Shown: positions 1-39,178 of the stretch, one piece after another | How positions within the stretch are numbered: the first letter of the stretch is position 1 | Layout: every line of letters begins with the position of its first letter | Origin: a virus | Reading direction: 5' to 3' (one strand) | Length of the DNA stretch: 39,178 bases | Virus genome (UHGV): UHGV-0034768 | Translations under genes and position numbers: made by a program | Notes under the pieces: generated by a model | What the model saw: the letters and a program-made list of their open reading frames with translations, nothing else | What the model was told of the DNA's origin: nothing | Database searches by the model: none

Positions 1-14
1 AGGAGAACAACTCA

Positions 15-230
15 ATGATTAAACTTATCGAATTTCTTGGTCGTCTGGTGGTGCGTGGGTATCGTCGTGCTGCGGCTATGGAACGAAAGGTAGCAGAGAA
101 GACTGCTGATGGTGCGGCTGATGCTGCTGCTCTGGCTGACAAGCTGGCCATCGCGTCACTGGAAGCTGGTATGAAGGCGCGTCAGGCTGACACAAAAGCT
201 GACCAGTTGGCTCAGTTCTTCAAAGCCTAA
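15..230 (+). CDS. hypothetical protein, Ala-rich and probably helical, at the position of T7 gene 3.8
   Basis: 71-aa ORF with AGGAGA 8 nt upstream of the ATG; lies between lysozyme (window end) and primase-helicase; no HNH motif visible. Confidence 0.55.
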   Translation: MIKLIEFLGRLVVRGYRRAAAMERKVAEKTADGAADAAALADKLAIASLEAGMKARQADTKADQLAQFFKA

Positions 231-248
231 ACTATCACCTTAGGGATG
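226..248 (+). promoter_or_regulatory. degenerate phage-RNAP promoter-like element (CCTAAACTATCACCTTAGGGATG)
   Basis: Matches the phage promoter family upstream of -5 but has CT instead of TA at -4/-3; positioned upstream of gene 4 like T7 phi3.8/phi4c. Confidence 0.35.
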
Positions 249-295
249 GGACAATGAGTCCTGTCCCTTTGTTCGCATTTGTGATTAAGGAGTGA

Positions 296-1999
<1,704 letters not shown>

Positions 2000-2032
2000 T
2001 TACGAGAAGTATAAATGGAGGGTTCCATTCTA

Positions 2033-2197
2033 ATGTTACGAAAACTTAAAGCTAGCTACCATCGGTTCATGTACAAATGGTGGAGCGACGAAGCAACATG
2101 CCTGTCAAACATTCTAGGAGAACAGAGGTTCGACTCTAAGGCATGGAAGAAGGCTAACCGTAAGTTCATGTACCACTTCTTGCGTACAGACTTCTAG
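2033..2197 (+). CDS. hypothetical small protein (gene 4.x position)
   Basis: ORF after gene 4; second ATG chosen because GGAGGG lies 9 nt upstream; no recognised domain. Confidence 0.45.
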   Translation: MLRKLKASYHRFMYKWWSDEATCLSNILGEQRFDSKAWKKANRKFMYHFLRTDF

Positions 2198-2260
2198 GTC
2201 TAGACTCAAGGTCATTCACAGAGAGTGGCCTTTATGATTAGACTAAACGGAGGATTAACC

Positions 2261-4432
2261 ATGTTTGACCTTAAGAGTATCTGGGGTTCTGACATCGAGA
2301 CCAACGGTCTCCTTGATACAGTATCCCAGTTTCACTGTGGGGTCCTGATTAACGCCGAGTCGAATGAGACCCTTAAGTATGGGGTAGCTCCGATGGTCGG
2401 TATCGTCGGTGGCTTCAAAGAGTATGTTCATAAAGTGGAAGAGATTGCCGCATCTCCTGATGGCATGCTGGTATTCCACAACGGTATCAACTATGACGTA
2501 CCGGCTATCGACAAGCTGAAGCGTCTGTACTTTGGGAAACGTTTTAACTTCCCGAAACACAAGATGATTGATACCTTGGTGCTGGGCCGCTTGATGTATC
2601 CAAACATTAAGTTCTCAGACATGGGTGCTGTGAAAGCTGGTCGTCTGCCACCTCAGATGATGGGACGCCAGTCTCTTGAGGCTTGGGGCTATCGTCTTGG
2701 TGAGATGAAAGGTGAGTACAAGCACGATTACGTTGCCAAGTGCAAGGCTGAAGGTATCGAATATAAGGCTGGGGACGAATGGTTGTTCCCGTCTCAGGAG
2801 ATGCTGGACTATAACGTACAAGACGTTGTGGTCACACTGGCGTTGTTCAAGAAGTTCCTGACTGACAAGTATTACTTCCAGTCTGAACAGTTCGCTTTCG
2901 ACCAGATTTATGCTTTGCGTCTGGAACATGATGCTGCGTGGACCTGTGCAAAGATGGAACGTAACGGCTATCCGATGAACACCGAGATGGTCGAAGGCTT
3001 ATATCGTGAACTCACCGTCAAACGTGCAGAGTTGCTGGACAAGTTGCGTTCAACTTTCGGTAGCTGGTATGCACCGAAGGGAGGCAAGGAGTTCTTCAAG
3101 CACCCACGTACAGGCAAGGACCTTCCGAAGTATCCGCGAGTCGTGTATCCTAAGGTCGGTGGCATCTTTAAGAAGCCGAAGAACAAAGCTCAACGCTTAG
3201 GTCTTGAACCTTGTGAACGCGATACGCGAGACACGATGGAAGGAGCACCATTCACGCCAATAACTTACGTTGAGTTTAATCCGGGAAGCGGAGACCACTT
3301 AGCGAAAGTCCTGATGGAGCGTGGCTGGGAACCAGTGGACTTCACTGACACCGGGAAGCCTGTAGTCGATGACGAGACGTTAGAACACGTTAAGTTGCCA
3401 GACGCAGAGGCTCAGGCGTGCGTAGAGCTGGTCCGTGAGTATCTGGTAGTCCAGAAGCGCATAGGTCAAGCGGCTGAAGGTAAGAACGCATGGTTGAAAC
3501 TTGTAGGTCCAGACGGACGTATGCACGGTGCAATCAACCCATGCGGTGCAGTAACAGGACGTGCTACCCATAGTACACCAAACATGGCTCAGGTCCCGGC
3601 TAACGGTGCCCCATACGGTGAGACTTGCCGTGGTGCTTTCGGTGCAGCGTGGAACAAGAAGGACGGTAAGCCAGACCCTTGGATTCAAGTTGGTGTGGAT
3701 GCCTCAGGTCTTGAGCTTCGTTGTCTTGGGAACAGAGCGGCTCCGTTTGATGGTGGTGCCTATGCGAAGACTGTGGTCGAAGGTGATATACACTGGGCCA
3801 ATGCTGTCAACGCGGGTTTAGCACCTAACGTCCCACGCGATAAGTCGAACCACGACCATGAGGCTTTCCGTAACAACGCTAAGACGTTCATCTATGCGTT
3901 CCTGTATGGTGCAGGGGCCGCTAAGATTGGACTGATAGTCGGCGGTGGTAAGAAGGAAGGTTCGGCCTTGATGAAGAAATTCATTGAGGGTACACCAGCT
4001 ATCAAGGACCTGCGAGAGGCTGTGCAGAACACGCTCATCTCAGAGTCGAAGTGGGTAGATGGTGAGAACATCGTGAAATGGAAACGTCGCTGGCTGAAAG
4101 GTCTGGATGGTCGCCGCATTCACATCCGGTCGCCACACTCAGCACTGAACGCCTTACTTCAAGGTGATGGTGCGGTAGTCTGTAAGCACTGGATTGTTGA
4201 GACTGAGCGTATGCTCGAAGAGGCCGGGTATGTCCACGGCTGGGAAGGAGACTTTGCGTACATGGCATGGGTCCACGACGAATTGCAGATTGCAGCTCGG
4301 AACATGGAGATTGCCGAAGATATTCGCAGGATTGCTCAACTTGCTATGCGGAAGGTGGGTGAGTTCTATAACTTTAAATGTGTCCTTGATACCGAAGGTA
4401 AGATTGGACCAACGTGGAAGGAGTGTCACTAA
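2261..4432 (+). CDS. gp5: DNA polymerase (T7 gp5-like, family A, with 3'-5' exonuclease and thioredoxin-binding insert)
   Basis: Start set at MFDLKSIWGSDIETNGLL (aligns with T7 MIVSDIEANALL) with GGAGGA RBS; conserved blocks FHNGxxYDVPA, GAVTGRATH, KTFIYGFLYGAG, MAWVHDE; C-terminus ...GPTWKECH like T7. Confidence 0.95.
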   Translation: MFDLKSIWGSDIETNGLLDTVSQFHCGVLINAESNETLKYGVAPMVGIVGGFKEYVHKVEEIAASPDGMLVFHNGINYDVPAIDKLKRLYFGKRFNFPKHKMIDTLVLGRLMYPNIKFSDMGAVKAGRLPPQMMGRQSLEAWGYRLGEMKGEYKHDYVAKCKAEGIEYKAGDEWLFPSQEMLDYNVQDVVVTLALFKKFLTDKYYFQSEQFAFDQIYALRLEHDAAWTCAKMERNGYPMNTEMVEGLYRELTVKRAELLDKLRSTFGSWYAPKGGKEFFKHPRTGKDLPKYPRVVYPKVGGIFKKPKNKAQRLGLEPCERDTRDTMEGAPFTPITYVEFNPGSGDHLAKVLMERGWEPVDFTDTGKPVVDDETLEHVKLPDAEAQACVELVREYLVVQKRIGQAAEGKNAWLKLVGPDGRMHGAINPCGAVTGRATHSTPNMAQVPANGAPYGETCRGAFGAAWNKKDGKPDPWIQVGVDASGLELRCLGNRAAPFDGGAYAKTVVEGDIHWANAVNAGLAPNVPRDKSNHDHEAFRNNAKTFIYAFLYGAGAAKIGLIVGGGKKEGSALMKKFIEGTPAIKDLREAVQNTLISESKWVDGENIVKWKRRWLKGLDGRRIHIRSPHSALNALLQGDGAVVCKHWIVETERMLEEAGYVHGWEGDFAYMAWVHDELQIAARNMEIAEDIRRIAQLAMRKVGEFYNFKCVLDTEGKIGPTWKECH

Positions 4433-4716
4433 TGGCTATTACTAAACGTATTCGCGTGAGTTTTGATCTGAAGGTGGTTATTAGCTCAAAGGAAGAAGAG
4501 ACCATGTGTAGTCAGTTAGCGGAGATGACTAAATGCTACGCTGATGGTGAGAAGCTGGATGGACTTCAGTTGGCTCTGGTCAAAACAGCAATAGACTCAG
4601 GGCCTGAGTCTGCCCTTGAAATTGCCATCAAGAAGACCATCAAGGAGGAGCTGGTGGACGCCTTTGGTGATGACCAGTTTGGAGTATCCAACCTGCGATT
4701 CGAGGTCAAGCAATGA
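4432..4716 (+). CDS. gp5.5: gp5.5-like protein (T7 gp5.5 binds host H-NS)
   Basis: Starts MAITKRIRVSFDL resembling T7 gp5.5 MAMTKK.KVSFDV; ATG overlaps the polymerase stop. Confidence 0.7.
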   Translation: MAITKRIRVSFDLKVVISSKEEETMCSQLAEMTKCYADGEKLDGLQLALVKTAIDSGPESALEIAIKKTIKEELVDAFGDDQFGVSNLRFEVKQ

Positions 4717-4922
4717 GTGAATACTTACGGGTCCTAGCGGCCCTTAAGTCCTGCCCGAAGACCTTCCAGTCCAACTATGTGCGCAACAACGCTGCACTTG
4801 TGGCTGAGGCTGCGAGTCGTGGACATATAAGCTGCCTGTCTATGGATGGTCGTAACAACGGTGCGTGGGAGATTACTGCTGCTGGCACCAAGTTCCTGAA
4901 CCAACACGGAGGCTGTTTATGA
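4713..4922 (+). CDS. gp5.7: gp5.7-like protein
   Basis: 69 aa with near-identity to T7 gp5.7 over KSCPKTFQSNYVRNNA.LVAEAASRGHISCL. Confidence 0.85.
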   Translation: MSEYLRVLAALKSCPKTFQSNYVRNNAALVAEAASRGHISCLSMDGRNNGAWEITAAGTKFLNQHGGCL

Positions 4923-5155
4923 GTGAATTGGATTTACTGAAGAAGTTTGACGATCTTATGGCACACCTTAATGGTGAAGAGAACTCAATGGCTGAAGAGT
5001 TCCGCGAGGCTCTAGCAGCTAAGTTAGACAGTGCAGCTGATGATCGACTCTGGCGGGAGTGCTTGGAGTCTGGCGGGGTTAACAACTGGTGTTGGTTCTC
5101 TGAATCACTGGCTGAAGGTGGATACTACAAGGAGGACGACGATGACTTCGAATAA
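4919..5155 (+). CDS. hypothetical acidic protein at the gp5.9 position
   Basis: 78 aa starting MSELDLL (ATGA overlap with previous stop), highly acidic C-terminus EDDDDFE; same position as T7 gp5.9 but no clear similarity. Confidence 0.55.
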   Translation: MSELDLLKKFDDLMAHLNGEENSMAEEFREALAAKLDSAADDRLWRECLESGGVNNWCWFSESLAEGGYYKEDDDDFE

Positions 5156-6011
5156 GAAGATAGCTCTGGTGCTGGATGGTGACTATCTGGTCTTCTCTTC
5201 TATGGCTGCTGCCGAGGACGAGACGGACTGGGGTGATGACATCTGGACCCTCATCTGCGACCACGAGAAAGCTCGTCGTATCCTTGAGAACACTATCGCT
5301 GAAATCGTTAAGAAGCGTAAGGCGTGGAAAGACGCTAAGATTGTGATGTGCTTCACCGACGATGAAAACTGGCGCAAGTCCATCCTGCCTACCTATAAGG
5401 CCAACCGTAAAGGTTCTCGCAAGCCTGTAGGTTACAAGAAGTTCGTAGCCGAAGTAATGGCTGACCCACGGTTCAACAGCTTCCTGCGTCCTACGCTTGA
5501 GGGTGATGACTGTATGGGCATCATCGGGACTCGACCTCAGATTGTGGGCTGTGACCATGCGGTGCTGGTGTCCTGTGATAAGGACTTCAAGACCATCCCG
5601 AACTGTGAGTTCTTCTGGTTAACCACTGGTGAAATACTTAGCCATACTACTGCCGAGGCAGACTATTGGCATATGGAGCAAACCATCAAGGGTGATACCA
5701 CTGATGGCTACGGCGGCATTCCTGGGATGGGTGAGGACACTACTCGGGCGTTCCTTGACGAGCCGTACTACTTCGTGCAGGAGAGCCGTGAGCTTAAGAC
5801 TGGCAAGAACAAAGGCCAGATTAAGACTGAGTGGAAGAAGTACCCGAAGCGTGAAGACATGACGCTGTGGGACTGCATGGTGACTCTGGCTGCTAAAGCT
5901 GGGATGACCGAGGAGGAGCTTCTGGTCCAAGCTCAGGTCGCTCGTATTTGTCGAGCATCTGACTATGACCCTAAGTCCAAGGAGGTCATCCTGTGGACAC
6001 CATCCATGTAA
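5142..6011 (+). CDS. gp6: 5'-3' exonuclease (T7 gp6-like)
   Basis: Start at MTSNKKIALVLDGDYLVF with AGGAGGA RBS; conserved PVGYKKF, CDKDFKTIPNC, TIKGDTTDGY, WDCMV..AKAGMTEE as in T7 gene 6. Confidence 0.95.
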   Translation: MTSNKKIALVLDGDYLVFSSMAAAEDETDWGDDIWTLICDHEKARRILENTIAEIVKKRKAWKDAKIVMCFTDDENWRKSILPTYKANRKGSRKPVGYKKFVAEVMADPRFNSFLRPTLEGDDCMGIIGTRPQIVGCDHAVLVSCDKDFKTIPNCEFFWLTTGEILSHTTAEADYWHMEQTIKGDTTDGYGGIPGMGEDTTRAFLDEPYYFVQESRELKTGKNKGQIKTEWKKYPKREDMTLWDCMVTLAAKAGMTEEELLVQAQVARICRASDYDPKSKEVILWTPSM

Positions 6012-6137
6012 TTTACTGGGCCGGACTTCTGGCCCTTTACTGCATGTACAAGTGGTTTGGGTCAAACAACCGTCCTAAACACTGAGTCTAACAGATAGTC
6101 ATATCCTATCAATCCTACAGTCATCCATAGGTGAAAC

Positions 6138-6160
6138 ACTAAACTATCACTATAGGGACT
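6138..6160 (+). promoter_or_regulatory. phage RNAP promoter (phi6.5 position), ACTAAACTATCACTATAGGGACT
   Basis: Full match to the window's promoter consensus; +1 G at 6155. Confidence 0.85.
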
Positions 6161-6221
6161 TTAGGACCTAAGATATGACTATAAGATAGACTTTAGTCTT
6201 AACTTAAAGAGGAGATTCAAG

Positions 6222-6494
6222 ATGGCGATTAATGCTATTGATAACGTTGTTAAGCAGTTACAGGAAGAAAGACTTGATGTCCCTAACATCTCCCAGTCTG
6301 CCATCCAGTTCCTGCACGTATTGTTCAACGCGAGCTACGCTGAGAAGATGGGAGCTATCAGTCTCCTCAAGCAGCAGGGCTACAGTGATGCGTTCATTGC
6401 CGGGTTCGTCAAGGGTCTCCAGTATTGTTCTGACACTCTCGACTCTGCGATTGCTATGCGTCGTGAGCTGAAAGATACCGTTCAGTTCGATTAA
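6222..6494 (+). CDS. gp6.5: gp6.5-like protein
   Basis: 90-aa ORF with AGAGGAG RBS, immediately downstream of a phage promoter, synteny with T7 6.5. Confidence 0.7.
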   Translation: MAINAIDNVVKQLQEERLDVPNISQSAIQFLHVLFNASYAEKMGAISLLKQQGYSDAFIAGFVKGLQYCSDTLDSAIAMRRELKDTVQFD

Positions 6495-6508
6495 CTGTAG
6501 GAGGGACT

Positions 6509-6733
6509 ATGTGTTTCAGTCCAAAGATTAGCACTCCGAAGCCTTCGGTCCAAGCACCTGAACCAGCTCCTCTGAGTGAGGAAGTTGCGTCAGTTGACAT
6601 CGGGGCTGAATCGGACGTGGACACCAACGAGACCAAAGGCATCAAAGACCTGAAGGTCAAGAAGGAGTCTGCACCTAAAGATAAATCGTCAGTTAGCCGC
6701 GCTATGCGAGCCTCTGGCGTCAACATGGGGTAA
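6509..6733 (+). CDS. gp6.7: gp6.7-like virion protein
   Basis: Begins MCFSPKISTPK, matching T7 gp6.7 MCFSPKIKTPK. Confidence 0.85.
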   Translation: MCFSPKISTPKPSVQAPEPAPLSEEVASVDIGAESDVDTNETKGIKDLKVKKESAPKDKSSVSRAMRASGVNMG

Positions 6734-6736
6734 GAA

Positions 6737-7141
6737 ATGCTACCATATCTCAACTCACGCGAAGGTCGCCACATGTGCGCTTGTCGCCTCTGGGAAGACG
6801 GGCAGTCTAACTTCAAGTCATTCGAGGACTTCAAGGCCCATACCTACCGTATGGCTGACGAGTTCGACGGTGAAGAGTACACAATCTATGATGTCTCAGG
6901 TCAACCAGTAGCGTATCTCTACATGCTGGCTACCGCATCTTGGCACCGACCGACTCCCGGTCTTGACCTTTCAATCGTCGCTATTCGTCGTGACTCGCAG
7001 TCCTCCCGCAAGGTTCTTGAGACTGTCAGACACATCATAGACGAAGAGTGCAAGCGTTGGGGTCTTGGCTGGTATTCTCGTGTCAAGCATGTTTCAGGGT
7101 CGGTAGACATCGTAACAACTAAGGAGATTAACCGTGGGTAA
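6737..7141 (+). CDS. gp7: gp7-like virion protein
   Basis: 134-aa ORF in the gene 7 position between 6.7 and 7.3; start codon uncertain. Confidence 0.65.
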   Translation: MLPYLNSREGRHMCACRLWEDGQSNFKSFEDFKAHTYRMADEFDGEEYTIYDVSGQPVAYLYMLATASWHRPTPGLDLSIVAIRRDSQSSRKVLETVRHIIDEECKRWGLGWYSRVKHVSGSVDIVTTKEINRG

Positions 7142-7382
7142 ATCAATCAGTAAGGCTTTCAAGAAAGTTGTGAACAGTGCGTTAGGGACCGTCGGTCTTG
7201 GCTCTAATGACGCGCCTAAGGTTGTTGAGGCTCAGACCCCAGCAGCACCAGTGGAAGTACCGAACGACAAAGTGGAGGATGTGGATACTGAAACAACAGC
7301 ATCTGACGAGAAGAAAGTGAAGCGTTCCGGTAAGCGTAGCCTTCAGGTCTCTCGAACCTCTGGTGGCGGTATTTCTATTTAA
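7134..7382 (+). CDS. gp7.3: gp7.3-like tail/host-range protein
   Basis: GTG start with AAGGAG 7 nt upstream; Lys-rich N-terminus MGKSISKAFKKV and C-terminal ...RSLQVSRTSGGGISI resembling T7 gp7.3 ...KSLSVARSSGGGINI. Confidence 0.8.
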   Translation: MGKSISKAFKKVVNSALGTVGLGSNDAPKVVEAQTPAAPVEVPNDKVEDVDTETTASDEKKVKRSGKRSLQVSRTSGGGISI

Positions 7383-7393
7383 GGAGGTGATGA

Positions 7394-8962
7394 ATGGCTG
7401 AACGTGAAGGCTTTGCTGCTGAAGGCGCGAAGGCAGTTTATGATAGGCTAAAGAACGGACGACAGCCTTACGAGACCCGCGCACAAAACTGCGCTGCCGT
7501 GACCATCCCCTCACTGTTTCCTAAGGAGTCCGACAACTCGTCTACTGAGTACACAACTCCGTGGCAAGCTGTAGGTGCTCGCTGCTTGAACAACTTGGCT
7601 GCAAAGCTGATGTTGGCGTTATTCCCTCAGTCACCTTGGATGCGACTGACAGTCTCCGAATATGAGGCCAAGACCTTGAGTCAGGACTCAGAGGCGGCTG
7701 CTCGTGTTGACGAAGGTCTGGCTATGGTAGAGCGTGTGTTGATGGCCTACATGGAGACTAACAGTTTCCGTGTCCCATTGTTCGAAGCTCTGAAGCAGCT
7801 TATCGTCTCCGGTAACTGTCTGCTCTACATCCCTCCTCCAGAACAAGGAACCTACAGTCCTATGCGAATGTACCGCTTAGTGTCCTACGTTGTTCAACGT
7901 GATGCTTTCGGTAACATCTTACAGATTGTGACTCTCGACAAGGTAGCGTTTAGTGCTCTACCGGAAGACGTGAAGTCTCAACTCAACGCAGAAGACTATG
8001 AGCCTGACACCGAGCTGGAAGTATATACGCACATCTACCGTCAGGACGACGAGTATCTGCGCTACGAGGAAGTGGAAGGCATTGAGGTAGCAGGGACCGA
8101 TGGTTCTTACCCACTGACTGCCTGTCCATACATCCCGGTGCGAATGGTTCGACTGGATGGTGAAGACTATGGTCGTTCTTACTGCGAGGAGTATCTTGGG
8201 GACCTGAACTCGCTGGAGACGATTACAGAAGCTATCACCAAAATGGCTAAGGTAGCCTCCAAGGTGGTGGGCCTCGTTAACCCGAACGGCATCACGCAAC
8301 CTCGTCGTCTGAACAAGGCGGCTACAGGTGAGTTCGTGGCTGGTCGAGTTGAGGACATCAACTTCCTGCAACTGACGAAAGGTCAGGACTTTACGATTGC
8401 CAAGTCGGTGGCTGACGCTATCGAGCAACGTTTAGGCTGGGCCTTCCTTCTTAATAGTGCTGTTCAGCGTAATGCCGAGCGAGTCACTGCTGAAGAGATT
8501 CGTTATGTTGCTGGCGAACTGGAGGCGACCTTAGGTGGCGTGTACTCAGTACAATCCCAAGAGCTTCAGTTGCCTATCGTCCGTGTGCTGATGAACCAAC
8601 TTCAGTCTGCTGGCATGATTCCTGACCTTCCGAAAGAAGCGGTAGAGCCTACGGTCTCCACTGGTCTGGAAGCTCTGGGCCGTGGTCAGGACTTGGAGAA
8701 GCTGACTCAGGCGGTTAACATGATGACTGGTCTTCAGCAGCTATCTCAGGACCCGGACATCAACTTGCCGACCCTTAAGCTGCGACTCCTGAACGCTCTG
8801 GGTATCGACACCGCTGGCCTACTCCTGACGCAAGACGAGAAGATTCAGCGCATGGCTGAGCAGTCGTCTCAACAGGCAGTTGTCCAAGGTGCTAGTGCTG
8901 CTGGTGCTAACATGGGTGCTGCTGTAGGTCAAGGAGCTGGTGAGGACATGGCTCAAGCCTAA
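7394..8962 (+). CDS. gp8: portal (head-tail connector) protein, T7 gp8-like
   Basis: 522 aa; long blocks match T7 gp8 (YETRAQNCA, PWQAVGAR, MYRL.SYVVQRDAFGN, RMVRLDGE.YGRSY). Confidence 0.95.
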   Translation: MAEREGFAAEGAKAVYDRLKNGRQPYETRAQNCAAVTIPSLFPKESDNSSTEYTTPWQAVGARCLNNLAAKLMLALFPQSPWMRLTVSEYEAKTLSQDSEAAARVDEGLAMVERVLMAYMETNSFRVPLFEALKQLIVSGNCLLYIPPPEQGTYSPMRMYRLVSYVVQRDAFGNILQIVTLDKVAFSALPEDVKSQLNAEDYEPDTELEVYTHIYRQDDEYLRYEEVEGIEVAGTDGSYPLTACPYIPVRMVRLDGEDYGRSYCEEYLGDLNSLETITEAITKMAKVASKVVGLVNPNGITQPRRLNKAATGEFVAGRVEDINFLQLTKGQDFTIAKSVADAIEQRLGWAFLLNSAVQRNAERVTAEEIRYVAGELEATLGGVYSVQSQELQLPIVRVLMNQLQSAGMIPDLPKEAVEPTVSTGLEALGRGQDLEKLTQAVNMMTGLQQLSQDPDINLPTLKLRLLNALGIDTAGLLLTQDEKIQRMAEQSSQQAVVQGASAAGANMGAAVGQGAGEDMAQA

Positions 8963-8980
8963 ACTATCACTATAGGAACA
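8958..8980 (+). promoter_or_regulatory. phage RNAP promoter (phi9 position), CCTAAACTATCACTATAGGAACA
   Basis: Consensus match; +1 G at 8975. Confidence 0.8.
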
Positions 8981-9070
8981 ACACAACTTGAGTGAGTGAA
9001 CGCATGGCCAGCCGTATCGGGAGGGCAGGTTGTTGTGTTTCCTATTAACGACTTAAAGGAGAATGACTTA

Positions 9071-9955
9071 ATGTCTCAATCAGTTTATGCCGAGTTCGGC
9101 GTTAGCTCTAATGCAATCACTGGTTCCGTTGAGGATCTGAACGAACATCAGAAGTCTATGCTTGAACAGGACGTAGCTGTTCGTGATGGCGATGACGCTA
9201 TTACCTTCAAGCAACTGGAAGCCGAAAACGAAGAGGCTACCGAAGAAGACGAGAACGTCGAAGAGACTGAAGGTGAAGAAGACCACGAGTCAGATGACGA
9301 AGAGTCTGAGACCGATGGTGAGCAGCCTGAGTTCATCGAACTGGGTGATGCACCGAAAGAGTTTACCGAAAGTGTCACCGCTCTTGATGAAAACGAAGCT
9401 GCATTCGACGACATGGTGTCTTCTGCTGTGGAAGCTGGCAAGGTCACTGCTGATGAAATTACCGCTATCAAGGCTGAATACGCCAAGGACGGTAAGCTGT
9501 CTGACGCATCCTACGCTAAGTTGCAGGAAGCAGGTTACACCAAGCGTTTCGTAGATTCGTTTGTCCGTGGTCAGGAAGCGCTGGCTGAACAGTATGCTGC
9601 TGGTGTGGTTCGCTACGCTGGTGGAGCTGAACAGTTTAACCGCATCCTGTCTCACCTTGAGTCAAACGACCCGTCAACCCGTGAAGCACTGGAAGCTGCT
9701 ATCGTTCGTAAGGACATTGCTACTACCAAAGCTCTGCTGAATCTGGCTGGCAAGACTCTGGGTAAAGCTGTAGGTGTTAAACCTCAGCGTACCATCACAA
9801 CTCAGGCCAAACCTGTGGTCGCACCTAAGGCTCCTCAGGCCGAAGCATTCAGCTCCAAGGCTGATATGATTAAGGCTATGAGTGACCCGCGATACCTGCG
9901 TGACGCTAAGTACACGATGGAAGTTCGCGCTAAGGTAGCTGCCTCAAGCCTGTAG
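9071..9955 (+). CDS. gp9: capsid assembly (scaffolding) protein, T7 gp9-like
   Basis: Start at MSQSVYAEFG with AAAGGAG RBS; acidic central region; C-terminal KAMSDPRY motif as in T7 gp9. Confidence 0.9.
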   Translation: MSQSVYAEFGVSSNAITGSVEDLNEHQKSMLEQDVAVRDGDDAITFKQLEAENEEATEEDENVEETEGEEDHESDDEESETDGEQPEFIELGDAPKEFTESVTALDENEAAFDDMVSSAVEAGKVTADEITAIKAEYAKDGKLSDASYAKLQEAGYTKRFVDSFVRGQEALAEQYAAGVVRYAGGAEQFNRILSHLESNDPSTREALEAAIVRKDIATTKALLNLAGKTLGKAVGVKPQRTITTQAKPVVAPKAPQAEAFSSKADMIKAMSDPRYLRDAKYTMEVRAKVAASSL

Positions 9956-9956
9956 G

Positions 9957-9979
9957 ACTAAACTATCACTATAGGGAGA
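9957..9979 (+). promoter_or_regulatory. phage RNAP promoter (phi10 position), ACTAAACTATCACTATAGGGAGA
   Basis: Best match to a T7-type initiation region (GGGAGA at +1..+6); +1 G at 9974; upstream of the major capsid gene. Confidence 0.9.
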
Positions 9980-10081
9980 CCAAGAGACAGACTCAAGGTT
10001 TCCCTATTACTTCAGTCCATACGGATTGGGCATACAGTAAGTAATAAACTTTATCTTTCAATTGAATAGGAGAATTATCAT

Positions 10082-11131
10082 ATGGCAAACGTTCCGGGTC
10101 AGAAAATTGGTACAGACCAGGGTAAAGGCAAATCCAGTTCCGACGCTCTGGCGTTGTTCCTGAAGGTCTTTGCTGGTGAAGTCCTGACCGCATTCACTCG
10201 CCGCTCTGTAACTGCTGACAAGCATATTGTCCGTACCATTCAGAACGGTAAGTCTGCTCAGTTCCCGGTAATGGGTCGCACATCTGGTGTGTATCTGGCT
10301 CCGGGTGAGCGACTGTCCGATAAGCGTAAAGGTATCAAACATACCGAGAAAGTGATTACCATTGATGGTCTGCTGACTGCCGATGTGATGATTTTCGACA
10401 TTGAAGACGCGATGAACCACTATGACGTGGCTGGCGAGTACTCCAACCAGTTGGGTGAAGCTCTGGCTATCGCCGCTGATGGTGCGGTTCTGGCTGAAAT
10501 GGCCCTCCTGTGTAACCTCCCAGCTGCATCCAACGAGAACATTGCCGGTCTGGGCACTGCGTCAGTACTTGAAGTTGGTACTAAAGCCGACCTGAACACT
10601 CCGGCTAAGCTGGGTGAAGCAATCATCGGTCAACTGACCATTGCTCGTGCGAAGCTGACCTCCAACTACGTTCCTGCTGGCGACCGTTACTTCTACACCA
10701 CGCCGGACAACTACTCTGCAATCCTCGCGGCCCTGATGCCGAACGCTGCTAACTATGCTGCTCTGATTGACCCAGAGACTGGTAACATCCGTAACGTGAT
10801 GGGCTTCGTTGTTGTTGAAGTCCCGCATCTGGTGCAGGGTGGTGCTGGTGAGACCCGTGGTGACGATGGTATCACTATCGCTTCCGGACAGAAACACGCA
10901 TTCCCGGCGACTGCTGCTGGCGACGTTAAAGTTGCTATGGACAACGTTGTGGGTCTGTTCTCTCACCGTTCTGCTGTGGGTACTGTGAAGCTGCGTGACT
11001 TGGCGCTGGAACGTGACCGTGACGTCGATGCTCAGGGTGACCTGATTGTTGGTAAGTACGCTATGGGTCACGGCGGCCTGCGTCCAGAAGCGGCAGGAGC
11101 ACTGGTTTTCACAGCGGCGCTGGGGGGTTAA
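10082..11131 (+). CDS. gp10A: major capsid protein 10A
   Basis: 349 aa, strong RBS AGGAGA, Tphi-like terminator downstream; size and position as T7 gene 10A. Confidence 0.95.
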   Translation: MANVPGQKIGTDQGKGKSSSDALALFLKVFAGEVLTAFTRRSVTADKHIVRTIQNGKSAQFPVMGRTSGVYLAPGERLSDKRKGIKHTEKVITIDGLLTADVMIFDIEDAMNHYDVAGEYSNQLGEALAIAADGAVLAEMALLCNLPAASNENIAGLGTASVLEVGTKADLNTPAKLGEAIIGQLTIARAKLTSNYVPAGDRYFYTTPDNYSAILAALMPNAANYAALIDPETGNIRNVMGFVVVEVPHLVQGGAGETRGDDGITIASGQKHAFPATAAGDVKVAMDNVVGLFSHRSAVGTVKLRDLALERDRDVDAQGDLIVGKYAMGHGGLRPEAAGALVFTAALGG

Positions 11132-11394
11132 CGACCTTTAAGGCCCTCTCTACAGAGGGTCCTACCTTAGAGACGTACAGTTCTACGGTGGGGACCAGCC
11201 TGAAGGTTGACTTCCCTGAGCTTTCAGATGTGACCGATTGGTCGCTGCTTGAGGTGACTACGCCTGATGGTGTTAGCTACTCCCGTAGAACCAACAGTCT
11301 CTACTTCAAGGCCACCTCTGGCGTGGAAGGTCTGGTGATTGTTGGGTATGACGGTTCGCCTGTGCGTTCCTTCAACGTATCTTTCACAAACTAA
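10082..11394 (+). CDS. gp10B: minor capsid protein 10B via programmed -1 frameshift
   Basis: Heptamer G GTT TTC at 11104-11110, about 20 nt before the 10A stop; the -1 frame is open from the heptamer to TAA at 11392-11394, hand-checked codon by codon. Confidence 0.6.
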
Positions 11395-11397
11395 TTG

Positions 11398-11440
11398 AAA
11401 CCCCTTGGGTGCCTTCGGGTGCTTGAGGGGTTTTTTTGCT
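11398..11440 (+). terminator. Tphi-like late terminator
   Basis: AAACCCCTTGGGTGCCTTCGGGTGCTTGAGGGGTTTTTTTG: GC-rich hairpin plus U-run, very close to T7 Tphi (AACCCCTTGGGGCCTCTAAACGGGTCTTGAGGGGTTTTTTG). Confidence 0.85.
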
Positions 11441-11452
11441 TAAGGAGGGCCT

Positions 11453-12019
11453 ATGGCTCAATACATTCCACTGAATGCTAACGATGACTTAGACGCCATC
11501 AACGATATGTTAGCTGCTATCGGTGAACCAGCAGTCCTACAGCTTGACGAGGGGAACGCTGACGTCTCTAACGCTCAACGTATCCTGCACCGTGTCAATC
11601 GTCAGGTCCAAGCTAAAGGATGGAACTTTAACATAAACGAAGCTGCTGTCCTAACACCTGATGTCCAAGACAATAGGATTCGATTCTTGCCGTCATACCT
11701 TCGTGTAATGACCGCTGGGGCCACCAGCTACTACAGCAACATGGGTGGATACCTGTACGACCTGTCCACTCAGTCAACCACTTTCACCGACCCTATCACG
11801 GTAGAGCTTGTGGAGATGAAGCCATTCTCCGAGATGCCTGTGGTCTTCAGGGACTACATCGTCACTAAAGCTAGCCGTGAGTTCAACGCTAAGTTCTTCG
11901 GTAGCCCAGAGTCAGAGATATACCTTCGTGAGCAGGAAGCAGAACTCTATCAGCAGGTTATGGAGTACGAGATGGACACTGGTCGCTACAACATGATGTC
12001 TGACATCGGGAGGGACTAA
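11453..12019 (+). CDS. gp11: tail tubular protein A (T7 gp11-like)
   Basis: 188 aa, RBS AAGGAGG, synteny after capsid and terminator. Confidence 0.85.
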   Translation: MAQYIPLNANDDLDAINDMLAAIGEPAVLQLDEGNADVSNAQRILHRVNRQVQAKGWNFNINEAAVLTPDVQDNRIRFLPSYLRVMTAGATSYYSNMGGYLYDLSTQSTTFTDPITVELVEMKPFSEMPVVFRDYIVTKASREFNAKFFGSPESEIYLREQEAELYQQVMEYEMDTGRYNMMSDIGRD

Positions 12020-12246
12020 TGGCTAGTCACAACCTGAAGATTCACCGCCAGCACTTTGGTCCGGTACAGCTAGGTCTAAAGACAGCAGAGCTGAGACTTA
12101 ACGACCGGGACTTTAAGGTTGGCGATTGGCTTATCCTGAATGAGTGGGACAACGGGTATACTGGACAACAGGTAGCACGTAAGGTTGTCCACATTGCTGA
12201 CGTTGGTGACATCGCTGAAGGATACGTCCTAATGAGTATGATTTAA
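12019..12246 (+). CDS. DUF3850/ASCH-like small protein (PUA-like fold), inserted between tail tube genes
   Basis: 75 aa; motif pattern H.LKI....F..V..G.K..E.R.NDR.FKVGD.L.L.EWD..YTG......V..I......GYV.MS typical of DUF3850; ATG overlaps the gp11 stop (TAATG). Confidence 0.7.
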   Translation: MASHNLKIHRQHFGPVQLGLKTAELRLNDRDFKVGDWLILNEWDNGYTGQQVARKVVHIADVGDIAEGYVLMSMI

Positions 12247-12255
12247 GGAGGACAC

Positions 12256-14613
12256 ATGCCGCTTATCACACAAAGCATAAAAAATCTTAAGGGTGGCATT
12301 AGCCAACAGCCTGACATCCTTAGGTTCTCAGACCAAGGCGAGGCACAGGTTAACTGCTGGTCATCCGAGAGTGATGGCCTCCAGAAGCGCCCACCTACAG
12401 TCTTCAAGCGACGTCTTAACATCGACGTTGGAAGCAACCCTAAGTTCCACCTGATTAACCGTGATGAGCAGGAGCAGTATTACATCGTGTTCAACGGGTC
12501 CAACATTCAGGTAGTGGACTTAAGTGGTAACCAATACTCAGTTTCCGGTGCGGTAGATTACGTTAAGTCCTCAAACCCGCGAGATGACATCCGCGTCGTT
12601 ACTGTGGCAGACTATACGTTCGTCGTTAACCGTAAGGTTGTAGTCAAAGGTGGAAGCGAGAAGTCACACCCAGGTTATAACCGCAAAGCACGAGCTTTAA
12701 TTAACCTACGTGGTGGCCAGTACGGTCGAACCCTTAAGGTTGGAATCAACGGAGGAGTCAAGGTCTCACATAAGCTACCAGCAGGTAATGATGCCGAGAA
12801 TGACCCTCCTAAGGTGGACGCTCAGGCCATCGGTGCAGCTCTGAGAGACCTTCTTGTTGCTGCTTACCCATCATTCACGTTCGACCTTGGGTCTGGCTTC
12901 CTGTTAATCACGGCACCTTCAGGGACTGACATTAACTCAGTAGAGACGGAGGATGGCTACGCTAACCAGCTAATCAGCCCAGTACTCGACACAGTGCAGA
13001 CAATCTCTAAGTTGCCTCTTGCAGCTCCTAATGGATATATCATTAAGATTCAGGGGGAGACCAACAGTAGCGCCGATGAATACTACGTGATATATGACTC
13101 CAACACTAAGACGTGGAAGGAGACAGTGGAGCCGGGAGTTGTCACTGGGTTCGATGCCACCACAATGCCACATGCTCTGGTCAGACAGTCTGATGGCTCC
13201 TTTGAGTTCAGGACTCTGGATTGGTCCAAGCGCGGTGCTGGTAACGATGACACAAACCCTATGCCTAGCTTCGTGGATGCGGCGATTAATGATGTGTTCT
13301 TCTACAGGAACAGACTTGGGTTCTTGTCGGGTGAGAACGTAATCATGAGCCGTTCAGCCAGCTACTTTGCGTTCTTCCCTAAGAGTGTGGCGACACTGAG
13401 TGATGATGACCCTATTGATGTAGCTGTAAGTAACCCTCGAATCTCAATCCTTAAGTATGCCGTTCCGTTTAGCGAGCAGCTACTACTTTGGTCGGATGAG
13501 GTTCAGTTCGTGATGACAAGCTCTGGGGTACTTACCTCGAAGTCTATCCAGCTTGATGTAGGCTCAGAGTTTGCCCTAGGTGACAATGCCAGACCGTTCG
13601 CTGTAGGACGCTCAGTCTTCTTCTCAGCACCTCGTGGGTCATTCACCAGCATTAAGCGATACTTCGCTGTAGCAGATGTGTCTGACGTGAAGGATGCCGA
13701 TGATACCACTGGTCACGTACTGTCCTATATCCCTAACGGGGTGTTTGACATTCAGGGGACAGGGACTGAGAACTACATCTGCGTCAACTCTACAGGTGCA
13801 TACAACCGAATCTACATCTACAAGTTCTTGTTTAAGGACGGCGTACAGCTTCAAGCCTCTTGGTCGCACTGGGAGTTCCCTAAAGCTGATAAGATTCTGG
13901 CGTCTGCGTCGATTGGCTCTACCATGTTCATTGTTCGTCAGCACCAAGGCGGCGTGGACCTTGAGCACCTTAAGTTCATCAAGGAGGCAACTGACTTTCC
14001 GTTAGAGCCATATAGACTCCACGTTGACTCCAAGGTGTCTATGGTAATACCAATTGGCTCATACAACGCTGACACCTATAAGACTACGGTTGACATCGGT
14101 TCTGCTTACGGTGGAAACGCTCCTTCTCCCGGTCGGTACTATCTTATTGACAGTCAGGGTGCATACGTGGACCTTGGTGAATTAACCGACATCTCAACTG
14201 TGGCTGTACTCAATGGCGATTGGTCAGGACGTACAGTGTTCATCGGGCGGTCTTATCTGATGTCCTACAAGTTCTCACGGTTCCTGATTAAGATTGAAGA
14301 CGAGAGTGGCACTCAGTCTGAAGACACTGGACGCCTACAACTTCGTCGGGCTTGGGTCAACTACAAGGACACTGGCGCTCTTAGACTCATTGTCAGAAAC
14401 GGTGAGCGGGAGTTCGTGAACACCTTCAATGGGTACACCCTTGGCCAGCAAACCATCGGTACTACCAACATTGGGGACGGTCAGTATCGCTTCGCTATGA
14501 ATGGTAACGCATTAACCACGAGTCTAACCTTAGAGTCCGACTATCCTACCCCAGTGTCAATCGTTGGGTGTGGCTGGGAGGCGTCATACGCTAAGAAAGC
14601 TCGTTCCGTCTAA
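12256..14613 (+). CDS. gp12: tail tubular protein B (T7 gp12-like)
   Basis: 785 aa (T7 gp12 is 794 aa), RBS AAGGAGG, synteny. Confidence 0.9.
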   Translation: MPLITQSIKNLKGGISQQPDILRFSDQGEAQVNCWSSESDGLQKRPPTVFKRRLNIDVGSNPKFHLINRDEQEQYYIVFNGSNIQVVDLSGNQYSVSGAVDYVKSSNPRDDIRVVTVADYTFVVNRKVVVKGGSEKSHPGYNRKARALINLRGGQYGRTLKVGINGGVKVSHKLPAGNDAENDPPKVDAQAIGAALRDLLVAAYPSFTFDLGSGFLLITAPSGTDINSVETEDGYANQLISPVLDTVQTISKLPLAAPNGYIIKIQGETNSSADEYYVIYDSNTKTWKETVEPGVVTGFDATTMPHALVRQSDGSFEFRTLDWSKRGAGNDDTNPMPSFVDAAINDVFFYRNRLGFLSGENVIMSRSASYFAFFPKSVATLSDDDPIDVAVSNPRISILKYAVPFSEQLLLWSDEVQFVMTSSGVLTSKSIQLDVGSEFALGDNARPFAVGRSVFFSAPRGSFTSIKRYFAVADVSDVKDADDTTGHVLSYIPNGVFDIQGTGTENYICVNSTGAYNRIYIYKFLFKDGVQLQASWSHWEFPKADKILASASIGSTMFIVRQHQGGVDLEHLKFIKEATDFPLEPYRLHVDSKVSMVIPIGSYNADTYKTTVDIGSAYGGNAPSPGRYYLIDSQGAYVDLGELTDISTVAVLNGDWSGRTVFIGRSYLMSYKFSRFLIKIEDESGTQSEDTGRLQLRRAWVNYKDTGALRLIVRNGEREFVNTFNGYTLGQQTIGTTNIGDGQYRFAMNGNALTTSLTLESDYPTPVSIVGCGWEASYAKKARSV

Positions 14614-14620
14614 CTTATTG

Positions 14621-14670
14621 AAGGGCCTATAGATTTACCTTAACTATCACTATAGGGACTATAGGCCCTT
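14621..14670. repeat. perfect 12-bp inverted repeat (AAGGGCCTATAG / CTATAGGCCCTT) bracketing the phi13 promoter
   Basis: Read directly; 26-nt spacer contains the promoter core; candidate RNase III-type processing hairpin in read-through RNA. Confidence 0.6.
14638..14660 (+). promoter_or_regulatory. phage RNAP promoter (phi13 position), CTTTAACTATCACTATAGGGACT
   Basis: Consensus match; +1 G at 14655. Confidence 0.8.
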
Positions 14671-14689
14671 AAGGTTATAAGGAGACTTT

Positions 14690-15160
14690 ATGTATATTCG
14701 CAAGGCTACGGAACCAGATGTCCACTACTTTCTGTGGCATCTTTCAGCAGATGATGTTAATGAGTGCAAAGCAAACTATGGGTCAACCGTTGGTCTCTCT
14801 GAAAGACTGCTTAAGCACCTATCTCCGTCATCTGTGGTTTTAACGAACGGTGTAGGCGAAGTGTTTGCTTATGGGGGAAACCAAGGGGATAACGTATGGT
14901 TCTTGACTTCCGGTCTTGTCTATAAGCTGAGACCTAAAGAGAAGCGAGAGTTCATAAAGCGTATCTCTGAGTACAGGGACTTAATGTTAGACCAATACGG
15001 GACCATCTGGAACTACGTGTGGTCAGGCAATAAGTCTCACATTAAATTCTTGAAGTTGCTTGGGGCTAAGTTCCATGATGATTGGACTATCAGCCCGGTA
15101 ACTGGTGAGCGTTTTCAATTATTCACTATCTCTAAGGAGGACGTATGTGTGAACCCGTAA
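14690..15160 (+). CDS. gp13: internal virion protein A (T7 gp13-like)
   Basis: 156-aa ORF with AAGGAG RBS, synteny. Confidence 0.8.
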   Translation: MYIRKATEPDVHYFLWHLSADDVNECKANYGSTVGLSERLLKHLSPSSVVLTNGVGEVFAYGGNQGDNVWFLTSGLVYKLRPKEKREFIKRISEYRDLMLDQYGTIWNYVWSGNKSHIKFLKLLGAKFHDDWTISPVTGERFQLFTISKEDVCVNP

Positions 15161-15732
15161 GTATCGGCATGGGTATCATGGCTGTAGCCGGGGCCACTAT
15201 GTCCGCATCCCAGCAGGCCAAGGCCGAAGGTGCAGCAATTGACGCTCAGAACCGACAGGCTCAGGAAATGGTTAAGCAGATGAACTACTCTGACGCCAAC
15301 CTGAGGATGCAGGAGCGAGACCTGAAGGAGCAGCAGATGGCTGAACTGACAGAGACCACGCTAAACGGTATCCGCAATCAGGGTATGGTCCGAGCTGCGG
15401 TGGCTGAGTCCGGTCTGGAAGGTAACTCTATGGACAGGATTGAACGTCAGGTCGCAGGAGATACAGTCAAGGAGCGAGCAGGGATTACCGAAAGTTACAA
15501 CCGCGACTATGCGGCTATCTTCGGGAACCGTATCGCCAACATTGAGAACACCAAGTCTGCTATCCGTGGTCAAGGTAAAATCATCAAGACCAGCCCACTG
15601 GCTCATGCACTTAATGTTGCTAACGCCGGGATGCAAGGTTACGCCGCTGGTAAGTCAATCTCTGGAGCGTCCAGCTCTGGTGGTGCTGCACCAATTAGTG
15701 CTGCCAAAGGCGCACCTACAGGTCATAGCTAA
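15145..15732 (+). CDS. gp14: internal virion protein B (T7 gp14-like)
   Basis: 195 aa; begins MCEP...; matches T7 gp14 (196 aa) over RDYAAIFG and C-terminal APISAAKGA. Confidence 0.9.
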   Translation: MCEPVSIGMGIMAVAGATMSASQQAKAEGAAIDAQNRQAQEMVKQMNYSDANLRMQERDLKEQQMAELTETTLNGIRNQGMVRAAVAESGLEGNSMDRIERQVAGDTVKERAGITESYNRDYAAIFGNRIANIENTKSAIRGQGKIIKTSPLAHALNVANAGMQGYAAGKSISGASSSGGAAPISAAKGAPTGHS

Positions 15733-15743
15733 GAGGAGGACTA

Positions 15744-18026
15744 ATGGCTAGTAATATTGAATCAGCTCTGGCTAATCGGACTATGGGTCGCGGCAGAGCG
15801 CCGGGTAAAACTATTGCCGTCAACTATCAAGCAGCCAACGTTCAGGCTCCGACTGGTGACTCCGGTCTGGCCCGTGCGTTAACCAACTTCGTTGAGTCTG
15901 GGACTGGATTGTACAAGCAGTTCAAGGACGAGGAGAAGACCAGAGCTGACGAGCGGTCTAACGAGATTATCCGTAAGCTGACACCTCAGCAAAGACGTGA
16001 GGCTATCCAGAACGGCACATTGCTGTATCAGGATGACCCTTACGCTATGGAAGCACTTCGAGTCAAGACTGGTCGTAATGCTGCCTTTGCTGTAGACGAC
16101 GAGATTAACGTTAAGATTCAGAACGGTGAGTTCCGTACACGTCAGGAAATGGAAGAATATCGCCACCAGCGACTTCAGGATGCCGCTAAGTCCTATGCTG
16201 AAGAGGCGGGTATTAACCCTACCGACGAGTTCTTCCAGCGTGGATTCAACGATAACATCACGGACCGAAACATCGCTATCTACGGGTCCTTCAATAAGTA
16301 TTTCAGCAAGCAGTCTGAAGAGACAGCGATGTTGAACACTCGTATTGAGATGAACTCGTTCCTTAACGATGGAGACCTGATGCGTTCGCCTGAGTCTGGA
16401 AAGACCTTCATGGCCTACCTTCGAGATGGACTGACGACTGCCTCTATACCTTCTGACCAGCGAGCACGGGAGGTCATTACCCAGACGGTCCGTGACGCAA
16501 TCCAGAAGTCCGGTGGCTCAAACTTCCTACAGCAAGTTCGAGGCGAGCGAATCACCCTTAACGGTGTGGATGCTACAGTCGAAGAGATTGTAGGACCTGA
16601 TGTCTTCAACGCTGCTATTGTTGAGGCACAGGGCACTGAGTACAAGCTGGTGGCTAAGTATCAGGAAGACTTGGCTTTAGGCGTTCAGTCTGCTATTCTT
16701 CAGGACGACCCGACCATCGGTCTGGCCCAGATTCAGAAACTCAAGGAGCAGAACAACCTGCTTCAACCTGGTGAAGAACTCACGCCTCAGCGTCAGATGC
16801 TTATTAATGCCGAAGCCAGCTTGCTTGAAGCGGTCAAGCGTAAGTCTGCTGAACAGGCGAAGGAGAACACTAAGTTAATCCAGACCCAGAACAAGCAACT
16901 GGTCATTGACCAGGTGTATCAGCGACGTCTGGCTGGGGACAACGTGTCCACCAACTATGAGGACCTTCCGGTCTCTGACGCTACAGGTGAATTCAAGCGT
17001 TCAGACATGAACAACTATGCGTCTGCCAAGCTACAGCAGATTGACCAGATGGACATCCCTGAGGCTGCTAAGGACGCTCAGAAGGTGGCATTGTTAAGAG
17101 CTGACACTAACAACGGTCCGTTCCGTAATGCCTTCCAGACGCTTACTCAGGACGCTGCTGGTGAGTGGCAAGCTGCGGTCATCCGTGGACAGTACGACCC
17201 AGACAAGATGAAACGCTTCGAGTCTCTTCGTCGTGCCTACACTCAGGACCCTTCAAGTTTCGCTGCTCTGTATCCTGACCAAGCTCAGTTGTTCTCTACG
17301 TTCGACCAGATGGACAAGATGGGTCTGGACCCTCAGACGATGATTGAAGCTGATAAGCAAGCTGCAAGTCAAAGCCGTGAGATGCGCATGGAGTCAGACA
17401 AGGCGTGGCAGGAGTTGAAGAACGACTCTCGGAATAAGGACCTTTCGCGTCTTCCAACGTCTCTGGACTCAAGTGCTCGTAAGGTCTGGGACTCATGGTA
17501 CTATCGTACAGGTAACGCTGACGCTGCAACTCAGCAGACTCAACGCTGGCTGAATGAGAACACCGTAACGTTCCAGTCTGAAGGTTCTGACGGTAAGTCA
17601 ATCGGCATGGTGTCCAAGCACCAGCTTATGGTCGGGGATAACCCAGAGTCGTGGCAGGTTGGGCGAGACATTATAGACACCGCTCGTCAGCAGCTCATTA
17701 AGGCTAACCATTGGATAGTGAACTCTCAGTTGTCCGTTGTTGAACAGAACGGCTCTATCTTCCTCCAAGACGCTACAGGTACTATTCGTATTCGCTACGA
17801 TAAAGAACTTGTAGGTAAACTCTACCGCGAACAACAGCAGAAGGCACAAGATGCCGCATACGCTCAGGCAGAACGTGACGCTAACAAGCGAGCGCGTATC
17901 GTCGGGACTAAAGCTGCTGGTGACAAACGTCGAGCTGACCGAGAGGACAACATCGAGAAGCGCGGAGGGATGTACAATGACGTCTCACTGGAGGGTATCG
18001 CAAACGTACTAATCGGTAAGGAGTAA
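15744..18026 (+). CDS. gp15: internal virion protein C (T7 gp15-like)
   Basis: 760 aa (T7 gp15 is 747 aa), RBS GAGGAGG, synteny. Confidence 0.9.
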   Translation: MASNIESALANRTMGRGRAPGKTIAVNYQAANVQAPTGDSGLARALTNFVESGTGLYKQFKDEEKTRADERSNEIIRKLTPQQRREAIQNGTLLYQDDPYAMEALRVKTGRNAAFAVDDEINVKIQNGEFRTRQEMEEYRHQRLQDAAKSYAEEAGINPTDEFFQRGFNDNITDRNIAIYGSFNKYFSKQSEETAMLNTRIEMNSFLNDGDLMRSPESGKTFMAYLRDGLTTASIPSDQRAREVITQTVRDAIQKSGGSNFLQQVRGERITLNGVDATVEEIVGPDVFNAAIVEAQGTEYKLVAKYQEDLALGVQSAILQDDPTIGLAQIQKLKEQNNLLQPGEELTPQRQMLINAEASLLEAVKRKSAEQAKENTKLIQTQNKQLVIDQVYQRRLAGDNVSTNYEDLPVSDATGEFKRSDMNNYASAKLQQIDQMDIPEAAKDAQKVALLRADTNNGPFRNAFQTLTQDAAGEWQAAVIRGQYDPDKMKRFESLRRAYTQDPSSFAALYPDQAQLFSTFDQMDKMGLDPQTMIEADKQAASQSREMRMESDKAWQELKNDSRNKDLSRLPTSLDSSARKVWDSWYYRTGNADAATQQTQRWLNENTVTFQSEGSDGKSIGMVSKHQLMVGDNPESWQVGRDIIDTARQQLIKANHWIVNSQLSVVEQNGSIFLQDATGTIRIRYDKELVGKLYREQQQKAQDAAYAQAERDANKRARIVGTKAAGDKRRADREDNIEKRGGMYNDVSLEGIANVLIGKE

Positions 18027-18030
18027 CATA

Positions 18031-21000
18031 ATGGCGACTCGTGGTATTCGCAATAACAATCCGGGTAACATCCGGGTGAGTAAGGACCAATGGGAAGGAA
18101 TGACTGGAGATGATGGCTCATTCGTCGTCTTTGATAGTCCAGAGTCTGGCGTCCGAGCTTTAGGTAAAAACCTGCTGTCCTACGGTCGCCAAGGGTATGA
18201 CTCCATCGAGAAGATTATCAACAGATGGGCACCTCCTAACGAGAACGACACTAAGGCTTATATTGACTCAGTGGTGGCTGCAACTGGTATTCCAGCTACC
18301 CAGAGTCTCGACCTATCGAACCCTGACACCCTGTCTTCTCTGGCACAAGCTATCAGCTTCCATGAGACAGGCTCACGGTACGACCCTGAAGTCTATCAGA
18401 AGGGAGTCGCACGAGCACTCAACGGCATTAGCCCAAAGACTCCACCAGTAAGCTCTAACGTATTTGACGCACTCACGGAAGGATTAAAGGCGAAACCTAA
18501 AGTAGCTCTGGGTGAGAACCTTCCGACCGCTGCTGGTCTGAACATTGAGGGTCAAGCACCTGAAGCTCCAAACGAATCGTTCGGTGAGATGTTCTATAAG
18601 GCTACTGGCGATACCATGCAGGAACGAGAGGACCGCTCTACGTGGTTCGGTTTTGGGGCTGCTACAGAAGCTGAAGTGAAGAACTCTATGGTCGGAATGG
18701 CTATCCGCGCTGGTCAGACCGAGGACTCACTTGATGTCATTGGTGATGTGTTCAACCCGACCCGCTGGAACAACCATAAGTGGTCTCGTGATGAGCTGGA
18801 CCAGATTCGTAACTCTGGGGTTCTGCCTCAGTATTACGGAGTCATTACTGGTGGTTCTCCTCAGAATCTGACAGAGCTGATCAACTTGGCGCTGGAGAAC
18901 CAGAAGTTGGACCAAGAGAGGGCCAAGGCTGGGACTGGCGCTCAACTGGCGGCTGGTGTGATTGGTGCTGGCGTGGACCCTCTGACCTACGTTCCTATTG
19001 CTGGGCAGGTAGGAAAAGGTGGGAAGCTAATCAACAAAATGTTCACTGTGGCTGCTCAGTCTGGTGCTCTGTCTGGTGTGTCTGAGATGGCCCGTACCTC
19101 AGTGGCTGGTGGTGAGGCTCATGTGGCTGAAGCTATCCTTGGCGGTGCTCTCTTCGGTGGTGGCATGACTGCTATCGCTGATGGACTAGGCAGAGCCTTG
19201 GGCCGCAACACTAACGAGTTCGCTGGTCCAGCCACACGTCTGGAAGCCCGTGAGACTGCACGTAATGTTGATGGTCAGGACCTGTCGCGTATGCCAATCC
19301 GTGAAGGAGAGGAGACCTTTAGTCACCAAGGCGTTAAGTTCGCAGACGTTCCGAACGAGCCGGGTAGTGTACGACTGGAAGATGGTTCAATCCTGATTGG
19401 TGAGAACCCTCTGAACCCTAAGACACGTCAAGTCTTTGACGAAGTGATTGAGCCGGAACGTGCCTCTGCTGGTGTTAACCTTGGTGGACTTACCGAGATT
19501 GGCCTGAAGCTGCTTCGGTCTGAGAACCCTGAGATTCGTGGAGTAGCTGCTGACTTAGTGCGTTCACCGACTGGTATGCAGTCTGGGGCCTCAGGTAAAA
19601 TCGGGACAACTGCGTCAGACGTGTTCGAGAGACTTCGTGCTGTGGACCATCGGTTCTACAACGACATTGACGATGCTGTTACTGAGGCACTAAAGGACCC
19701 GTACTTCCAGACAGCATTCTGGCGAGACTCTGGCGCATTCCGTCAGGACATCTACCAGCGTGTGTCTATGGCTATCGAAGATGGTAGCGGAAACCTGAAG
19801 GCTGAACTGACTCCGGGAGAACTGAAAGTCTATGACCTACTGAAGAACCAGTTCGACGCCAAGCGTGAGATGATGGAGAACCCAGCTATGTTTGGTCGCC
19901 CAGACGCTAAGTCTATCTTTCCGGGTAGCCGCTTCAAGGGGACCTACGTCCCTCATGTGTATAGCAAACAGATGAAGGAGCTGTACACCAAGGAGCTTGG
20001 GAGTCCAGAGGCGTTGCAGGAGGCCATCAAGAAGTCATGGTTGACCAGCTATGCGTCTCGACCTGAAGTCAAGAAACGCGTGGACGAGGCACTCTTAGAG
20101 GCTGACCATACGTTGACTCCAGAGGGACTTGCTGCGGCGGTCGATAAATACGCCAACGATAAGGCTTACGGTATCTCTCACACCGAGCAGTTCGAGCGTT
20201 CATCCGTAATGGAAGAGAACATCAACGGTCTGGTGGGTCTGGAGAACAATAGTTTCCTTGAGGCCCGTAACCTGTTCGATAGTGATATGTCAATCGTCCT
20301 ACCTAACGGTCAGACCTTCAGTGTCAACAACCTGCGTGAGTGGGACATGGACAAGATTGTCCCGGCCTACAACCGTCGAGTTAATGGCGACATTGCTATC
20401 ATGGCTGGTACAGGAAAAACCACGAAGGAAATGAAGGACTTGGTTGAGACCATGATGAACAAGGCTGGTGATGACGGAAAGTTGAAAGGTGAGGTATCTA
20501 CCTTACGTGACACCTTGAAGATTCTCACTGGTCGTGCTCGACGTGATGGTGCTGACGATGCTGCCTTCGCTACCGTGATGCGCACAATGACAGACCTATC
20601 GTTCTTCGCTAAGAATGCCTATATGGGTGTTCAGAACTTAACGGAGATTGGTGGTATGCTGGCTCGTGGCAACGTTCGTGCGCTGCTACATGGAGTCCCT
20701 ATGTTCCGTGACCTAGCCTTCCGTAACAAGAAGGTCGGGGCATCGGAGATTAAGGACCTGCATAATGTTATCTTCGGTAAAGAATTGGATGACTCAATCC
20801 GTCCGTCTAAACAGGATGTCATTGACCGTCTGCGGTCTTACAGTGACCTAGGTCGTGGTACGGCTACAGCTCTGGGGACTGCCAAGTATTACACGGGTGA
20901 ACTTGCAGTACGCTCTCCGTTCACTAAAGTCCTCAACGGTACGACCAACTACCTATTAGATGCTGGACGTCAGGGATTCCTGTCTGACATCGTGGAGCAT

Positions 21001-21918
21001 AGTCTGACTGGCAGTAAGCGTAAGTTCGATGACCGCTGGCTGAAGACCGCTGGTATCTCTGACGAGCAGTGGAAGGGCATTAAGTCCCTAATCCGTGAGT
21101 CAGTGACTCGTGGGCCAGACGGGAAGTACATCATCAAGGATAAGAAGGCGTTCAGTCAGGACCCAAGGGCTATGGACCTGTGGCGCATGGGTGACACCAT
21201 AGCTGACGAAACGTTACTCCGTCCTCATAAGCTGTCAAACATGGACGCCAAGGCTTATGGCCCTCTCGCTAAGACTGTCCTTCAGTTTAAGAACTTCGTC
21301 ATCAAGTCCATCAATGGGCGAACCATGCGAACCTTCTACAACGCCACGAAGAACAACCGAGCGATGGACGCTGCCTTGTCCACTGTGATGTCTATGGGTC
21401 TCGCTGGTATCTACTACATGGCTCAAGCTCACGTCAAGGCTTACGCTATGCAGGATGGTCGAGACCGTGAATACCTCAAGCAAGCTCTTGACCCGACAAT
21501 GATTGGTTATGCGGCTCTGTCCCGTAGTTCACATCTGGGTGGTCCACTTGGGGTAGCTAACATTCTGGGTGGCATCGCTGGGTATGAGGACACTAAGATG
21601 CTCCGTTCGTCTATCCTACCCCGGTCGCCTACAGAGAAGCCTGAACGTGCCATCGCGTACGGTGCAACTACAAGTGGACCTGTGATGAATGTTGTTGGTA
21701 ACTTCTTGGAGCAGGTTCCAGCTTTCGGATATGCTGCTAACGTTGGCGCTTCGGCTTACAACTTGGCTGGCTACCTCAATGCTGATACTCGTGTCAACGA
21801 GCGTGACTACATGACCGGGATGTATAATACGTTCCGTGAACTGGTTCCGAACGACCCAATTACCCAGAAGCTGTTGCTTGGAACGTTTGAGGAGCAAGGT
21901 ATCCACATCAAGGACTAA
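18031..21918 (+). CDS. gp16: internal virion protein D with N-terminal lytic transglycosylase domain (T7 gp16-like)
   Basis: 1295 aa; N-terminus MATRGIRNNNPGNIR... typical of gp16 SLT domain; size and synteny. Confidence 0.9.
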   Translation: MATRGIRNNNPGNIRVSKDQWEGMTGDDGSFVVFDSPESGVRALGKNLLSYGRQGYDSIEKIINRWAPPNENDTKAYIDSVVAATGIPATQSLDLSNPDTLSSLAQAISFHETGSRYDPEVYQKGVARALNGISPKTPPVSSNVFDALTEGLKAKPKVALGENLPTAAGLNIEGQAPEAPNESFGEMFYKATGDTMQEREDRSTWFGFGAATEAEVKNSMVGMAIRAGQTEDSLDVIGDVFNPTRWNNHKWSRDELDQIRNSGVLPQYYGVITGGSPQNLTELINLALENQKLDQERAKAGTGAQLAAGVIGAGVDPLTYVPIAGQVGKGGKLINKMFTVAAQSGALSGVSEMARTSVAGGEAHVAEAILGGALFGGGMTAIADGLGRALGRNTNEFAGPATRLEARETARNVDGQDLSRMPIREGEETFSHQGVKFADVPNEPGSVRLEDGSILIGENPLNPKTRQVFDEVIEPERASAGVNLGGLTEIGLKLLRSENPEIRGVAADLVRSPTGMQSGASGKIGTTASDVFERLRAVDHRFYNDIDDAVTEALKDPYFQTAFWRDSGAFRQDIYQRVSMAIEDGSGNLKAELTPGELKVYDLLKNQFDAKREMMENPAMFGRPDAKSIFPGSRFKGTYVPHVYSKQMKELYTKELGSPEALQEAIKKSWLTSYASRPEVKKRVDEALLEADHTLTPEGLAAAVDKYANDKAYGISHTEQFERSSVMEENINGLVGLENNSFLEARNLFDSDMSIVLPNGQTFSVNNLREWDMDKIVPAYNRRVNGDIAIMAGTGKTTKEMKDLVETMMNKAGDDGKLKGEVSTLRDTLKILTGRARRDGADDAAFATVMRTMTDLSFFAKNAYMGVQNLTEIGGMLARGNVRALLHGVPMFRDLAFRNKKVGASEIKDLHNVIFGKELDDSIRPSKQDVIDRLRSYSDLGRGTATALGTAKYYTGELAVRSPFTKVLNGTTNYLLDAGRQGFLSDIVEHSLTGSKRKFDDRWLKTAGISDEQWKGIKSLIRESVTRGPDGKYIIKDKKAFSQDPRAMDLWRMGDTIADETLLRPHKLSNMDAKAYGPLAKTVLQFKNFVIKSINGRTMRTFYNATKNNRAMDAALSTVMSMGLAGIYYMAQAHVKAYAMQDGRDREYLKQALDPTMIGYAALSRSSHLGGPLGVANILGGIAGYEDTKMLRSSILPRSPTEKPERAIAYGATTSGPVMNVVGNFLEQVPAFGYAANVGASAYNLAGYLNADTRVNERDYMTGMYNTFRELVPNDPITQKLLLGTFEEQGIHIKD

Positions 21919-21936
21919 ACTATCACTATAGGAAAC
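21914..21936 (+). promoter_or_regulatory. phage RNAP promoter (phi17 position), ACTAAACTATCACTATAGGAAAC
   Basis: Consensus match; +1 G at 21931. Confidence 0.8.
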
Positions 21937-21982
21937 TGGAGGCGCTACCATAGGTCTCCGTTTAAATCACAAAGGAGGCATA

Positions 21983-24247
21983 ATGTCCACGATTACACAA
22001 TTCCCTTCAGGAAACACCAAGTACAGGATTGAGTTCGACTACCTAGCCAGAACGTTTGTTGTTGTTACGCTGGTGAATAGCTCTAACCCTACCCTAAACC
22101 GTGTACTGGAAGTTGGTCGAGATTACCGATTCCTTAATCCAACGATGATTGAGATGTTGGTTGACCAATCAGGTTTCGACATCGTTCGTATTCACCGTCA
22201 GACTGGAACTGACTTAGTGGTAGACTTCAGGAATGGCTCAGTGTTGACAGCTAGTGACCTGACCAATGCAGAGCTTCAGGCTATCCATATTGCAGAAGAA
22301 GGTCGAGACCAAACTGTTGACTTAGCGAAGGAATATGCCGATGCTGCTGGTAACTCTGCTGGAAACGCTAAGGATAGCGAGGACGAAGCACGACGAATCG
22401 CTGAGAGTATCAAGGCAGCTGGTCTAATTGGTTATATTACCCGTCGCTCCTTCGAGAAAGGCTTCAACGTTACAACATGGAACGAGGCCCTGCTATGGGA
22501 AGAGGATGGTGATTATTACCGCTGGGATGGTACGCTTCCAAAGAACGTTCCTGCTGGTTCAACTCCTGAATCATCTGGCGGTATTGGGCTGGGTGCGTGG
22601 GTTAGTGTTGGAGATGCCACATTGCGCACGGAATTAAATCTGATAACTAGATACTTTTCGACCGCTACTCAATTACCTGGAATACGAGCTAAAATAGGGC
22701 AGAGGATTATAACACTTGGTTATTACTCGGCAGGCGATGGTGGTGGTGCTGAATATATTGTAACATCAGGGGTGCCAAATCAAGACTACTCTGATGCAGG
22801 ATCGATTGCTATCTCAGATAATTCTTTCGCAAAGCTCGTCCAAAAACCACAATTTGACCTTAAACAGTTCGGAGTAAAACCATCTGACGCGTCTGCGGCA
22901 GCGGATAATGATGTATTTATCGCTCAGGCAATAATGCGTTCACGCTTCGGGTTCTGCAAAATAACTATATCTGACGTAGTATACCACAAAAAGCCTTTAG
23001 TGTTCGATTACTATAACCACATGGAAGGTAATACTATTGGCGGCGATGCAAGTTACACTCCGCGATTCCGAAAAATCGATAACACGACAAGCGGAATTGC
23101 ACCACTGGCGTACCCTAATGTCAGTGATACCGTGAACTATGATGTGGACGCTGGAATAATTTTGAAGCGACAGAATGCGGCAACGGATTATTGTCGAGGC
23201 GTTGTTTTAAAAGGCTTTCTCTTAGAGTCAATGGCGAAGTCAGCATGGGCAATTTATGCCCCCCATGCCGCAGATTTCGATATTGATATAGATAGCCGTG
23301 GGTTCAACGGTGGAATCCGTGGGAATGTTAATTTCCTTGGTAGGTACTCTGGACGCCATGTGGGGCTTGGTGAGAATGCGGTAGACCCTACGCTTGCTAT
23401 AGGTCTATGGTTTAGTCATTTCTCAACCATCCTCGACTGCGGTAATTCAGTTACTTTCCGCAATTCATTTAACGGATTCAACAGAGCCATACAGGCTGAG
23501 TATTTTGGGAACGGAATACTTGACCGTTGTACCTTCGAAAACATCAAAAAGCCGGTTGTTGGCGCCCCAACTACGTTCGGCATTAGCGCAACAAACAGTT
23601 GGTTTAGTGGTCAAATATCATGCGAGAGTTCATCAACATGTATCATACGTGCTGGCAATAACGCGAACTTCGATATTACCCTTAGTGCGGTATTTCATGT
23701 CACGCAAGATGATATTGCGGAGGGGATTATCCATGTTCTTAGCGGTGGCAGGGTTAACCTGCGCCCTTCCACAATTCTTGCTGATTTGCCAGATACAAAA
23801 ATCATTAATGATAATGGAGGTTATCTAGATATTGCTGCAAATACCAGAGCAGCAAATATTGTTTATTCCAATCATGATACTTACAGATTCAAAGACAGAA
23901 CTATTGGCTTTGGTCAGACTGCGGCAACTACAAAAACAAGTTTCTCTTCTGGTGAAGAGATTACATTTTCACTACTAAACGGAACGCCAAAGGCGAATCT
24001 ATCTGGCGGAACGATCCAGTTTAACTCTCCGGGCCTGATTAAAATCACCGTACAGGGGAGGGGTATAACATCAGGATCACTTACTTTTGGGATAAATGGG
24101 GCATCTTCAGAGAGCGTGAGTCAGGGACAGCAGGTTTCTATGGTTGTCGGAGTAACGTCCGGTGACATTCTTAACCTGAAGGCGGCCTCCTCGCTGACGT
24201 TGGGATCTGCAGGAGGGGTGCGGGTACTTCTTGAGCCTGTGTTTTAA
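21983..24247 (+). CDS. gp17: tail fibre/tailspike: T7 gp17-like N-terminal anchor fused to a probable beta-helix polysaccharide depolymerase
   Basis: N-terminal ~150 aa resembles T7 gp17 ([27 protein letters not shown]); remainder is G/S/T/N-rich with pectate-lyase-like motifs ([32 protein letters not shown]); DNA visibly AT-richer from about 22630. Confidence 0.85.
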
Positions 24248-24251
24248 ACTT

Positions 24252-24278
24252 AAACCCGCTTCGGTGGGGTTATTTTTA
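24252..24278 (+). terminator. intrinsic terminator-like hairpin with TTCG loop and U-run
   Basis: AACCCGC-TTCG-GTGGGGTT followed by ATTTTTA, immediately after the tail fibre stop. Confidence 0.55.
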
Positions 24279-24375
24279 TCATCAGAAGGTTGTGGAGGTA
24301 GAGGCTAACTACACGCTGACCAACGTATGGTAACAACTTTGGGTCACGGACGACCCGCTTTAAACTGGAGGTTTT

Positions 24376-24570
24376 ATGATTGAGTTAGACTTCAAGAATG
24401 AGGTCCTTAAAGCCTCTCCTATCGTCGGGACCGCTGCGGCTGATGGTGCCAGTCGGTTCTTCTTTGGACTCACACTGAACGAATGGTTCTACGTTGCGGC
24501 TATCGCGTACACCGTTGTCCAAATTGGTGTGCTAGTCTACAAAACGATTAAAGGAGGTGGTAAAACATGA
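24376..24570 (+). CDS. gp17.5: class II holin (T7 gp17.5-like)
   Basis: 64 aa; near-identity to T7 holin over KA.PIVGT..AD...R.FFGL.LNEWFYVAAIAYTVVQIG. Confidence 0.9.
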   Translation: MIELDFKNEVLKASPIVGTAAADGASRFFFGLTLNEWFYVAAIAYTVVQIGVLVYKTIKGGGKT

Positions 24571-24830
24571 CGCAGATTGACTTAGAGAAGTTCCTCTTAA
24601 TGTTAGATACTGAACGTGCTCGACTCATGCTGCAAGACCTGCGGGATGACTCTAAGCGTTCACCTCAGCTTTACAACGCCATTGAGAAGCTACTGGCTCG
24701 TCACAACTTCGTGCTAAGCAAGGTGTCTGTTGACGAGAAGACGCTCGCTGATATGGAGGCCCTGAACGCAGAGTACGATAAGGTGCTCTCAGCTACGGAA
24801 GATAATGACACTGGATACGGAGTGCAGTAA
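24567..24830 (+). CDS. gp18: terminase small subunit (T7 gp18-like)
   Basis: 87 aa (T7 gp18 is 89 aa), RBS AAAGGAGG, ATGA overlap with holin stop. Confidence 0.85.
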   Translation: MTQIDLEKFLLMLDTERARLMLQDLRDDSKRSPQLYNAIEKLLARHNFVLSKVSVDEKTLADMEALNAEYDKVLSATEDNDTGYGVQ

Positions 24831-24940
24831 ATCTCTTAAGTGTTAGACTCAAGGTCCTTACTATATGTAGGGGCCTTTATGGTTAACACTAACTAGTGGA
24901 GGCGACTCTACGTGAAATCTGATAAACCGGGAGGGCAACT

Positions 24941-25405
24941 ATGCTCGAATTTTTAAAGAGAGCGGCTCCGTGGTTACTTGCAGCAGTGATGTTTGCTGGT
25001 GGCTACCACACCGCTAACAATAAGTGGGAGGCTAAGGTCAATGCAGAATACACCTCGAATCTTAAGGCATCGGAAGATACAAGGCTTGCTGTCCAAGCTG
25101 AAGTCAACAAAGTGTCCAAGCGGTTTCAGGACGAAATGTCCTCGCTGGAAGGCAGCACTGATAGGATTATTGCTGACCTTCAGTCTGACAATAAGCGGCT
25201 GCGCATCCGAGTCAAACCTACGAGTGGAACCACGCAAAGTGACGGTCGATGCGTCATTGATGGTTACGCCGAACTTGACGAACGAGATGCTAAACGTCTT
25301 ATCGCCATCGGATTAAAAGGAGACTCGTGGATTAAGGCCCTTCAAGATACTGTTCGTAAACTTCAACAAGACCGGGGTAGCTATGGGAATTATAATAACA
25401 ACTGA
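24941..25405 (+). CDS. gp18.5: i-spanin Rz (T7 gp18.5-like)
   Basis: 154 aa; N-terminal TM segment; matches T7 gp18.5 (MLEFL, LEGSTDRII.DL.SDNKRLR.RVK, RDAKR, ALQDT.R.LQ). Confidence 0.9.
   Translation: MLEFLKRAAPWLLAAVMFAGGYHTANNKWEAKVNAEYTSNLKASEDTRLAVQAEVNKVSKRFQDEMSSLEGSTDRIIADLQSDNKRLRIRVKPTSGTTQSDGRCVIDGYAELDERDAKRLIAIGLKGDSWIKALQDTVRKLQQDRGSYGNYNNN
25041..25316 (+). CDS. gp18.7: o-spanin Rz1 (T7 gp18.7-like), embedded in the +1 frame of Rz
   Basis: Embedded ORF with basic N-region, hydrophobic stretch ALIGLLLTFSLTISG and lipobox Cys (LTISGC); ATG at 25041 is 100 nt into Rz, as in T7; start not certain. Confidence 0.6.
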   Translation: MQNTPRILRHRKIQGLLSKLKSTKCPSGFRTKCPRWKAALIGLLLTFSLTISGCASESNLRVEPRKVTVDASLMVTPNLTNEMLNVLSPSD

Positions 25406-26168
25406 GACAGACGTGGTGTGGCACTACACTACAGGAGACCCTAGTGGTCGAAAGAACGCATCCGGGCATCTCCAAGAAGGTACTATAGAAGTTGTGGTTC
25501 CAGAGAATGCGCTGACAGCACGCCTGTACGTGACTGGAGGTCTGACGGTAAGCAAAGACTTCACGTCTACTTTCGGCTGGCCTATAACTGTAGGTGGAGT
25601 GACCGTGGAGAGACTCTGGGTCGATTCCGATGGCGAGACAGTCCTGAGTGTCTCATCTACCACTGGTAACGGTGTAGTAAAGATTGAGTACGACTGGGAG
25701 AAGACCAGACCTATTGACCACGCTGAATACACACTAGACGTCCGTAACTGGACAGGAACTAAGGAGTGTCCCGCTGGTGTGTTCACTGAGATTGTTAGTC
25801 TTCCGTGGGTAAAAGTCATAGATGCGAACGTAGTGTCAATCACAGGGTCTACCCTCAAGTTCCCGGCTATGGATGGTCTAAGCACATTGGTCTTCGCTGT
25901 GAGACTTACTGGTACGTATCCTACCCAATCCGAGCACACATGGTCTGTCATTATTCGAAGACCTACAGGTCAGGTACTATCAGTAGTACAGGAGGCTGAC
26001 AACAAGGTATCGTTCTCCACTCGTGAGACTACTATTCACAGCTACATTGCAGACATAGACGACCCGTTCGTGACCTCTGGTGTGGTGATTGGTGTGGAGA
26101 ATACCTCATCTCAGGCCCTGACTTTAACAGCCATAACGTTGCGTATAGAGCGCATATTTAACGTATAA
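25383..26168 (+). CDS. hypothetical 261-aa beta-rich protein inserted between the lysis cassette and terminase large subunit
   Basis: Long ORF with T/V/S/G-rich composition; overlaps the Rz end by 23 nt; no counterpart in T7 where gene 19 follows 18.5 directly; function unknown. Confidence 0.7.
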   Translation: MGIIITTETDVVWHYTTGDPSGRKNASGHLQEGTIEVVVPENALTARLYVTGGLTVSKDFTSTFGWPITVGGVTVERLWVDSDGETVLSVSSTTGNGVVKIEYDWEKTRPIDHAEYTLDVRNWTGTKECPAGVFTEIVSLPWVKVIDANVVSITGSTLKFPAMDGLSTLVFAVRLTGTYPTQSEHTWSVIIRRPTGQVLSVVQEADNKVSFSTRETTIHSYIADIDDPFVTSGVVIGVENTSSQALTLTAITLRIERIFNV

Positions 26169-26180
26169 GGAGGTGACGCA

Positions 26181-27944
26181 TTGAGTAAAGACTTAGTGGC
26201 GCGTCAGGCGCTAATGACTGCCCGTATGAAGGCAGACTTCGTGTTCTTCCTGTTCGTCCTGTGGAAAGCTCTGTCACTCCCAGTCCCGACTCGCTGTCAG
26301 ATTGACATGGCGAAGAAACTATCGGCTGGGGACAACAGGCGTTTCATCCTACAGGCGTTCCGTGGTATCGGGAAGTCCTTCATTACGTGTGCCTTCGTGG
26401 TATGGAAACTATGGAACAACCCAGACTTGAAGTTCATGATTGTGTCGGCCTCAAAGGAGCGAGCCGATGCTAACTCCATCTTCATCAAGCGCATCATCGA
26501 CCTCATGCCTCAGCTTCAGGAACTCAAACCTAAGCAGGGACAGCGAGATGCGGTTATCAGCTTCGACGTTGGACCAGCCAAGCCAGACCACTCACCCTCG
26601 GTTAAGTCCGTTGGTATCACTGGTCAGTTGACTGGTAGTCGTGCTGACATCCTGATTGCCGATGACGTGGAGGTTCCTAACAACTCTGCGACTCAGGCTG
26701 CGCGAGATCGACTTTCAGAGCTTGTGAAAGAGTTCGACGCTATCCTGAAGCCGGGAGGTACAATCATCTATCTGGGTACTCCTCAGAACGAGATGACCCT
26801 ATATCGTGAGCTGGAAGGCCGTGGGTACACCACTACTATCTGGCCAGCTCGTTATCCACGCGACAGGAAAGACTGGCAGTCTTACGGCGACCGTCTGGCA
26901 CCGATGCTTCAGGCAGAGCTAGAAGAGGACCCTGAGTCATTCTACTGGCGTCCTACCGATGAGGTACGATTCGATGATACGGACCTGAAGGAACGTGAGC
27001 TATCCTATGGTAAAGCTGGCTTCGCTCTACAGTTCATGCTTAACCCGAACCTGAGTGATGCTGAGAAGTACCCTCTGAAGCTCCGTGACCTTATCGTAGC
27101 AGACTTGGACCCAGCGTCCAGCCCAATGGTATACCAATGGTTGCCAAACCCTCAGAACAAGCGTGAGGACGTTCCTAACGTTGGACTCATGGGTGACTCA
27201 TACCACACGTATCAGACTGTAGGTTCTGCCTTCAGCTCATACACCCAGAAGATTCTGGTCATTGACCCTAGTGGTCGTGGTAAGGATGAAACTGGATATG
27301 CGGTACTGTATCAACTCAACGGCTACATCTTCGCTATGGAAGTTGGTGGTATGCGTGGAGGGTATGAAGACTCTACGCTGGAAGCATTGGCTAAGATTGG
27401 TCGTAAGTGGAAGGTCAACGAATACGTCATTGAGGGTAACTTCGGTGATGGTATGTACCTTGAGCTATTCAAGCCTGTAGCGGCCCGTATCCATCCTGCG
27501 GCTGTAACTGAAGTGAAGAGTAAGGGTCAGAAAGAACTCCGCATCTGTGACGTTCTGGAGCCTATCATGGGGTCTCACAGACTTATTGTTAACGCTGCTG
27601 CTATCGTCCAAGACTACCAGACAGCTGCCGACAAGGATGGTGTGCGTAACCCTATCTACTCTCTCTTCTACCAGATGACCCGTATCTCTCGTGAACGTGG
27701 AGCCTTGGCACACGATGACAGACTTGATGCGCTGGCTATAGGTGTACAGTTCTTCGTTGAGTCTATGGCTAAGGATGCCAACAAAGGTGAACGTGAAGTC
27801 ACTGAGGAGTGGCTTGAGGAACAGATGGAGAACCCACGGAAAGGCTTCGAGTCCATCCACACTGAGTTCTGGGACAATGGGGTCCGGGTAACTCACGATA
27901 CGGACGACGAGCTGGGACTAGGGTCATACGTTACGTTCCACTAG
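26181..27944 (+). CDS. gp19: terminase large subunit (T7 gp19-like)
   Basis: 587 aa; TTG start with AAGGAGGTGA RBS; blocks [68 protein letters not shown] match T7 gp19. Confidence 0.95.
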
Positions 27945-28038
27945 CTGAATGAATAACTATAGGTGAAAGCTGCATGAATACGCAGTTAGTACCCTATAGT
28001 TACTACCAGTATAACCTACTGTTTTACAAGGAGTTTGG

Positions 28039-28061
28039 ACTTAACTATCACTATAGGGAAG
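28039..28061 (+). promoter_or_regulatory. phage RNAP promoter (phiOR position), ACTTAACTATCACTATAGGGAAG
   Basis: Consensus match; +1 G at 28056; downstream of terminase near the genome right end, as T7 phiOR. Confidence 0.8.
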
Positions 28062-28241
28062 ACCCCAGGTTACTTATAGTATTACTGTAGTGAATATACA
28101 TATGCAGACTTTATGCAAGACCTTAGGAGGCAGACTCCGAGTTCTTACCTAAGGCTTGCACCGATGGAAGGAGGGTGATATTAATCATAATCCCTCCAAT
28201 ACAGATAGTCACCGACCATAGATACAGGAGGTATGTAGCAT

Positions 28242-28400
28242 ATGGCAAAGACCAAAGCTGTACTTAAAGCTCTGGCGACCAATCGAGCTACATACAGGTT
28301 TCTTGCTGCTGTTCTACTTGCTGCTGGCGTTACTGCTGGAAGTCAGTGGGTCGGGTGGGTCGAGACTCTCGTATGTTCTCTGGTGTCTCAGTGTAATTAA
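28242..28400 (+). CDS. small hydrophobic protein (positional analogue of T7 gene 19.5)
   Basis: 52-aa ORF not in the supplied track (under 60 aa); strong RBS ACAGGAGG 8 nt upstream; predicted TM-like segment. Confidence 0.5.
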   Translation: MAKTKAVLKALATNRATYRFLAAVLLAAGVTAGSQWVGWVETLVCSLVSQCN

Positions 28401-28559
28401 CGCAATCATGGTAACGATTCACGAGCGGAAGACCTAAGGTCAGTACGTGGATAAAGACTCACTCTACTGACCTTAGCTACTGTAGTCAAGGACTTTAGGT
28501 AACACCTTAAGAGAAGCTCACTTAGGGTCATCCTACTTATTGGTCTATCCTAGTGTCGC

Positions 28560-28605
28560 CTGACCTACGGTCCTTGACCTACAGTGGCTGTGGCCTACAG
28601 TAGTG
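28560..28605. repeat. short direct repeats (GACCTACGG / CCTACAGT x3) to the right of the putative terminal repeat
   Basis: Read directly; analogous to the T7 CCTAAAG-type repeat arrays flanking the terminal repeat. Confidence 0.6.
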
Positions 28606-28639
28606 ACGATGAGTTTTGGACCAAAAGTTTGAGACCACA

Positions 28640-28835
28640 TCTCACAGTTCAAGAACTTCAAGTCTCCCCATAGGCCCTCTTTCAGTCCAGACCAAAGGCC
28701 CTCCCCAGTCTATCATAAGGTTGGACCTATGGTCAAGACGTTAGGTCGACGATAGGTCTAGGCTATGGCTGGAGGTCAGACGATAGGTAGGGACTATTGG
28801 TTGTCTCCGAGTCTCTATCTGTATACCATAGGTCT
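28640..28835. repeat. candidate direct terminal repeat region (single collapsed copy); probable physical left end near 28640
   Basis: TCTCACAGT...CTCCCCATAGG at 28640 and ...TGTCTCCGAGTCTCTATCTGTATACCATAGGTCTC resemble the T7 left-end terminal repeat (TCTCACAGTGTACGG...CCCCCATAGGGGG ... TGTCTCTCTGTGTCCCTATCTGTTACAGTCTCC). Confidence 0.4.
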
Positions 28836-28839
28836 CAAC

Positions 28840-28926
28840 AACCTACAGTCCTACAGCCTACAGTCTAACAACCTACAGTCACCGACCATCGGTAAAGCCA
28901 TTACCTACAGTCAAAAGACCTACAGT
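28840..28926. repeat. array of about six CCTACAGT short direct repeats
   Basis: Copies at 28842, 28850, 28857, 28872, 28904, 28919; counterpart of the T7 CCTAAAG array between the terminal repeat and promoter A1. Confidence 0.7.
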
Positions 28927-29039
28927 TAATAGACACAAAGCTATAGACTTAAGGTCTAAGACATGTTAGTCAAAGACTATATCCTCTTAGTCACTATGGG
29001 GCCGACGATAGCTTAATCGATATTATTTAAGATTACCTA

Positions 29040-29068
29040 TTGACTATAGGTCTAGACTATGGCCTAAT
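29040..29068 (+). promoter_or_regulatory. candidate host sigma70 early promoter (A1-like)
   Basis: TTGACT at 29040-29045, then a 17-nt spacer and a weak -10 (CCTAAT); collinear with T7 A1 (TTGACTTAAAGTCTAACCTATAGGATACT). Confidence 0.4.
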
Positions 29069-29180
29069 AGCTTCCGTCAACACGACACGGCAACAACCGG
29101 ATAGTGAAGACGCCGGGTCATCCCGGTTAAGTAGACAGCCTGATAAGTCATACGAACAACAGGCAGATGACAGAAAGCAG

Positions 29181-29210
29181 TTGACAAGATGTACCGACTT
29201 AAAGTAGTAT
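29181..29210 (+). promoter_or_regulatory. candidate host sigma70 early promoter (A3-like)
   Basis: TTGACA at 29181-29186, 18-nt spacer, TAGTAT at 29205-29210; flanking sequence CCGGATA.GTAGACAGCCTGATAAGTC closely matches the T7 A2/A3 region. Confidence 0.5.
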
Positions 29211-29398
29211 GTACCACATCGAAACAACAGTGATGACCAACACTGAAATGGTCTACCTGAAGTCCTCTGACTGAAGGGAATGCTCTTTAACAATCTGGAT
29301 AAAACTCTTAATGTGCGCCGATAGCGACTAACTACAGGGCCTTTGAGTATACATCTGAAGGCCCTGACTGATAGTCACTAACTTAAAGGATGGACACT

Positions 29399-29644
29399 AT
29401 GAAACACTTAAGCACAATCACTAATCGCAATGAAATATTCGTGAACACTAAAGGTTATGCGTGGATTCAGCTTAAAGAGCTGACAGGAGCGCGTCACCGT
29501 GTGGTAGTGCGCAAGGTCTCAAGCAAGCCGTTCAGCAACTACAGCGTAGATACTGTGCGTATAGACAACGAGACCTACCTGATAGACTCGCAGATAACCG
29601 TGCGTCCTACAGCGGGCGTCCCAGCTCCTTATTTCGCTAACTGA
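29399..29644 (+). CDS. hypothetical early protein (first gene after the early promoters, upstream of ocr)
   Basis: 82-aa ORF (second ATG chosen, AAAGGA 7 nt upstream); preceded by a structured leader; no recognisable domain. Confidence 0.6.
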   Translation: MKHLSTITNRNEIFVNTKGYAWIQLKELTGARHRVVVRKVSSKPFSNYSVDTVRIDNETYLIDSQITVRPTAGVPAPYFAN

Positions 29645-29732
29645 GAGTGATTAACTACAGGTCGTTAGACTCATAGCGGCCTGACTGATAGCCACTAACA
29701 TACGCACTAACAACTTTTGAGAGGATATAACT

Positions 29733-30077
29733 ATGGAACGTAACGCTAACGCATACTATGAGCTGCTGGCTGCAACCGTTGAAGCATTTAACGAGCGTAT
29801 TCAGTATGACGAAATAGCTGAAGGCGATGAGTACCACGATGCACTGCATGAGGTCGTAGACGGTCAGGTCCCGCATTATTACCACGAGATTTTCACGGTG
29901 ATGGCTGCTGATGGTATAGACCACGAGTTTGAGGACTCTGGGCTGATGCCTGAGACCAAGGACGTAACGCGTATACTGCAAGCTCGCATCTATGAGGCAT
30001 TGTATAACGACGTGTCTGATAGCTCGGATGTGGTCTGGTTTGAGGCTGAAGAGGAAGACGAAGAGGACTGCGAGTGA
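29733..30077 (+). CDS. ocr: Ocr, DNA-mimic anti-restriction protein (T7 gp0.3-like)
   Basis: 114 aa, very acidic; blocks [49 protein letters not shown] match T7 Ocr ([41 protein letters not shown]). Confidence 0.95.
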
Positions 30078-30226
30078 TAGTAACTTATGGTCTCTGCAAG
30101 CACCACGTCACCAACGCCAGGATTTTGGTCAAGACCGGGCGGTTAAACCACGATGCGGCTATGCGTCACCTGAAAGCGGTCTACGAGGACCGCAAGCGCA
30201 CCCACGACAGCTTACACGCTGAGTGA
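30074..30226 (+). CDS. possible gp0.4-like small protein (T7 gp0.4 inhibits FtsZ)
   Basis: 50-codon ORF not in the supplied track, GTG start overlapping the ocr stop; product ..TYGL....[13 protein letters not shown]....LHAE resembles recalled T7 gp0.4 (..QYGL....AMAQLKELYENNK....ESAE). Confidence 0.45.
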
Positions 30227-30292
30227 TAGACGAGAGGTCATCGACTGATAGGTGGCCTCAAAGATTATCACTTACATTGATAGGAGTTAACT

Positions 30293-30382
30293 ATGAACAT
30301 CGGTTACTGGGTATGCCTGTCTCCGGTCATCTTTCTGATAGCTTGGGGCCTTCTGGACGCAATCAAGCGAGGGTCATTCTAA
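30293..30382 (+). CDS. 29-aa hydrophobic peptide (early, gene 0.5-like position)
   Basis: MNIGYWVCLSPVIFLIAWGLLDAIKRGSF with TAGGAG RBS 7 nt upstream; short, so uncertain. Confidence 0.35.
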   Translation: MNIGYWVCLSPVIFLIAWGLLDAIKRGSF

Positions 30383-30576
30383 TGAGCTGGATACTTCTGG
30401 TCATTGGCTACGGGTTAATACTCGCAGTCATCATGAAAGACATCAACAAAGCGCGTACAGTCTACAACTTCAACTATGTGCGTCTGGGTCGCTGGACTGT
30501 ACGTCAACCTAACGGGCGATTCATGCGCAACTTAGCGAACGTCTGGGATATAGCAACTATCGGGAGTAAACTGTAA
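30382..30576 (+). CDS. 64-aa early membrane protein
   Basis: MSWILLVIGYGLILAVIM... single TM segment; TAATG overlap with the upstream peptide; the track ORF 30223-30576 is likely a 5' over-extension. Confidence 0.5.
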   Translation: MSWILLVIGYGLILAVIMKDINKARTVYNFNYVRLGRWTVRQPNGRFMRNLANVWDIATIGSKL

Positions 30577-30902
30577 TGAACAAGTCATACGGGATTAATC
30601 TGGTACACTCTATGGACGCAGAAATGAACATGTTAAGCCTACTGGCTACCGGGTATCGTCACGGAACGTCAAGTCACACCGCACGTCAACAGCAGGAGCG
30701 GGACCGTGTACTACAGGCACGACTCCAGGCAGAGGGCCATAAGGCTGAGCTGATGTGGCTGGCGTATGGTGGACGACCTATCACCGACGATGGTAAACTT
30801 CTGGTCTCAGGCTGGAAGGCGATAGACCAACGGTCAACCATCAAGCACACGACTCACGGTGACTTCAGTCATCTACACGCTAACCCATTGATATGCAAGT
30901 GA
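30576..30902 (+). CDS. hypothetical early protein (108 aa) at the position of the absent gp0.7 kinase
   Basis: ORF with ATG overlapping the upstream stop; no kinase motifs; immediately upstream of the RNAP gene. Confidence 0.6.
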   Translation: MNKSYGINLVHSMDAEMNMLSLLATGYRHGTSSHTARQQQERDRVLQARLQAEGHKAELMWLAYGGRPITDDGKLLVSGWKAIDQRSTIKHTTHGDFSHLHANPLICK

Positions 30903-30907
30903 TTCTG

Positions 30908-30930
30908 ACTTAACTATCACTATAGGACTC
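30908..30930 (+). promoter_or_regulatory. phage RNAP promoter directly upstream of the RNAP gene, ACTTAACTATCACTATAGGACTC
   Basis: Consensus match; +1 G at 30925, 74 nt upstream of the RNAP start codon. Confidence 0.75.
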
Positions 30931-30998
30931 AAGGTCTAAGACTCCAAGTGAAAGACCAAAGAGACTTAAGTGAAAGACTAATAACAAGGACTTTAAGT

Positions 30999-33680
30999 AT
31001 GAGCGTCATCTCCATTGACAAACACGACTTCTCTGATGTGTCTAACGCTATTGAGCCGTTTAACCTGCTGGCTGACCACTACGGGCAAGACCTTGCAGTC
31101 AAGCAACTTCAGCTTGAGCATGAGGCATACACTGAAGGCGAGCGACGTTTCATCAAGAACCTTGAGCGTCAGACAGAGCGCGGTGAACTGGCAGACAATC
31201 AGGTCGCCAAGCCTTTGATGCAGACTCTGGTCCCTAAGATTGCGCAAGCCGTCAAGGAGTGGCATGACGGTCCAGACGGGAAGATGTCAACATCTCGTCC
31301 TAGCGTAGCGTTCACCATGTTGAGCACTGAAGAGAAGGCCGTCAAGGACCGCTCTCTGCGCATCTCCTGTGAGTCTGCTGCGGTTATCATACTGAAGGTC
31401 ATCCTCTCCAAGCTGGTAAAGCCTGAAGGGATACCGATTACACCGATGGCCTCAGCGATAGGTCGCACACTTGAGGACGAAATCCGCTTCGGTCGCATCC
31501 GTGACAAGGAGAAGGAGCACTTCAAGAAGGCGATAGCTGAGAACCTGAACAAGCGAGCCGGGGCATCCTACAAGAAAGCCTACATGCAAGCTGTTGAGAC
31601 CTCCATGCTTGAGCAAGGTCAACTGGAAGATGCGTGGGGAACTTGGAGTCCGACCGAGGCGGTCCATGTTGGCATCAAGATGCTTGAGATTGTCATCCAG
31701 TCCACTCAACTGGTAGAGCTTAAGCGTTATGGTGCTGGCAATGCAGCGGCTGATGTTGAGATGGTCCACCTATCAGACTTCTGGGTCAAGAAGATGGCCC
31801 AACGTGGCTTCAGCCTTGCGGGTATCGCTCCAGTCTATCAACCTTGCGTAGTTCCACCTAAGCCGTGGACGGGTGTCGTAGGCGGTGGGTATTGGGCCAA
31901 AGGACGCAGACCGTTGCCACTGATTCGCTTAGGGTCTAAGTCTGCGGTAGCACGTTATGAGGACGTGTACATGCCTGAAGTCTATGACGCTGTGAACATC
32001 ATCCAGAATACACCTTGGAAAGTTAACAAGAAGGTGTTGGACGTGGTGAACATGGTCGAGAAGCTGAACAACACGCCTATTGATGATATCCCTCAGATGG
32101 AGCCACTGAAGCCTGAAGACTATGCGGGTGAGACTGAAGAGGAACTCAAGGCATGGAAGAAGGCTGCTGCTGGTATCTACCGCCGAGAGAAGGCCCGGCA
32201 GTCACGTAGATTGTCACTGAGCTTTATCGTTAACCAGGCTAACAAGTTCTCTCAGTTCAAGGCCATCTGGTTCCCGTATAACATGGACTGGCGCGGTCGC
32301 GTATACGCTGTGCCGATGTTCAACCCTCAGGGTAACGACATGCAAAAGGGTCTCCTTACTCTGGCAGTCGGTAAGCCTATTGGTGCTGATGGTTTCAAAT
32401 GGCTGAAGGTCCACGGTGCAAACTGTGCGGGTATTGATAAAGTCACCTTCGAGGAGCGCATCAAGTGGGTGGAAGACAACCACGACAACATCATGACTAC
32501 TGCTAAGGCACCGATGGACAGCATTGAGTGGTGGGGTAAGTTAGACTCTCCGTTCTGCTTCCTCGCGTTCTGCTTCGAGTATGCTGGCGTAATGCACCAC
32601 GGCCTATCTTACTCTTGCTCGCTACCGATAGCTTTCGATGGGTCCTGCTCTGGGATTCAGCACTTCAGCGCGATGCTTCGAGATCACATCGGTGGACATG
32701 CAGTAAACTTGACGCCATCCGGTAAGGTCCAAGACATCTACCGCATCGTATCCGACCGCATTGAGGAGGAACTTAAAGTCCTGCTGGTTAACGGTACGGA
32801 CAACGAGATGGTAACTCACGAGGATAAGAAAACTGGTGAGATTACCGAGCGTCTCAAGCTGGGGACACGAGAGCTGTCCCGTCAGTGGCTGACCTACGGT
32901 ATGTCACGCAAGGTTACTAAGCGTTCGGTTATGACTCTGGCCTACGGGTCGAAAGAGTACGGCTTCGCAGACCAAGTTTACGAGGACATCGTGATGCCAG
33001 CGATTGACTCAGGGTCTGGTGCCATGTTCACCGAGCCAAGCCAAGCGTCTCGTTTCATGGCTAAGATGATTTGGGAAGCTGTGAGTGTGACCGTAGTCGC
33101 TGCGGTTGACGCAATGAAGTGGCTTCAAGGTGCTGCTAAGCTGCTGGCTGCTGAAGTAAAGGACAAGAAGACAGGCGAAATACTGAAGCCTTGCCTTCCG
33201 GTACACTGGGTAACACCTGATGGTTTCCCGGTCTGGCAGGAATACCGCAAGAAGGATACAACCCGTCTGAACCTGATGTTCTTAGGGTCGTTCAACCTTC
33301 AGCCTACCGTCAACAGGGGTACGAAGAAAGAGCTGGACAAGCACAAGCAGGAGTCAGGCATTAGCCCGAACTTCGTCCACTCACAAGATGGTAGCCACCT
33401 CCGCAAGACTGTAGTCCACACGCACCGCAAGTATGGCGTAATGTCCTTCGCAGTGATTCACGATAGCTTCGGGACCATCCCGGCTGACGCTGAGTATCTG
33501 TTCCGTGGGGTCCGTGAGACTATGGTAGAGACCTACCGCGACAATGATGTGCTGCTTGACTTCTACGAGCAGTTCGAATACCAGCTTCACGAGAGCCAGC
33601 GCGACAAGTTGCCTGAGCTTCCGAAGAAAGGTAAACTGAACATAGAAGACATCTTGTCTTCAGACTTTGCATTCGCTTAA
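30999..33680 (+). CDS. gp1: DNA-directed RNA polymerase, single-subunit (T7 gp1-like)
   Basis: Start at MSVISIDKHDFSD (T7 MNTINIAKNDFSD) with AAGGA RBS; extensive identity to T7 RNAP including PWTGVVGGGYWA, FPYNMDWRGRVYAV, NCSLP.AFDGSCSGIQHFSAMLRD, HDSFGT, and C-terminal FAFA. Confidence 0.97.
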   Translation: MSVISIDKHDFSDVSNAIEPFNLLADHYGQDLAVKQLQLEHEAYTEGERRFIKNLERQTERGELADNQVAKPLMQTLVPKIAQAVKEWHDGPDGKMSTSRPSVAFTMLSTEEKAVKDRSLRISCESAAVIILKVILSKLVKPEGIPITPMASAIGRTLEDEIRFGRIRDKEKEHFKKAIAENLNKRAGASYKKAYMQAVETSMLEQGQLEDAWGTWSPTEAVHVGIKMLEIVIQSTQLVELKRYGAGNAAADVEMVHLSDFWVKKMAQRGFSLAGIAPVYQPCVVPPKPWTGVVGGGYWAKGRRPLPLIRLGSKSAVARYEDVYMPEVYDAVNIIQNTPWKVNKKVLDVVNMVEKLNNTPIDDIPQMEPLKPEDYAGETEEELKAWKKAAAGIYRREKARQSRRLSLSFIVNQANKFSQFKAIWFPYNMDWRGRVYAVPMFNPQGNDMQKGLLTLAVGKPIGADGFKWLKVHGANCAGIDKVTFEERIKWVEDNHDNIMTTAKAPMDSIEWWGKLDSPFCFLAFCFEYAGVMHHGLSYSCSLPIAFDGSCSGIQHFSAMLRDHIGGHAVNLTPSGKVQDIYRIVSDRIEEELKVLLVNGTDNEMVTHEDKKTGEITERLKLGTRELSRQWLTYGMSRKVTKRSVMTLAYGSKEYGFADQVYEDIVMPAIDSGSGAMFTEPSQASRFMAKMIWEAVSVTVVAAVDAMKWLQGAAKLLAAEVKDKKTGEILKPCLPVHWVTPDGFPVWQEYRKKDTTRLNLMFLGSFNLQPTVNRGTKKELDKHKQESGISPNFVHSQDGSHLRKTVVHTHRKYGVMSFAVIHDSFGTIPADAEYLFRGVRETMVETYRDNDVLLDFYEQFEYQLHESQRDKLPELPKKGKLNIEDILSSDFAFA

Positions 33681-33694
33681 CAGGAGAGATAGTT

Positions 33695-33895
33695 ATGAAA
33701 TTTGCACACAAGCAGACAGGAGTTAAGGGTGGGACTCAAATCGTGACCGTAACAGAACATAATGGCAAGGGTCTGGTGAAGACCACAGTCATTCCTACCG
33801 AGATGTCAAAACAGCTTAACGTCCAGTTCAAGTGGCTGGTTAAGCAGGTGGAGCAGACGCACGAGCAGGTCCTTAAAGAGGCGGCAACCAAATGA
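33695..33895 (+). CDS. hypothetical protein (66 aa)
   Basis: ORF with CAGGAGAGA RBS right after the RNAP stop; no T7 counterpart at this position. Confidence 0.55.
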   Translation: MKFAHKQTGVKGGTQIVTVTEHNGKGLVKTTVIPTEMSKQLNVQFKWLVKQVEQTHEQVLKEAATK

Positions 33896-33973
33896 CAGAC
33901 CTACAGTTACTGGCCTTGTGGCTGGGAGCACTAGCAGTACTCACTCTAATCCAACGCAGAAGAGGTTAACCAT

Positions 33974-34453
33974 ATGTTCGGTAAGTCAAAACTTAAAGCA
34001 CAAATCAAAGAGTTGAGCATGAAGGTGGCATACTTGGAGCGAGTCGTAACGGTCCGGGATAAGGACAACGAGAGGCTGAAGGTTAAACTTGCTGAATCAG
34101 AGCGTAAGCGCCTGACACCACCAGCGGCTGTAACTGTCAAGCGTATGGTAGGCATCAAGTTCAAGGCACTGTTCAACGGGCTGTACCAACCGACTGAGTT
34201 CAAGACAGGGCCTGGTAGCTGCGGGAAGAACGTTAAGCATTTCACCATATCGAAGACTGAACGCACCATTACCATCCACCAGCACCACGTAGACGGGTCT
34301 CAGAAAGACTTTGAGTACCGACTGAGCGACATCGATGGTCGCATCCAGTATGACTACGAGCGGGTTAAGGTCTATGGCGAGGAGGCAGAGCAGGAACGTA
34401 TAGTACAAGCCTTACGCAACAGACAACGATTATACCCTAAACTATCACTATAG
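33974..34453 (+). CDS. hypothetical protein (159 aa; N-terminal heptad-like helical region)
   Basis: ORF with GAAGAGG RBS; no T7 counterpart between gene 1 and gene 1.1; function unknown. Confidence 0.6.
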   Translation: MFGKSKLKAQIKELSMKVAYLERVVTVRDKDNERLKVKLAESERKRLTPPAAVTVKRMVGIKFKALFNGLYQPTEFKTGPGSCGKNVKHFTISKTERTITIHQHHVDGSQKDFEYRLSDIDGRIQYDYERVKVYGEEAEQERIVQALRNRQRLYPKLSL

Positions 34454-34458
34454 GATTA
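34436..34458 (+). promoter_or_regulatory. phage RNAP promoter (phi1.1 position), CCTAAACTATCACTATAGGATTA
   Basis: Consensus match; +1 G at 34453; overlaps the stop of the upstream ORF. Confidence 0.8.
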
Positions 34459-34529
34459 GACTCAAGGTCATGACTCAAAGTCGTGGCCTTCATGATTAAC
34501 CCTATAACCTAAACAACTGGAGCTACAAC

Positions 34530-34709
34530 ATGTATCAGAACACTATCAACTTCGAGCGCATCCGTGAACGTCAGCAGACTGAAGATTACATTCCGAAGGG
34601 CCGCAAGCTGAACAAGACAAAGCGTGGCGGTGGTGTCAAGGGTGCTTTCCGTAACGCTGAAGGTAAAGACTCTCTGGTAAATCAAGAGAAATACTTCGTA
34701 GGAGCGTAA
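34530..34709 (+). CDS. gp1.1: gp1.1-like small basic protein
   Basis: 59-aa ORF not in the supplied track; contains KGRKLNKTKR as in T7 gp1.1. Confidence 0.7.
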   Translation: MYQNTINFERIRERQQTEDYIPKGRKLNKTKRGGGVKGAFRNAEGKDSLVNQEKYFVGA

Positions 34710-34712
34710 GAC

Positions 34713-35000
34713 ATGGGCATGTTCTCAAGAGCACATAGTGGAAACCTGAACACCCTGCGTAAAGCCATCCACAACTGGCAGTCCGAGACCGACTATAACG
34801 CAGTGGTCAACACTTGGTTTGACCCAAGGATGAACAGGCACTGCGTCAGGGCGGTTATAGTCCACATTCATACACGAGAGGTCCTCATCGAGAAGGACTT
34901 CACGGAGTACCCGAATATCCACGACGAAGATGTGCAGACAGTAGCGGTTGCCACTTGGTTTAACAAACAGTTCAACGACTACACTGGTCGATTCCTTTAA
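34713..35000 (+). CDS. gp1.2: gp1.2-like protein (T7 gp1.2 inhibits host dGTP triphosphohydrolase)
   Basis: 95 aa; MG....SGNL N-terminus and HDEDV motif as in T7 gp1.2. Confidence 0.75.
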   Translation: MGMFSRAHSGNLNTLRKAIHNWQSETDYNAVVNTWFDPRMNRHCVRAVIVHIHTREVLIEKDFTEYPNIHDEDVQTVAVATWFNKQFNDYTGRFL

Positions 35001-35017
35001 TTCTGGAGACATTAACG

Positions 35018-36058
35018 ATGACAACTATCAAAACTAACCCGCACCGCGCTGTAGATTACTCTGAGTCAGGCGTTACGAAAGCACTGGCAGCAGCCGGGTC
35101 GCTGGAAGCTGAAGTGAAGTACGATGGTGTGCGCCTGAATCTCCCGGTCCTGCGTGAAGGTGAGACCTACTGGCTGAGCCGTGAGTCTAAACCTCTTCCA
35201 GCCTTGGAGTGGATGAACTCTGAGTTAGGGAATGCGTGGACCCAAGCTGACTGGCGATGGTTCCTGCGTCAAGCTGGCTACGAAGGTGTGGGCATGATGA
35301 TTGATGGCGAGGTCATGGTCAAAGGTGTGGACTTCAACACCTCCTCAGGTCTAATCAGAACGAAGTGGCTAAAGCCTAACAATGAAGAGTTCGCTGAGTG
35401 CTATCCTGGACGTGGTAAGAAGGTCCCGTTCTGGGTCGCACGGTCACGACTTCAGGTTGTGGTCTACGGTGTCATCGACATGACAACAATTGCTGACCCG
35501 AAAGCCGAAGGCCCTATACATAGCGTCACACGCCTTAAGGCCGAAGCTATCGTCCCTCTCCTCCAGAAATACTTCCCGGAAATCGACTGGGTTCTGTCTG
35601 AGTCACACACGGTCTATGACCTTGAGTCGCTCAACTCCCTGTACGAACAGAAGCGTCTGGAAGGACACGAGGGTCTGGTAGTCAAGGACCCACTGGGTAA
35701 ATATAAGCGTGGCAAGAAGTCAGGCATGTGGAAGATGAAGCCTGAGGAGACCATCGACGGGACCGTGTGTGGTCTCGTGTGGGGGACTCAGGGTAAGGCC
35801 AACGAAGGTAAGGTGATTGGCTTCGAGGTGCTGCTTGAGGATGGCATGGTGGTTAATGCTTGTGGCCTGACTGAAGAACAGAAGGCTGAGTTTACGGAAG
35901 CCTGTAACACTGATACATATATTCTCGGTGGAATCAATCCATACGAAGGCTGGCAGTGTGAAGTGCTATTCATGGAGCGGTTCCCTGATGGCTCTCTTCG
36001 TCACCCTAGCTTCAAGTGCTGGCGTGGAACGGAAGACAATCCAACCGTTAAGAGTTAA
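35018..36058 (+). CDS. gp1.3: ATP-dependent DNA ligase (T7 gp1.3-like)
   Basis: 346 aa; adenylation motif KYDGVR; blocks MVKGVDFNTSSGLIRTKW, YEQKRLEGHEGLVVKDP, KRGKKSGMWKMKPE, PDGSLRHPSF..WRGTEDNP match T7 ligase. Confidence 0.95.
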   Translation: MTTIKTNPHRAVDYSESGVTKALAAAGSLEAEVKYDGVRLNLPVLREGETYWLSRESKPLPALEWMNSELGNAWTQADWRWFLRQAGYEGVGMMIDGEVMVKGVDFNTSSGLIRTKWLKPNNEEFAECYPGRGKKVPFWVARSRLQVVVYGVIDMTTIADPKAEGPIHSVTRLKAEAIVPLLQKYFPEIDWVLSESHTVYDLESLNSLYEQKRLEGHEGLVVKDPLGKYKRGKKSGMWKMKPEETIDGTVCGLVWGTQGKANEGKVIGFEVLLEDGMVVNACGLTEEQKAEFTEACNTDTYILGGINPYEGWQCEVLFMERFPDGSLRHPSFKCWRGTEDNPTVKS

Positions 36059-36065
36059 CTAGACG

Positions 36066-36108
36066 TCAACCCAGTGGTCTTAGGACTGCTGGGTTTCTTT
36101 GCTTTGTG
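36066..36108 (+). terminator. early (TE-like) intrinsic terminator after the ligase gene
   Basis: AACCCAG...CTGGGTT 7-bp stem followed by TCTTTGCTTTG; same position as T7 TE. Confidence 0.6.
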
Positions 36109-36140
36109 CTAGCAAGCTATCGTCTGGCCACCAGCCTGAC

Positions 36141-36163
36141 CCTAAGCTATCACTATAGGACAA
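36141..36163 (+). promoter_or_regulatory. phage RNAP promoter (phi1.5 position), CCTAAGCTATCACTATAGGACAA
   Basis: Consensus match with G at -12; +1 G at 36158. Confidence 0.75.
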
Positions 36164-36191
36164 CCATAACTTCGACCTAAGGAGGCCGACC

Positions 36192-36446
36192 ATGTTTAAG
36201 AACTTAATGTTCAACCGTTATTCCAGTACCTTCCACCTGTCCAACAACCCGTTCGCTTGCATTAAGCGCAACGAGAAGCTGGGATACTTCGGGAAGGCCG
36301 TTAAGCTGTCACCTACAGTCTTCGCTCTGATTACTCCGGGAAAAGCTGAAGAGGCTCGCCAGAAGCGTGAGACCAACGTACCTGTGGTCTACACTAAGTG
36401 GCCTCGCGTTCGTCTGTTCGTCGAGTTCATGAAGGAGGTGTTCTGA
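36192..36446 (+). CDS. gp1.6: gp1.6-like protein
   Basis: 84 aa; C-terminal ...WPRVRLFVEFMKEVF resembles T7 gp1.6 ...FPFVRLLLKRIKEVF. Confidence 0.75.
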   Translation: MFKNLMFNRYSSTFHLSNNPFACIKRNEKLGYFGKAVKLSPTVFALITPGKAEEARQKRETNVPVVYTKWPRVRLFVEFMKEVF

Positions 36447-36784
36447 TGGGATATGTATGTAACTGTGAGCGTGACTATGACACAAGTGATGGACATGCAC
36501 TTGATTGTGCTATTCACAGTGGCAACACCAAAGACAATATGATCGAAGGTGTCACTAAGCCATCACATTACATGCTGTTTGATGACATTGAGGCTATCGA
36601 AGTGATTGCCCGTTCGATGACCAATGAGCAGTTCAAAGGGTATTGCTTAGGTAACGTCCTGAAGTATCGACTCCGAGCTGGTAAGAAATCCGAGCTGGCT
36701 ACTATGGAGAAGGACCTGAACAAAGCAGCCTTCTATCAGGAGCTGTTCAACCTACATAAAGGTAAGTGCTATGCTGCCGAGTGA
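36446..36784 (+). CDS. gp1.7: gp1.7-like nucleotide kinase, short form (112 aa)
   Basis: IEGVTKPSHYMLFDDIEAIEVIARSMT..EQFKGYC.GN.LKYRLRAGKKSELA matches the C-terminal half of T7 gp1.7; start at ATG 36446 with GAAGGAGGTG RBS. Confidence 0.85.
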   Translation: MGYVCNCERDYDTSDGHALDCAIHSGNTKDNMIEGVTKPSHYMLFDDIEAIEVIARSMTNEQFKGYCLGNVLKYRLRAGKKSELATMEKDLNKAAFYQELFNLHKGKCYAAE

Positions 36785-36862
36785 GTGGTGCCGGGAGATG
36801 TACGAGAAGACTCTCAACCCGGACTACATTACGTTATACAACCAATGGAAGGAGCGCGGTTT

Positions 36863-37021
36863 ATGACTGAGGTTGAGAAGAAATACATCGTGGAGCTTGA
36901 GGGTCGCGTTCAGTCCTTCGAGGTTCCGGTGTACGCAAAGTCTCTTGAAGAGGCTACCCTGAAGTCCCAAGAGTATGAGGACGCTGGGTTCGTGGTCGGA
37001 CGGATTCGTCCTGAGACCTAA
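36863..37021 (+). CDS. gp2: gp2-like inhibitor of host RNA polymerase
   Basis: 52 aa; [15 protein letters not shown]....YEDAGF.VGRIRP resembles T7 gp2 HSFEVPIYAETLDEA...YVPAGFEVTRVRP; RBS GGAAGGAG. Confidence 0.8.
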
Positions 37022-37039
37022 ACTATCACTGTAGGACAG
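37017..37039 (+). promoter_or_regulatory. variant phage RNAP promoter (phi2.5 position), CCTAAACTATCACTGTAGGACAG
   Basis: Consensus except G at -3; +1 G at 37034. Confidence 0.6.
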
Positions 37040-37078
37040 ACGTCCAGTTCGTAACTTTAAATTAGGAGATTTAAACCG

Positions 37079-37777
37079 ATGGCTAAAGAGCAACTGAAGA
37101 CTTTCACCACTCCGGTAGCTGGTATCGTTGAGCCTTACGCATGGCTGAACAAAGCAGACACCAAGTTCAACGAGCGTGGTGAACACAAAGTCAACCTGAC
37201 ATTTGACCTGAGCAACCCGAAGGTCCGTAAGATGATTGATGTCTTACAGAAGATTCACGACGATGCGTATGCGAAAGCACTCGCAGACCACGAGAAGAAC
37301 CCACCTCAGGTTCAGCGTGGCAAGAAGCCTATTGAACCACGAGAAGGCGACATGCCGTGGATTGAGAATGGTGACGGTACTGTTACCCTGAAGTTTAAAT
37401 GCTTTGCGTCTTACCTGAAGGATGGTAAGTCAGAGCCTATCGTATTACGGTTCTACGACACCGATGCTAAGTTAATCCGTGACGTCCCGAATATTGGCGC
37501 TGGCTCAAAACTGAAGGTCAAGTTTAAAGTCCTGCCGTTCAAGTGGAACGCTGCTACTGGTGCAAGCGTTAAGCTCCAGCTTGAGTCCTGCCTTCTGGTA
37601 GAACTGAAGGAGTGGAAAGGTGATGGTGCTGGTGGCGATGGTGGCTGGGGTGATGATGAAGACCTCGGTACTGGCTACAAAGCGTCAACCGATGGTGACT
37701 TCGGGTCTGATGACTTCGGTGACGATGATTCCGAAGGTGGTGACGACTCAAGCTCTGGTGGCGATTACGACTTCTAA
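37079..37777 (+). CDS. gp2.5: single-stranded DNA-binding protein (T7 gp2.5-like)
   Basis: 232 aa; blocks GKKP..P.EGDMP, NGDGT.T.KFKC.AS, GSKLKVK, GASVKLQLES..LVEL; acidic tail ending ...GDYDF. Confidence 0.95.
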   Translation: MAKEQLKTFTTPVAGIVEPYAWLNKADTKFNERGEHKVNLTFDLSNPKVRKMIDVLQKIHDDAYAKALADHEKNPPQVQRGKKPIEPREGDMPWIENGDGTVTLKFKCFASYLKDGKSEPIVLRFYDTDAKLIRDVPNIGAGSKLKVKFKVLPFKWNAATGASVKLQLESCLLVELKEWKGDGAGGDGGWGDDEDLGTGYKASTDGDFGSDDFGDDDSEGGDDSSSGGDYDF

Positions 37778-38229
37778 TGGCCCAATGGTCTGCAAAACGG
37801 GGGCACTCTGTGGGTGCCTACCGCTCTGGACTTGAAGCCAAGAACCAGCAGTGGCTGGAACAGAACGGCGTCAAAGCGGAGTACGAAAGCCATTATATCA
37901 ACTATGTGATTCCGGCTTCCGACCACAAGTACACACCAGACTTTATACTTCCTAACGGTATCATCGTGGAGACCAAAGGTATCTTCGATAGTGATGACCG
38001 TAAGAAGCACCTTCTGGTACGAGAACAGCACCCAGAGTTAGACATCCGGTTCGTGTTCTCAAGTTCCCGCTCCAAGTTATACAAAGGGTCTCCGACCACG
38101 TATGGCTCATGGTGCGAAAAGAACGGCTTTAAGTTTGCAGATAAGTTTATCCCGGTTGAGTGGCTGAAAGAGGTGACTATACGTCTGCCTTCAGGCATAC
38201 TCATTCCCAAGAAGAAAGGAGTTAAGTGA
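37777..38229 (+). CDS. gp3: endonuclease I, Holliday junction resolvase (T7 gp3-like)
   Basis: 150 aa; YVIPAS.H.YTPDF.LPNGI.VETKG....DDRKKHLL.REQHPELDIR.VFSSSR.KLYKGSPT.YG matches T7 endonuclease I. Confidence 0.95.
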   Translation: MAQWSAKRGHSVGAYRSGLEAKNQQWLEQNGVKAEYESHYINYVIPASDHKYTPDFILPNGIIVETKGIFDSDDRKKHLLVREQHPELDIRFVFSSSRSKLYKGSPTTYGSWCEKNGFKFADKFIPVEWLKEVTIRLPSGILIPKKKGVK

Positions 38230-38720
38230 TGAGCAAGAAGTTTAAACTGTTAGTAGATGCGTATGGCTGGCCTAGTGGGACTATAGTTACCAAGTGTGAG
38301 AAGGACCCAGCACCAGATTCAAGAATGACCCTAGTTGAGTGTCAGACTCCTGGAGCATACAAACATGGGTCTAACGGCTACAATACTCAGCCTGAGGGTA
38401 TGTGGGGAGCATGGGTCCTTAATCACAAACTTCAGGAAATCAAGCAAGAAGAGAAACTCACTGGTGCACAGACCACTCAGGTCCTACCAGCTTCTAGCGT
38501 ACCTCCTGTGACAGTGAAACGCGAAGTCCTGACAATCGACAAGATTGGTGTAGGCCAGACGTTCATCGTCCATGGAAAGCCTGAAGAAGTTTACGTGAAG
38601 ATTAGCAACTCACACGTCTTCAACCATAAGCTGCTTCAGATGCACACTACGGACGCACAACGCTTCACCCAGCACCTGAATCTAGTGGTCGTAGAATTGG
38701 TGGTGTACAATGGTAAGTAA
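38226..38720 (+). CDS. hypothetical protein (164 aa) inserted between endonuclease I and lysozyme
   Basis: ORF overlapping both neighbours by a few nt (operon-embedded); no counterpart in T7 where genes 3 and 3.5 abut; function unknown. Confidence 0.65.
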   Translation: MMSKKFKLLVDAYGWPSGTIVTKCEKDPAPDSRMTLVECQTPGAYKHGSNGYNTQPEGMWGAWVLNHKLQEIKQEEKLTGAQTTQVLPASSVPPVTVKREVLTIDKIGVGQTFIVHGKPEEVYVKISNSHVFNHKLLQMHTTDAQRFTQHLNLVVVELVVYNGK

Positions 38721-39168
38721 GGTACAGTTCAACCCACGGTCCAGGACTGACGCTATCTTCGTTCACTGTTCGGCTACCAAGCCAGATATGGACATCGGGG
38801 TAGAGACCATCCGTATGTGGCACAAGCAGCAAGGCTGGCTGGACGTAGGCTATCACTTTATCATCAAACGTGATGGTACTGTGGAAGAGGGTCGCCCGGT
38901 CAATGTAGTAGGGTCACACGTTAAGGACTGGAACTCCAAGTCCGTAGGCGTCTGCCTTGTAGGTGGAATCAACGCTAAGGGTCAGTTTGAAGCTAACTTC
39001 ACTCCAGCCCAGATGAACTCCCTGCGCAACAAGCTGGCTGACCTGAAGGTCCTGTATCCTCAGGCAGAAATCAAAGCACACCATGACGTAGCACCGAAGG
39101 CGTGTCCAAGTTTTGACTTGCAACGTTGGCTATCTACCAACGAACTGGTCACTTCCGACCGTGGTTAA
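38710..39168 (+). CDS. gp3.5: lysozyme, N-acetylmuramoyl-L-alanine amidase (T7 gp3.5-like; the T7 protein also inhibits its RNAP)
   Basis: 152 aa; TDAIFVHCSATKP, WLDVGYHFIIKRDGTVE.GR, SIGVCLVGGI, ANFTPAQM.SLR, AHH.VAPKACPSFDL.RW...NELVTSDRG nearly identical to T7 lysozyme. Confidence 0.97.
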   Translation: MVSKVQFNPRSRTDAIFVHCSATKPDMDIGVETIRMWHKQQGWLDVGYHFIIKRDGTVEEGRPVNVVGSHVKDWNSKSVGVCLVGGINAKGQFEANFTPAQMNSLRNKLADLKVLYPQAEIKAHHDVAPKACPSFDLQRWLSTNELVTSDRG

Positions 39169-39178
39169 TAAACTCTAA

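Follow-up and report, generated by a model that had tools for sequence, protein, structure and literature searches.

Between its genes 3.5 and 4 phage T7 carries the promoter phi3.8 and the HNH gene 3.8, and the question raised by the locus studied here is what has taken their place in a related phage. The first-pass annotation had seen a different gene at the T7 gene 3.8 position, namely an alanine-rich helical ORF of 71 aa, together with a degenerate promoter, and had taken both as evidence of module exchange or decay upstream of gene 4. We analyzed this region in the window, by which we mean the whole stretch UHGV-0034768 of 39,178 nt; all positions refer to one strand, 5′ to 3′.

Gene order upstream of gene 4 and the 3.8 slot

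The first 2.4 kb of the window are 95–96% identical to many Escherichia phage records of the genus Kayfunavirus (K1F-like; Autographiviridae, Studiervirinae), and in this nucleotide comparison 218 records reached a query coverage of at least 80%. Two records with 94–96% identity to this E. coli-type Kayfunavirus, PV615262.1 and MT350292.1, bear the names "Acinetobacter phage vB_Aba_01KA" and "Enterococcus phage EFA-1", and these host labels look doubtful. The window ends within the spacer 3′ of the amidase/lysozyme gene 3.5 (38710–39168, + strand; taken from the ORF list and annotated as the same gene in K1F and ASO2B) and begins at the ribosome-binding site of gene 3.7, whose Shine–Dalgarno sequence AGGAG can be read at 1–5 (+), 9 nt 5′ of the ATG at 15. 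Since the end of the window joined to its start is contiguous in K1F and ASO2B, we read the window as a complete, circularly permuted Kayfunavirus genome.

The gene order across this junction is 3–3.2–3.5–ORF 15–230–promoter-like element–4, and positions 15–298 have the standard layout of the genus between the lysozyme gene 3.5 and the primase/helicase gene 4 (299–1999, +). T7 has the order 3.5, phi3.8, a hairpin, the HNH gene 3.8 and gene 4; T3 has 3.5, gene 3.7, phi3.8, R3.8 and gene 4, without an HNH gene. The window shares the T3 layout: the end of T3 gene 3.7 runs into its promoter phi3.8, and the stop codon TAA of the ORF (228–230) likewise lies inside the promoter element. Being upstream of the promoter, the ORF sits in the slot of T3 gene 3.7 and not, as had been assumed, at the position of T7 gene 3.8, which is found downstream of the promoter. 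The real 3.8 slot, which falls between leader and gene 4, is empty here. With the HNH endonuclease gp3.8 of T7 the ORF shares only the general neighborhood upstream of gene 4; it has no HNH domain (its only Pfam match is a weak one to DUF5471), is all-helical and lies on the opposite side of the promoter. T3 gp3.7 was considered as a homologue and rejected, this being an unrelated Cys-rich peptide of 35 aa. It is nevertheless correct that the T7-type HNH gene 3.8 is missing, as no HNH gene is present between gene 3.5 and gene 4.

The 3.8 slot is variably filled in relatives. In two of them (L008, L021) the R3.8-like hairpin is separated from gene 4 by an insertion (+88 bp) with a tRNA-Thr(CGT)-like gene, and in two others (L009, L011) a 59-aa ORF (+190 bp) fills the slot. 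The metagenomic contigs L061 and L085 encode a 121-aa HNH_3 protein with 55% identity to T7 gp3.8 (E = 4e-50); T7 gp3.8 and the L061 ORF both match HNH_3. Promoter, hairpin and ribosome-binding site of these contigs are the same as in the window, and the HNH gene then follows and extends into the beginning of gene 4, as T7 gene 3.8 does. Gene 3.7 is cut there to a remnant of 29 codons and the variant promoter and the hairpin are intact (L061, 582–671 and 738–1103; also L085). In Citrobacter phage SH3 the order is gp3.7, an HNH protein labeled "gp3.8 [T7] 54%" and gp4 (PMC4925675). From the arrangements in L061, L085 and SH3 it follows that genes 3.7 and 3.8 are separate, independently variable slots flanking the promoter. 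The HNH gene 3.8 of T7 is a mobile and optional gene, placed between leader and gene 4 and lacking in this phage, and the T7 3.8 slot is an insertion hot-spot (HNH gene, tRNA or small ORF in relatives) rather than the fixed position of one gene.

Regarding the other two inserts, the tRNA-Thr(CGT)-like gene (L008, 1780–1858; L021, 1777–1855) is listed as tRNA-OTHER in one GenBank record. The 59-aa ORF (L009, 1785–1964; also L011, L028 and L040) occurs in vB_EcoP_F-like phages, reuses the ribosome-binding site of gene 4 and has no Pfam match.

The gene 3.7 product and its counterpart in T7

The ORF at 15–230 (+) encodes 71 aa, of which 19 are alanine (27%), and the AlphaFold model built with 22 homologues is a continuous single helix from residue 2 to residue 70 with a mean pLDDT of 93.6. 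The earlier description as an Ala-rich helical protein was thus accurate, but the gene is not a new one. The K1F record NC_007636 names it gp3.7, and the K1F protein (YP_424933 / YP_338106) is its orthologue with 90% identity, equal position and length and no substantive difference. A tblastn search found gene 3.7 in about 190 phage records, and a search of 5.8 billion proteins yielded 79 relatives of the product, nearly all of 70–71 aa. The first-pass annotation had named two findings that would speak against its reading, a fully active promoter and an ORF that is a known conserved gene, and the sequence search of the 71-aa protein has produced the second of these.

The product matches phrog_1950 over positions 1–70 of 70 (E = 1e-24) and reaches 19.6 bits with Pfam DUF5471, under the gathering cut-off of 25 bits. 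DUF5471 is defined by T7 gp4.3 (70 aa; 2e-50, 169 bits), which matches the same PHROG 1950 with 6e-31, and gp4.3 of Erwinia phage L1 matches both families (DUF5471 with 40 bits). Compared directly by BLASTP, the gene 3.7 product and T7 gp4.3 are 36% identical end to end (E = 2e-7), and a profile of Kayfunavirus gp3.7 retrieves gp4.3-like proteins of 69–70 aa from a library of 1.84 billion proteins. The two proteins agree in length (70–71 aa), in their PHROG and in the motifs M.KLI..LG.L.VR.Y at the N-terminus and QL..FF at the C-terminus; the gene 3.7 product is richer in alanine. Members of the genus agree in the N-terminal 16 residues, MIKxIEFLGxLVVRGY, and in the L..FF at the C-terminus, with a variable part in between. 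The dN/dS values of 0.15–0.57 mark gene 3.7 as a real coding gene under purifying selection.

Judged by these matches, gene 3.7 is a homologue of T7 gene 4.3 which is placed before gene 4 and not after it. T7, T3 and Erwinia phage L1 carry the gene after gene 4 and behind a promoter, annotated as phi4.3 in T7 and T3 and read from the sequence in L1, whereas in Kayfunavirus it precedes gene 4 and lacks a promoter of its own. It would be read from transcripts of upstream class II promoters, the nearest being the one at 37017. The ORF following gene 4 in the window (2015–2197) belongs to the unrelated phrog_13039. The explicit assignment of gp3.7 to the gp4.3 family is modestly new, as it was already implicit in PHROG 1950, and the benefit is mostly one of annotation: the "gp3.7 hypothetical protein" of Kayfunavirus becomes a T7 gp4.3-family protein.

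T7 gp4.3 is dispensable (PMC12664982). In a preprint its deletion lowered plating on one RADAR system by about 70%, and the protein was described as a weak RADAR2 counter which resembles the helical ATPase inhibitor IF1 (PMC11482910). By analogy the gene 3.7 product may likewise act as a weak RADAR counter-defence protein, and this is the only functional lead.

A promoter variant conserved across the genus

The window contains ten canonical promoters, all on the + strand, at positions 6138, 8958, 9957, 14638, 21914, 28039, 30908, 34436, 36141 and 37017. They have the form (A/C)CT(A/T)A(A/G)CTATCACT(A/G)TAGG, which agrees with the K1F consensus as given in the note of a GenBank record. With a weight matrix built from these ten promoters, the element upstream of gene 4 (226–248, +; −17 to +6), the 23-mer CCTAAACTATCACCTTAGGGATG, scores 25.2 bits and takes rank 11, and the next sites have 15.5 and 6.9 bits. 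Its recognition region (−17 to −5) matches at 13 of 13 positions and with 23.5 bits ties the best of the genome; a 17-mer search allowing at most three mismatches found seven sites where 0.11 are expected by chance. The element departs from the consensus only at −4 (T to C, C239) and −3 (A to T, T240), so that its core is CACCTTAGGG (236–245) compared with the canonical CACTATAGGG and its melting segment (−4 to −1) reads CTTA and not TATA. All ten other promoters have T at −4, and at −3 nine have A and one has G. The promoter-like element with two core substitutions seen in the first pass is thus confirmed. The start region GGGA (243–246, +) is intergenic, and the predicted start G243 lies 56 nt 5′ of the ATG of gene 4.

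Two further sites deserve mention. A degenerate promoter-like site at 6167–6189 (CCTAAGATATGACTATAAGATAG, 15.5 bits), 29 nt beyond the start of the canonical 6138 promoter, is the only other one well above background. The canonical promoter at 30908–30930 lies 69 nt 5′ of gene 1 for the phage RNA polymerase (ATG at 30999), so that gene 1 could be transcribed by its own product; T7 is not known to have such a promoter before its own polymerase gene.

For the conservation analysis IMG/VR and a metagenome collection were scanned with patterns that left positions −4 to −2 free. C at −4 and T at −3 were present in all 28 orthologous sites examined, in sequences that are closely related, always in the form CACCT(T/A)AGGG except for a G at −6 in one sequence, and the canonical version was found in none of these 28. 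Among 21 distinct Kayfunavirus sequences, 19 have CACCTTAGGG, one has CACCTAAGGG and one CGCCTTAGGG; the further metagenome orthologues have CACCTTAGGG in seven of seven cases. Across positions −12 to −5 the G at −6 is the single change in the 28 sites, and position −17 varies among A, C and G in relatives. In the same genomes the nucleotide identity of gene 3.7 falls to 57–68% with dS values of 0.65–1.25. Decay would be expected to erode the recognition half of a promoter, and here this half is retained together with C-4/T-3 at 28 of 28 sites, next to an ORF whose nucleotide identity goes down to 57%. The proposal of decay therefore does not fit. From these alignments the double substitution is a promoter variant fixed across the genus and part of its ordinary architecture. 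The counterpart of phi2.5 also varies at −3, being CACTGTAGG here and CACTTTAGG in ASO2B.

How strongly such a promoter might fire can be estimated from T7. In the supplementary data of Komura 2018 (PMC5937735) the T7 promoter double mutant TAATACGACTCACCTTAGG, the exact analogue of our element, gave 3.63 RNA/DNA reads in vitro compared with a wild-type mean of 169 ± 19. This amounts to about 2%, a proxy obtained with one barcode, T7 RNA polymerase and a linear template which may not transfer to a K1F-type polymerase, and places the mutant in the above-1% group of that study. The natural class II variant CACTAAAGG had values of 138–161 in the same barcoded library of T7 promoter variants. C-4/T-3 therefore probably weakens the promoter, and the word degenerate is justified to this extent. 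Of the original interpretation as a whole, the absence of the HNH gene and a non-consensus, probably weakened promoter stand, and the slot, the novelty of the gene and decay do not. A search of the literature gave no transcription data for Kayfunavirus; published consensus-repeat searches in the genus miss the element, and in the close relative ASO2B the annotators called no promoter at the homologous site.

The leader hairpin and the proposed working of the promoter

From the predicted +1 onward the sequence can fold into a hairpin (243–267, +) of 25 nt with 10 bp and a 5-nt loop (−15.9 kcal/mol, z = −4.1); the equivalent T7 hairpin has 8 bp and −12.2 kcal/mol. Across the 21 distinct Kayfunavirus sequences 98.8% of the cells are paired, and six sequences share one compensatory exchange of G-C and A-U, which is probably a single evolutionary event. 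T3 annotates the hairpin as the RNase III site R3.8 in the same place, directly before gene 4, and R3.8 has this place on the T7 map as well. An Rfam search of positions 1–400 gave only chance-level matches (E above 2), and Rfam has no family for the R3.8-type hairpin.

The similarity to T7 and T3 extends beyond the hairpin. All three phages have, after gene 3.5 and before gene 4, a GGGA...TCCC hairpin at +1 with a 5-nt loop. Downstream of the promoter element the window reads GGGATGGGACAATGAGTCCTGTCCC-TTTGTTCGCATT...GATTAAGGAGTGACCAATG, the T7 counterpart is phi3.8-GGGAGACCACAGCGGTTTCCC-TTTGTTCGCATT and that of T3 is GGGAGACTTAACGTTTCCC-TTTGTTCTCGCA...GATTAAGGAATGTACAATG. The gene 4 leader (268–298, +) accordingly contains TTTGTTCGCATT in common with T7, followed by the Shine–Dalgarno sequence AAGGAG at 287–292. 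The block TCCCTTTGTTC is invariant in a four-way alignment, the leaders of T7 and T3 share the block CCCTTTGTTC(G)C with the window, and T3 shares in addition the ribosome-binding region of gene 4, GATTAAGGA.TG..CAATG. In T7 the gene served by the leader is the HNH gene 3.8, and in the window and T3 it is gene 4 itself. On this evidence we regard the promoter and the +1 hairpin as homologous to phi3.8 and R3.8 of T7 and T3.

The promoter at this slot departs from the consensus of its own phage in all three cases. T7 phi3.8 is off consensus in the recognition half (−13 to −11; compared with phi4.3) and at −2, and T3 phi3.8 at −10 of the T3 consensus, whereas the element in the window has a perfect recognition half and deviates in the melting segment (−4, −3). 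With phi3.8 of T7 off consensus and position −3 variable within the genus, weakness of the promoter in this slot seems to be common to these phages.

Three further pairings were considered and dropped. An RNase III-style lower stem (ATCAC with GTGAT) had 87.6% paired cells and no covariation, and a pairing of the promoter CCTTA or CCT with the gene 4 Shine–Dalgarno sequence in read-through RNA was likewise abandoned. Both were seen in one minimum-free-energy fold; the stem ends break in 5–8 of the 21 sequences without compensation, and position −17 may be A, C or G, which spoke against them. Typical T7 RNase III sites have a flanking lower stem, and the hairpin of the window differs in having no supported one. 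It was also rejected that C-4/T-3 serve to extend the hairpin as TAAA does in T7 and T3, the canonical TATA being, by inspection, the better partner for the following UUUG.

Taken together, the element is the orthologue of phi3.8 of T7 and T3, and we consider it probable that it is a maintained, weak class II promoter with a processing or stabilizing hairpin before gene 4. The element overlaps the stop codon of gene 3.7 and would start transcription at G243. With a perfect recognition half from −17 to −5 it should be bound by the phage RNA polymerase, and because C-4/T-3 replace the TA of the TATA segment which has to melt, open-complex formation should be poor; a deliberately weak promoter may be the outcome. 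The first 25 bases from this start fold into the hairpin, as in phi3.8 and phi10 of T7. On transcripts begun at G243 this hairpin may act as a protective 5′ stem–loop, and on read-through RNA, by its likeness to T7 and T3, as an R3.8-type site for RNase III processing and 3′ stabilization. No other promoter-like site lies between 37017 and 6138, a distance of 8.3 kb, and genes 4–6 should thus depend mainly on read-through with the element as a supplement at most. Its output is predicted to be a small, early and probably lysozyme-sensitive amount of gene 4-5-6 transcripts added to read-through transcription. The genus would then have one more, weak promoter than consensus-repeat searches report, and for users of K1F-type RNA polymerases in synthetic biology this predicted low-strength variant, natural and conserved, is a candidate weak part.

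Alternatively the element could be the relic of a dead promoter, with genes 4–6 transcribed solely by read-through from 37017 and the promoters upstream of it, and its sequence could persist by selection on the RNA hairpin and the end of gene 3.7 or simply owing to the youth of the genus. This is conceivable, since the same double substitution leaves a T7 promoter with roughly 2% in the supplementary data cited above (PMC5937735), the site escapes annotation in ASO2B and consensus searches, and the identity at this locus is 90% or more in most of the compared genomes. We nevertheless regard both the loss of function and this account of the conservation as unlikely. Positions −12 to −5 are non-coding and outside the hairpin and have changed only once in 28 sites, next to an ORF with the dS values given above. 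The pairing of ATCAC with the downstream GTGAT is not maintained, so that no RNA role explains the conservation of the recognition half, and at the homologous position both T7 and T3 still have an annotated promoter.

A more far-reaching version of the weak promoter would be that C-4/T-3 are a selected regulatory design and not just a weakness that is tolerated, which we consider speculative and rather improbable. The promoter may in that case combine full polymerase affinity with an initiation segment that is hard to melt, and may fire only at high negative supercoiling during early DNA entry, at high RNA polymerase levels or in the absence of the gp3.5 lysozyme. If true, gene 4 would have a timing control that no other promoter of the genus provides. 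In the same speculative vein, but independently of the promoter, the shift of the gp4.3 homologue across gene 4 would mean that an anti-defence accessory gene has been rewired specifically in this genus.

A perfect recognition half next to a defective and invariant melting half would also be expected of a site which binds the phage RNA polymerase tightly and seldom initiates, and which would serve, for example, as a sink or roadblock for the polymerase, as a pause site or in the priming of replication; T7 promoters do double as replication origins. However, no AT-rich origin-like tract lies downstream. A hairpin exactly at +1 is the typical look of T7-type promoter leaders, and as a hallmark of a transcribed leader it makes such a site very unlikely.

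Finally, that the hairpin and its T-rich tail (248–277) are an intrinsic terminator of the gene 3.5–3.7 transcription unit, as annotated (rho-independent) in ASO2B (MZ726794) and as suggested by a simple scan listing GGGACAATGAGTCCTGTCCC followed by TTTGTTCGCA, has hardly any probability: the scan gives two terminator-like sites where 1.3 are expected, no excess over chance, the tail has just three consecutive T, the homologous hairpin of T7 and T3 is annotated as the RNase III site R3.8, and the essential genes 4–6 would lose their read-through if transcripts ended here, the next canonical promoter being that at 6138. The host RNA polymerase, moreover, does not normally transcribe this region in T7 biology. 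The hairpin called terminator in some records is thus more plausibly the phi3.8/R3.8 leader of gene 4 with a conserved variant in the melting region, a reading which is modestly new.

A second hairpin is found at 2197–2240, 3′ of the small ORF after gene 4, where a relative also annotates a rho-independent terminator. Its position suggests a possible correspondence to the R4.7 processing site of T7 and T3.

Follow-up and report, generated by a model that had tools for sequence, protein, structure and literature searches.

Among the gp5.9 forms of phages, only those of T7 and T3 have been studied so far (PDB 8B1R, 9GMB). T7 gp5.9 is a RecBCD inhibitor of 52 amino acids, in which an N-terminal strand braces the dimer and the helix forms a continuous parallel coiled coil. 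An eLife paper describes the contacts of gp5.9 as specific to RecBCD, in contrast to AddAB. [quoted passage not shown] Lambda Gam is a small, acidic, helical and dimeric protein that blocks the DNA site of RecBCD and is encoded beside a phage exonuclease (PMC9836394). Ocr (gp0.3), which acts on type I restriction and BREX, is a highly acidic DNA mimic of phages.

The gene considered here lies in a window of 39,178 nucleotides (UHGV virus genome UHGV-0034768), which is the whole stretch of DNA that was analysed. The source genome is that of a Kayfunavirus-like, K1F-like coliphage. The original prediction proposed that an open reading frame in this window encodes a strongly acidic protein at the gp5.9 position. 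The features of its neighbourhood are as follows:

4432-4716, plus strand: gp5.5 homologue of the H-NS inhibitor family (phrog_1452, E 1e-26)
4713-4922, plus strand: gp5.7 homologue of 69 aa, directly 5' of the acidic ORF (phrog_1334, E 1.8e-39; CLB_P1 gp5.7 annotation)
4908-4912, plus strand: Shine-Dalgarno sequence GGAGG of the acidic ORF, 6 nt 5' of its ATG (read from the sequence)
4919-5155, plus strand: coding sequence of the acidic protein, with ATG at 4919-4921 and stop codon TAA at 5153-5155 (ORF list and sequence)
5142-6011, plus strand: gene 6 homologue, a T7-type 5'-3' exonuclease (phrog_107, E 3.5e-80; PF02739; CLB_P1 annotation)
29733-30077: Ocr (gp0.3) homologue (PF08684, E 1.7e-31)

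The coordinates of the acidic ORF were exactly those given earlier, and its placement in the gp5.9 slot holds, with the gp5.7 homologue on one side and the gene 6 exonuclease homologue on the other. Its product of 78 aa is also longer than the 52 aa of T7 gp5.9, as had been stated. The reading frame is tightly embedded on both sides. Its ATG overlaps the stop codon TGA of the gp5.7 homologue (4920-4922) in the sequence ATGA (4919-4922), which suggests translational coupling, and its final 14 nt are shared with the start of gene 6 (ATG at 5142). An identical 14-nt overlap is found in T7 between gene 5.9 (17359-17517) and gene 6 (17504 onwards; T7 coordinates). The acidic ORF is a real gene under purifying selection. 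Compared with the orthologue of CLB_P1 (gp5.8), it shows a dN/dS of 0.18, with 16 synonymous and 13 non-synonymous codon differences; it matches phrog_6163 with an E-value of 1.2e-22, and 129 relatives were found among the representatives of 50%-identity clusters. Two minus-strand ORFs over the region (4873-5085 and 5079-5558) were dismissed because the surrounding homologues of known genes all lie on the plus strand, and an Rfam search of the whole window returned no RNA family. A minority of the Kayfunavirus-like phages carry a protein of this type in the gp5.9 slot. The slot is vacant in CR44b and Dev2, even though the same exonuclease is present, and in SFP20 it is filled by an unrelated acidic ORF of 110 aa.

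The predicted strong acidity of the protein was confirmed by the charge calculation. There are 10 Asp and 12 Glu residues (28%) against 4 Lys and 3 Arg, the net charge is -15, and the pI of 4.08 is identical to that computed for T7 gp5.9. Among the 47 forward ORFs, the protein ranks second in acidity, and only the Ocr homologue stands above it. Ocr differs from the window protein in fold, family and target and is the product of an early gene, whereas the window gene is a middle gene. The negative charge is spread along the protein (-6 over the N part, -9 over the C part), and it is shared by the family: the 98 relatives of up to 100 aa have a median net charge of -13 and a median pI of 4.09. 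The parts of the protein and the signal that overlaps its end can be delimited as follows:

4919-5020, plus strand: N-terminal module, aa 1-34, with the pattern LLKKFDxLMxHLNGEENxMAEEFREAL (alignment A1 and AlphaFold model)
5021-5122, plus strand: GVDNW module, aa 35-68, LDSAADDRLWRECLESGGVNNWCWFSESLAEG (hhalign and AlphaFold model)
5075-5089, plus strand: hallmark motif, here G-V-N-N-W, aa 53-57 (motif count in relatives)
5123-5152, plus strand: acidic tail YYKEDDDDFE, net charge -5, predicted to be disordered (charge and AlphaFold)
5129-5136, plus strand: Shine-Dalgarno sequence AAGGAGGA of gene 6, inside the tail codons AAG-GAG-GAC (K-E-D) (sequence)

The original prediction stressed the extremely acidic C-terminus. 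The tail is indeed acidic, but the emphasis was misplaced, as no other part of the protein is so poorly conserved and so poorly ordered (pLDDT 49 for residues 71-78). The core that is conserved consists of the helix-GVDNW-helix module. The tail sequence is partly doubly constrained, over two to three codons, because the ribosome-binding site and start of gene 6 overlap it; gene 6 starts within GAT-GAC-TTC-GAA-TAA, which also includes the first codons of that gene. T7 shares this embedded arrangement, with the gene 6 Shine-Dalgarno sequence GGAGGAGA lying within ...LEEK... of gene 5.9. The orthologue of CLB_P1, which is the closest annotated one, ends in KEYDHDFW, so the run of four Asp residues is not invariant. 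Nevertheless, an acidic tail is a family trait. In 70% of the 98 relatives of up to 100 aa, the last 10 residues carry a net charge of -3 or lower, the tail charge of -5 is close to the family median of -4, and acidic tails are also found in relatives without a T7-type gene 6 downstream.

The AlphaFold model of the monomer (pLDDT 82) is helical. In the N-terminal module, which is the most conserved block of alignment A1, a helix is predicted at residues 3-16, followed by a loop and the beginning of a long helix. This 30-residue helix (23-52) runs into the GVDNW module, where it ends at a Gly-Gly turn that is followed by a short helix (57-66). A helical-wheel analysis of the long helix revealed neither a clear amphipathic nor an acidic face. 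The N-terminal module also occurs alone or joined to unrelated C-terminal parts (P0053, P0055, P0063 and P0072; phrog_13236, phrog_24684). The second module contains the core helix-CLExxGVDNWxG[YF]-helix, and the motif reads GVNNW in the window copy. Among relatives, GVDNW accounts for 147 of 153 instances and GVNNW for none; D55 is at least 90% conserved in alignment A1 and invariant in alignment A3, so the window copy carries a D55N change. Two GVDNW modules stand in tandem in 21 relatives (20 of these with a spacing of 28-42 aa), an arrangement that hints at the packing of one module against another. The most conserved residues belong to the Trp-containing turn and not to acidic positions, a pattern that resembles a specific fold or a binding motif more than generic DNA mimicry.

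The structure prediction thus yielded a helical model, and comparison with solved folds gave no match. Foldseek searches of the PDB with models of pLDDT 67 and pLDDT 82 found nothing below E=1 and no match to chain P of 8b1r, and Foldseek against BFVD returned sequence relatives only. Searches of solved-structure sequences with phmmer and with profiles (the protein, A1 and A3) gave chance-level matches only, with T7 gp5.9 present in the library; a dermonecrotic toxin (E 0.03) and ORF67 were rejected as such matches. An NCBIfam search gave no match, and a hit of one relative to MC7, the ABC-3C middle component, was regarded as noise (19.6 bits against a cutoff of 27).

The ORF had also been described as dissimilar in sequence to T7 gp5.9 and as a possible functional analogue. 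The first statement is correct for pairwise comparison: BLASTP of the window protein against T7 gp5.9 gave nothing at E<=100, and hhalign of the window family against the single T7 gp5.9 sequence and T7-type alignments gave probabilities below 1%. At the level of the family, the picture is different. The window protein matches PF25708 (Phage_T7_Gp5_9) with 39.7 bits (E 4.5e-10), above the gathering threshold of 24.5 bits, and residues 21-74 align to profile positions 3-46 of 46. A precomputed PF25708 match exists for 20 of 22 close homologues, and T7 gp5.9 itself barely passes, with 27.8 bits. When an HMM was built from GVDNW proteins only, in order to reproduce this link, T7 gp5.9 scored 4.8 bits, a value that was equalled by 135 of 20,000 shuffled sequences (~0.7%). 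The Pfam link to T7 gp5.9 therefore depends on intermediates or on T7-type sequences within the Pfam model.

Such intermediates exist in nature. The annotated gp5.9 proteins of phiSG-JL2, Yepe2, Yep-phi, SH1/SH2 and many T7-like phages of Klebsiella and Yersinia (P0173-P0181; 162 phage records in all) consist of a T7-type N-terminal half and a GVDNW C-terminal half. They resemble the window protein in slot, GVDNW module and acidic tail. Their N-half is 58% identical to T7 residues 1-31, whereas the window protein has the KFDxLMSHLNGEEN module instead, and they are called a host RecBCD nuclease inhibitor by annotation only. With hhalign, they match T7-type gp5.9 at 99.1% over residues 1-31, the short GVDNW family also at 99.1%, and the window family at 98.1%, with intermediate residues 15-52 falling on window residues 31-68. 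The short GVDNW family, in turn, matches the window family at 99.2% (E 8.5e-20, window residues 35-76). The common overlap in the chain from T7 gp5.9 through the intermediates to the window family is only ~17 residues, and the intermediates may be recombinant, module-swapped mosaics. Judged from sequence, the window protein is probably related to T7 gp5.9, distantly and in rearranged form, as a member of the gp5.9 superfamily, and not merely a functional analogue.

The two proteins share the slot, the gene 6 overlap, the small size, the pI and the Pfam family. They differ in architecture, as T7 gp5.9 is devoid of the extra N-terminal module, the window protein is devoid of the VTIP strand, and its predicted helix is broken by the GG-VDNW turn. 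The T7 segment containing this strand (D-x-VTIPRD-x-W) aligns to window residues MAEEFREAL, which are predicted to be helical. Most of the acids by which T7 gp5.9 contacts RecBCD (D4, D11, D15, D21, E24, E36, D38, E39 and E45) are not conserved, and at most two to three of the nine align in the window protein; in A5, an alignment of low reliability, D4 corresponds to E27, D21 to D37 and possibly E39 to N55 (Asp in relatives). The intermediates, by contrast, retain all five contact acids of the N-half (D4, D11, D15, D21 and E24). In them, the GVDNW module replaces the coiled coil that binds the RecB arm, which suggests that the module can do that job. T3 gp5.9, a RecBCD inhibitor in PMC13192584, was considered as a tested protein of the GVDNW type and rejected, as it is T7-type and differs by one residue. 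In the literature, searched for the motif and for homologues with experimental data, no experiment on a protein of the GVDNW type came up.

The family that carries the GVDNW module (phrog_6163, phrog_6234 and phrog_4790) reaches far beyond coliphages. Phages of Bacillus, Enterococcus and Streptococcus commonly carry the module, which also occurs in actinobacterial and cyanobacterial phages, and the two-module gene is found in Chaseviridae and Ounavirinae myoviruses as well. The short proteins of phrog_6234 (e.g., SPO1 gp21.6 and those of Enterococcus Saphexavirus) share the helix-GVDNW-helix core, the acidity and the acidic tail with the window protein; they differ in their length of ~50 aa, in a VTIxKxEY strand motif at the start and in having no window-type N-terminal module. 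Bacillus, Enterococcus and Streptococcus use AddAB/RexAB, and the hosts of the short GVDNW proteins often use AddAB, not RecBCD. The gene neighbourhoods are diverse. SPO1 gp21.6 is flanked by SbcD-like and SbcC-like genes, ST32 gp48 lies within an exonuclease/ligase cluster, and in Erwinia myoviruses the gene stands amid early genes of the rIIB, RegB and PseT type, with the exonuclease absent nearby. Delftia phage IME-DE1 has an ORF of 433 aa that contains both the module and a T7-type exonuclease in one reading frame. The canonical exonuclease start is at residue ~146 of this ORF, and the fusion may be an over-extended start call.

Most likely, the window protein is an acidic decoy, probably a dimer, that acts on RecBCD or on a related machine of DNA ends. 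For the more specific reading, in which it is a divergent member of the gp5.9 superfamily and probably a dimeric acidic decoy that blocks host RecBCD, a probability of about 0.5 can be given. The gene is expressed with the middle genes of DNA metabolism, and its translation appears to be coupled to that of gp5.7 and of the gene 6 exonuclease. The putative dimer would expose a dense negative surface and, as a DNA mimic, fill the site at which the host helicase-nuclease RecBCD binds DNA. RecBCD would thereby be kept off the linear ends of phage DNA while the phage nucleases act. T7 gp5.9 and lambda Gam block RecBCD in this manner, and for Gam, the analogy is purely functional, as its sequence and fold are unrelated to the window protein. 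Several observations speak for this reading. The Pfam match, the chain through the intermediates, the family-wide acidity, the tandem modules and the purifying selection count among them. The slot and the gene 6 overlap are the same as those of T7 gene 5.9; relatives adjoin recombination nucleases in SPO1, ST32 and IME-DE1, as does lambda gam, which lies next to exo and bet; and the gene behaves as an accessory one, as the empty slot of CR44b and Dev2 and the other acidic ORF of SFP20 illustrate. Other observations speak against it, namely the missing structural determinants of T7 gp5.9, with no directly alignable segment, the possible mosaic origin of the intermediates, the absence of a Foldseek match to a solved fold, the conservation of the Trp-containing turn in place of acidic positions, the D55N change in the hallmark motif, and the frequency of the module in phages of AddAB/RexAB hosts.

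An anti-host decoy with another target, such as an MukBEF-type SMC complex, an AddAB-like enzyme, SbcCD or a DNA-sensing defence system, with the N-terminal module tuning the specificity, is a real if tentative possibility. The presence of the module in phages of Gram-positive bacteria, actinobacteria and cyanobacteria, the MukBEF and Sir2-HerA partners of T7 gp5.9 itself, and the poor conservation of the RecBCD-contact residues would all fit with it. A turn as invariant as GVDNW hints at a partner that is specific and conserved, and the N-terminal module is reused with other acidic C-terminal parts. Nevertheless, in T7-like phages the GVDNW module is always found in the gp5.9 slot, the intermediates fuse it to an N-half with all five RecBCD-contact acids, and the present data point to no partner besides RecBCD.

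It is rather improbable that the protein serves the exonuclease and recombination machinery of the phage itself, as an accessory subunit or a regulator, and is not a host inhibitor. The coupling to gene 6 through the 14-nt overlap, the open frame shared with a T7-type exonuclease in IME-DE1 and the nuclease neighbours in SPO1 and ST32 speak for it. However, CR44b and Dev2 manage with the same exonuclease and an empty slot, T7 gene 5.9 is annotated as non-essential, the Erwinia myovirus copies have no exonuclease nearby, and the apparent IME-DE1 fusion may be due to its start call.

The acidic tail with its aromatic residue might also mimic the C-terminal tails of SSB, gp2.5 or gp4 and compete with them for docking to the polymerase or to SSB-binding proteins of the host. 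The acidic tails of T7 gp2.5 and gp4 terminate in Phe and dock on T7 DNA polymerase; the window tail contains EDDDDFE, and the window's own gp4 ends in WEDQDF. This explanation is very improbable, as the Phe of the window tail is not the last residue but the one before it, the overlapping codons of gene 6 dictate the codon of this Phe, and the tail of CLB_P1 differs (KEYDHDFW), while those of distant relatives are purely acidic, without an aromatic residue. A lack of any specific function of the ORF, with an acidity that is incidental or forced by the gene 6 overlap, is hardly credible: the doubly used tail codons, the dispensable slot in related phages and D55N at an invariant position would agree with it, but a dN/dS of 0.18, 129 diverged relatives in several phage families with conserved motifs and acidity, and a charge that extends over the whole protein (-6 and -9) all contradict it.

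These results have consequences for how the gp5.9 family is understood. The comparison shows that most proteins filed or automatically annotated as gp5.9 or host RecBCD nuclease inhibitor are built on GVDNW, a module absent from T7 gp5.9. The window protein represents a third architecture, in which the GVDNW module is kept and the T7-like half is dropped. At stake is the annotation of RecBCD inhibitors in hundreds of phage genomes, including those of phages with AddAB hosts. A bolder view, which is doubtful at present, is that GVDNW is no RecBCD-directed version of gp5.9 but a separate, very widespread phage "warhead" against a bacteria-wide target, combined with at least three swappable N-terminal modules, and that T7 gp5.9 is an atypical offshoot from which the module was lost. 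Its range extends from coliphages to SPO1, Enterococcus and Burkholderia phages and cyanophages, and it is sometimes combined with nucleases. If this were true, the target could be, e.g., the site at which helicase-nucleases or SMC-type complexes bind DNA ends or capture DNA, and the window protein would be one cassette of a modular anti-host toolkit. RecBCD inhibitors determine the survival of linear phage DNA, and retron Ec48, P2 Old and similar guard systems use them as a signal. In therapeutic Kayfunavirus phages, i.e., the relatives of K1F and CLB_P1, this accessory gene could affect the host range on RecBCD-guarded strains.

The window represents a K1F-group phage genome of the T7 type; over the 1-kb stretch around the ORF at 4919-5155, identity is 92.9% with Kayfunavirus PDP351P4 and 90.8% with Escherichia phage CLB_P1. 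The genes at this locus are arranged as follows.

299-1999: primase-helicase, upstream of the ORF at 4919-5155
2225-4432: DNA polymerase, upstream of the ORF at 4919-5155
4432-4716: gp5.5 homologue (phrog_1452, E 1e-26)
4713-4922: gp5.7 homologue (phrog_1334, E 1.8e-39)
4919-5155 (+): acidic 78-aa ORF, between the gp5.7 homologue and gene 6
5142-6011: gene 6 exonuclease (phrog_107, E 3.5e-80)

The order 5.5, 5.7, X, 6 matches that of T7, where X is gene 5.9, and the gp5.9 position named in the original prediction is thus confirmed. The ATG at 4919 is preceded by GGAGG 6 nt upstream and shares ATGA with the gp5.7 stop, while the TAA at 5153-5155 falls 14 nt within gene 6, an overlap identical to that of T7 gene 5.9. 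The ORF is a real gene. Its dN/dS against the CLB_P1 orthologue is 0.18 (16 synonymous and 13 non-synonymous codon differences), and an exhaustive profile search returned 129 relatives, counted as 50%-identity cluster representatives. The neighbouring polymerase gene is uninterrupted (735 aa); in the CLB_P1 annotation, it is split by an HNH homing endonuclease (gp5.3).

The strong acidity that had been predicted was also found. Acidic residues number 22 and basic residues 7 (net charge -15), and the protein's pI of 4.08 equals that computed for T7 gp5.9. The calculated charge is spread along the chain: residues 1-34 account for -6 and residues 35-78 for -9. Among the 47 forward ORFs of the window, the protein is second in acidity to the product of 29733-30077 (+), a homologue of the DNA mimic Ocr (gp0.3; PF08684, E 1.7e-31) with 114 aa, a net charge of -28, and a pI of 4.05. 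Should the gp5.9-like protein be a mimic as well, this phage would carry two acidic proteins of that type. The position of the Ocr homologue reveals the window to be a permuted genome with gene 4 first.

The extremely acidic C-terminus was stressed in the original prediction. The final ten residues, YYKEDDDDFE, indeed carry a charge of -5, and an acidic tail is a family habit, with a net charge of -3 or lower over the last ten residues in 70% of 98 small relatives. Nevertheless, the tail merits less weight than the conserved core, since its codons AAG-GAG-GAC (K-E-D) double as the gene 6 Shine-Dalgarno sequence AAGGAGGA, the gene 6 ATG and first codons sit inside its GAT-GAC-TTC-GAA-TAA, the CLB_P1 protein ends in KEYDHDFW, and the tail is disordered in the AlphaFold model. 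A comparable overlap occurs in T7-type gp5.9 proteins (T7, 1060-1118; P0163-P0172), whose C-terminal ELEEKLNG is near-invariant even at 43-56% overall identity and overlaps the gene 6 Shine-Dalgarno sequence (GGAGGAGA) and start codon. The overlapping signals may account for this conservation as much as protein function does.

The reported dissimilarity to gp5.9 stands in direct comparisons: BLASTP against T7 gp5.9 gave no match, and profile-profile comparison of the window family with T7 gp5.9 or its close relatives gave a probability below 1%. It does not hold at the level of the family. PF25708, the Pfam family named for T7 gp5.9 (cutoff 24.5 bits), matches residues 21-74 of the window protein at 39.7 bits. 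T7 gp5.9 itself reaches just 27.8 bits, barely above the cutoff, and several of its close homologues have no match, whereas P0157 and similar short proteins reach 74 bits and GVDNW proteins in general 50-74 bits. PF25708 is therefore built around a family distinct from the T7 type. Members of this short GVDNW family are acidic proteins of about 50 aa with the pattern xETVTIxKxEYxxLxxDxxWLxCLExGGVDNWxGYxxAL, followed by an acidic tail, and they align with residues 35-76 of the window protein with a probability of 99.2% (E 8.5e-20). T7-type gp5.9 aligns with them over its first 15-25 residues (the VTIP strand) alone, with a probability of 47-63%, and scores 4.8 bits on a GVDNW-only HMM, a level reached by 135 of 20,000 shuffles.

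The Pfam grouping is backed by real intermediates, which align with all three families. These proteins of about 60 aa (P0173-P0181; example MSRDTVTITRDAWNDLQKYIQALEKDQEFLHALQACGVDNWEGYSDAVDMLEEEDI) came up when T7-type gp5.9 served as the seed of a profile search. In phiSG-JL2, Yepe2, Yep-phi, SH1/SH2, and numerous T7-like phages of Klebsiella, Yersinia, and Serratia, they carry the gp5.9 annotation and occupy the same slot (162 records in total). Their residues 1-31 are 58% identical to T7 gp5.9, and the remainder is the GVDNW module. In hhalign, they matched T7-type gp5.9 (99.1%, residues 1-31), the short GVDNW family (99.1%, full length), and the window family (98.1%, residues 15-52 on window residues 31-68). 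Via these intermediates, the overlap between the window protein and T7 gp5.9 is limited to a helical stretch of about 17 residues. The combination of a high-identity N-half with a C-half lacking detectable similarity is as suggestive of module exchange at a single locus as of gradual divergence. The window protein, proposed as a possible functional analogue, would be more than that: these alignments indicate a distant, rearranged gp5.9 homologue, and the original interpretation thus finds support in part. It is an uncharacterised variant among the known gp5.9-type proteins.

Structure prediction gave a helical model (AlphaFold2, 69-sequence alignment, mean pLDDT 82, pTM 0.61) with a helix at 3-16, an LNGEEN loop, a 30-residue helix at 23-52, a GG-VNNW turn, a helix at 57-66, and the disordered tail. 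With Foldseek, no match below E=1 was obtained to any solved structure, 8B1R with its gp5.9 chain included, and BFVD yielded only sequence relatives. [quoted passage not shown] Unlike T7 gp5.9, the window protein has neither the VTIP strand nor a continuous coiled-coil helix, and a low-confidence alignment shows no more than two or three of the nine contact residues retained. In the intermediates, all five N-half contact residues are kept, and the GVDNW module stands where the arm-binding coiled coil would be.

The GVDNW module is preceded by at least three different N-terminal pieces: T7-like (VTIPRDAWND..YI..LE), generic (VTIxKxEY), and window-type (KFDxLMSHLNGEENxMAEEFREAL). The last (KFDxLMSHLNxEENxMAEEFR) is also found as a lone ORF of about 40 aa and at the head of unrelated, mostly acidic C-terminal parts (phrog_13236, phrog_24684); these occurrences comprise P0053, P0055, P0063, P0072, P0121, and ECBP5 42571-42657. 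It behaves as an independent, swappable unit. Two GVDNW modules per chain occur in 21 relatives, and 20 of these space them 28-42 aa apart, a hint that the module acts pairwise. Proteins of about 150-265 aa (P0074, P0076, P0077, P0079, P0085, P0102, P0112, P0115, P0149, P0156, P0162, and others) have N-terminal tandem modules and share a C-terminal domain with motifs like W/FKR..FPKEF.KA.K and without Pfam or PHROG annotation. In the window copy, codon 55 (5081-5083) is AAC for GAC, a single G-to-A change giving GVNNW. Among relatives, 147 of 153 motif instances have Asp at this position and none has Asn; the substitution may be a functional variant, a mutation that mildly impairs the protein, or a sequencing error.

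In Kayfunavirus, the slot between 5.7 and 6 is a variable accessory hotspot. It is empty in CR44b and Dev2, and in SFP20 it is taken up by an acidic ORF of 110 aa (net -13) that is unrelated and has no Pfam match. Of the 222 records matched by the flanking DNA, just six match the 78-aa protein with at least 80% identity (PDP351P4, two CLB_P1 records, yong1, ZH4, and EPr2). The same two-module gene occurs in the same slot of Berlinvirus PP74, in several Klebsiella T7-like phages, 3' of exonuclease, ligase, and dUTPase genes in Chaseviridae (ST32, flopper), and among the early genes of Erwinia and Salmonella Ounavirinae. A further 116 records carry short GVDNW proteins, including SPO1, where gp21.6 is flanked by SbcD-like and SbcC-like nuclease genes, and phages of Enterococcus, Streptococcus, Burkholderia, Pseudomonas, and Rhodococcus, as well as one cyanophage. 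In Bcep22, the module forms the C-terminal end of a protein of 409 aa. The annotated 433-aa "exonuclease" of Delftia phage IME-DE1 (3207-4508) is a single open frame, in which an N-terminal part of about 145 aa ending in the module (PF25708, 50 bits) leads directly into the canonical start of a T7-type exonuclease (MTERRKLVLLVDADY...). Either the two are naturally fused or the annotated start lies too far upstream.

Taken together, the shared slot, the link to the gp5.9 family, the acidity of that family as a whole, the accessory character of the gene, and its association with nuclease genes favour, with a probability of about one half, a non-essential middle gene whose product would protect phage DNA ends as an acidic, probably dimeric decoy for RecBCD. 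This reading also draws on the replacement of the RecB-arm-binding part by GVDNW in proteins whose other half is still the core-binding one of T7. A decoy of a similar kind, but aimed at another target or at more than one, is possible, though distinctly less probable. It is supported by the presence of the module in phages of AddAB-using hosts (Bacillus, Enterococcus, and Streptococcus use AddAB/RexAB) and by the invariance of the Trp turn, rather than of the acidic positions. Further support comes from the known extra partners of T7 gp5.9, namely MukBEF (PMC7617805) and Sir2-HerA (PMC13434337). A helper of the phage exonuclease is improbable, a mimic of the SSB/gp2.5 tail very unlikely, and a protein of no function the least credible of all.

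Many GVDNW proteins are labelled "host RecBCD nuclease inhibitor" through annotation transfer, and in Bacillus, Enterococcus, and other phages, these labels rest on PF25708, not on experiments. Literature searches found no experiment on any GVDNW-type protein, and the experimentally used T3 gp5.9 is T7-type. The main value of the finding lies in the wider question of whether the many "gp5.9-like RecBCD inhibitors" built on GVDNW really inhibit RecBCD.

Follow-up and report, generated by a model that had tools for sequence, protein, structure and literature searches.

Genome organization of the analyzed phage

The window, i.e., the whole stretch of DNA analyzed here (39,178 nucleotides; UHGV virus genome UHGV-0034768), represents the complete genome, in circularly permuted form, of a Kayfunavirus (Autographiviridae, Studiervirinae), one of the K1F-like relatives of T7. 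It belongs to this genus by nucleotide identity and synteny with genus members. In megablast searches, a 25-kb query comprising the replication and structural region matched many deposited Kayfunavirus genomes with ~94% identity across 91-93% of its length, the early region showed ~92% identity to many Kayfunavirus records, and the order of genes is that of phage EcoDS1. Hosts of the matching records include Escherichia, Salmonella, Klebsiella, Hafnia, and Morganella. The ends of the window (39178|1) fall between gene 3.5 and a small open reading frame (ORF) upstream of gene 4. The terminal repeat is present as one collapsed 177-bp copy inside the window, at positions 28640-28816 (TCTCACAGTTC...GAGTCTCT), and the corresponding EcoDS1 repeat comprises 178 bp.

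Two terminators were identified on the + strand. The early terminator TE (36068-36105), composed of a 12-bp stem and a T-run, is located between the ligase gene and the phi1.6 promoter, at the place of the EcoDS1 'terminator TE' (7668-7697). The late, Tphi-type terminator (11397-11444), with a 17-bp stem and a T-run, lies between genes 10 and 11 and is placed as the EcoDS1 terminator 22122-22157. The early region also contains two host sigma-70-type promoters (29040-29076 and 29181-29216), which correspond by orthology to the first and second of the three annotated in EcoDS1; the segment holding the third one is missing from the window and from K1F, which has two such promoters as well.

The product of gene 17 (21983-24247, 754 aa) consists of the N-terminal domain of the T7 tail fiber followed by a Tail_spike_N (TSP1/Gp66) domain. 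The product of K1F gene 17 (32666-35860), a reported endosialidase, is far longer (~1064 aa) and unlike that of the phage analyzed here, so the host receptor probably differs from that used by K1F. ARAGORN found no tRNA genes in the window; in the Enterobacter Kayfunavirus record PQ411323.1, a tRNA-Thr is annotated at 27882-27960, preceded by the gene 4 promoter and followed by the primase gene.

A family of eleven promoter elements

A 23-bp element (MCTWARCTATCACTATAGG) occurs in 11 copies upstream of genes, all of them on the + strand, which is also the coding strand. These copies are found at all 11 coordinates listed in the preliminary description of this DNA. A search with the 15-mer AACTATCACTATAGG, allowing up to three mismatches, yielded 11 matches in the window, eight of them exact, compared with 0.87 expected from 100 dinucleotide-preserving shuffles, none of which reached 11. 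A position weight matrix (PWM) constructed from the 11 sites assigned them scores of 29.6-35.6 bits (25.2-34.3 bits in leave-one-out scoring), whereas the best non-family site on either strand reached 16.9 bits and the remaining sites no more than 9.7 bits. The element extends from -17 to +6 and combines the core TCACTATAGG (-8 to +2) with ACTAT at -12 to -8. All 11 copies have C at -11, T at -10, A at -9, T at -8, C at -7, A at -6, C at -5, T at -2, A at -1, and G at both +1 and +2; positions -16, -15, and -13 are likewise invariant, and A at -12 is found in 10 of the 11. Each copy either lies between genes or overlaps the final codons of the preceding gene, and the distance from +1 to the next ORF ranges from 21 to 260 nt, with the exception of phiOR at the right genome end.

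In the early and DNA-metabolism regions, the element located before gene 1 (30908-30930; ACTTAACTATCACTATAGGACTC) is identical to the EcoDS1 site 2244, annotated as 'promoter phi', and to K1F 2474. The copy at the phi1.1 position (34436-34458; CCTAAACTATCACTATAGGATTA) is orthologous to the annotated EcoDS1 site 6034 and to K1F 5552. It is followed by phi1.6 (36141-36163; CCTAAGCTATCACTATAGGACAA; identical to EcoDS1 7725 'phi1.6' and K1F 7183), which is located directly downstream of the early terminator, and by phi2.5 (37017-37039; CCTAAACTATCACTGTAGGACAG; identical to EcoDS1 8719 'phi2.5' and K1F 8499), a class II-type variant. The promoter before gene 4, encoding the primase-helicase (226-248; CCTAAACTATCACCTTAGGGATG; identical to the annotated EcoDS1 site 11107), is the lowest-scoring member of the family (29.6 bits; 25.2 bits in leave-one-out scoring). 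In the late region, phi6.5 (6138-6160; ACTAAACTATCACTATAGGGACT) matches EcoDS1 16992, K1F 17177, and 'phi6.5' of phage PE3-1, and phi9 (8958-8980; CCTAAACTATCACTATAGGAACA) matches EcoDS1 19813 'phi9'. The phi10 copy (9957-9979; ACTAAACTATCACTATAGGGAGA), identical to EcoDS1 20819 and K1F 20997, precedes the major capsid gene by 108 nt. The remaining copies are phi13 (14638-14660; CCTTAACTATCACTATAGGGACT; EcoDS1 25367 'phi13'), phi17 (21914-21936; ACTAAACTATCACTATAGGAAAC; EcoDS1 33040 'phi17'), which overlaps the stop codon of gene 16, and phiOR at the right genome end (28039-28061; ACTTAACTATCACTATAGGGAAG; EcoDS1 38500 'phiOR').

Several of these promoters contain the end of the upstream gene. 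In four of them, the TAA at -15 to -13 doubles as the stop codon of the upstream gene, namely the ORF before gene 4 (228-230), gene 8 (8960-8962), gene 16 (21916-21918), and the gene 2 region (37019-37021), and a fifth overlap is formed by the TAG at -2 to +1 of the phi1.1-position copy (34451-34453), which terminates gene 1.05. Coding and promoter constraints thus overlap at these sites.

For the promoter preceding gene 1, +1 is located at 30925 and the ATG codon of the RNA polymerase (RNAP) gene 74 nt further on. In the T7 record, an E. coli promoter is the only one shown at that place, and the presence of a phage-type promoter so close to the polymerase gene implies positive feedback on polymerase synthesis. 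The site is labeled 'phi' in EcoDS1, and its equivalent in PE3-1 is labeled 'host RNAP promoter', apparently in error.

Exact-consensus copies precede structural and late genes (6.5, 9, 10, 13, and 17) and the right end, whereas copies substituted at -12, -4, or -3 precede the DNA-metabolism genes 1.6, 2.5, and 4. The substituted copies comprise phi1.6, which has G at -12, phi2.5, with G at -3, and the promoter before gene 4, with C at -4 and T at -3; the latter two had already been singled out in the preliminary description for substitutions at -4/-3. T7 shows the same arrangement, with consensus copies before late genes and deviant copies before middle genes. This division parallels the strong class III and weaker class II promoters of T7, which suggests that the deviant copies may be the weaker ones here as well. 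As the same deviations are found again in K1F, EcoDS1, and many IMG/VR contigs, they are maintained and do not represent recent decay.

Of the sites outside the family, the one at 6167-6189 (CCTAAGATATGACTATAAGATAG) scored best (16.9 bits); it is situated in the leader of gene 6.5, 29 nt downstream of phi6.5. Three positions at which the family is invariant are altered in this site (A at -11, G at -7, and A at +1), which is therefore probably not functional. K1F, EcoDS1, and the Enterobacter Kayfunavirus all carry an identical sequence, but the surrounding region is 99% conserved throughout, which makes this conservation uninformative. Predicted RNA folding of the gene 6.5 leader was no better than that of shuffled sequences (z = 0.26).

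The RNA polymerase and its specificity loop

Gene 1 (30999-33680, + strand) encodes a single-subunit DNA-dependent RNAP of K1F type composed of 893 aa, assigned by Pfam and homology; the coordinates given earlier for this gene are correct. The protein shares 99% identity with gp1 of K1F and EcoDS1, 64% with T7 RNAP, and 63% with T3 RNAP. Both RNA_pol (PF00940; 355.7 bits) and RPOL_N (PF14700; 54.8 bits) domains were detected, and residues 1-893 align with residues 1-883 of T7 RNAP in the 1cez and 1aro structures. It is thus a full-length T7-family single-subunit RNAP, collinear with T7 RNAP.

The codons corresponding to the T7 specificity loop Q744-I761 are located at 33258-33311 (+ strand) and encode TTRLNLMFLGSFNLQPTV, identical in K1F and EcoDS1, compared with QTRLNLMFLGQFRLQPTI in T7. 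Four substitutions distinguish the loop from that of T7 (T7 numbering): Q744T, Q754S, R756N, and I761V, whereas R746, N748, and Q758 are retained; N766 and S764 of the phage protein are equivalent to T7 R756 and Q754, respectively. The K1F specificity loop (N748/N756/Q758, S754, and V761) and the promoters described above are therefore encoded in the same genome. A loop identical to that of T7 RNAP had been considered in the preliminary description as evidence against a separate specificity, and comparison of the two loops showed that they are not identical.

Comparison with promoters of T7, T3, and K11

The elements share the architecture of T7 class II/III promoters, including the length of 23 bp, GG from +1, and corresponding positions on the genetic map. 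As reported earlier for this DNA, they read ACTA at -12 to -9, where T7 has CGAC; the only exception to ACTA is the copy at 36141. TCACTATA at -8 to -1 is common to the phage and T7. An additional difference, absent from the preliminary description, is found at -17 to -14, where the phage has MCTW and T7 has TAAT. The phi10 copy and the T7 consensus agree at 15 of 23 positions, comprising -8 to +6 and -13, and the mismatches form two segments, -17 to -14 and -12 to -9. Promoters taken from the T7 and T3 records, e.g., T7 phi1.1B (TAATACGACTCACTATAGGAGAA) and T3 phi1.05 (CATTAACCCTCACTAACGGGAGA), served as references. Neither T7-type sites (consensus TAATACGACTCACTATAG) nor T3-type sites were found in the window with up to three mismatches to the respective consensus. 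The phage further differs from T7 in the replacement of R756 by asparagine in the polymerase and in the extra promoter directly before gene 1, with no counterpart in the T7 record.

T3 and K11 provide further examples of co-variation between loop and promoter in Studiervirinae. The T3 consensus has A at -12 and C at -11, as here, but reads ACCCT, and its RNAP carries D748. K11 promoters read GGRCA/C, and the K11 RNAP has K748 and a different loop.

Orthology and distribution of K1F-type promoters

All 11 copies map one-to-one onto 'regulatory promoter phi...' features of EcoDS1, whose record (EU734172) annotates promoters phi, phi1.6, phi2.5, phi6.5, phi9, phi13, phi17, and phiOR; the PE3-1 record (KJ748011) annotates some of them (phi6.5, phi9, and the gene 10 promoter). 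This copy-for-copy orthology supports the original proposal that the elements are promoters for the phage RNAP. K1F (NC_007456) and EcoDS1 possess the same 11 sites relative to genes, with 23-mers which are identical or differ only at -17, and the variants GCTAT (phi1.6), CACTGTA (phi2.5), and CACCTTA (before gene 4) are common to the three genomes. Although the DNA of the phage is only ~92-94% identical to that of the nearest deposited phages and its tail spike is different, its promoters otherwise show no difference from those of K1F and EcoDS1.

The 17-mer TAAACTATCACTATAGG was found in 82 stretches from ~20 IMG/VR contigs of 39-40 kb. Phage RNAPs sharing at least 80% identity with that of the window were found in ~220 records, and the next RNAPs, those of the T7 and T3 groups, reach only ~64%. 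In Enterobacter phage vB_VIPECLMC06, the RNAP shows 93% identity and the same loop except for M750L, with the contact residues retained, and the genome carries 12 promoters of K1F type.

Promoter recognition and alternative explanations

The 11 elements are almost certainly middle and late (class II/III-type) promoters of a K1F-like phage, read by its own T7-family RNAP. By analogy with T7, the polymerase would bind duplex DNA from -17 to -5, with the specificity loop entering the major groove at -12 to -7, and the common TATA at -4 to -1 would be melted before initiation at the +1 G. Specificity would differ from that of T7 through asparagine in place of arginine at the position reading -9/-10 (T7 R756), together with Q754S, Q744T, and I761V, and the altered loop would be matched by ACTA instead of CGAC at -12 to -9. 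R756N is consistent with an A:T instead of a C:G pair at -9 because arginine favors guanine and asparagine favors adenine, and on this ground we would tentatively assign R756N to -9. N748 is the same as in T7 though -11/-10 reads CT here and GA in T7, which makes the residue-to-base assignment incomplete. We infer initiation at each site, the relative strengths of the promoters, and the residue-to-base reading in this phage from comparison with its relatives.

The K1F-type promoter consensus, the positions of the promoters, their non-T7 specificity, and the matching loop are already known from annotation and publications and have found use in synthetic biology. In the work of Temme et al. (2012; PMC3458549), specificity hairpins served to group phage RNAPs, a promoter was predicted for each group, and T7 Q744-I761 and promoter positions -12 to -7 were replaced with K1F versions. 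The resulting T7(K1F)/PK1F pair was active (17-fold induction), was described as 'highly orthogonal', and controlled a pathway. The graft of this loop and ACTAT into T7 RNAP was functional and largely orthogonal (PMC3458549), so that the non-T7 promoter specificity suggested earlier for this DNA has been demonstrated by experiment for this very pair of loop and promoter. The K1F pair was reused by Segall-Shapiro et al. (2014; PMC4299498; K1FR sigma fragment), who observed weak performance of the K1F loop in a split T7 RNAP until M750R was introduced. A family-wide co-variation network includes the K1F pair and lists the graft as '632S, 754S, 756N, 761V' with the cognate 'ACTAT' (NAR 2025; PMC11880802, Table 2); residues 754S, 756N, and 761V and the bases ACTAT are those found in the window. 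In the same study, residues 746, 748, 756, and 758 were recognized as hydrogen-bonding, co-varying positions, with R746 coupled to -7, N748 to -11/-10, R756 to -10/-9, and Q758 to -8 (PMC11880802). The engineered T7(K1F)/PK1F pair shares 754S, 756N, 761V, and ACTAT at -12 to -8 with the window, but it combines the T7 scaffold with a hybrid promoter retaining TAATA of T7 at -17 to -13, whereas natural promoters have MCTWA there and the natural AT-rich recognition loop differs. All functional evidence in the papers examined comes from such T7 chimeras with hybrid promoters and none from a native K1F-type RNAP; a 2026 RNAP-mining paper does not cover the K1F-type group.

It could be argued that the promoters are real but that the polymerase is not truly orthogonal, so that it would usefully cross-read T7 or T3 promoters and the difference at -12 to -9 would represent drift. 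Three of the four base-contacting residues (R746, N748, and Q758) are indeed the same as in T7, the grafted T3/K1F/N4 set was orthogonal to a limited degree, with a smallest cognate/non-cognate ratio of 8, i.e., relatively high non-cognate activity, and promoter nodes (AATAT) bridge the T7 and K1F groups of the network (PMC11880802). Against this, the fourth contact, R756, which reads G:C at -9, is replaced by asparagine while A at -9 is found in all 11 copies, T7(K1F) strongly preferred its own promoter variant (Temme et al., 2012; PMC3458549), and T7-type sites are missing from the window. Drift is further opposed by the retention of ACTAT in 10 of the 11 copies and of each of its bases in 40-43 of 43 distinct sites from related contigs, a set preselected for at least four of five matches to ACTAT; retention across copies and related contigs argues for selection. 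We consider the non-orthogonal reading improbable, although it is the most credible of the alternatives. Far less plausible, to the point of being nearly negligible, is that the repeats constitute another dispersed signal involved in RNA processing, replication, or packaging, or host sigma-70 promoters. Such signals are also intergenic in T7-like phages, and nothing specific was found in favor of this explanation, whereas from -8 to +6 the copy at 9957 matches the T7 promoter exactly, the phage encodes a cognate T7-family RNAP, and the spacing and positions of the copies fit the T7 promoter map (phi1.6, 2.5, 6.5, 9, 10, 13, 17, and OR). Moreover, sigma-70-like matches in the scanned regions occurred at the frequency expected from shuffles (11 versus 9.9 and 3 versus 5.0).

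The remaining question concerns the number of promoters, as the preliminary description counted twelve, including a degenerate copy near 28985, which could be seen as a weak promoter and the counterpart of phiOL. T7 has phiOL near its left end, and K11 has an annotated phiOL placed similarly to this element, which is situated upstream of the host-type promoters, ~345 nt in from the left genome end, and contains TCACTAT followed by GGG. The PWM score, however, is below zero in every register, with a maximum of -2.6 at 28982, 3 nt from the coordinate originally reported. The element has only TCACTAT..GG in common with the family, with TTAG in place of ACTA at -12 to -9 and G at -1. Nor is it conserved: K1F and EcoDS1 read CTTACACCATG(A/G)GG there (CTTACACCATGG/AGG), with a 2-nt indel, and the curated annotation of EcoDS1 contains no phiOL and no feature at this place. 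A twelfth promoter is thus very unlikely, and the count is 11. The main value of assigning the elements to the phage RNAP lies in annotation, with 11 promoters, two terminators, and the polymerase confidently labeled; the twelfth site should stay unlabeled.

The upstream half of the promoter

C at -16 and T at -15 are present in all 11 copies in the window. Among the 43 distinct sites from related contigs, obtained from retrieved loci and anchored only on CACNNTAGG and the ACTAT matches mentioned above, C at -16 occurs in 39, T at -15 in 43, and A at -13 in 42. In contrast, T7, T3, and K11 promoters contain solely A or T at -16 to -13. The segment corresponding to the T7 AT-rich recognition loop (residues ~93-101), which may read -17 to -13, is encoded at 31275-31307 (+ strand) and reads DGKMSTSRPSV, compared with KAKRG-KRPT in T7; it has fewer basic residues (R96 and K98 are lost) and one or two extra residues.

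The occurrence of -16C/-15T beside a remodeled AT-rich loop is the sole point beyond the literature examined, since detailed analysis in the 2025 co-variation study was restricted to the specificity loop (PMC11880802). It raises the possibility, which we put forward tentatively and regard as less probable than its opposite, that K1F-type promoters hold a second specificity determinant upstream of the specificity-loop contacts. If the AT-rich loop did read -16/-15 in a base-specific manner, loop-graft chimeras would fall short of the natural enzyme in orthogonality, and this could also account for the weakness of chimeras on promoters retaining TAATA of T7. Such a preference would be of modest interest, as a native K1F-type enzyme might provide a cleaner orthogonal system than T7 chimeras.

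Just after the AT-rich recognition loop, the RNAP carries an 11-aa insertion compared with T7 and T3 RNAP (EEKAVKDRSLR; aa 111-121, 31329-31361). At the same site the K11 RNAP has a 20-aa insertion, so the region is a variable part of the surface of Studiervirinae RNAPs. The insertion was rejected as a determinant of -16C/-15T because K11 promoters read AATTA in their upstream part.

In RefSeq, gp1 of K1F (NC_007456, 2566-5247), EcoDS1 (NC_011042), ST31, and PE3-1 is named 'N4-like RNA polymerase' (the latter two in records NC_047829 and NC_024379). This name is misleading, since gp1 is a T7-type enzyme, collinear with T7 RNAP and 64% identical to it.

What the first reader, a model, noticed from the sequence alone, without database searches (positions are those of the whole stretch)
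11104..11394. Conserved -1 frameshift site for the capsid 10A/10B pair
The heptamer GGTTTTC sits about 20 nt before the 10A stop, and the -1 frame stays open for a further ~95 codons to 11394, directly before the Tphi-like terminator. This reproduces the T7 10A/10B arrangement.
Basis: partly seen in the sequence, partly recalled or inferred. Interest (0 to 1): 0.4.

Follow-up and report, generated by a model that had tools for sequence, protein, structure and literature searches.

The report
T7-type capsid 10A/10B frameshift site
This is the well-known ribosomal -1 frameshift site at the end of the major capsid gene of a T7-like (Kayfunavirus) phage; here it adds a 94-residue linker plus predicted Ig-like domain to a minority of capsid subunits, which is real and conserved but already annotated in close relatives.

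Summary
GGTTTTC (11104-11110) lies in the register G_GTT_TTC, six codons before the stop of the 349-aa capsid gene (10082-11131). The -1 frame runs on for 94 sense codons to a stop at 11392-11394, 2 nt before a terminator homologous to T7 Tphi. The predicted 10B is 437 aa.

Comparative evidence makes this far more than chance:
- 63 of 65 related loci keep GGTTTTC and the other two have CGTTTTC.
- The slip-site Val codon GTT is the only one of 16 invariant-Val columns with an invariant codon.
- The extension has dN/dS of 0.14-0.23 in the -1 frame only.
- It has tblastn matches in 455 phage records across several Studiervirinae genera.

The interpretation (T7-like 10A/10B) is supported, with one qualification. 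The extension is unrelated to T7's short tail. It is a ~17-residue linker plus a predicted seven-strand Ig-like sandwich with no Pfam family. Functionally it resembles T3's Big_2-bearing 10B, but it uses T7's slip site.

The arrangement is already annotated (phages Peacock and CR8), and the frameshift product is exploited experimentally in K1F, whose extension is different. Novelty: already known. Interest is low.

A hairpin that keeps its position in the linker-coding RNA, with covariation in Przondovirus, is the only loose end.

The parts
9957..9979 (+). T7-type late promoter upstream of gene 10 (phi10 equivalent), ACTAAACTATCACTATAGGGAGA
   Evidence: Read from the sequence. It resembles the T7 promoter consensus (own knowledge). 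K11 and T3 have an annotated phi10 promoter at the same place. Not tested further.
10068..10072 (+). Shine-Dalgarno AGGAG of gene 10
   Evidence: Read from the sequence. The same ATAGGAGAAttatcatATG is listed for the SH3-SH5 capsid gene in PMC4925675.
10082..11131 (+). Gene 10A, major capsid protein, 349 aa, 36.4 kDa (zero-frame product)
   Evidence: ORF list. Pfam Gp10A-like, E 9.6e-105. PDB capsids 9vvq, 7y23 and T7 2xvr.
11104..11110 (+). Slippery heptamer G_GTT_TTC (L341-V342-F343). tRNA-Val in the P site and tRNA-Phe in the A site slip back one base to GGT_TTT.
   Evidence: Conserved in 63 of 65 loci; the other two have C_GTT_TTC. GTT and TTC are codon-invariant in 63 distinct sequences. 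GTT is the only codon-invariant Val among 16 invariant-Val columns.
11110..11394 (+). The -1 frame part of gene 10B: 94 codons plus TAA. Full 10B = join(10082..11110, 11110..11394), 437 aa, 45.9 kDa.
   Evidence: dN/dS is 0.14-0.23 in this frame against about 0.5-3 in the other two. tblastn matches in 455 phage records. PHROG 7473.
11110..11160 (+). Linker (extension residues 1-17, HSGAGGLTTFKALSTEG), predicted disordered
   Evidence: AlphaFold2 pLDDT is below 50 for residues 1-9 and 11-16. The sequence is variable between clades.
11161..11391 (+). Predicted Ig-like seven-strand beta-sandwich domain (extension residues 18-94)
11143..11160 (+). RNA hairpin GCCCUCU-CUAC-AGAGGGU in the linker-coding region. 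It starts 32 nt after the heptamer and 11 nt after the 10A stop. Role unknown.
   Evidence: 7 bp, kept in 12 Kayfunavirus sequences with one compatible change and no covariation. Hairpins of different sequence sit at the same alignment position in three other clades. Covariation is seen in Przondovirus.
11122..11128 (+). Second in-register heptamer, G_GGG_GGT, immediately before the 10A stop. It is absent from all 64 other loci examined, which read TCAGCGGGT or other sequences here. An identical extension in CHX131 implies it shares the G run.
   Evidence: It is a possible minor alternative slip site leading into the same -1 frame. The product would also be 437 aa. Untested.
11397..11441 (+). 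Tphi-homologous intrinsic terminator (17-bp stem 11397-11434, then a T run). It includes the CCCC (11401-11404) that in T7 is reported to contribute to frameshift stimulation.
   Evidence: The T7 CCCC statement comes from PMC5009743.

Best explanation
This is the gene 10 programmed -1 ribosomal frameshift of a T7-like phage, genus Kayfunavirus by similarity.

Most ribosomes translating the late capsid mRNA read G_GUU_UUC in the zero frame. They terminate six codons later and give the 349-aa major capsid protein 10A.

A minority slip. With tRNA-Val on GUU in the P site and tRNA-Phe on UUC in the A site, both move back one base to GGU_UUU. The Phe tRNA re-pairs perfectly and the Val tRNA re-pairs at two of three positions. 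These ribosomes continue from CAC at 11110 in the -1 frame for 94 codons, giving the 437-aa minor capsid protein 10B.

10B shares residues 1-343 with 10A, so it can co-assemble into the T=7 shell. Its extra tail is a ~17-residue flexible linker plus an Ig-like beta-sandwich, presumably displayed on the capsid surface. By analogy with other phage Ig-like decorations, it would act as a weak accessory adhesion module.

Shown here:
- the site, its register, the open frame and the terminator;
- strong conservation of the slip codons;
- purifying selection on the extension in the -1 frame;
- continuity of protein conservation back to the slip site;
- a confident Ig-like fold prediction.

Inferred:
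- that slippage is ribosomal and tandem;
- the frameshift efficiency (about 10% in T7, from my own knowledge);
- surface display and the adhesion role;
- any role for the Tphi CCCC or the linker hairpin as stimulators.
For: - Site and frames.
- Capsid homology to T7 gp10A.
- Same heptamer, register and position as T7 (annotated join).
- 63 of 65 loci from Kayfunavirus, Przondovirus, Berlinvirus, Pektosvirus, Caroctavirus, T7 and K1F keep GGTTTTC. Two have CGTTTTC. In all 65 the -1 frame is open from the slip site to the end of the extension.
- Codon control: the slip-site Val is GTT in 63 of 63 distinct genes. The other 15 invariant-Val columns all vary in codon. Only 27 of 184 invariant-residue degenerate columns are codon-invariant.
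- dN/dS is 0.14-0.23 in the -1 frame and about 0.5-3 in the other frames.
- The extension has tblastn matches in 455 phage records, down to about 42% identity. Alignments reach query residue 1-7, upstream of any start codon.
- There is no in-frame ATG. The first GTG (11188) has no Shine-Dalgarno and would remove predicted strand 1.
- Joined frameshift CDS in Peacock and CR8, the latter with a mass-spectrometry note.
- K1F gene 10b frameshift fusions give fluorescent or adhesin-displaying virions: PMC6277420, PMC13370021.
- Review statements on the T7 G_GU heptamer and on Ig-like extensions added by frameshifting: PMC5009743.
- Fold.
Against: - There are no direct protein data for this phage.
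- The CR8 'mass spectrometry' note may rest on peptides shared with 10A.
- No canonical 3' stimulator lies 5-9 nt after the heptamer. The nearest stable hairpin starts 32 nt downstream.
- The upstream AGGAG (11095-11099) is only 4 nt from the site and is not conserved; the GGA codon occurs in 2 of 63 sequences.
- Many GenBank records annotate the extension as a separate small ORF.
- TTC is the strongly preferred Phe codon, so its invariance alone is uninformative: 5 of 8 Phe columns are invariant.
Confidence: 0.9

Rival explanations
1. The downstream ORF is a separate small gene. It would be translated from its own start (GTG 11188, 68 aa) as a free 'minor capsid' or decoration protein, as many GenBank records annotate it. 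On this reading the heptamer is incidental.
For: - ORF finders and many records call it separately.
- Free Ig-like vertex decoration proteins exist in a T7-like Vibrio phage (PMC13320782).
Against: - There is no in-frame ATG and no Shine-Dalgarno before GTG 11188.
- The called start differs between clades, giving products of 54-87 aa.
- Protein conservation and the open frame continue upstream to the slip site in all 65 loci.
- Initiation at 11188 would delete confidently predicted strand 1.
- The slip-site Val codon is uniquely frozen.
Confidence: 0.04
2. In this particular phage some or all of the shift occurs at the second heptamer, G_GGG_GGT (11122-11128). It abuts the 10A stop codon, where slow termination could favour a -1 slip. 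The product would be a 437-aa 10B with the junction ...ALVFTAALGGLTTFK.
For: - The heptamer is in the correct register and leads into the same -1 frame.
- It lies next to a stop codon.
- Phage CHX131, whose extension is 100% identical, implies the same G run. That argues against a one-off sequencing error.
Against: - It is absent from all 64 other loci examined, which still keep the extension.
- G-rich heptamers are not known as efficient slip sites in E. coli (own knowledge).
- The universally conserved element is G_GTT_TTC.
Confidence: 0.05
3. The long product arises by transcriptional slippage of the phage RNA polymerase on the T run, not by ribosomal slippage.
For: A TTTT run lies within the site. 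The CR8 record marks 'tttt' as the feature.
Against: - Four Ts is far shorter than the homopolymer runs needed for productive polymerase slippage (own knowledge).
- The conserved element includes the flanking G and C in a fixed codon register. That is the signature of tRNA re-pairing.
- The T7 site is established as ribosomal (PMC5009743).
Confidence: 0.01

Closest known systems
Bacteriophage T7 gene 10A/10B -1 programmed ribosomal frameshift (Condron, Atkins and Gesteland 1991; reviewed in PMC5009743)
   Same: - Homologous capsid gene.
- Identical heptamer G_GUU_UUC in the same register, a few codons before the 10A stop.
- A -1 extension ending just before a homologous Tphi terminator that carries the CCCC motif.
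   Different: - The extension is 94 aa here against 56 codons counted in T7.
- The two extensions are unrelated in sequence.
- The one here is predicted to fold as an Ig-like domain, whereas T7's is stated not to be Ig-like.
- The distance from slip site to terminator is about 290 nt here against about 200 nt in T7.
Bacteriophage T3 gene 10B (Ig-like extension added by -1 frameshift; Fraser et al. 2006 as cited in PMC5009743 and PMC13320782)
   Same: A -1 frameshift near the end of the capsid gene appends a roughly 90-residue Ig-like domain to a fraction of capsid subunits.
   Different: - T3 slips on C_CCA_AAG, not G_GUU_UUC.
- Its domain is Pfam Big_2, E 4e-10.
- The domain here has no Pfam match and no profile similarity to T3's: hhalign probability 0.6%.
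Annotated 10B of Escherichia phage Peacock (MK903279) and Citrobacter phage CR8 (NC_023548)
   Same: - Same slip site and a homologous extension.
- Peacock is 94.8% identical in DNA over the region. CR8's extension is about 51% identical in protein.
- Both are annotated as joined -1 frameshift CDSs.
   Different: Nothing essential. This window additionally has a G6 run that creates a second heptamer, plus an AGGAG 4 nt upstream.
Escherichia phage K1F gene 10b (type Kayfunavirus)
   Same: - Same genus-level backbone, same heptamer and a near-identical terminator.
- The frameshift product has been shown usable for capsid display.
   Different: K1F's extension is short (48 codons here; '44 triplets' in PMC6277420) and non-homologous. 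The cassette between slip site and terminator has therefore been exchanged within the genus.

Membership tests
T7-type gene 10 -1 programmed ribosomal frameshift (10A/10B) | The host gene is a T7 gp10A-family major capsid protein | tested here: met
   Pfam PF21703 Gp10A-like, E 9.6e-105. E 5e-146 to T7 10A chains.
T7-type gene 10 -1 programmed ribosomal frameshift (10A/10B) | Heptamer G_GUU_UUC in the zero-frame register X_XXY_YYZ, a few codons before the 10A stop | tested here: met
   11104-11110, six codons before the stop. Identical to T7. 63 of 65 loci keep it.
T7-type gene 10 -1 programmed ribosomal frameshift (10A/10B) | The -1 frame is open from the slip site past the 10A stop and is maintained as coding sequence | tested here: met
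   94 codons. Open in all 65 loci. dN/dS 0.14-0.23 in that frame only.
T7-type gene 10 -1 programmed ribosomal frameshift (10A/10B) | Synonymous-site constraint on the slip codons beyond what the protein requires | tested here: met
   GTT is the only codon-invariant Val among 16 invariant-Val columns. 27 of 184 columns are codon-invariant overall.
T7-type gene 10 -1 programmed ribosomal frameshift (10A/10B) | Distal 3' element: CCCC within the Tphi terminator, reported to contribute to stimulation in T7 | tested here: inconclusive
   A homologous terminator with CCCC at 11401-11404 is present. The motif is part of every such terminator stem, so its presence says nothing about a role in frameshifting. 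The T7 claim comes from PMC5009743.
T7-type gene 10 -1 programmed ribosomal frameshift (10A/10B) | A longer capsid species with the frameshift junction is present in virions | not testable with these tools
   Only indirect support: the CR8 record note and the K1F g10b fusions.
Canonical bacterial -1 frameshift cassette (dnaX/IS type: slippery heptamer plus a 3' stem-loop or pseudoknot 5-9 nt downstream, with or without an upstream Shine-Dalgarno at 10-14 nt) | A stable 3' structure starting 5-9 nt after the heptamer | tested here: not met
   The first stable conserved hairpin starts 32 nt after the heptamer here and 19 nt after it in Przondovirus. No Rfam family matches.
Canonical bacterial -1 frameshift cassette (dnaX/IS type: slippery heptamer plus a 3' stem-loop or pseudoknot 5-9 nt downstream, with or without an upstream Shine-Dalgarno at 10-14 nt) | A conserved upstream Shine-Dalgarno-like stimulator | tested here: not met
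   AGGAG at 11095-11099 is 4 nt upstream and depends on a GGA Gly codon found in only 2 of 63 sequences.
Phage Ig-like domains appended by programmed frameshift (Fraser et al. 2006 class) | The C-terminal extension adopts an Ig-like beta-sandwich | tested here: met
Phage Ig-like domains appended by programmed frameshift (Fraser et al. 2006 class) | Membership of one of the recognised sequence families (Big_2, I-set, FN3) | tested here: not met
   No Pfam hit at E <= 1 apart from noise. T3's extension hits Big_2, but there is no profile similarity between the two.
BACON domain (Pfam PF13004/PF19190) | Significant sequence or profile match to BACON | tested here: inconclusive
   The profile search hit a BACON-repeat protein at E 5e-11, summed over 5 repeats. 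However, hhalign probability is only 34% and there is no direct Pfam hit.

The most novel reading that the evidence does not exclude
The hairpin in the linker-coding RNA is a selected cis-element. It lies just 3' of the conserved GTAAnnACCTTTA motif and the 10A stop. Its sequence differs between clades but its position is kept, and in Przondovirus it shows amino-acid-changing compensatory substitutions. On this reading it sets the 10B:10A ratio as a non-canonical, distantly spaced frameshift stimulator, or as a stabiliser of the sparsely translated 3' part of the mRNA. That would bear on the long-unexplained long-range stimulation of T7 gene 10 frameshifting.
Probability: 0.15. Interest if true: 0.45.

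Novelty: already known. Interest (0 to 1): 0.15.

Why it matters
The practical value is mostly in annotation. Many public records of these phages split 10B into a capsid gene plus a 'hypothetical protein'; the correct form is a joined -1 frameshift CDS.

Biologically, it adds a documented case to a known pattern. T7-like phages use a fixed slip site and terminator as a docking cassette into which different C-terminal modules are swapped: T7's tail, K1F's tail, T3's Big_2 domain and this unclassified Ig-like domain.

This is also the natural counterpart of the engineered K1F 10B display platform. It marks these phages as candidates for capsid-mediated adhesion to mucus or host glycans.

Tried and rejected
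- Heptamer frequency and raw -1 ORF length as significance tests. Neither is informative. GGTTTTC is expected about 3.9 times in the window. Long -1 open frames after stops are common here because neighbouring genes overlap.
- Sequence search of the PDB with the extension gave only noise from carboxypeptidases. Solved T7-like capsids contain only the 10A part.
- Pfam gave nothing for the extension or its Przondovirus and Pektosvirus homologues.
- Rfam at gathering thresholds gave nothing in the whole window.
- My own hairpin scan with fixed window lengths was too crude and crashed. I replaced it with per-clade RNAalifold runs.
- The Condron et al. 1991 paper is not held. I could not find the CR8 mass-spectrometry data in print; the genome announcement does not mention them.
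- I considered a GGGG:CCCC long-range pairing between the window's G6 run and the terminator. I set it aside because the G run is absent from all relatives, which nevertheless keep the extension.
- The weak hits of the domain profile to He_PIG, Invasin/Big_1 and a beta-propeller-like repeat protein look like generic beta-sandwich or compositional matches.

Full report
**What the window is.** The 39-kb window is a circularly permuted genome of a T7-like phage (ORF map). The region 10000-11460 is 94-98% identical to many Kayfunavirus genomes, with Escherichia virus TH16 the best at 97.7%. It matches 306 phage records in all.

**Checking the observation.**
- The ORF 10082-11131 encodes a 349-aa protein. 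It is a T7 gp10A-family major capsid protein: Pfam Gp10A-like, E 9.6e-105, and E 5e-146 to the T7 10A chains in the PDB.
- GGTTTTC occurs once in the window, at 11104-11110. Its register relative to the ATG is G_GTT_TTC (Leu341-Val342-Phe343), and six codons separate it from the TAA at 11129-11131.
- The -1 frame is open from 11056 to 11394. From the slip point it gives 94 sense codons, so 10B would be 343 + 94 = 437 aa and 45.9 kDa, against 36.4 kDa for 10A.
- Two bases after the 10B stop, a 17-bp G+C-rich hairpin with a T run begins (11397-11441). Its energy is -25.2 kcal/mol, z = -3.95. It aligns with T7 Tphi and the K1F, K11 and T3 terminators, including the ACCCCTTGGG...GAGGGGTTTTT core.

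**Is it more than chance?**
- Neither the heptamer count (3.9 expected) nor the length of the -1 frame is significant on its own. The comparative data are.
- I collected 65 loci: the window, ten annotated records and 54 IMG/VR contigs found with the extension.
- 63 loci have GGTTTTC in the same register, three to six codons before the 10A stop. The other two have CGTTTTC through a synonymous CTG-to-CTC change. In all 65 the -1 frame is open from the slip point to the end of the extension.
- A codon-level control was run over 63 distinct capsid genes. It shows 16 columns with invariant Val, and only the slip-site Val has an invariant codon (GTT 63/63). Overall only 27 of 184 invariant-residue degenerate columns are codon-invariant.
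- TTC invariance is not informative, because TTC is strongly preferred (5 of 8 Phe columns are invariant).
- In the extension, Nei-Gojobori dN/dS against relatives at 80-95% DNA identity is 0.14-0.23 in the -1 frame. It is about 0.5-3 in the other two frames.
- tblastn finds the extension in 455 phage records (Klebsiella, Escherichia, Salmonella, Enterobacter, Pectobacterium, Citrobacter and others), down to about 42% identity. Alignments start at query residues 1-7, right at the slip site.

**Fused product or separate gene?**
- Many records annotate the extension as a separate 54-87-aa 'hypothetical protein', 'minor capsid protein' or even 'major head protein'.
- The -1 frame contains no ATG. 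The first GTG (11188) has no Shine-Dalgarno.
- The called starts differ between clades, and conservation runs upstream of all of them.
- Initiation at 11188 would remove the first predicted beta-strand.
- Two curated records annotate the joined -1 frameshift CDS. One is phage Peacock, 94.8% identical here.
- The other is Citrobacter phage CR8, whose record says 'matches in mass spectrometry analysis; predicted translation by a -1 internal frameshift'. Its genome announcement does not discuss this.
- In K1F, fusions to the end of gene 10b yield fluorescent or adhesin-displaying virions. That shows the frameshift product is made and assembled in this genus (PMC6277420; PMC13370021).

**What the extension is.**
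- It is not T7's. T7's tail (56 codons from the slip point in my count) aligns at about 20% with no real similarity. K1F, the type Kayfunavirus, has an unrelated 48-codon tail.
- T3 slips at C_CCA_AAG, and its extension is a Pfam Big_2 domain, E 4e-10.
- The window's extension has no Pfam match. It belongs to PHROG 7473, 'unknown function'. It shows no profile similarity to T3's domain.
- AlphaFold2 on a 19-sequence alignment gave mean pLDDT 81. Residues 1-16 are disordered, followed by a seven-strand sandwich at pLDDT about 90.
- Foldseek against BFVD finds the PP81 'minor capsid protein' and then weak Ig-like hits.
- An exhaustive profile search of 1.8 billion representatives found only 12 hits. 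These were short phage ORFs plus weak multi-repeat matches to a BACON-repeat protein and generic Ig-like repeat proteins. The BACON link is inconclusive: hhalign probability is 34%.
- The solved capsids of close relatives (9vvq, 7y23) contain only the 10A part.

**Mechanism.**
- The heptamer is the one established for T7 (the 'X_XX is G_GU in phage T7 gene 10' statement in PMC5009743).
- The best-supported mechanism is therefore tandem -1 slippage of P-site tRNA-Val and A-site tRNA-Phe. The two natural C_GUU_UUC variants fit the view that A-site Phe re-pairing is the core requirement.
- No canonical stimulator is present. The upstream AGGAG is too close and is not conserved, and no stable structure starts 5-9 nt downstream.
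- The same review notes that T7 frameshifting depends, unexplained, on a CCCC in the terminator more than 200 nt downstream. The homologous CCCC is present here at 11401-11404, but its presence is uninformative because it is part of the terminator stem.

**A loose end: the linker hairpin.**
- After the conserved motif GTAAnnACC(T/C)TTA(A/G), which contains the 10A stop, all four clades carrying this extension have a hairpin at the same alignment position but with different sequences.
- In the window it is 7 bp (11143-11149 with 11154-11160) and shows no covariation.
- In Przondovirus it is 18 bp and 98% of cells are paired, against 35-53% when the partners are slid. Two pairs covary (AU/GC and CG/UA) through substitutions that change the linker amino acids. 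There are 14 double-change cells, a value reached by 0 of 500 shuffles.
- Its distance from the slip site (19-32 nt) does not fit a classical stimulator, and its role is unknown.

**A feature peculiar to this window.** A G6 run creates a second in-register heptamer, G_GGG_GGT (11122-11128), abutting the stop. It is absent from all 64 other loci examined. At most it is a minor alternative slip site.

**Comparison and verdict.**
- This is the T7 10A/10B frameshift in a Kayfunavirus. It uses T7's slip site and terminator but carries an Ig-like module, in the manner of T3's 10B.
- That Ig-like extensions are repeatedly added to phage structural proteins by frameshifting, including in T3 but not T7, is already in the literature (also PMC13320782).
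- The exact arrangement is annotated in near-identical genomes.
- It is real, functional-looking and correctly interpreted, but it is already known.
- The modest additions here are the Ig-like fold assignment for an unclassified extension family, the codon-level evidence for constraint on the slip site, evidence of cassette exchange within the genus, and the linker hairpin that keeps its position.

Noticed in passing
window 11122-11128: A G6 run creates a second in-register X_XXY_YYZ heptamer (G_GGG_GGT) directly before the 10A stop. It is absent from all 64 other loci examined, which read TCAGCGGGT or other sequences here. CHX131's 100%-identical extension implies it shares the run. A slip there would enter the same -1 frame and also give 437 aa.
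   Followed up: partly
window 11095-11099: A Shine-Dalgarno-like AGGAG lies 4 nt upstream of the slippery heptamer. It depends on a GGA Gly codon present in only 2 of 63 related sequences, so it is probably incidental.
   Followed up: yes
window 11143-11160; L004 1406-1448 (Przondovirus KP32 isolate 192): A hairpin in the linker-coding RNA keeps its position but differs in sequence between clades. In Przondovirus it is 18 bp with two covarying pairs maintained by amino-acid-changing substitutions. Function unknown.
   Followed up: partly
window 11125-11141 and aligned positions in L004, L020, L010: A nucleotide motif GTAAnnACC(T/C)TTA(A/G) spans the 10A stop and is conserved across clades whose flanking sequence has diverged. 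K1F, with an unrelated extension, has a similar GTAAGCACTTTTAG.
   Followed up: no
L010 (K1F) 1159-1310 versus window 11104-11394: K1F, the type species of the genus, has a non-homologous 48-codon extension between the same slip site and a near-identical terminator. The extension therefore behaves as an exchangeable cassette within Kayfunavirus.
   Followed up: partly
L060 and L064, about 1414-1420: Two Przondovirus-like contigs have C_GTT_TTC instead of G_GTT_TTC (a synonymous CTG-to-CTC change) but keep the full extension. This suggests that first-position re-pairing by the P-site tRNA is dispensable.
   Followed up: partly
window 12019-12246: A 75-aa ORF is inserted between tail tubular genes A and B. 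It is annotated as 'RNA-binding protein' in phage LS2. T7 has no gene at this position.
   Followed up: no
GenBank records PP889465, PV485104, NC_047968, KY084243, MN518894 (L002-L007): Annotation is inconsistent. The extension is called a separate 'hypothetical protein', 'minor capsid protein', 'major head protein' or 'capsid assembly protein'. In K11 it is not annotated at all. In Pkp-1 the 10A gene itself is labelled 'minor capsid protein', as is PDB entry 9vvq.
   Followed up: yes
P0039 (398-aa BACON-repeat protein with a T9SS sorting domain): The profile of the extension domain weakly matches BACON repeats: summed E 5e-11, hhalign probability 34%. BACON domains were recently displayed artificially on K1F 10B (PMC13370021). 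A natural BACON-like 10B domain would be a neat parallel, but the link is unproven.
   Followed up: partly
window 1-39178: The window is a circular permutation of the usual T7-like map. It starts in the primase/helicase-DNA polymerase region, and a 910-aa ORF that is probably the RNA polymerase lies at 30948-33680 (gene identities are inferred from ORF sizes and order only). The assembly was therefore not oriented on the terminal repeats.
   Followed up: no

Follow-up and report, generated by a model that had tools for sequence, protein, structure and literature searches.

How does a phage promoter come to lie inside a perfect inverted repeat, and what does the repeat do? The question is raised by the spacer between genes 12 and 13 of a viral genome (UHGV-0034768), which we analysed as one stretch of 39,178 nucleotides, hereafter the window. 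An initial annotation had described a perfect 12-bp repeat around the promoter phi13 and proposed that transcripts arriving from upstream fold it into a candidate RNase III site like R13 of phage T7.

The window is a circularly permuted Kayfunavirus genome, K1F-like and of the T7 group, in which the T7 gene order is otherwise kept. A 2-kb query around the site matched 222 phage records, nearly all of them Kayfunavirus, with top identities of 96-97.5%. The landmarks are:

Near 299: start of gene 4.
11397-11434, plus strand: Tphi-like intrinsic terminator upstream of gene 11, a 17-pair stem and then a T-run.
12256-14613: gene 12 (tail tubular protein B), with its stop codon TAA at 14611-14613.
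14679-14684, plus strand: Shine-Dalgarno sequence AAGGAG of gene 13, read directly from the sequence.
14690-15160: gene 13 open reading frame, ATG at 14690, Pfam PF11090 Phage_T7_Gp13 (E = 1.9e-42).
Near 31 kb: RNA polymerase gene.

Tphi at 11397-11434 is the sole terminator that a terminator scan returned in 11100-14800, and a consensus scan gave no phage promoter match between 9962 and 14643. Because Tphi lies upstream and this interval holds no promoter, RNA across the gene 12-13 junction is read-through over genes 11-12, as in T7. The element sits in the intergenic spacer and on the transcribed strand, which is the location of an R13, and its parts are arranged as follows:

14611-14615, plus strand: 5' strand of the lower stem, UAACU, beginning with the gene 12 stop TAA (RNAalifold consensus and minimum-energy fold).
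14621-14632, plus strand: 5' arm of the upper stem, AAGGGCCTATAG, at promoter positions -34 to -23, non-coding and upstream of the promoter.
14633-14658, plus strand: apical loop of 26 nt, promoter positions -22 to +4.
14638-14660, plus strand: promoter phi13 (-17 to +6) from the consensus scan, with its putative start at G14655.
14659-14670, plus strand: 3' arm of the upper stem, CTATAGGCCCTT, promoter positions +5 to +16.
14671-14676, plus strand: 3' side of the internal loop and junction, AAGGTT, the putative RNase III cleavage zone in read-through RNA.
14673-14677, plus strand: 3' strand of the lower stem, GGUUA (RNAalifold consensus and fold).

The repeat is present just as it had been described: two arms of 12 nt each, exact reverse complements of one another (100% complementary), 26 nt apart and with the promoter inside the loop. 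Of inverted repeats that are perfect over at least 12 bp and have a loop of 3-60 nt, the window has two; in 200 first-order Markov simulations the mean was 0.125 and the highest count 2, and the repeat is confirmed as real and in excess of chance. The promoter consensus has 11 copies in the window, where 0.27 would be expected, and ACTATCACTATAGGGA at 14643-14658 is among them; the identical 23 bp (14638-14660) are annotated as the 'phi13' promoter in the EcoDS1 record and as a K1F-consensus promoter in the ASO2B record. By analogy with T7 we place the transcription start at G14655. Together with the promoter's own CTATAGGGA, the 3' arm makes up a 9-nt tandem near-duplicate, CTATAGGGA followed by CTATAGGCC; it is a near-copy 9 nt downstream of the promoter start, and the entire promoter is therefore inside the loop.

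This geometry bears directly on which transcripts can fold. The fold predicted for read-through RNA has an energy of -27.8 kcal/mol (dinucleotide shuffles: z = -3.06 and -3.27) and consists of the 12-bp upper stem and a lower stem, with an asymmetric internal loop between them, so that the long hairpin proposed for read-through transcripts is borne out by structure prediction, with z about -3. The companion claim, that transcripts initiated at phi13 contain only the 3' arm, also holds: with +1 at G14655, the 5' arm at -34 to -23 and the 3' arm at +5 to +16, such RNA carries the 3' arm alone, and RNA from 14655 folds at -9.8 kcal/mol (z +0.84), a leader without significant structure. Two lower stems compete in the single sequence of the window. 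UAACU/GGUUA is the one kept among relatives, and in alternatives seen among the minimum-energy folds AUAAG or GGAG from the ribosome-binding region is the pairing partner. A duplex-energy scan of all 11 promoters, which is too permissive a measure, put phi13 at -29.2, about 1.2 sd below the genome background of -22.7, whereas phi6.5 stood out at -38.5. Rfam gave no match at the gathering threshold in the whole window, the nearest to the site being a meaningless lncRNA match (E = 3.3). An intrinsic terminator was considered and ruled out, given the 26-nt loop, the lack of a U-run and the lack of a terminator-scan match.

The element was found in 222 phage records, 123 of which are at least 99% identical to it over 105 nt, and K1F and EcoDS1 do not differ from the window sequence at the element. 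For a closer view of conservation we used 24 IMG/VR loci, RDN8.1, K1F, EcoDS1 and three divergent GenBank relatives, which together gave 18 distinct variants; over this region most relatives share 95% identity or more. All 18 variants keep a 9-bp core, GGCCUAUAG/CUAUAGGCC, and the 5-bp lower stem, and 93% of all cells are paired. The 3' arm is unchanged in 18 of 18, and the core of the 5' arm, GGCCTATAG, is invariant save for one A-to-G change that retains a G-U pair. In the lower stem, where RNAalifold pairs columns 11-15 of the alignment with 73-77, 17-18 of the 18 variants keep four of the pairs unchanged and the fifth alternates between U-A and U-G; single unpaired cells occur in two of the lower-stem pairs. 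The third pair from the stem base, a G-C, is kept in six variants and broken in the other 12. The perfect 12 bp is thus the state of a sub-clade, and the invariant core is 9 bp.

The gene 12 end adjoining the hairpin varies freely among relatives, and in three loci (L019, L022, L025) the loop holds another promoter type between two unchanged arms. No compensatory double change was seen within the genus at any of the 19 pairs in the 18 variants. The stem never shows such a change, which makes the within-genus covariation test uninformative, and support for the hairpin therefore comes from invariance and cross-genus analogy rather than from covariation. The conservation of the 3' arm could in part be due to constraints on the initially transcribed sequence. 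An IMG/VR scan for GGCCTATAG-N15-40-CTATAGGCC returned the same phage clade only, plus five unrelated chance or collagen-like matches.

The cross-genus analogy starts from the annotated phages. The T3 record has a stem_loop at 25443-25480, labelled 'RNase III recognition site R13', around phi13 at 25457-25479, between genes 12 and 13; the phiSG-JL2 record annotates the same hairpin-on-promoter layout as R13, and the gh-1 record an equivalent layout as RNase III site R11. For T7 we take R13 to be at 27281. R13 is among the listed RNase cleavage sites of T7 (PMC6938266, PMC5592923) and is described there as a weak one (PMC5592923). The junction hairpins that we folded in other genera, and in a relative with another promoter, were:

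T7 (Teseptimavirus): 15-bp stem, 3' arm at promoter -9 to +6, z -4.2.
Klebsiella phage 066032 (Przondovirus): 16 bp, z -6.4.
Jarilo (Jarilovirus): 17 bp, z -4.9.
285P (Berlinvirus): interrupted stem, z -3.6.
phiSG-JL2 (Teetrevirus): interrupted stem, z -2.7.
gh-1 (Ghunavirus): interrupted stem, z -2.0.
L021, the relative with another promoter: 12 pairs, 3' arm formed by the promoter start, z -1.15 for the whole spacer.

In the other genera the arm sequences are unrelated, and the upstream arm is complementary to the start region of each phage's own promoter. Two phages lack the arrangement: in Vibrio phage JSF34 the promoter directly follows the stop codon and the hairpin is downstream, and in Pseudomonas phage UNO-SLW3 the spacer holds no promoter. 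The upstream arm follows a different promoter start in each genus, which indicates nucleic-acid pairing and not a protein dyad, and an operator or other protein-binding dyad was rejected on this ground.

Set beside R13 of T7 and T3, the element of the window agrees in position, strand, architecture and transcript logic, and the likeness to T7 R13 that had been proposed is upheld. In all three the hairpin is on the same strand and at the same junction, bounded by the gene 12 stop and the gene 13 start; it overlaps phi13, with the 5' arm between stop codon and promoter, and it can form in read-through RNA only. They differ in that the 3' arm of T7 and T3 is the promoter start itself (-9 to +6 in T7, ending at +7 in T3) whereas in Kayfunavirus it is +5 to +16, and in that the stem base and 3' flank resemble the canonical RNase III consensus in Kayfunavirus but not in T7 or T3. 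The arms, AAGGGCCUAUAG in the window, UUCUCCCUGUGGUGG in T7 and GUCUCCCUGCGGUG in T3, have only the promoter-derived CUAUAG/CUAAAG in common, and homology of the arm sequence to T7 or T3 R13 was not found; since the arms track each phage's promoter, arm homology may not be what defines the R13 family. Taken together, the comparisons support the phi13 hairpin as the Kayfunavirus counterpart of the RNase III site R13 of T7 and T3, an ordinary and long-known kind of feature.

Does the element then also belong with the canonical RNase III sites of these phages? A covariance model (R1), built from 11 canonical T3 and T7 sites only, recovered the held-out known sites T7 R0.3, R1.3 and R1 and T3 R1.3 and R1 with 14.5-37.7 bits. 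It gave the phi13 element 4.4 bits on the plus strand and 5.4 bits on the minus strand, which leaves it outside the canonical class, and it likewise missed the annotated T3 R13 and R3.8. With the phi13 hairpin at 4.4 bits and these two sites missed, hairpins of the R13 type are best seen as a separate, non-consensus class. In the window the model returned six canonical sites, all on the plus strand and with 23-57 bits:

2195-2245, plus strand: canonical RNase III hairpin between genes 4 and 5, 43.9 bits.
24837-24892, plus strand: canonical RNase III hairpin at the R18.5 position, 56.9 bits.
29321-29381, plus strand: canonical RNase III hairpin in the early region, 23.2 bits.
29644-29698, plus strand: canonical RNase III hairpin in the early region, 30.7 bits.
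30220-30274, plus strand: canonical RNase III hairpin in the early region, 36.4 bits.
34450-34505, plus strand: canonical RNase III hairpin at the R1.1 position, 49.6 bits.

These sites put another part of the initial annotation in perspective, namely that elements similar to the phi13 repeat and containing GACTCAAGGTC recur at five places. The word is indeed present, exactly at 2203, 24846, 30926 and 34459 and with one mismatch at 9990. The phi13 element itself is without it and is of a different class, and 'similar' is for that reason an interpretation that is only partly right. By the covariance model, 2203, 24846 and 34459 are canonical hairpins. The copy at 9990 belongs to a stem-loop in the phi10 leader, GGGAGACC...GGUUUCCC (z -4.2), of which it forms the 3' strand and which resembles the T7 phi10 leader, and 30926 is unsupported, with a weak fold (z -1.1) and no covariance-model match. 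The three canonical hairpins of the early region, which are without the exact GACTCAAGGTC word, were absent from the earlier list; K1F has two counterparts of them, at 1030-1084 and 1766-1820.

Some likeness to the canonical class is nevertheless visible. Like R0.3, R0.5, R1.1, R4.7 and R18.5, the phi13 element is an intergenic hairpin on the transcribed strand with AAGG/CCUU at the base of the upper stem, which is the invariant base of canonical sites, and with a partly matching 3' flank: GGCCCTTAAGGTTA (14664-14677) agrees in register with the canonical 3' consensus GGCCTTTATGATTA (word GGCCUUUAUGAUUA) at 11 of 14 positions, a level of agreement expected about twice by chance in the window. 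The canonical sites differ in their short apical loops, their 5' half (G/A)ACUCAAGGUC and their 8-bp lower stem, none of which the phi13 hairpin has; of the 5' word it holds AAGG-GCC only. Closer in design is R6.5 of T7 and T3, in which the promoter is likewise in the loop (AAGGUCCCUA, phi6.5, UAGGGGCCUU) and which shares an AAGGNCC... upper stem, a loop of 24-26 nt that takes in the whole promoter (26 nt in T7 R6.5, like the phi13 loop), GGNCCUU as the 3' strand, and an internal loop above a lower stem. R6.5 differs in its genomic position before gene 6.5, in its 60-62 bits on the canonical model, in whose training set it is, against 4.4 for the phi13 element, and in its lower stem and 5' internal-loop consensus (ACUC), which the phi13 element is missing.

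In current records the element has gone without a name. The K1F RefSeq, EcoDS1 and ASO2B records annotate at most a promoter at the junction and carry neither an R13-type hairpin nor the six canonical ones, and among 40 sampled records, of the 222 carrying the element, none had a stem-loop under the element match. A literature search found no paper connecting Kayfunavirus with RNase III. The phi13 hairpin of Kayfunavirus is thus an unannotated feature of a known kind with a modest architectural twist, and the main value of finding it is for annotation. The design of a promoter inside a putative processing hairpin is kept across genera of the T7 group while its sequence is rebuilt to suit each phage's promoter, and the Kayfunavirus version is built from a downstream copy of the promoter start and not from the promoter itself. 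For engineering of K1F-type phages or reuse of their promoters, it means that a 'phi13' excised with its flanks is expected to bring along a strong hairpin that acts on read-through RNA only.

We think that the element is probably an R13-type RNase III hairpin, formed only in late transcripts that read through from upstream, and this is the explanation that fits best. Initiated at phi6.5, phi9 or phi10, such transcripts would get past the leaky terminator at 11397-11434 and continue across genes 11-12. In the read-through RNA the segment just 3' of the gene 12 stop would pair with +5 to +16 of the phi13 unit, giving a 12-bp upper stem (with its 9-bp conserved core), the 26-nt promoter loop and, below the asymmetric internal loop, a lower stem of 5 bp, with some 17-21 stacked pairs in total. 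The host RNase III would most likely make a single cut on the 3' side near 14671-14676, where the canonical cut position is one that we take from T7 R1.1. Such a cut would leave the gene 11-12 message with a protective hairpin at its 3' end and would set gene 13 free with an open ribosome-binding site. Transcripts initiated at phi13 (G14655) would be without the 5' arm, unable to form the hairpin and would have an unstructured leader. The repeat, its excess over chance, the predicted fold with its conservation and the synteny with annotated R13 sites are results of the analysis, whereas we infer the cleavage by RNase III, the position of the cut and the physiological effect. The enzyme of E. 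coli needs about 11 bp between cut and loop and roughly two helical turns, and internal loops limit it to one cut and leave a protective 3' hairpin on the upstream product (PMC1540722). The predicted hairpin agrees with these rules in its 12-bp upper stem, asymmetric internal loop and lower stem of 5 bp (plus 4 bp).

A conserved fold would serve equally as evidence for an RNA structure that functions in read-through transcripts without being a substrate of RNase III, and this we regard as unlikely. The hairpin could be a barrier against exonucleases at a 3' end made by cleavage elsewhere, or it could tune translation of gene 13 if the lower stem holds the region beside the Shine-Dalgarno sequence, and the alternative lower stems do pair AUAAG or GGAG near the ribosome-binding site. 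The weakness of T7 R13 as a cleavage site (PMC5592923) and the position of the phi13 element outside the canonical site model point the same way. However, the partners that would occlude the Shine-Dalgarno sequence (UUCC at 14604-14607 and GUCU at 14608-14611) are in the variable gene 12 end and are not conserved, the syntenic hairpins of T3, phiSG-JL2 and gh-1 are annotated as RNase III sites, and the stem length and internal loop suit the requirements of the enzyme.

A more speculative extension, to which we give rather little credence, is that the promoter-in-hairpin module is a discriminator of transcript origin, born of a 9-nt duplication of the promoter start (CTATAGGGA and CTATAGGCC at phi13, CTATAGGGA and CTTTAGGAC at phi6.5), which would mark exactly the late promoters phi6.5 and phi13 and may double as a DNA-level origin part or a defence signal of the Lamassu type. 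If this were true, read-through and locally initiated mRNAs would meet different fates.

A role of the hairpin or cruciform in the DNA itself, single-stranded or supercoiled, as part of a promoter-dependent secondary replication origin, as a recombination hotspot or as a liability sensed by host defences that recognise hairpins, seems to us highly improbable. The single-stranded DNA folds at -11.5 kcal/mol (z -4.1). The secondary origins of T7 include phi6.5 (PMC8373140), and the hairpin-enclosed promoters of the window are phi6.5 and phi13; moreover, palindromic DNA of a T7 RNase III site triggers Lamassu DdmABC (PMC11707656). Against this, a 26-nt loop disfavours cruciform extrusion, which would also wreck the duplex promoter, no AT-rich origin-like tract follows, gene 13 beginning 20 nt past the 3' arm, and any link of phi13 itself to an origin is tentative. 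The arm in other genera that is complementary to the transcribed promoter start is, besides, the pattern of RNA pairing on a single transcribed strand.

That the repeat is a functionless by-product, a 9-nt tandem duplication (CTATAGGGA and CTATAGGCC) with a chance CCTATAG upstream, hitch-hiking in a young and similar clade, is hardly credible, for although the near-duplicate is visible in the sequence, most relatives are as similar over the region as noted above and compensatory variation is absent, chance would give 0.125 such repeats per genome, the arms are invariant where the loop and the gene 12 end vary and the promoter type is swapped, and independent hairpins of different sequence occur at the same junction in at least six other genera, and it is this selective conservation with repeated independent solutions that makes it so unlikely.

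Apart from the phi13 element, several features of the window deserve mention. The promoter phi6.5 (6143-6158) is inside a long imperfect hairpin (window 6081-6197, -37.5 kcal/mol, z -4.4), the positional counterpart of T7 and T3 R6.5, which has neither the canonical consensus nor a model match; the K1F phi6.5 region has a similar fold. The transcribed starts of the two promoters are alike (GGGACTTTAGGACC at phi6.5, GGGACTATAGGCCC at phi13), and their 5' arms differ in step (TCCTACAGTC and GGGCCTATAG). In Kayfunavirus it is thus R13 that looks canonical-like rather than R6.5, whereas in T7 and T3 the situation is reversed.

Immediately before the RNA polymerase gene, ACTTAACTATCACTATAGGAC at 30913-30936 matches the phage promoter well; the start of this promoter match shares bases with an exact GACTCAAGGTC, and the fold downstream is weak (z -1.1). 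T7 and T3, unlike the window, have no phage promoter before gene 1. A promoter at 231-246 is closely followed by a hairpin at 243-275 (GGGAUGGGAC..GUCCUGUCCC) that begins with the 5' end of the transcript and resembles the annotated T3 R3.8, also a stem-loop at a transcript 5' end. Besides the phi13 repeat, just one further perfect 12-bp inverted repeat has a short loop: CTAAGGTCAGTA at 28434-28445 and TACTGACCTTAG at 28465-28476, with 19 nt between them. It belongs to the non-coding DNA of the genome-end region, where short CCTACAGT and GAC..GGTC repeats abound. An open reading frame of 261 aa (25383-26168) separates gene 18.5 from the large terminase gene. It matched nothing in Pfam, and the K1F annotation has no equivalent of it: there, 18.5 ends at 37000 and gene 19 follows from 37030.

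Finally, the interrupted palindrome GAC-N5-GTC is about fourfold over-represented: the window has 69 copies and K1F has 80, whereas about 17 would be expected and Markov-3 simulations averaged 17.1 (sd 3.9) and did not exceed 27. The excess is also present in every Kayfunavirus locus of at least 9 kb, including K1F (L037), but not in T7 (14 vs 10.5) or T3 (11 vs 9.3), and no mention of it was found in a literature search. Other GAC/GTC spacings occur 10-28 times, and GAC-N3-GTC is absent where about 15 would be expected. The GAC-N5-GTC sites are in all three reading frames (29/16/9) and denser in non-coding DNA. Words like GACTCAAGGTC are over-represented on both strands as well (18 vs 1.0), to which the GAC-N5-GTC excess plausibly contributes.

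Follow-up and report, generated by a model that had tools for sequence, protein, structure and literature searches.

What does the open reading frame at 21983-24247 (+ strand, ATG start) encode, from where was its larger part obtained, and which structure of the host cell surface does its product recognize? The window, i.e., the whole stretch of viral DNA analyzed (39,178 nucleotides), is closely related to known Kayfunaviruses, as about 91-93% of its first 25 kb aligns at ~94% identity to phages CLB_P1, 6925 and PE3-1. Phages of this type are K1F-like, T7-type podoviruses. The open reading frame is gene 17 of such a Kayfunavirus, a K1F-like coliphage, and encodes the tailspike, or receptor-binding protein, of 754 amino acids. 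Its upstream neighbor is the gp16 gene (18031-21918), while the downstream backbone neighbor is gene 17.5 (24376-24570, + strand), a class II holin gene by the PF10746 match on an identical contig and by the holin annotation in relatives. An identical copy of the gene 17 protein was found on metagenomic contigs of ~39 kb with the same neighboring genes. The receptor-binding gp17 proteins of the Kayfunaviruses K1F, CLB_P1, Ro45lw, Ro103C3lw and Penshu1 have the same anchor and occupy the same position between gp16 and the holin; gene 17 displays this very architecture, in which a genus-conserved anchor is followed by a divergent receptor module. A phi17-like promoter of the phage RNA polymerase, ACTAAACTATCACTATAGGAAACT (21914-21937, + strand), overlaps the end of gene 16 and conforms to the consensus CTAAACTATCACTATAGG(G/A)A, which occurs 10 times in the window; a ribosome-binding site AAGGAGG (21972-21978, + strand) was read from the sequence 4 nt before the ATG. 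The search of positions 21800-24700 against Rfam returned no match. Since gene 17 possesses its own promoter and a 3' terminator, it is a self-contained transcription unit.

The N-terminal part of the protein is of T7 type. A T7 gp17-type tail-attachment domain with a helical linker (aa 1-150; 21983-22432, + strand) was delineated by the Pfam family PF03906 (T7 tail-fibre N-terminal; aa 10-115, 58.3 bits vs the cut-off of 25.2) and by the alignment with T7 gp17 itself (PDB 7boz), which is restricted to aa 6-116 (E-value 3e-16). It is followed by a Tail_spike_N domain (PF18668, 72.4 bits vs the cut-off of 25; aa 155-211; 22445-22615, + strand), the DNA of which is 95-97% identical to that of other Kayfunaviruses. 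This domain is of the type found in CBA120 TSP1 and G7C gp66, and belongs to the genus-conserved anchor. Thus, the earlier claim that only the first ~150 residues resemble T7 gp17 holds with respect to the T7-type N-terminus, but the conserved anchor extends to residue ~215 and includes Tail_spike_N. The Kayfunavirus-type tail spike of the structure 9vvr_A (843 aa, 18 chains) is near-identical to the protein over aa 1-219 and unrelated beyond. Residues 1 to ~215 would act as the anchor plugging the spike into the tail.

The homology ends abruptly at the end of this anchor. According to megablast, nucleotides 1 to ~646 of the gene (aa 1 to ~215) are common to 162 phages at 95-97% identity, none of which (0/162) covers the gene beyond nucleotide ~646, and backbone homology returns at 24252-24284, directly past the stop codon; the mosaic structure of the tail fibre proposed in the first-pass annotation was thereby confirmed. 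The module of aa 217-754 was matched in no other Kayfunavirus. Likeness to the K1F-type endosialidase (GH58) was specifically sought, and the identity to it after position 22630 was random, tblastn gave no K1F match and Pfam gave no match to Peptidase_S74, the C-terminal intramolecular chaperone of such proteins. In the four-way alignment, the identity to K1F and CLB_P1 amounts to 98-100% up to 22560, 72-80% at 22561-22629 and 32-39% from 22630 onwards, the last value being the random level, while the identity to the unrelated siphovirus-like contig L003 climbs over the same span from 48% to 86-87%. This simultaneous fall and rise places the crossover within the terminal ~70 nt of the sequence coding for Tail_spike_N. 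The conserved coding motif that harbors this crossover zone (22561-22629), i.e., the 5' exchange joint (22513-22629, + strand), recurs in unrelated phage backbones and is the counterpart of motifs 1/2 in the study of Pas, Latka, Fieseler and Briers (2023; PMC10408124), who described both a conserved 5' motif and a downstream terminator motif, kept across lytic genera including Kayfunavirus, and proposed them as recombination hot spots. In that study the anchor was delineated at aa 221-227, and the breakpoint revealed here lies at about the same residue; the receptor module itself, absent from the 162 anchor-sharing phage records, represents a subtype outside the coverage of that work.

The second joint lies directly behind the gene. 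The 3' exchange joint (24250-24287, + strand), detected by scanning, comprises a UUCG-loop terminator hairpin, a U-run and the conserved ATCATCAGAA, and is a degraded copy of the element. The hairpin CCCGC-UUCG-GUGGG with its U-run was located at 24255-24268 by the terminator scan and has a folding energy of -9.8 kcal/mol (z = -2.6), being weakened by the loss of one base in the stem as compared with -14.7 to -17.8 kcal/mol in relatives. Homology to the contigs L003 and L010 includes the hairpin, extending 40 nt beyond the stop codon. The unrelated receptor modules of CLB_P1 and PDP351P3 are likewise followed by the element AAAACCCCGCTTCGGCGGGGTTA.TTTTATCATCAGAA, while downstream of the receptor module of K1F the terminator and the TTTTATCATCAGAA element were not found. 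The element is present on 12 IMG/VR contigs, and in the copies with a readable upstream frame it lies 18-40 nt past the stop codon of tailspike genes that encode 623-851 aa and have differing C-termini. The terminator is therefore not incidental but is the conserved 3' joint of an exchanged cassette. Both the conserved 5' motif and the 3' terminator element are thus present at this locus, with the sequence logos of Pas et al. (2023; PMC10408124) compared by description rather than base by base. The spacer of 128 nt between gene 17 and the holin gene (24248-24375, + strand) was found as previously noted together with the UUCG-loop terminator. From ~24278 it consists of backbone sequence, 97-100% identical in Kayfunaviruses, and it revealed no phage promoter, no Rfam match and no significant fold (z = +0.59), which argues that it is just a conserved backbone leader. 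A palindrome at 23943-23960, flagged as a terminator on both strands, lies inside the open reading frame and was treated as a chance occurrence. The cassette would have been installed by homologous recombination between the two conserved joints, 22513-22629 and 24250-24287.

The composition of the module differs from that of the surrounding genome. The segment 22631-24247 contains 44.5% GC, whereas the remainder of the window has 50.4% (z = -3.7 relative to equally long, non-overlapping windows). Its GC3 of 0.387 is the lowest of 33 coding segments (0.44-0.66 in the others, with 0.44 in the anchor and 0.47-0.66 in the other genes), and only one CAI-like index is lower than its 0.547. Both the sliding-window GC and the codon usage calculations demonstrated that the gene is not uniform. 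The AT-richness reported by eye from about 22630 is therefore real, although "low-40s" percent GC was a slight overstatement: about 40% is reached only at 23600-24100, and the last ~150 nt of the gene are back to about 50%. One might suppose that gene 17 is entirely native to Kayfunaviruses, and that rapid vertical divergence or its amino acid composition accounts for the low GC and the absence of matches, as the module is rich in G, N, S and T (33.8% vs 24.1% in the backbone proteins) and other receptor modules of Kayfunaviruses are likewise low in GC. However, the deficit is greatest at synonymous third codon positions (GC3 0.387 vs ~0.55) with GC2 unchanged, and thus does not simply follow from the abundance of G, N, S and T; moreover, the identity to relatives, ~98% before the crossover zone, is down to the random level some 70 nt further on, and the module occurs at 79.9-88% DNA identity and with the same 3' flank on unrelated backbones. 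Native divergence is thereby effectively refuted already, and we regard it as highly improbable.

The horizontal origin of the module, as indicated by the mosaic structure and GC3, does not imply that the acquisition was recent, as had been suggested. Its closest DNA relatives, two short metagenomic contigs, are 88% identical, and other receptor modules are equally AT-rich: GC and GC3 are 0.448 and 0.38 in K1F, 0.445 and 0.42 in CLB_P1 gp17.1, and 0.452 and 0.40 in PDP351P3. Low GC was consequently rejected as a proof of recent transfer; it is a property of the shared pool of receptor modules and not a clock. In all enteric relatives the module is low in GC whatever the backbone (0.40-0.44, GC3 0.29-0.37); in an Aeromonas phage its GC content exceeds that of the adjacent sequence.

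The imported part of the protein possesses a well-defined fold. AlphaFold with an alignment of 23 sequences produced a monomer model of high confidence (pLDDT 92.7, pTM 0.86), in which a small beta sub-domain is followed by a capping helix and a long all-beta region, with a further beta domain at the C-terminus, and Foldseek searches of PDB and BFVD were consistent with it. The small beta sub-domain (aa 217-319; 22631-22939, + strand) was delimited by DSSP on the AF2 model; it comprises the N-cap helix as well as two sequence signatures, GYYxxGDGGGxxY and FGVKPSD...NDxFIAQAI. The body (aa 326-631; 22958-23875, + strand) is a right-handed parallel beta-helix of the pectin-lyase-like type with a putative glycan-binding and catalytic groove. 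The C-terminal beta-sandwich (aa 636-754; 23888-24244, + strand), all-beta in the model, is probably a C1q/TNF-like jelly-roll and might serve as a trimer cap or an extra glycan-binding domain: Foldseek matched ~133 columns to the C-terminal (C1q/TNF-like) domain of BclA with TM of 0.6-0.65 normalized to the target, and this match would correspond to the C-terminal ~120 residues. Concerning the pectate-lyase-like beta-helix proposed earlier, the fold is thus supported by AlphaFold and Foldseek, but not by sequence matches, as Pfam gave no match on aa 220-754, including Pectate_lyase_3 and Beta_helix, even at E <= 1. No enzymatic family was recognized by Pfam either in the C-terminal 540 aa or in distant members of the family, and the matching PHROG 32960 is annotated as "unknown function". 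The search of PDB with a sequence profile hit the adapter region only, no solved structure matching the helix by sequence.

The top structural neighbors of the module are two depolymerases of Acinetobacter phages, Belisarius gp86 (PDB 24qi) and AS12 gp42 (PDB 6eu4), which share only 15-16% identity with it, belong to phages of different hosts, act on capsule substrates (AS12 gp42 is K27-specific) and displayed no sequence-level relation to the module in the PDB profile search; at such low identity, their chemistry is not transferable to the protein under study. The O157-specific TSP2 of phage CBA120 (PDB 5w6p/6w4q) is 14% identical, differs in specificity and belongs to the branched complex of four spikes carried by a myovirus.

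Conservation within the family suits an enzymatic groove without being a proof of it. In the alignment of 24 sequences, reaching down to 26% identity, D389 and E548 are invariant and D387, D431 and E519 are near-invariant, and the conserved acidic residues of the module sit on successive coils of the helix, a pattern of carboxylates that fits a glycosidase groove. That the beta-helix only binds a glycan and has no catalytic activity would agree with the failure to recognize any catalytic family or motif by sequence; we consider this improbable, since the conservation of the five carboxylates on successive coils persists down to 26% identity and essentially all close structural neighbors are active depolymerases. 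Judging by homologs, such as 9vvr with its 18 chains of a single sequence, the spike is presumably a trimer present in six copies per virion. The cassette would bind and cleave a surface polysaccharide, the cleavage being performed by the groove carboxylates D389 and E548, possibly with D387, D431 and E519, so that the virion could reach the outer membrane; the hydrolase chemistry and the exact glycan are likewise only presumed.

Homologs of the module are few, and they are spread over diverse phages. The search of 5.8 billion proteins with the C-terminal module alone (aa 217-754), as had been advised, revealed 23 homologs at 47-89% identity on other backbones and with differing N-termini. An exhaustive profile search of 1.84 billion representatives (clusters at 50% identity) detected only 9 at E <= 1e-30, some of them fragments; of its 4527 matches at E <= 0.001, most span only profile positions up to ~200-260, and in thousands of other tailspikes the likeness does not go beyond the adapter plus the initial ~85-150 residues, which hold the GYYxxGDGGG cap and the FGVK...ND..I..A N-cap. 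The N-termini of the homologs include PF18668, PF09008 (P22 head-binding) and others. Homologs with the P22 head-binding adapter reside in prophages of E. coli and E. albertii; one with an epsilon15-type N-terminus is encoded on a temperate podovirus-like contig and adjoins an Acyl_transf_3 gene, which may represent an O-antigen acetyltransferase. One homolog carries an SU10-like podovirus adapter, and another, with the Tail_spike_N adapter, is located on a siphovirus-like contig that also encodes ERF and SSB. The sole cultured phage with the module is the 124-kb Aeromonas phage (53% identity), and tblastn against 50,697 phage genomes found the module only in this one. The cassette, comprising the cap domain, the beta-helix and the jelly-roll, would thus have been drawn from a pool shared by unrelated enterobacterial phages.

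Among the carriers, the P22-like (Lederbergvirus) and epsilon15-like (Uetakevirus) prophages of E. coli and E. albertii encode the same module at 64-76% identity in tailspikes annotated only as "phage tailspike" or "head-binding domain-containing protein". Unlike gene 17, these tailspikes possess PF09008 or epsilon15-type adapters and lack the conserved terminator joint, as the sequences 3' of the prophage homologs L001 and L012 differ, which agrees with the restriction of the motifs to lytic genera (Pas et al., 2023; PMC10408124).

The prophage homologs also give a clue to the receptor. PM4-5, one of the E. coli genomes concerned, carries the module in a P22-like prophage at tRNA-Arg, and its O-antigen gene cluster consists of rfbBDAC, a 3,4-ketoisomerase, an acyltransferase, an aminotransferase, a flippase and several glycosyltransferases. 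Presumably, such a cluster implies an O-unit of Wzx/Wzy type that contains L-rhamnose along with either Fuc3NAc or Qui3NAc. In a set of 5426 complete E. coli genomes, a prophage tailspike with the module occurs in only 6 and the wzx-wzy region of PM4-5 (the serogroup-specific part of the cluster) also in 6, both being present in 5 genomes; the corresponding hypergeometric P of 9e-16 presupposes that the genomes are independent and overstates this independence, as these 5 may be related by descent. One exception exists each way, the tailspike carrier JCKP02 lacking the cluster according to megablast. Two variants of the tailspike with a mutual identity of only 63% occur in strains with the same O-antigen cluster, and accession series of E. 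albertii assemblies and of E. coli P0299438.10 turn up in the tailspike protein clusters as well as in those of the O-antigen proteins. Although this association rests on prophage homologs 64-76% identical to the module of the window, the latter is bracketed by the two variants, being 64-76% identical to both, which favors the O-antigen as the receptor. The best-supported substrate is, therefore, the rare Wzx/Wzy O-antigen specified by the cluster for dTDP-L-rhamnose and a dTDP-3-acetamido-3,6-dideoxyhexose.

The annotation of the module from the outset left the choice between a capsule and an O-antigen depolymerase, and of these the O-antigen is the likelier target by the genomic company of the homologs and the co-occurrence with the cluster. 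A depolymerase of capsule (K-antigen) or exopolysaccharide could be expected by analogy with the endosialidase of K1F and with tailspikes of Acinetobacter and Klebsiella phages, which have the nearest structural likeness. Fold similarity at 15% identity is, however, uninformative on the substrate, the homologs belong to P22-like and epsilon15-like temperate phages, the tailspikes of which are mostly O-serogroup-specific, one homolog neighbors the presumed O-antigen acetyltransferase gene, and the homologs co-occur tightly with one rare O-antigen cluster; a capsular substrate thus appears rather unlikely, and the O-antigen is retained as the preferred receptor.

One homolog comes from a strain labeled O8:H25; PM4-5 is not O8-like. 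The O8 reading, considered because of this label and of the O8 subtype of Pas et al. (2023; PMC10408124), which is that of G7C RBP1/MK-13, was rejected, since the latter does not match the module and the gnd-his region of PM4-5 contains no ABC-transporter-type cluster but a Wzx/Wzy one. A single partial glycosyltransferase in the cluster bears the label O177, which is only a lead, and the literature on E21845, O177 and Fuc3NAc was uninformative for naming the serogroup.

Taken together, the mosaic boundaries, fold model, composition, shared joints and O-antigen co-occurrence, all shown here, are best accommodated if gene 17 encodes a modular tailspike in which the anchor of the genus is joined to an imported cassette that binds and cleaves a rare O-antigen and was installed through two conserved joints; we assign to this reading a probability of about 0.65. 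Swapping of receptor modules on a conserved anchor is an established way of host serotype change in T7-like and other phages, and module exchange in Kayfunaviruses together with the flanking motifs has already been published, so the case adds no new principle. What is new here is a receptor module novel for the genus, with a confident fold model and joints mapped to tens of bases, as well as the testable link between the family of the module and a single rare cluster of O-antigen genes, which provides a host prediction for an uncultured phage. The module is also a candidate for a serogroup-specific enzyme that could be used in typing or to engineer the host range of phages and tailocins. A bolder proposal, to which we give somewhat less than even odds, is that the module may found an uncharacterized glycanase family acting on the rare O-antigen of E. 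coli and E. albertii with rhamnose and 3-acetamido-3,6-dideoxyhexose, the cassette, from promoter to terminator and with both conserved joints, being mobile among at least five phage backbones. If this is true, the metagenomic Kayfunavirus would be a lytic phage for that rare serogroup.

The gene 17 locus occurs in an alternative architecture in the Kayfunavirus CLB_P1, in which the place of the single tailspike is taken by two proteins: gp17, with 325 aa, is the anchor, and the receptor part forms a protein of its own, gp17.1, with 430 aa. The two are encoded at 669-2947 of the CLB_P1 locus (L007) and are followed by the same terminator as in the window. Past this terminator, an extra stretch, GGTATTGAATCATCG(A/G)A, is common to CLB_P1 (L007 ~2990-3010), metagenomic donor-like contigs (after 5633 in L010, which shares the receptor module) and many viral contigs of ~44-48 kb, and was located in the IMG/VR loci L014-L025. 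The window lacks the stretch found at this position in CLB_P1 and the metagenomic contigs, and the 3' joint is thus longer in some phages. Within the tailspike ORF itself, a palindrome with a perfect 7-bp stem (TCTCTTC-TGGT-GAAGAGA, 23943-23960) was scored as terminator-like on both strands by the scan; it is probably a chance occurrence.

Downstream, an ORF of 261 aa (25383-26168, plus strand) lies between the Rz-like gene (24941-25405), which it overlaps by 23 nt, and the large terminase gene. A Pfam search with this ORF gave no match, and its PHROG match, PHROG 17779, is labelled 'unknown function'. Its counterpart in Providencia phage EPr2 is 94.6% identical, and in CLB_P1 the same position is occupied by a 263-aa gene, gp18.8 ('putative protease'), whereas K1F has no gene there. 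Escherichia and Salmonella phages of ~72 kb, as well as Aeromonas phages, also possess the C-terminal ~145 aa, and one of these copies is annotated as collagen-like.

A direct repeat of 61 nt (75% identity), containing TTAGACTCAAGGTC, is situated upstream of gene 18.5 (24831-24891) and directly after the promoter at 34436 (34444-34504), and its short core is found again past other promoters (2195, 9982). The repeat may represent a common 5' leader or a site at which RNA is processed.

As to base composition, a second region of the window (~27859-29475, past the terminase gene) has a GC content of 44.65%, nearly as low as that of the tailspike module, and presumably corresponds to the genome end or the early region. 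In Aeromonas phage vB_AceP_PAc, the homologous receptor module (L002 5001-6611) has 50% GC within a locus of 36.7% GC, i.e., its anomaly is opposite in direction to that in the window. Considering this reversed contrast, the module looks foreign in the Aeromonas phage too.

Follow-up and report, generated by a model that had tools for sequence, protein, structure and literature searches.

The junction between the lysis and packaging genes of a K1F-like phage genome was found to carry an accessory gene, ORF261, whose product ends in a predicted TNF-like knob domain. ORF261 is a real gene and not a chance open reading frame, since protein homologues occupy the same site in the phages EPr2, CLB_P1 and P762, comparison with the EPr2 copy gives a dN/dS of 0.41, the product matches the protein family PHROG 17779, and the C-terminal half of the protein is modelled confidently by AlphaFold. 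On balance, we lean towards the view that ORF261 encodes a late-expressed, dispensable, trimeric knob or adhesin of the virion surface, which would be attached to the particle and bind a ligand there.

The stretch of DNA analyzed (hereafter the window; 39,178 nucleotides) is a complete phage genome, circularly permuted and of the K1F-like T7 type (genus Kayfunavirus), with the usual gene order and phage promoter family. ORF261 lies between the spanin genes (Rz/Rz1) and the gene for the terminase large subunit (TerL) and overlaps the Rz stop codon; both its coordinates and its neighbours agree with those given in an earlier note on this DNA (Table 1). Its end is separated from the TTG start codon of TerL by a gap of 12 nt, and from the TerL Shine-Dalgarno sequence onward the 3′ junction is identical across all relatives. 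The N-terminus of the product (MGIIITTETDVVWHY) contains, by inspection, no hydrophobic stretch resembling a signal peptide, and the protein has neither a signal peptide nor a transmembrane segment. A 175-aa ORF runs antisense wholly within ORF261 (window 25424-25951, minus strand). It is most likely spurious: nothing supports it, and transcription in T7-type genomes uses a single strand.

Table 1 Features in and around ORF261 (positions refer to the window)
Feature	Position	Strand	Remarks
ORF261, accessory late gene	25383..26168	+	ATG start, 261 aa plus stop, TAA 26166-26168
N-terminal domain of ORF261, aa 1-115, beta-rich, orphan	25383..25727	+	candidate anchor in first 40 aa
C-terminal TNF/C1q-like jelly-roll knob domain of ORF261, aa 116-261	25728..26165	+	predicted; confident AlphaFold model
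Rz i-spanin gp18.5, upstream neighbour	24941..25405	+	from ORF listing and annotation of K1F, CLB_P1 and EcoDS1
Rz1 o-spanin	~25041-25316	+	embedded within Rz
Translational coupling region	25373..25405	+	weak Shine-Dalgarno CGGGGT 25373-25378; ATG 25383, 23 nt inside the 3′ end of Rz (23-nt overlap); read from sequence
gp19 terminase large subunit (TerL), downstream neighbour	TTG 26181..27944	+	region including Shine-Dalgarno from 26167
TerL Shine-Dalgarno AAGGAGGTGA	26167-26176	+	overlaps ORF261 stop codon
Nearest upstream phage promoter, phi17-type ACTAAACTATCACTATAGG	21914..21945	+	promoter repeat family
Copies of the phage promoter family	226, 6138, 8958, 9957, 14638, 21914, 28039, ~30899, 34436, 36141, 37017		
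Stable hairpin upstream of Rz (repeat D7)	24839..24890	+	fold energy -25.3 kcal/mol, z = -3.4

The phage RNA-polymerase promoter family (core CTAAACTATCACTATAGG) is represented by 10-11 copies in the window. A repeat search detected no copy between the promoter before gene 17 and the one after gene 19 (positions 21914 and 28039), which places ORF261 in the late transcript of genes 17-19. With this layout, ORF261 would be transcribed together with these genes from the phi17-type late promoter, and its translation would be coupled to that of Rz. The hairpin upstream of Rz shares a core (TTAGACTCAAGGTC) with a second, related hairpin (34449-34506, z = -5.0). By analogy with T7, both are likely RNase III processing sites; the one upstream of Rz is a candidate equivalent of T7 R18.5 and would, as such, set the 5′ end of an 18.5-ORF261-19 mRNA.

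The AlphaFold model of the ORF261 monomer is all-beta, consistent with the beta-rich product described in the earlier note, and the prediction is confident for the C-terminal half. According to this model, residues 116-261 are a member of the TNF-like superfamily (as delimited in ECOD), i.e. they form a beta jelly roll of ~130-150 residues that can be superposed on the structures of TNF, C1q or phage knobs. Folds of this type are seen at the tips of phage fibres, and the close structural matches of the domain are all trimeric; by analogy, we infer that ORF261 forms a homotrimer. Foldseek matches among predicted viral structures (BFVD) were dominated by C1q-domain, collagen and tail-fibre proteins.

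At the level of sequence profiles, ORF261 matched PHROG 17779, a family of unknown function (E = 2e-22, aa 113-260 on profile positions 54-206 of 208). No match was obtained in Pfam or NCBIfam, including their catalytic families; a PDB sequence search with the ORF261 protein returned nothing credible, and a word-indexed homologue search with the single sequence found only ORF261 itself. The PADLOC defence HMMs gave no match at E <= 1, in a collection that omits anti-defence and exclusion proteins. The profile search and fold comparison proposed in the earlier note thus led to a family and to a TNF-like knob fold, and its statement that the protein has no signal peptide (by inspection) and no catalytic motif (Pfam, NCBIfam) was upheld. 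Membership in the Sf6 knob family was considered and, at sequence level, rejected: ORF261 has no PF16532 match at E <= 10, whereas Sf6 gp9 scores 8.7e-119, and hhalign of the knob-family alignment gave a probability of 0.2% for a relation to Sf6 gp9.

The knob domain is found in at least five other phage groups, behind differing N-termini and always near structural genes; head, decoration or tail-fibre genes are among its neighbours in each lineage that was examined. The segments leading up to the knob comprise (i) a gp45-type segment in N4-like phages, (ii) collagen repeats in Aeromonas phages, and (iii) short leaders in head-gene modules. The N4-like homologues (Ithacavirus, Gamaleyavirus) are 204-225 aa long, with 27-32% identity in the knob (gp46 of Shigella phage B2 included), and over their first ~45 aa they share homology with the N-terminal end of B2 gp45, a homotrimer of 99-aa chains that decorates the capsid and whose structure was determined by cryo-EM (PDB 9D82; PMC11654681). 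B2 gp45 and gp46 are 49% identical over their N-terminal 44-45 residues (E = 1e-14), and a profile of the N4-like homologues compared with the whole PDB matched solely residues 1-49 of gp45 (E = 7e-6).

In Ithacavirus, the knob gene adjoins the decoration gene (Dec, gp45), and the two are adjacent in B2 (gp45 at locus positions 5456-5755, gp46 at 5833-6468). The C-termini of the two B2 proteins differ, gp45 having a phi29 head-fibre-like tail and gp46 a TNF-like knob. The sequence relationship suggests that they are alternative heads on a single capsid anchor; gp46 is unmentioned in the B2 structural paper (PMC11654681). In Gamaleyavirus, the knob gene adjoins the tailspikes, in the Aeromonas phage ZPAH14 (Chaseviridae) it follows three tail-fibre genes, and in AS2 it follows a tailspike gene. 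Collagen G-X-Y repeats immediately precede the knob in ZPAH14 and in a metagenomic relative (P0037), an arrangement that would fit a trimeric knob. The Klebsiella phage S16c, of the T7 supergroup, carries the knob gene after the terminase gene and next to an Ig-domain, Hoc-like gene. This gene (locus positions 4185-4721), directly upstream of the knob homologue, encodes an Ig-domain protein matching Hoc-like head decoration PHROGs, so that two putative surface-display genes stand side by side after the terminase gene. A literature search returned no paper in which TNF-like knobs are connected with capsid decoration.

Database labels ('putative protease', 'protease') assign a different function to CLB_P1 gp18.8 and to several N4-like and Aeromonas homologues. 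Apart from these labels, the evidence speaks against a protease: no peptidase domain, motif or family was detected in Pfam or NCBIfam for ORF261, CLB_P1 gp18.8 or six other homologues, and the domain in question is a confidently predicted TNF-like jelly roll. In Uetakevirus (PAT1) and the Aeromonas phage Gekk3-15, the knob gene lies between the portal gene and a prohead protease/maturation gene, and the real protease is this neighbour (phrog_458 protease, 1.5e-99). The label was probably seeded by this position and then propagated. We therefore give almost no credence to proteolytic activity of ORF261.

In contrast to the knob, the N-terminal domain (aa 1-115) is restricted to five Kayfunavirus records and was absent from IMG/VR in a scan of that collection. 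HMMER, run exhaustively against 1.84 billion representatives, returned only weak, multi-stretch, repeat-like matches to repetitive bacterial proteins, which were judged to be compositional and were rejected as homologues. A PDB sequence search with the N-terminal alignment yielded nothing credible, and the domain showed no similarity to B2 gp45, gp17, CLB_P1 gp17.1 or other proteins of the genome. AlphaFold predicts it as all-beta and without helix, at a confidence below 50; the model suggests a beta sandwich at most, in a prediction too unreliable for a fold assignment. Relative to CLB_P1, aa 1-40 are the best-conserved part of the protein (70-75% identity) despite saturated synonymous change. 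Everything beyond aa 40 is 25-50% identical, and aa 41-100 are the most variable (25-35%). Judged by sequence, this distribution of conservation resembles that of a virion-anchored, host-facing protein.

The Rz/TerL junction itself is variable within the genus. In K1F it is empty, the TTG of TerL directly overlapping the Rz stop codon, and the present phage carries ~790 bp more, which corresponds to the extra ORF of ~800 bp described in the earlier note. Most of 417 related phage records lack ORF261, their alignments missing ~800 bp; among the 30 of these records that were listed, query coverage was 70% in all but three. The gene is thus variable among close relatives, as had been anticipated. 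Besides the present phage, only four of the 417 records, all Kayfunavirus, are carriers: (i) Providencia phage EPr2, with 94.6% aa identity to ORF261; (ii) Escherichia phage CLB_P1, whose gp18.8 is 47.7% identical; (iii) Escherichia phage P762 (45.2%), with the gene at the same junction in all three; and (iv) Bas105, in which a knob remnant of 140 aa with an in-frame deletion (locus positions 1002-1424) is accompanied by an unrelated 56-aa ORF (junction span 1002-1607). The EPr2 gene (EPr2_0060) is annotated as hypothetical from an internal start codon (207 aa, locus positions 2735-3358); the full 261-aa frame is intact, starts at locus position 2573 and overlaps Rz. The EPr2 paper says nothing about this orthologue.

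The junction (window 25330-26260) is an insertion/deletion hot spot in Kayfunavirus; in EcoDS1, for example, it holds an unrelated 53-aa ORF (locus positions 2576-2737). Many truncated or internally deleted knob genes (94-101 aa) are also seen in N4-like contigs of ~72 kb (P0041-P0053). In one of these (P0048), the extreme N-terminus is retained and fused in frame to the final ~84 residues, much as in the remnant of Bas105. No nucleotide-level match was obtained for E. coli prophage relatives.

Alleles of the ORF261 and CLB_P1 types are only ~47% identical at the amino acid level, yet full length and domain order are kept. Over the first 120 nt the two are 62.5% identical, compared with 97% for the adjacent TerL DNA, and by this measure the alleles are ancient relative to the phage backbones. 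The first 40 codons differ by 19 synonymous and 11 nonsynonymous changes, which, together with the kept architecture, points to long-term purifying selection. Allele divergence, the dN/dS against EPr2 and the sporadic distribution, all read from sequence, thus indicate a real gene that the genus can do without, that is kept by purifying selection and that is exchanged horizontally. ORF261 is an old, exchangeable cassette, and phages have acquired, swapped and lost it at the junction between Rz and TerL.

The same distribution could be explained by a passenger, i.e. a horizontally acquired knob cassette without current function that a permissive junction tolerates and that is being lost. The small number of carriers, the reduction of the gene to an in-frame remnant in Bas105, the frequency of truncated or internally deleted copies in the N4-like contigs and the presence of unrelated small ORFs at the junction would all fit such an explanation. 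We nevertheless regard it as improbable, because four phages keep an intact reading frame, the comparison with EPr2 gives a dN/dS of 0.41, and alleles as divergent as those described above have retained their length and domain order and show more synonymous than nonsynonymous changes in the first 40 codons.

Evidence bearing on virion association comes from the relatives. In particle proteomics of the four UE Gamaleyaviruses, a 'G-9 protein' was listed for every phage among the receptor-binding proteins associated with particles (PMC11927229), and this protein would be the knob homologue, which is annotated as 'tail needle knob' in UE-M3. Detection in these proteomes is weakly specific, since they comprise 44-56 proteins, including lysis and replication enzymes (PMC11927229). 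The mass-spectrometry table of the B2 virion lists gp45 and not the knob homologue gp46 (PMC11654681). With an HMM of the N4-like N-termini and gp45, the gp45-like segment was found in the N4-like homologues only and not in ORF261.

The absence of gp46 from the B2 table and of a recognisable virion anchor from the N-terminal domain of ORF261 would also be expected of a non-structural late protein. Such a protein could be a soluble, trimeric, lectin-like factor that is released at lysis, or acts at the envelope while lysis proceeds, and that binds structures of the host surface; it might mask receptors on neighbouring cells or debris (exclusion or anti-adsorption) or aid lysis. Gene position agrees with this explanation as well, as the lysis cassette directly adjoins the knob gene both here and in N4-like phages, and endolysin genes are close by in ZPAH14. 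However, a product with neither signal peptide nor transmembrane segment would reach the cell surface only after lysis, the PADLOC search was negative, and in the relatives the knob stands behind a decoration-protein N-terminus or a collagen stalk, in genes that belong to head or tail-fibre modules. We consider a non-structural role unlikely.

A virion-surface knob remains the reading we prefer. It is favoured by the knob fold, the gp45-type N-terminus of the N4-like relatives, the collagen repeats of the Aeromonas relative and the structural genes that neighbour the knob gene. The conservation pattern of ORF261, its place in a late transcription unit and the listing of the G-9 protein in particles also speak for it. 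Among the roles listed in the earlier note, decoration or auxiliary receptor binding is accordingly the part that gained ground from fold, N-termini of relatives and gene context, whereas exclusion or anti-defence received no specific support. In this preferred reading, aa 116-261 form the confidently modelled TNF/C1q-like jelly roll, which would trimerize, and aa 1-115, notably their well-conserved first 40 residues, would fix the knob to the particle, either on the capsid or on the tail. The exposed knob may then bind a surface ligand, e.g. a glycan or an outer-membrane component, and would aid adsorption or retention, leaving primary host range to the gp17 tailspike.

A serotype-specific role of the knob in receptor recognition is disfavoured by several observations. 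ORF261 is 94.6% identical to the EPr2 copy although the distal parts of the two tailspikes are unrelated. Swapping of Sf6-type knobs left host specificity unchanged (PMC3741392). A docking peptide shared with a second receptor-binding protein, as would be expected of a secondary tailspike docked on gp17 in branched complexes of the K1-5, KP32 or CLB_P1 type, was rejected, as CLB_P1 gp17.1 and gp18.8 show no similarity to each other and no other protein of the window shows any to ORF261. Nor does the major capsid protein co-vary with ORF261 carriage, being 97-99.7% identical in carriers and non-carriers, an identity too high to be informative. The gp17 tailspike (window 21983-24247, 754 aa) shares only its first ~650 nt with other Kayfunaviruses and contains a Tail_spike_N domain (TSP1/gp66-type) at aa 155-211. 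A megablast search of 50,697 phage records returned nothing for its distal part, which also has no relationship to the tailspike of EPr2.

A bolder proposal, to which we assign a rather low probability, is that ORF261 is the first head-fibre or capsid-decoration protein of a coliphage of the Studiervirinae, and that PHROG 17779 is a cross-family plug-in lectin knob mounted on lineage-specific anchors. These anchors would be the gp45-type N-terminus in N4-like phages, collagen stalks in Chaseviridae and the orphan beta domain in Kayfunavirus, and the purpose of the arrangement would be tailspike-independent adhesion to host or mucosal glycans.

K1F-like phages are in therapeutic and model use, and the canonical set of T7 proteins is assumed to make up their virions. 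If ORF261 is indeed an optional surface knob, these phages would possess a second, tailspike-independent determinant for binding to the host or the environment, with possible effects on adsorption, mucosal retention, immunogenicity and the engineering of display sites. Genes of the ORF261 type are already public (EPr2, CLB_P1, P762), where they are uncharacterised (hypothetical) or mislabelled ('putative protease'); the propagated protease annotation is corrected here. PHROG 17779, which is represented in at least five lineages of phages, gains a fold and a testable role, as well as a link to a solved capsid decoration protein through its N4-like members.

The known systems nearest to ORF261 include its Kayfunavirus counterparts. 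CLB_P1 gp18.8, the P762 protein and EPr2_0060 are true orthologues or alleles, sharing both position and two-domain architecture. To our knowledge, T7-type tails have no needle. The tail-needle knob of the Sf6/HS1 type (gp9 C-terminal domain, PDB 3RWN/4K6B, PF16532) has no sequence relationship to ORF261. It is carried on a gp26-like trimeric coiled-coil needle shaft that plugs the tail, whereas the N-terminal domain of ORF261 is predicted to be all-beta and matches no coiled-coil or needle family. In the Sf6 knob, the residues binding L-glutamate (E146, K200, S248 and D250) are located at the subunit interfaces (PMC3741392). Knobs of the PRD1 P5, Bacillus BclA, C1q and adenovirus types are trimers on collagen or other stalks; ORF261 would work like these knob tips and that of Sf6 gp9, but where they have a stalk its N-terminal part is a globular, beta-rich domain. 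The knob domain of ORF261 recurs in B2 gp46 and further N4-like homologues, and their architecture provides a precedent for a knob on a capsid-decoration module, although the N-terminal domain of ORF261 is unrelated to gp45.

Follow-up and report, generated by a model that had tools for sequence, protein, structure and literature searches.

Both start codons described here are already on record in phage K1F: entry AM084414/NC_007636 annotates TTG as the start of gene 19, which encodes the terminase large subunit (gp19), and GTG as that of gene 7.3. The start codons are therefore not new. The two K1F reference records conflict over gene 19, with NC_007636 using the TTG and NC_007456 an in-frame ATG that forms codon 12 of the TTG-initiated gene (ATG-12). 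For phage SH3, a published table gives 'TCAGGCGCTtATG' as the Shine–Dalgarno (SD) sequence plus start of a 577-aa gp19, with a best match of 587 aa (PMC4925675). In Escherichia coli, UUG and GUG are the start codons of approximately 3 and 14 % of genes, respectively, and initiate at roughly 10–100 % of the level of AUG with methionine still inserted (bioRxiv 10.1101/063800). In the literature searched, we found no N-terminal peptide, toeprint or start-site ribosome profiling data for any kayfunavirus, nor proteomic data on a kayfunavirus terminase.

The window, by which we mean the whole 39,178-bp stretch of DNA analysed here, represents the complete genome, in circularly permuted form, of a podovirus that is K1F-like and belongs to the genus Kayfunavirus (Studiervirinae). 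Its start contexts are identical to those of K1F (NC_007636) for both gene 19 (...aaggaggtgacgca TTG agtaaagac) and gene 7.3 (taaggagattaa(t/c)c GTG ggtaaatca). Compared with T7/T3-type gp19 (PDB 8dgc, 4bij), the window protein is alike in N-terminal length and aligns over nearly its full length from residue 1, with a motif of K and 14 further residues situated approximately 16 residues past the start in both. The sampled T7-like gp19 homologues start with ATG, whereas the K1F-like clade starts with TTG. Protein 7.3 of T7 (PDB 9jyz; PF11653) and the window gp7.3 share a Lys-rich N-terminus beginning M-G-K and a C-terminal ...KxSLxVxRxSGGGIxI, but differ in length (99 aa in T7, 82 aa in the window) and in start codon, which is ATG in T7 and GTG in the window, where the gene has no internal Met codon at all.

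Genomic context and identity of the terminase gene

All large ORFs run in the + orientation and follow the gene order of T7. The terminase region displayed 96 % identity to those of Providencia phage EPr2 and of dozens of kayfunaviruses from Escherichia, Salmonella and Citrobacter. GenBank entry MT350292.1, titled 'Enterococcus phage EFA-1' (stated host Enterococcus faecalis), also matched this enterobacterial Kayfunavirus terminase region at 96.6 % identity, and its host attribution looks doubtful.

The gp19 gene (26181..27944, +) encodes 587 aa. Its product matched PF22530, the T7 terminase RNaseH-like domain (E 6.2e-38; 129.8 bits against a cut-off of 27), PF03237 (Terminase_6N) for the N-terminal ATPase domain (24.1 bits; cut-off 22), and PHROG 38 'terminase large subunit' (E 8.6e-132). 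Against the solved T7-like terminase PDB 8dgc (586 aa), residues 1–579 aligned to residues 1–579 (E 1.6e-247). The gene closes the late region on its right side, in the order holin, gene 18, Rz, extra gene, gene 19, which is the annotated order in K1F, SH3 and CLB_P1 except for the extra gene. Both domain content and synteny place gp19 among the T7-type terminase large subunits.

A scan of starts across all + strand ORFs showed that the remaining large conserved ORFs begin with ATG and have a recognizable SD, leaving the TTG of gp19 and the GTG of gp7.3 as the sole well-supported non-ATG starts among conserved genes. A promoter and terminator scan of 24300–28600 returned nothing that exceeded shuffle expectation.

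Anatomy of the gene 19 start

The initiation codon TTG (26181..26183, +) follows the SD TAAGGAGGTGA (26166..26176, +), the first three bases of which are the TAA of the upstream gene; viewed without the first of these bases, AAGGAGGTGA occupies 26167–26176 and is followed by the 4-nt spacer cgca and then the TTG. The in-frame TAA at 26166–26168 closes the gp19 frame. Reading can begin no earlier than 26169, four codons ahead of the TTG, and the TTG is therefore the first possible gp19 start. Later in-frame candidates are GTG 26196, ATG 26214 (codon 12; 26214..26216, +) and ATG 26226 (codon 16).

Anti-SD duplex energies, computed for each candidate start of each + strand ORF, separated these candidates clearly. 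The TTG scored −13.5 kcal/mol, the best value among all start candidates in the genome (portal gene, −13.4 kcal/mol), against −2.2 for GTG 26196, −2.5 for ATG 26214 and +0.7 kcal/mol for ATG 26226; by this measure, neither ATG-12 nor ATG-16 is preceded by an SD. The 10-mer AAGGAGGTGA occurs exactly twice in the 39 kb, at 7381–7390 before the portal gene and at 26167–26176 before gp19. Near-cognate, SD-directed initiation was taken to need a UUG or GUG 4–9 nt 3' of a stretch complementary to the 3' end of 16S rRNA, and both sites display this spacing, with TAAGGAGGTGA plus 4 nt plus TTG in gene 19 and TAAGGAG plus 7 nt plus GTG in gene 7.3.

We also looked for RNA structure that might sequester or present the gp19 start, and this candidate was rejected: the fold of 26131–26240 gave z = −1.2, with 22 of 200 shuffled sequences folding equally well. 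An 8-bp hairpin, CAUUGAGU-AAAG-ACUUAGUG (26179–26198, +; two G-U pairs), includes the TTG. It was rejected as a conserved element, being weakened or broken without compensation in two related loci (L021 and L022).

Comparative evidence for the gene 19 start

Alignment of the gp19 start regions of 83 related loci (numbered with the prefix L) supported the same codon. Throughout the K1F-like clade, a TTG with a strong SD occurs at the same position, and the SD is kept in relatives regardless of which gene lies upstream. Many other Studiervirinae, as well as L004, L005, L010 and L020, have an ATG at the aligned start, and L015 and L024 have a GTG. ATG-starting N-termini include MSKDALN... (L010), MSQALRN... 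(L020), MSKQSQE... (L019) and MSKPRNG... (L014); elsewhere in Studiervirinae the protein begins MSK, MSQ or MTK, with residues 2–3 (S/T/N then K/Q) conserved. The distance from the start to an invariant motif of DFV plus 10 residues is similar across gp19 homologues. The preliminary description had proposed TTG 26181, following a strong SD, as the terminase start, and the duplex energy, the aligned ATG-starting orthologues and the residue 1-to-1 match to PDB 8dgc all bear this out.

The segment between the TTG and ATG-12 varies as coding sequence does. Within the genus, synonymous changes were found at L5 (tta/cta), V6 (gtg/gta) and L11 (cta/ctt), the Arg8 codon is CGT in the window and AGA in L022, L004 and L005, replacements are conservative (K3Q, V6A), and neither a stop nor a frameshift was seen in codons 2–11. 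This pattern indicates that the stretch 5' of ATG-12 is translated in the gp19 frame.

These observations bear directly on the alternative that ATG 26214 is the true start, yielding a 576-aa protein with the TTG and its SD being fortuitous. ATG-12 has been chosen by annotators repeatedly. We sampled 14 phage genomes, a total in which the two K1F records count separately, and found gp19 annotated at ATG-12 in five: K1F (NC_007456/DQ111067), SH3 (in both RefSeq and the paper table), EPr2, IMM-002 and PE3-1. It is also the exact beginning of one 1731-nt GenBank CDS record. The other nine sampled genomes use the TTG (K1F NC_007636, CLB_P1, P762, LET1, Vec13, LM33_P1, Bas105, CHX131 and ST37). Against ATG-12 stand the lack of an SD, the published 'SD' being TCAGGCGCT; the conservation of residues 2–11 as protein, including the synonymous Arg codon swap; the ATG-starting homologues and the sequence of the solved structure, which begin at the TTG position; and relatives such as L014 and L016 that have no ATG near codon 12. 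Furthermore, in a collection of 15 billion proteins the 576-aa form was absent, whilst the exact 587-aa form was found on 12 public contigs. We consider initiation at ATG-12 as the main start highly improbable, and the annotation of gp19 at this codon in the five GenBank genomes is, judged from these sequence comparisons, probably wrong, cutting the terminase by 11 residues. Besides K1F NC_007456, records NC_031123, NC_048071, NC_024379 and OM256482 were noted for annotation at ATG-12.

A related alternative is dual initiation, whereby the TTG would be used mainly and ATG-12 or ATG-16 would produce a minor, shorter gp19 isoform. Two in-frame ATGs do occur no more than 45 nt from the gp19 start, internal starts are used in T7-family genes such as 4A/4B, and the internal start is annotated in K1F. 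Both ATGs nonetheless lack an SD and are not kept outside the K1F-like clade (missing in L010, L014, L016 and L020), and the local RNA fold, with the z-score given above, is not unusual; a second isoform of this kind appears very unlikely.

Three kayfunaviruses had a different gene 19 5' end. In L004 and L005 (IMG/VR 3300045988_000036 and _000061) and in phiYIO1-1 (L087), this end and the region upstream have been replaced by recombination, the N-terminal 13–20 residues of gp19 differ, and an ATG is found at the position equivalent to the TTG. In phiYIO1-1, a putative homing endonuclease is encoded directly upstream of gene 19.

Taken together with the gene 7.3 data presented below, TTG 26181 and GTG 7134 are very probably the functional starts, and the most likely explanation of both cases is that this K1F-like phage uses near-cognate start codons in ordinary SD-directed initiation. 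The 30S subunit would pair with the long SD TAAGGAGGTGA and set fMet-tRNA on UUG 26181, giving the 587-aa terminase, and TAAGGAG would likewise position it on GUG 7134 to give the 82-aa gp7.3. The mechanism would be that of GUG and UUG initiation in E. coli genes, operating here in an enterobacterial phage, with no difference in kind.

Upstream genes and stop–start arrangement

In kayfunaviruses without an insertion upstream of gene 19, the Rz (18.5) spanin gene and gene 19 adjoin, and most relatives have the two overlapping by 4 nt. The Rz stop TGA overlaps the gp19 TTG as a 4-nt TTGA in K1F, SH3, LET1, Vec13, LM33_P1, CHX131 and ST37 (for example, L084:615–618 and L002:1517–1520), and the gene 19 SD falls within the last six Rz codons. 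This overlap is a classic stop–start coupling layout. The window differs from K1F in that a gene of 261 aa (25383..26168, +) sits between Rz (24941..25405) and gene 19, and the TTGA overlap has been lost as a result of this insertion. The TAA of the inserted gene (26166–26168) supplies the first three bases of the SD and lies 12 nt before the TTG, in the same frame. An upstream stop lies near both non-ATG starts, 12 nt before the TTG in gene 19 and within an 8-nt gene overlap in gene 7.3. For most relatives, homology at the DNA level sets in at 26165–26167, beside the TAA that opens the gene 19 SD.

Among kayfunaviruses, the 261-aa accessory gene was found only in EPr2 (94.6 % aa identity), CLB_P1 (47.7 %) and P762 (45.2 %), and the CLB_P1 homologue is annotated as a 'putative protease', 18.8. 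The protein had no match in Pfam, NCBIfam or PADLOC, and matched PHROG 17779, which is of unknown function. Its C-terminal ~145 aa displayed weak similarity to proteins of N4-like/G7C-like coliphages, Salmonella phages and Aeromonas phages, which are labelled variously as 'tail needle knob', 'protease' and 'collagen-like'.

The shared frame raises the further alternative that readthrough of the TAA at 26166–26168 fuses the 261-aa protein to the terminase. In the window, as in EPr2 and P762, just this TAA and four sense codons separate the two ORFs, but in CLB_P1 the homologous gene is out of frame with gp19, and in most kayfunaviruses the gene is missing altogether. No signal supporting readthrough was seen at this TAA. 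A TAA with G as the next base is not known to be leaky. The frame relation not being conserved in CLB_P1, a readthrough fusion was rejected and is regarded as vanishingly unlikely.

Distribution of the gene 19 TTG and the question of selection

The extent of TTG usage was assessed with pattern scans and sequence queries. An IMG/VR pattern scan that allowed any base at the first start-codon position matched 12 kayfunavirus contigs, all of them with TTG, and a looser version applied to metagenomes found three further terminase starts, again all TTG. An 89-nt query beginning at the gp19 start codon matched 135 GenBank phage records at 93–100 % identity. Among 60 of these rows sampled down the ranking, 58 alignments started at base 1 and the other two were truncated records, one of them the 1731-nt CDS that begins at ATG-12. 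When the query was substituted with ATG or GTG, base 1 was never aligned in GenBank phages. The pattern and substituted-query results together indicate that the TTG is effectively invariant in the K1F-like context (~130 GenBank records and 15 contigs).

Invariance of this kind could reflect selection on the TTG as a throttle, which would keep the terminase low or express it only when coupled to the upstream lysis gene, with the strong SD compensating just enough. Several features are in keeping with such a role. A single T-to-A change would give ATG, and would leave the Rz protein unaltered in genomes whose last Rz codon is CCT, yet the TTG is invariant; its SD is the strongest that the genome contains; the Rz TGA overlaps it in the seven phages listed above; and non-ATG terminase starts with a strong SD recur in other T7-like lineages (L015, L024, L039/L044/L058 and L041). 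However, the genomes compared are close (93–100 % identity over 89 nt). In the 4-nt spacer, we counted about five minimal changes over four sites, corresponding to ~0.8 changes expected at a neutral start-codon base. With less than one change expected in such close genomes, the invariance of the TTG is not statistically informative and is not by itself evidence of selection. The kayfunaviruses with a recombinant 5' end (L004, L005 and phiYIO1-1) use ATG, indicating that the weak codon is not required, and the Rz overlap has been lost in the window through the inserted gene. The portal gene, used as a control, also has occasional GTG starts. On balance, a selected throttle is a tentative possibility. 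That it has been selected across the K1F-like clade, tying the terminase to late lysis-gene translation, with the non-ATG starts of other lineages being convergent, is rather doubtful.

Two related candidates were set aside. Selection on the TTG is not put forward on the basis of the substituted queries and pattern scans, in which the codon was invariant but divergence was too low for significance. An enrichment of non-ATG starts in terminase relative to portal genes of T7-like contigs is not claimed either, given that portal genes also have GTG starts; the automatic start picker used in that comparison was unreliable for SD-poor marine phages.

Ordinary SD-directed initiation, the preferred reading, may still have consequences for expression. 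It is plausible, in line with the expression tuning that the preliminary description raised as a possibility, that the weak codon, offset by the unusually strong SD and the proximity of the upstream stop, would hold expression at a moderate level, coupled in part to translation of the gene upstream.

The gene 7.3 start

The gp7.3 gene (7134..7382, +) encodes an 82-aa member of the T7 virion assembly/host-range protein family. Its product matched PF11653 'T7 virion assembly protein' (E 1.8e-9; 38.5 bits, cut-off 25), PHROG 1320 across residues 1–82 (E 1.6e-24) and PDB 9jyz 'Protein 7.3' (E 2.3e-8). Its coding sequence stops 11 nt short of the ATG of portal gene 8 at 7394, and family and position both agree with its assignment as gene 7.3.

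The ORF is open from 7116 and contains six in-frame candidate starts, every one of them GTG, with no in-frame ATG anywhere. The initiation codon GTG (7134..7136, +) is preceded by the SD TAAGGAG (7120..7126, +; duplex −9.1 kcal/mol) at a 7-nt spacing. The gene upstream (6737..7141, +; 134 aa) ends with a TAA (7139–7141) within the first gp7.3 codons, 3 nt past the end of the GTG, and thereby overlaps gp7.3 by 8 nt (GTGGGTAA). In 23 IMG/VR kayfunavirus contigs, in which AAGGAGATTAA is conserved, the start-site codon was GTG in 21, ATG in one and TTG in one, with the context otherwise identical. These are all recognized bacterial starts, and their interchange is the pattern expected of an initiation codon. 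In phages outside the genus, ATG stands at the aligned position and the protein begins MGK, MGW or MGF. The GTG start that the preliminary description assigned to gp7.3 is supported by the SD 7 nt upstream, the lack of an in-frame ATG and the GTG/ATG/TTG exchange in relatives.

Some public gp7.3 entries (P0003, P0005, P0007 and P0008 of the protein cluster) are 122–140 aa in length rather than 82, with ZG49 (128 aa), CY1 (140 aa) and Vb_SalP_792 (134 aa) as examples. The extra length looks like the product of longest-ORF calling that ran upstream into the preceding gene in genomes where the frame is open longer.

Implications

The value of these observations is mainly practical and lies in the correction of mis-annotated records, the finding being otherwise ordinary. 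That the starts would matter for accurate annotation had been anticipated, and the five of 14 sampled GenBank genomes with gp19 at ATG-12 confirm it: approximately one-third of the sampled kayfunavirus records shorten the terminase, including one K1F reference and the RefSeq entries of SH3, IMM-002 and PE3-1. Tuning of terminase dosage by a weak codon, if true, would be modest in scope and unsurprising to a specialist. Having the right starts matters when expression constructs are designed, when the terminase N-terminus is studied structurally and when phages of this therapeutically used genus are engineered.
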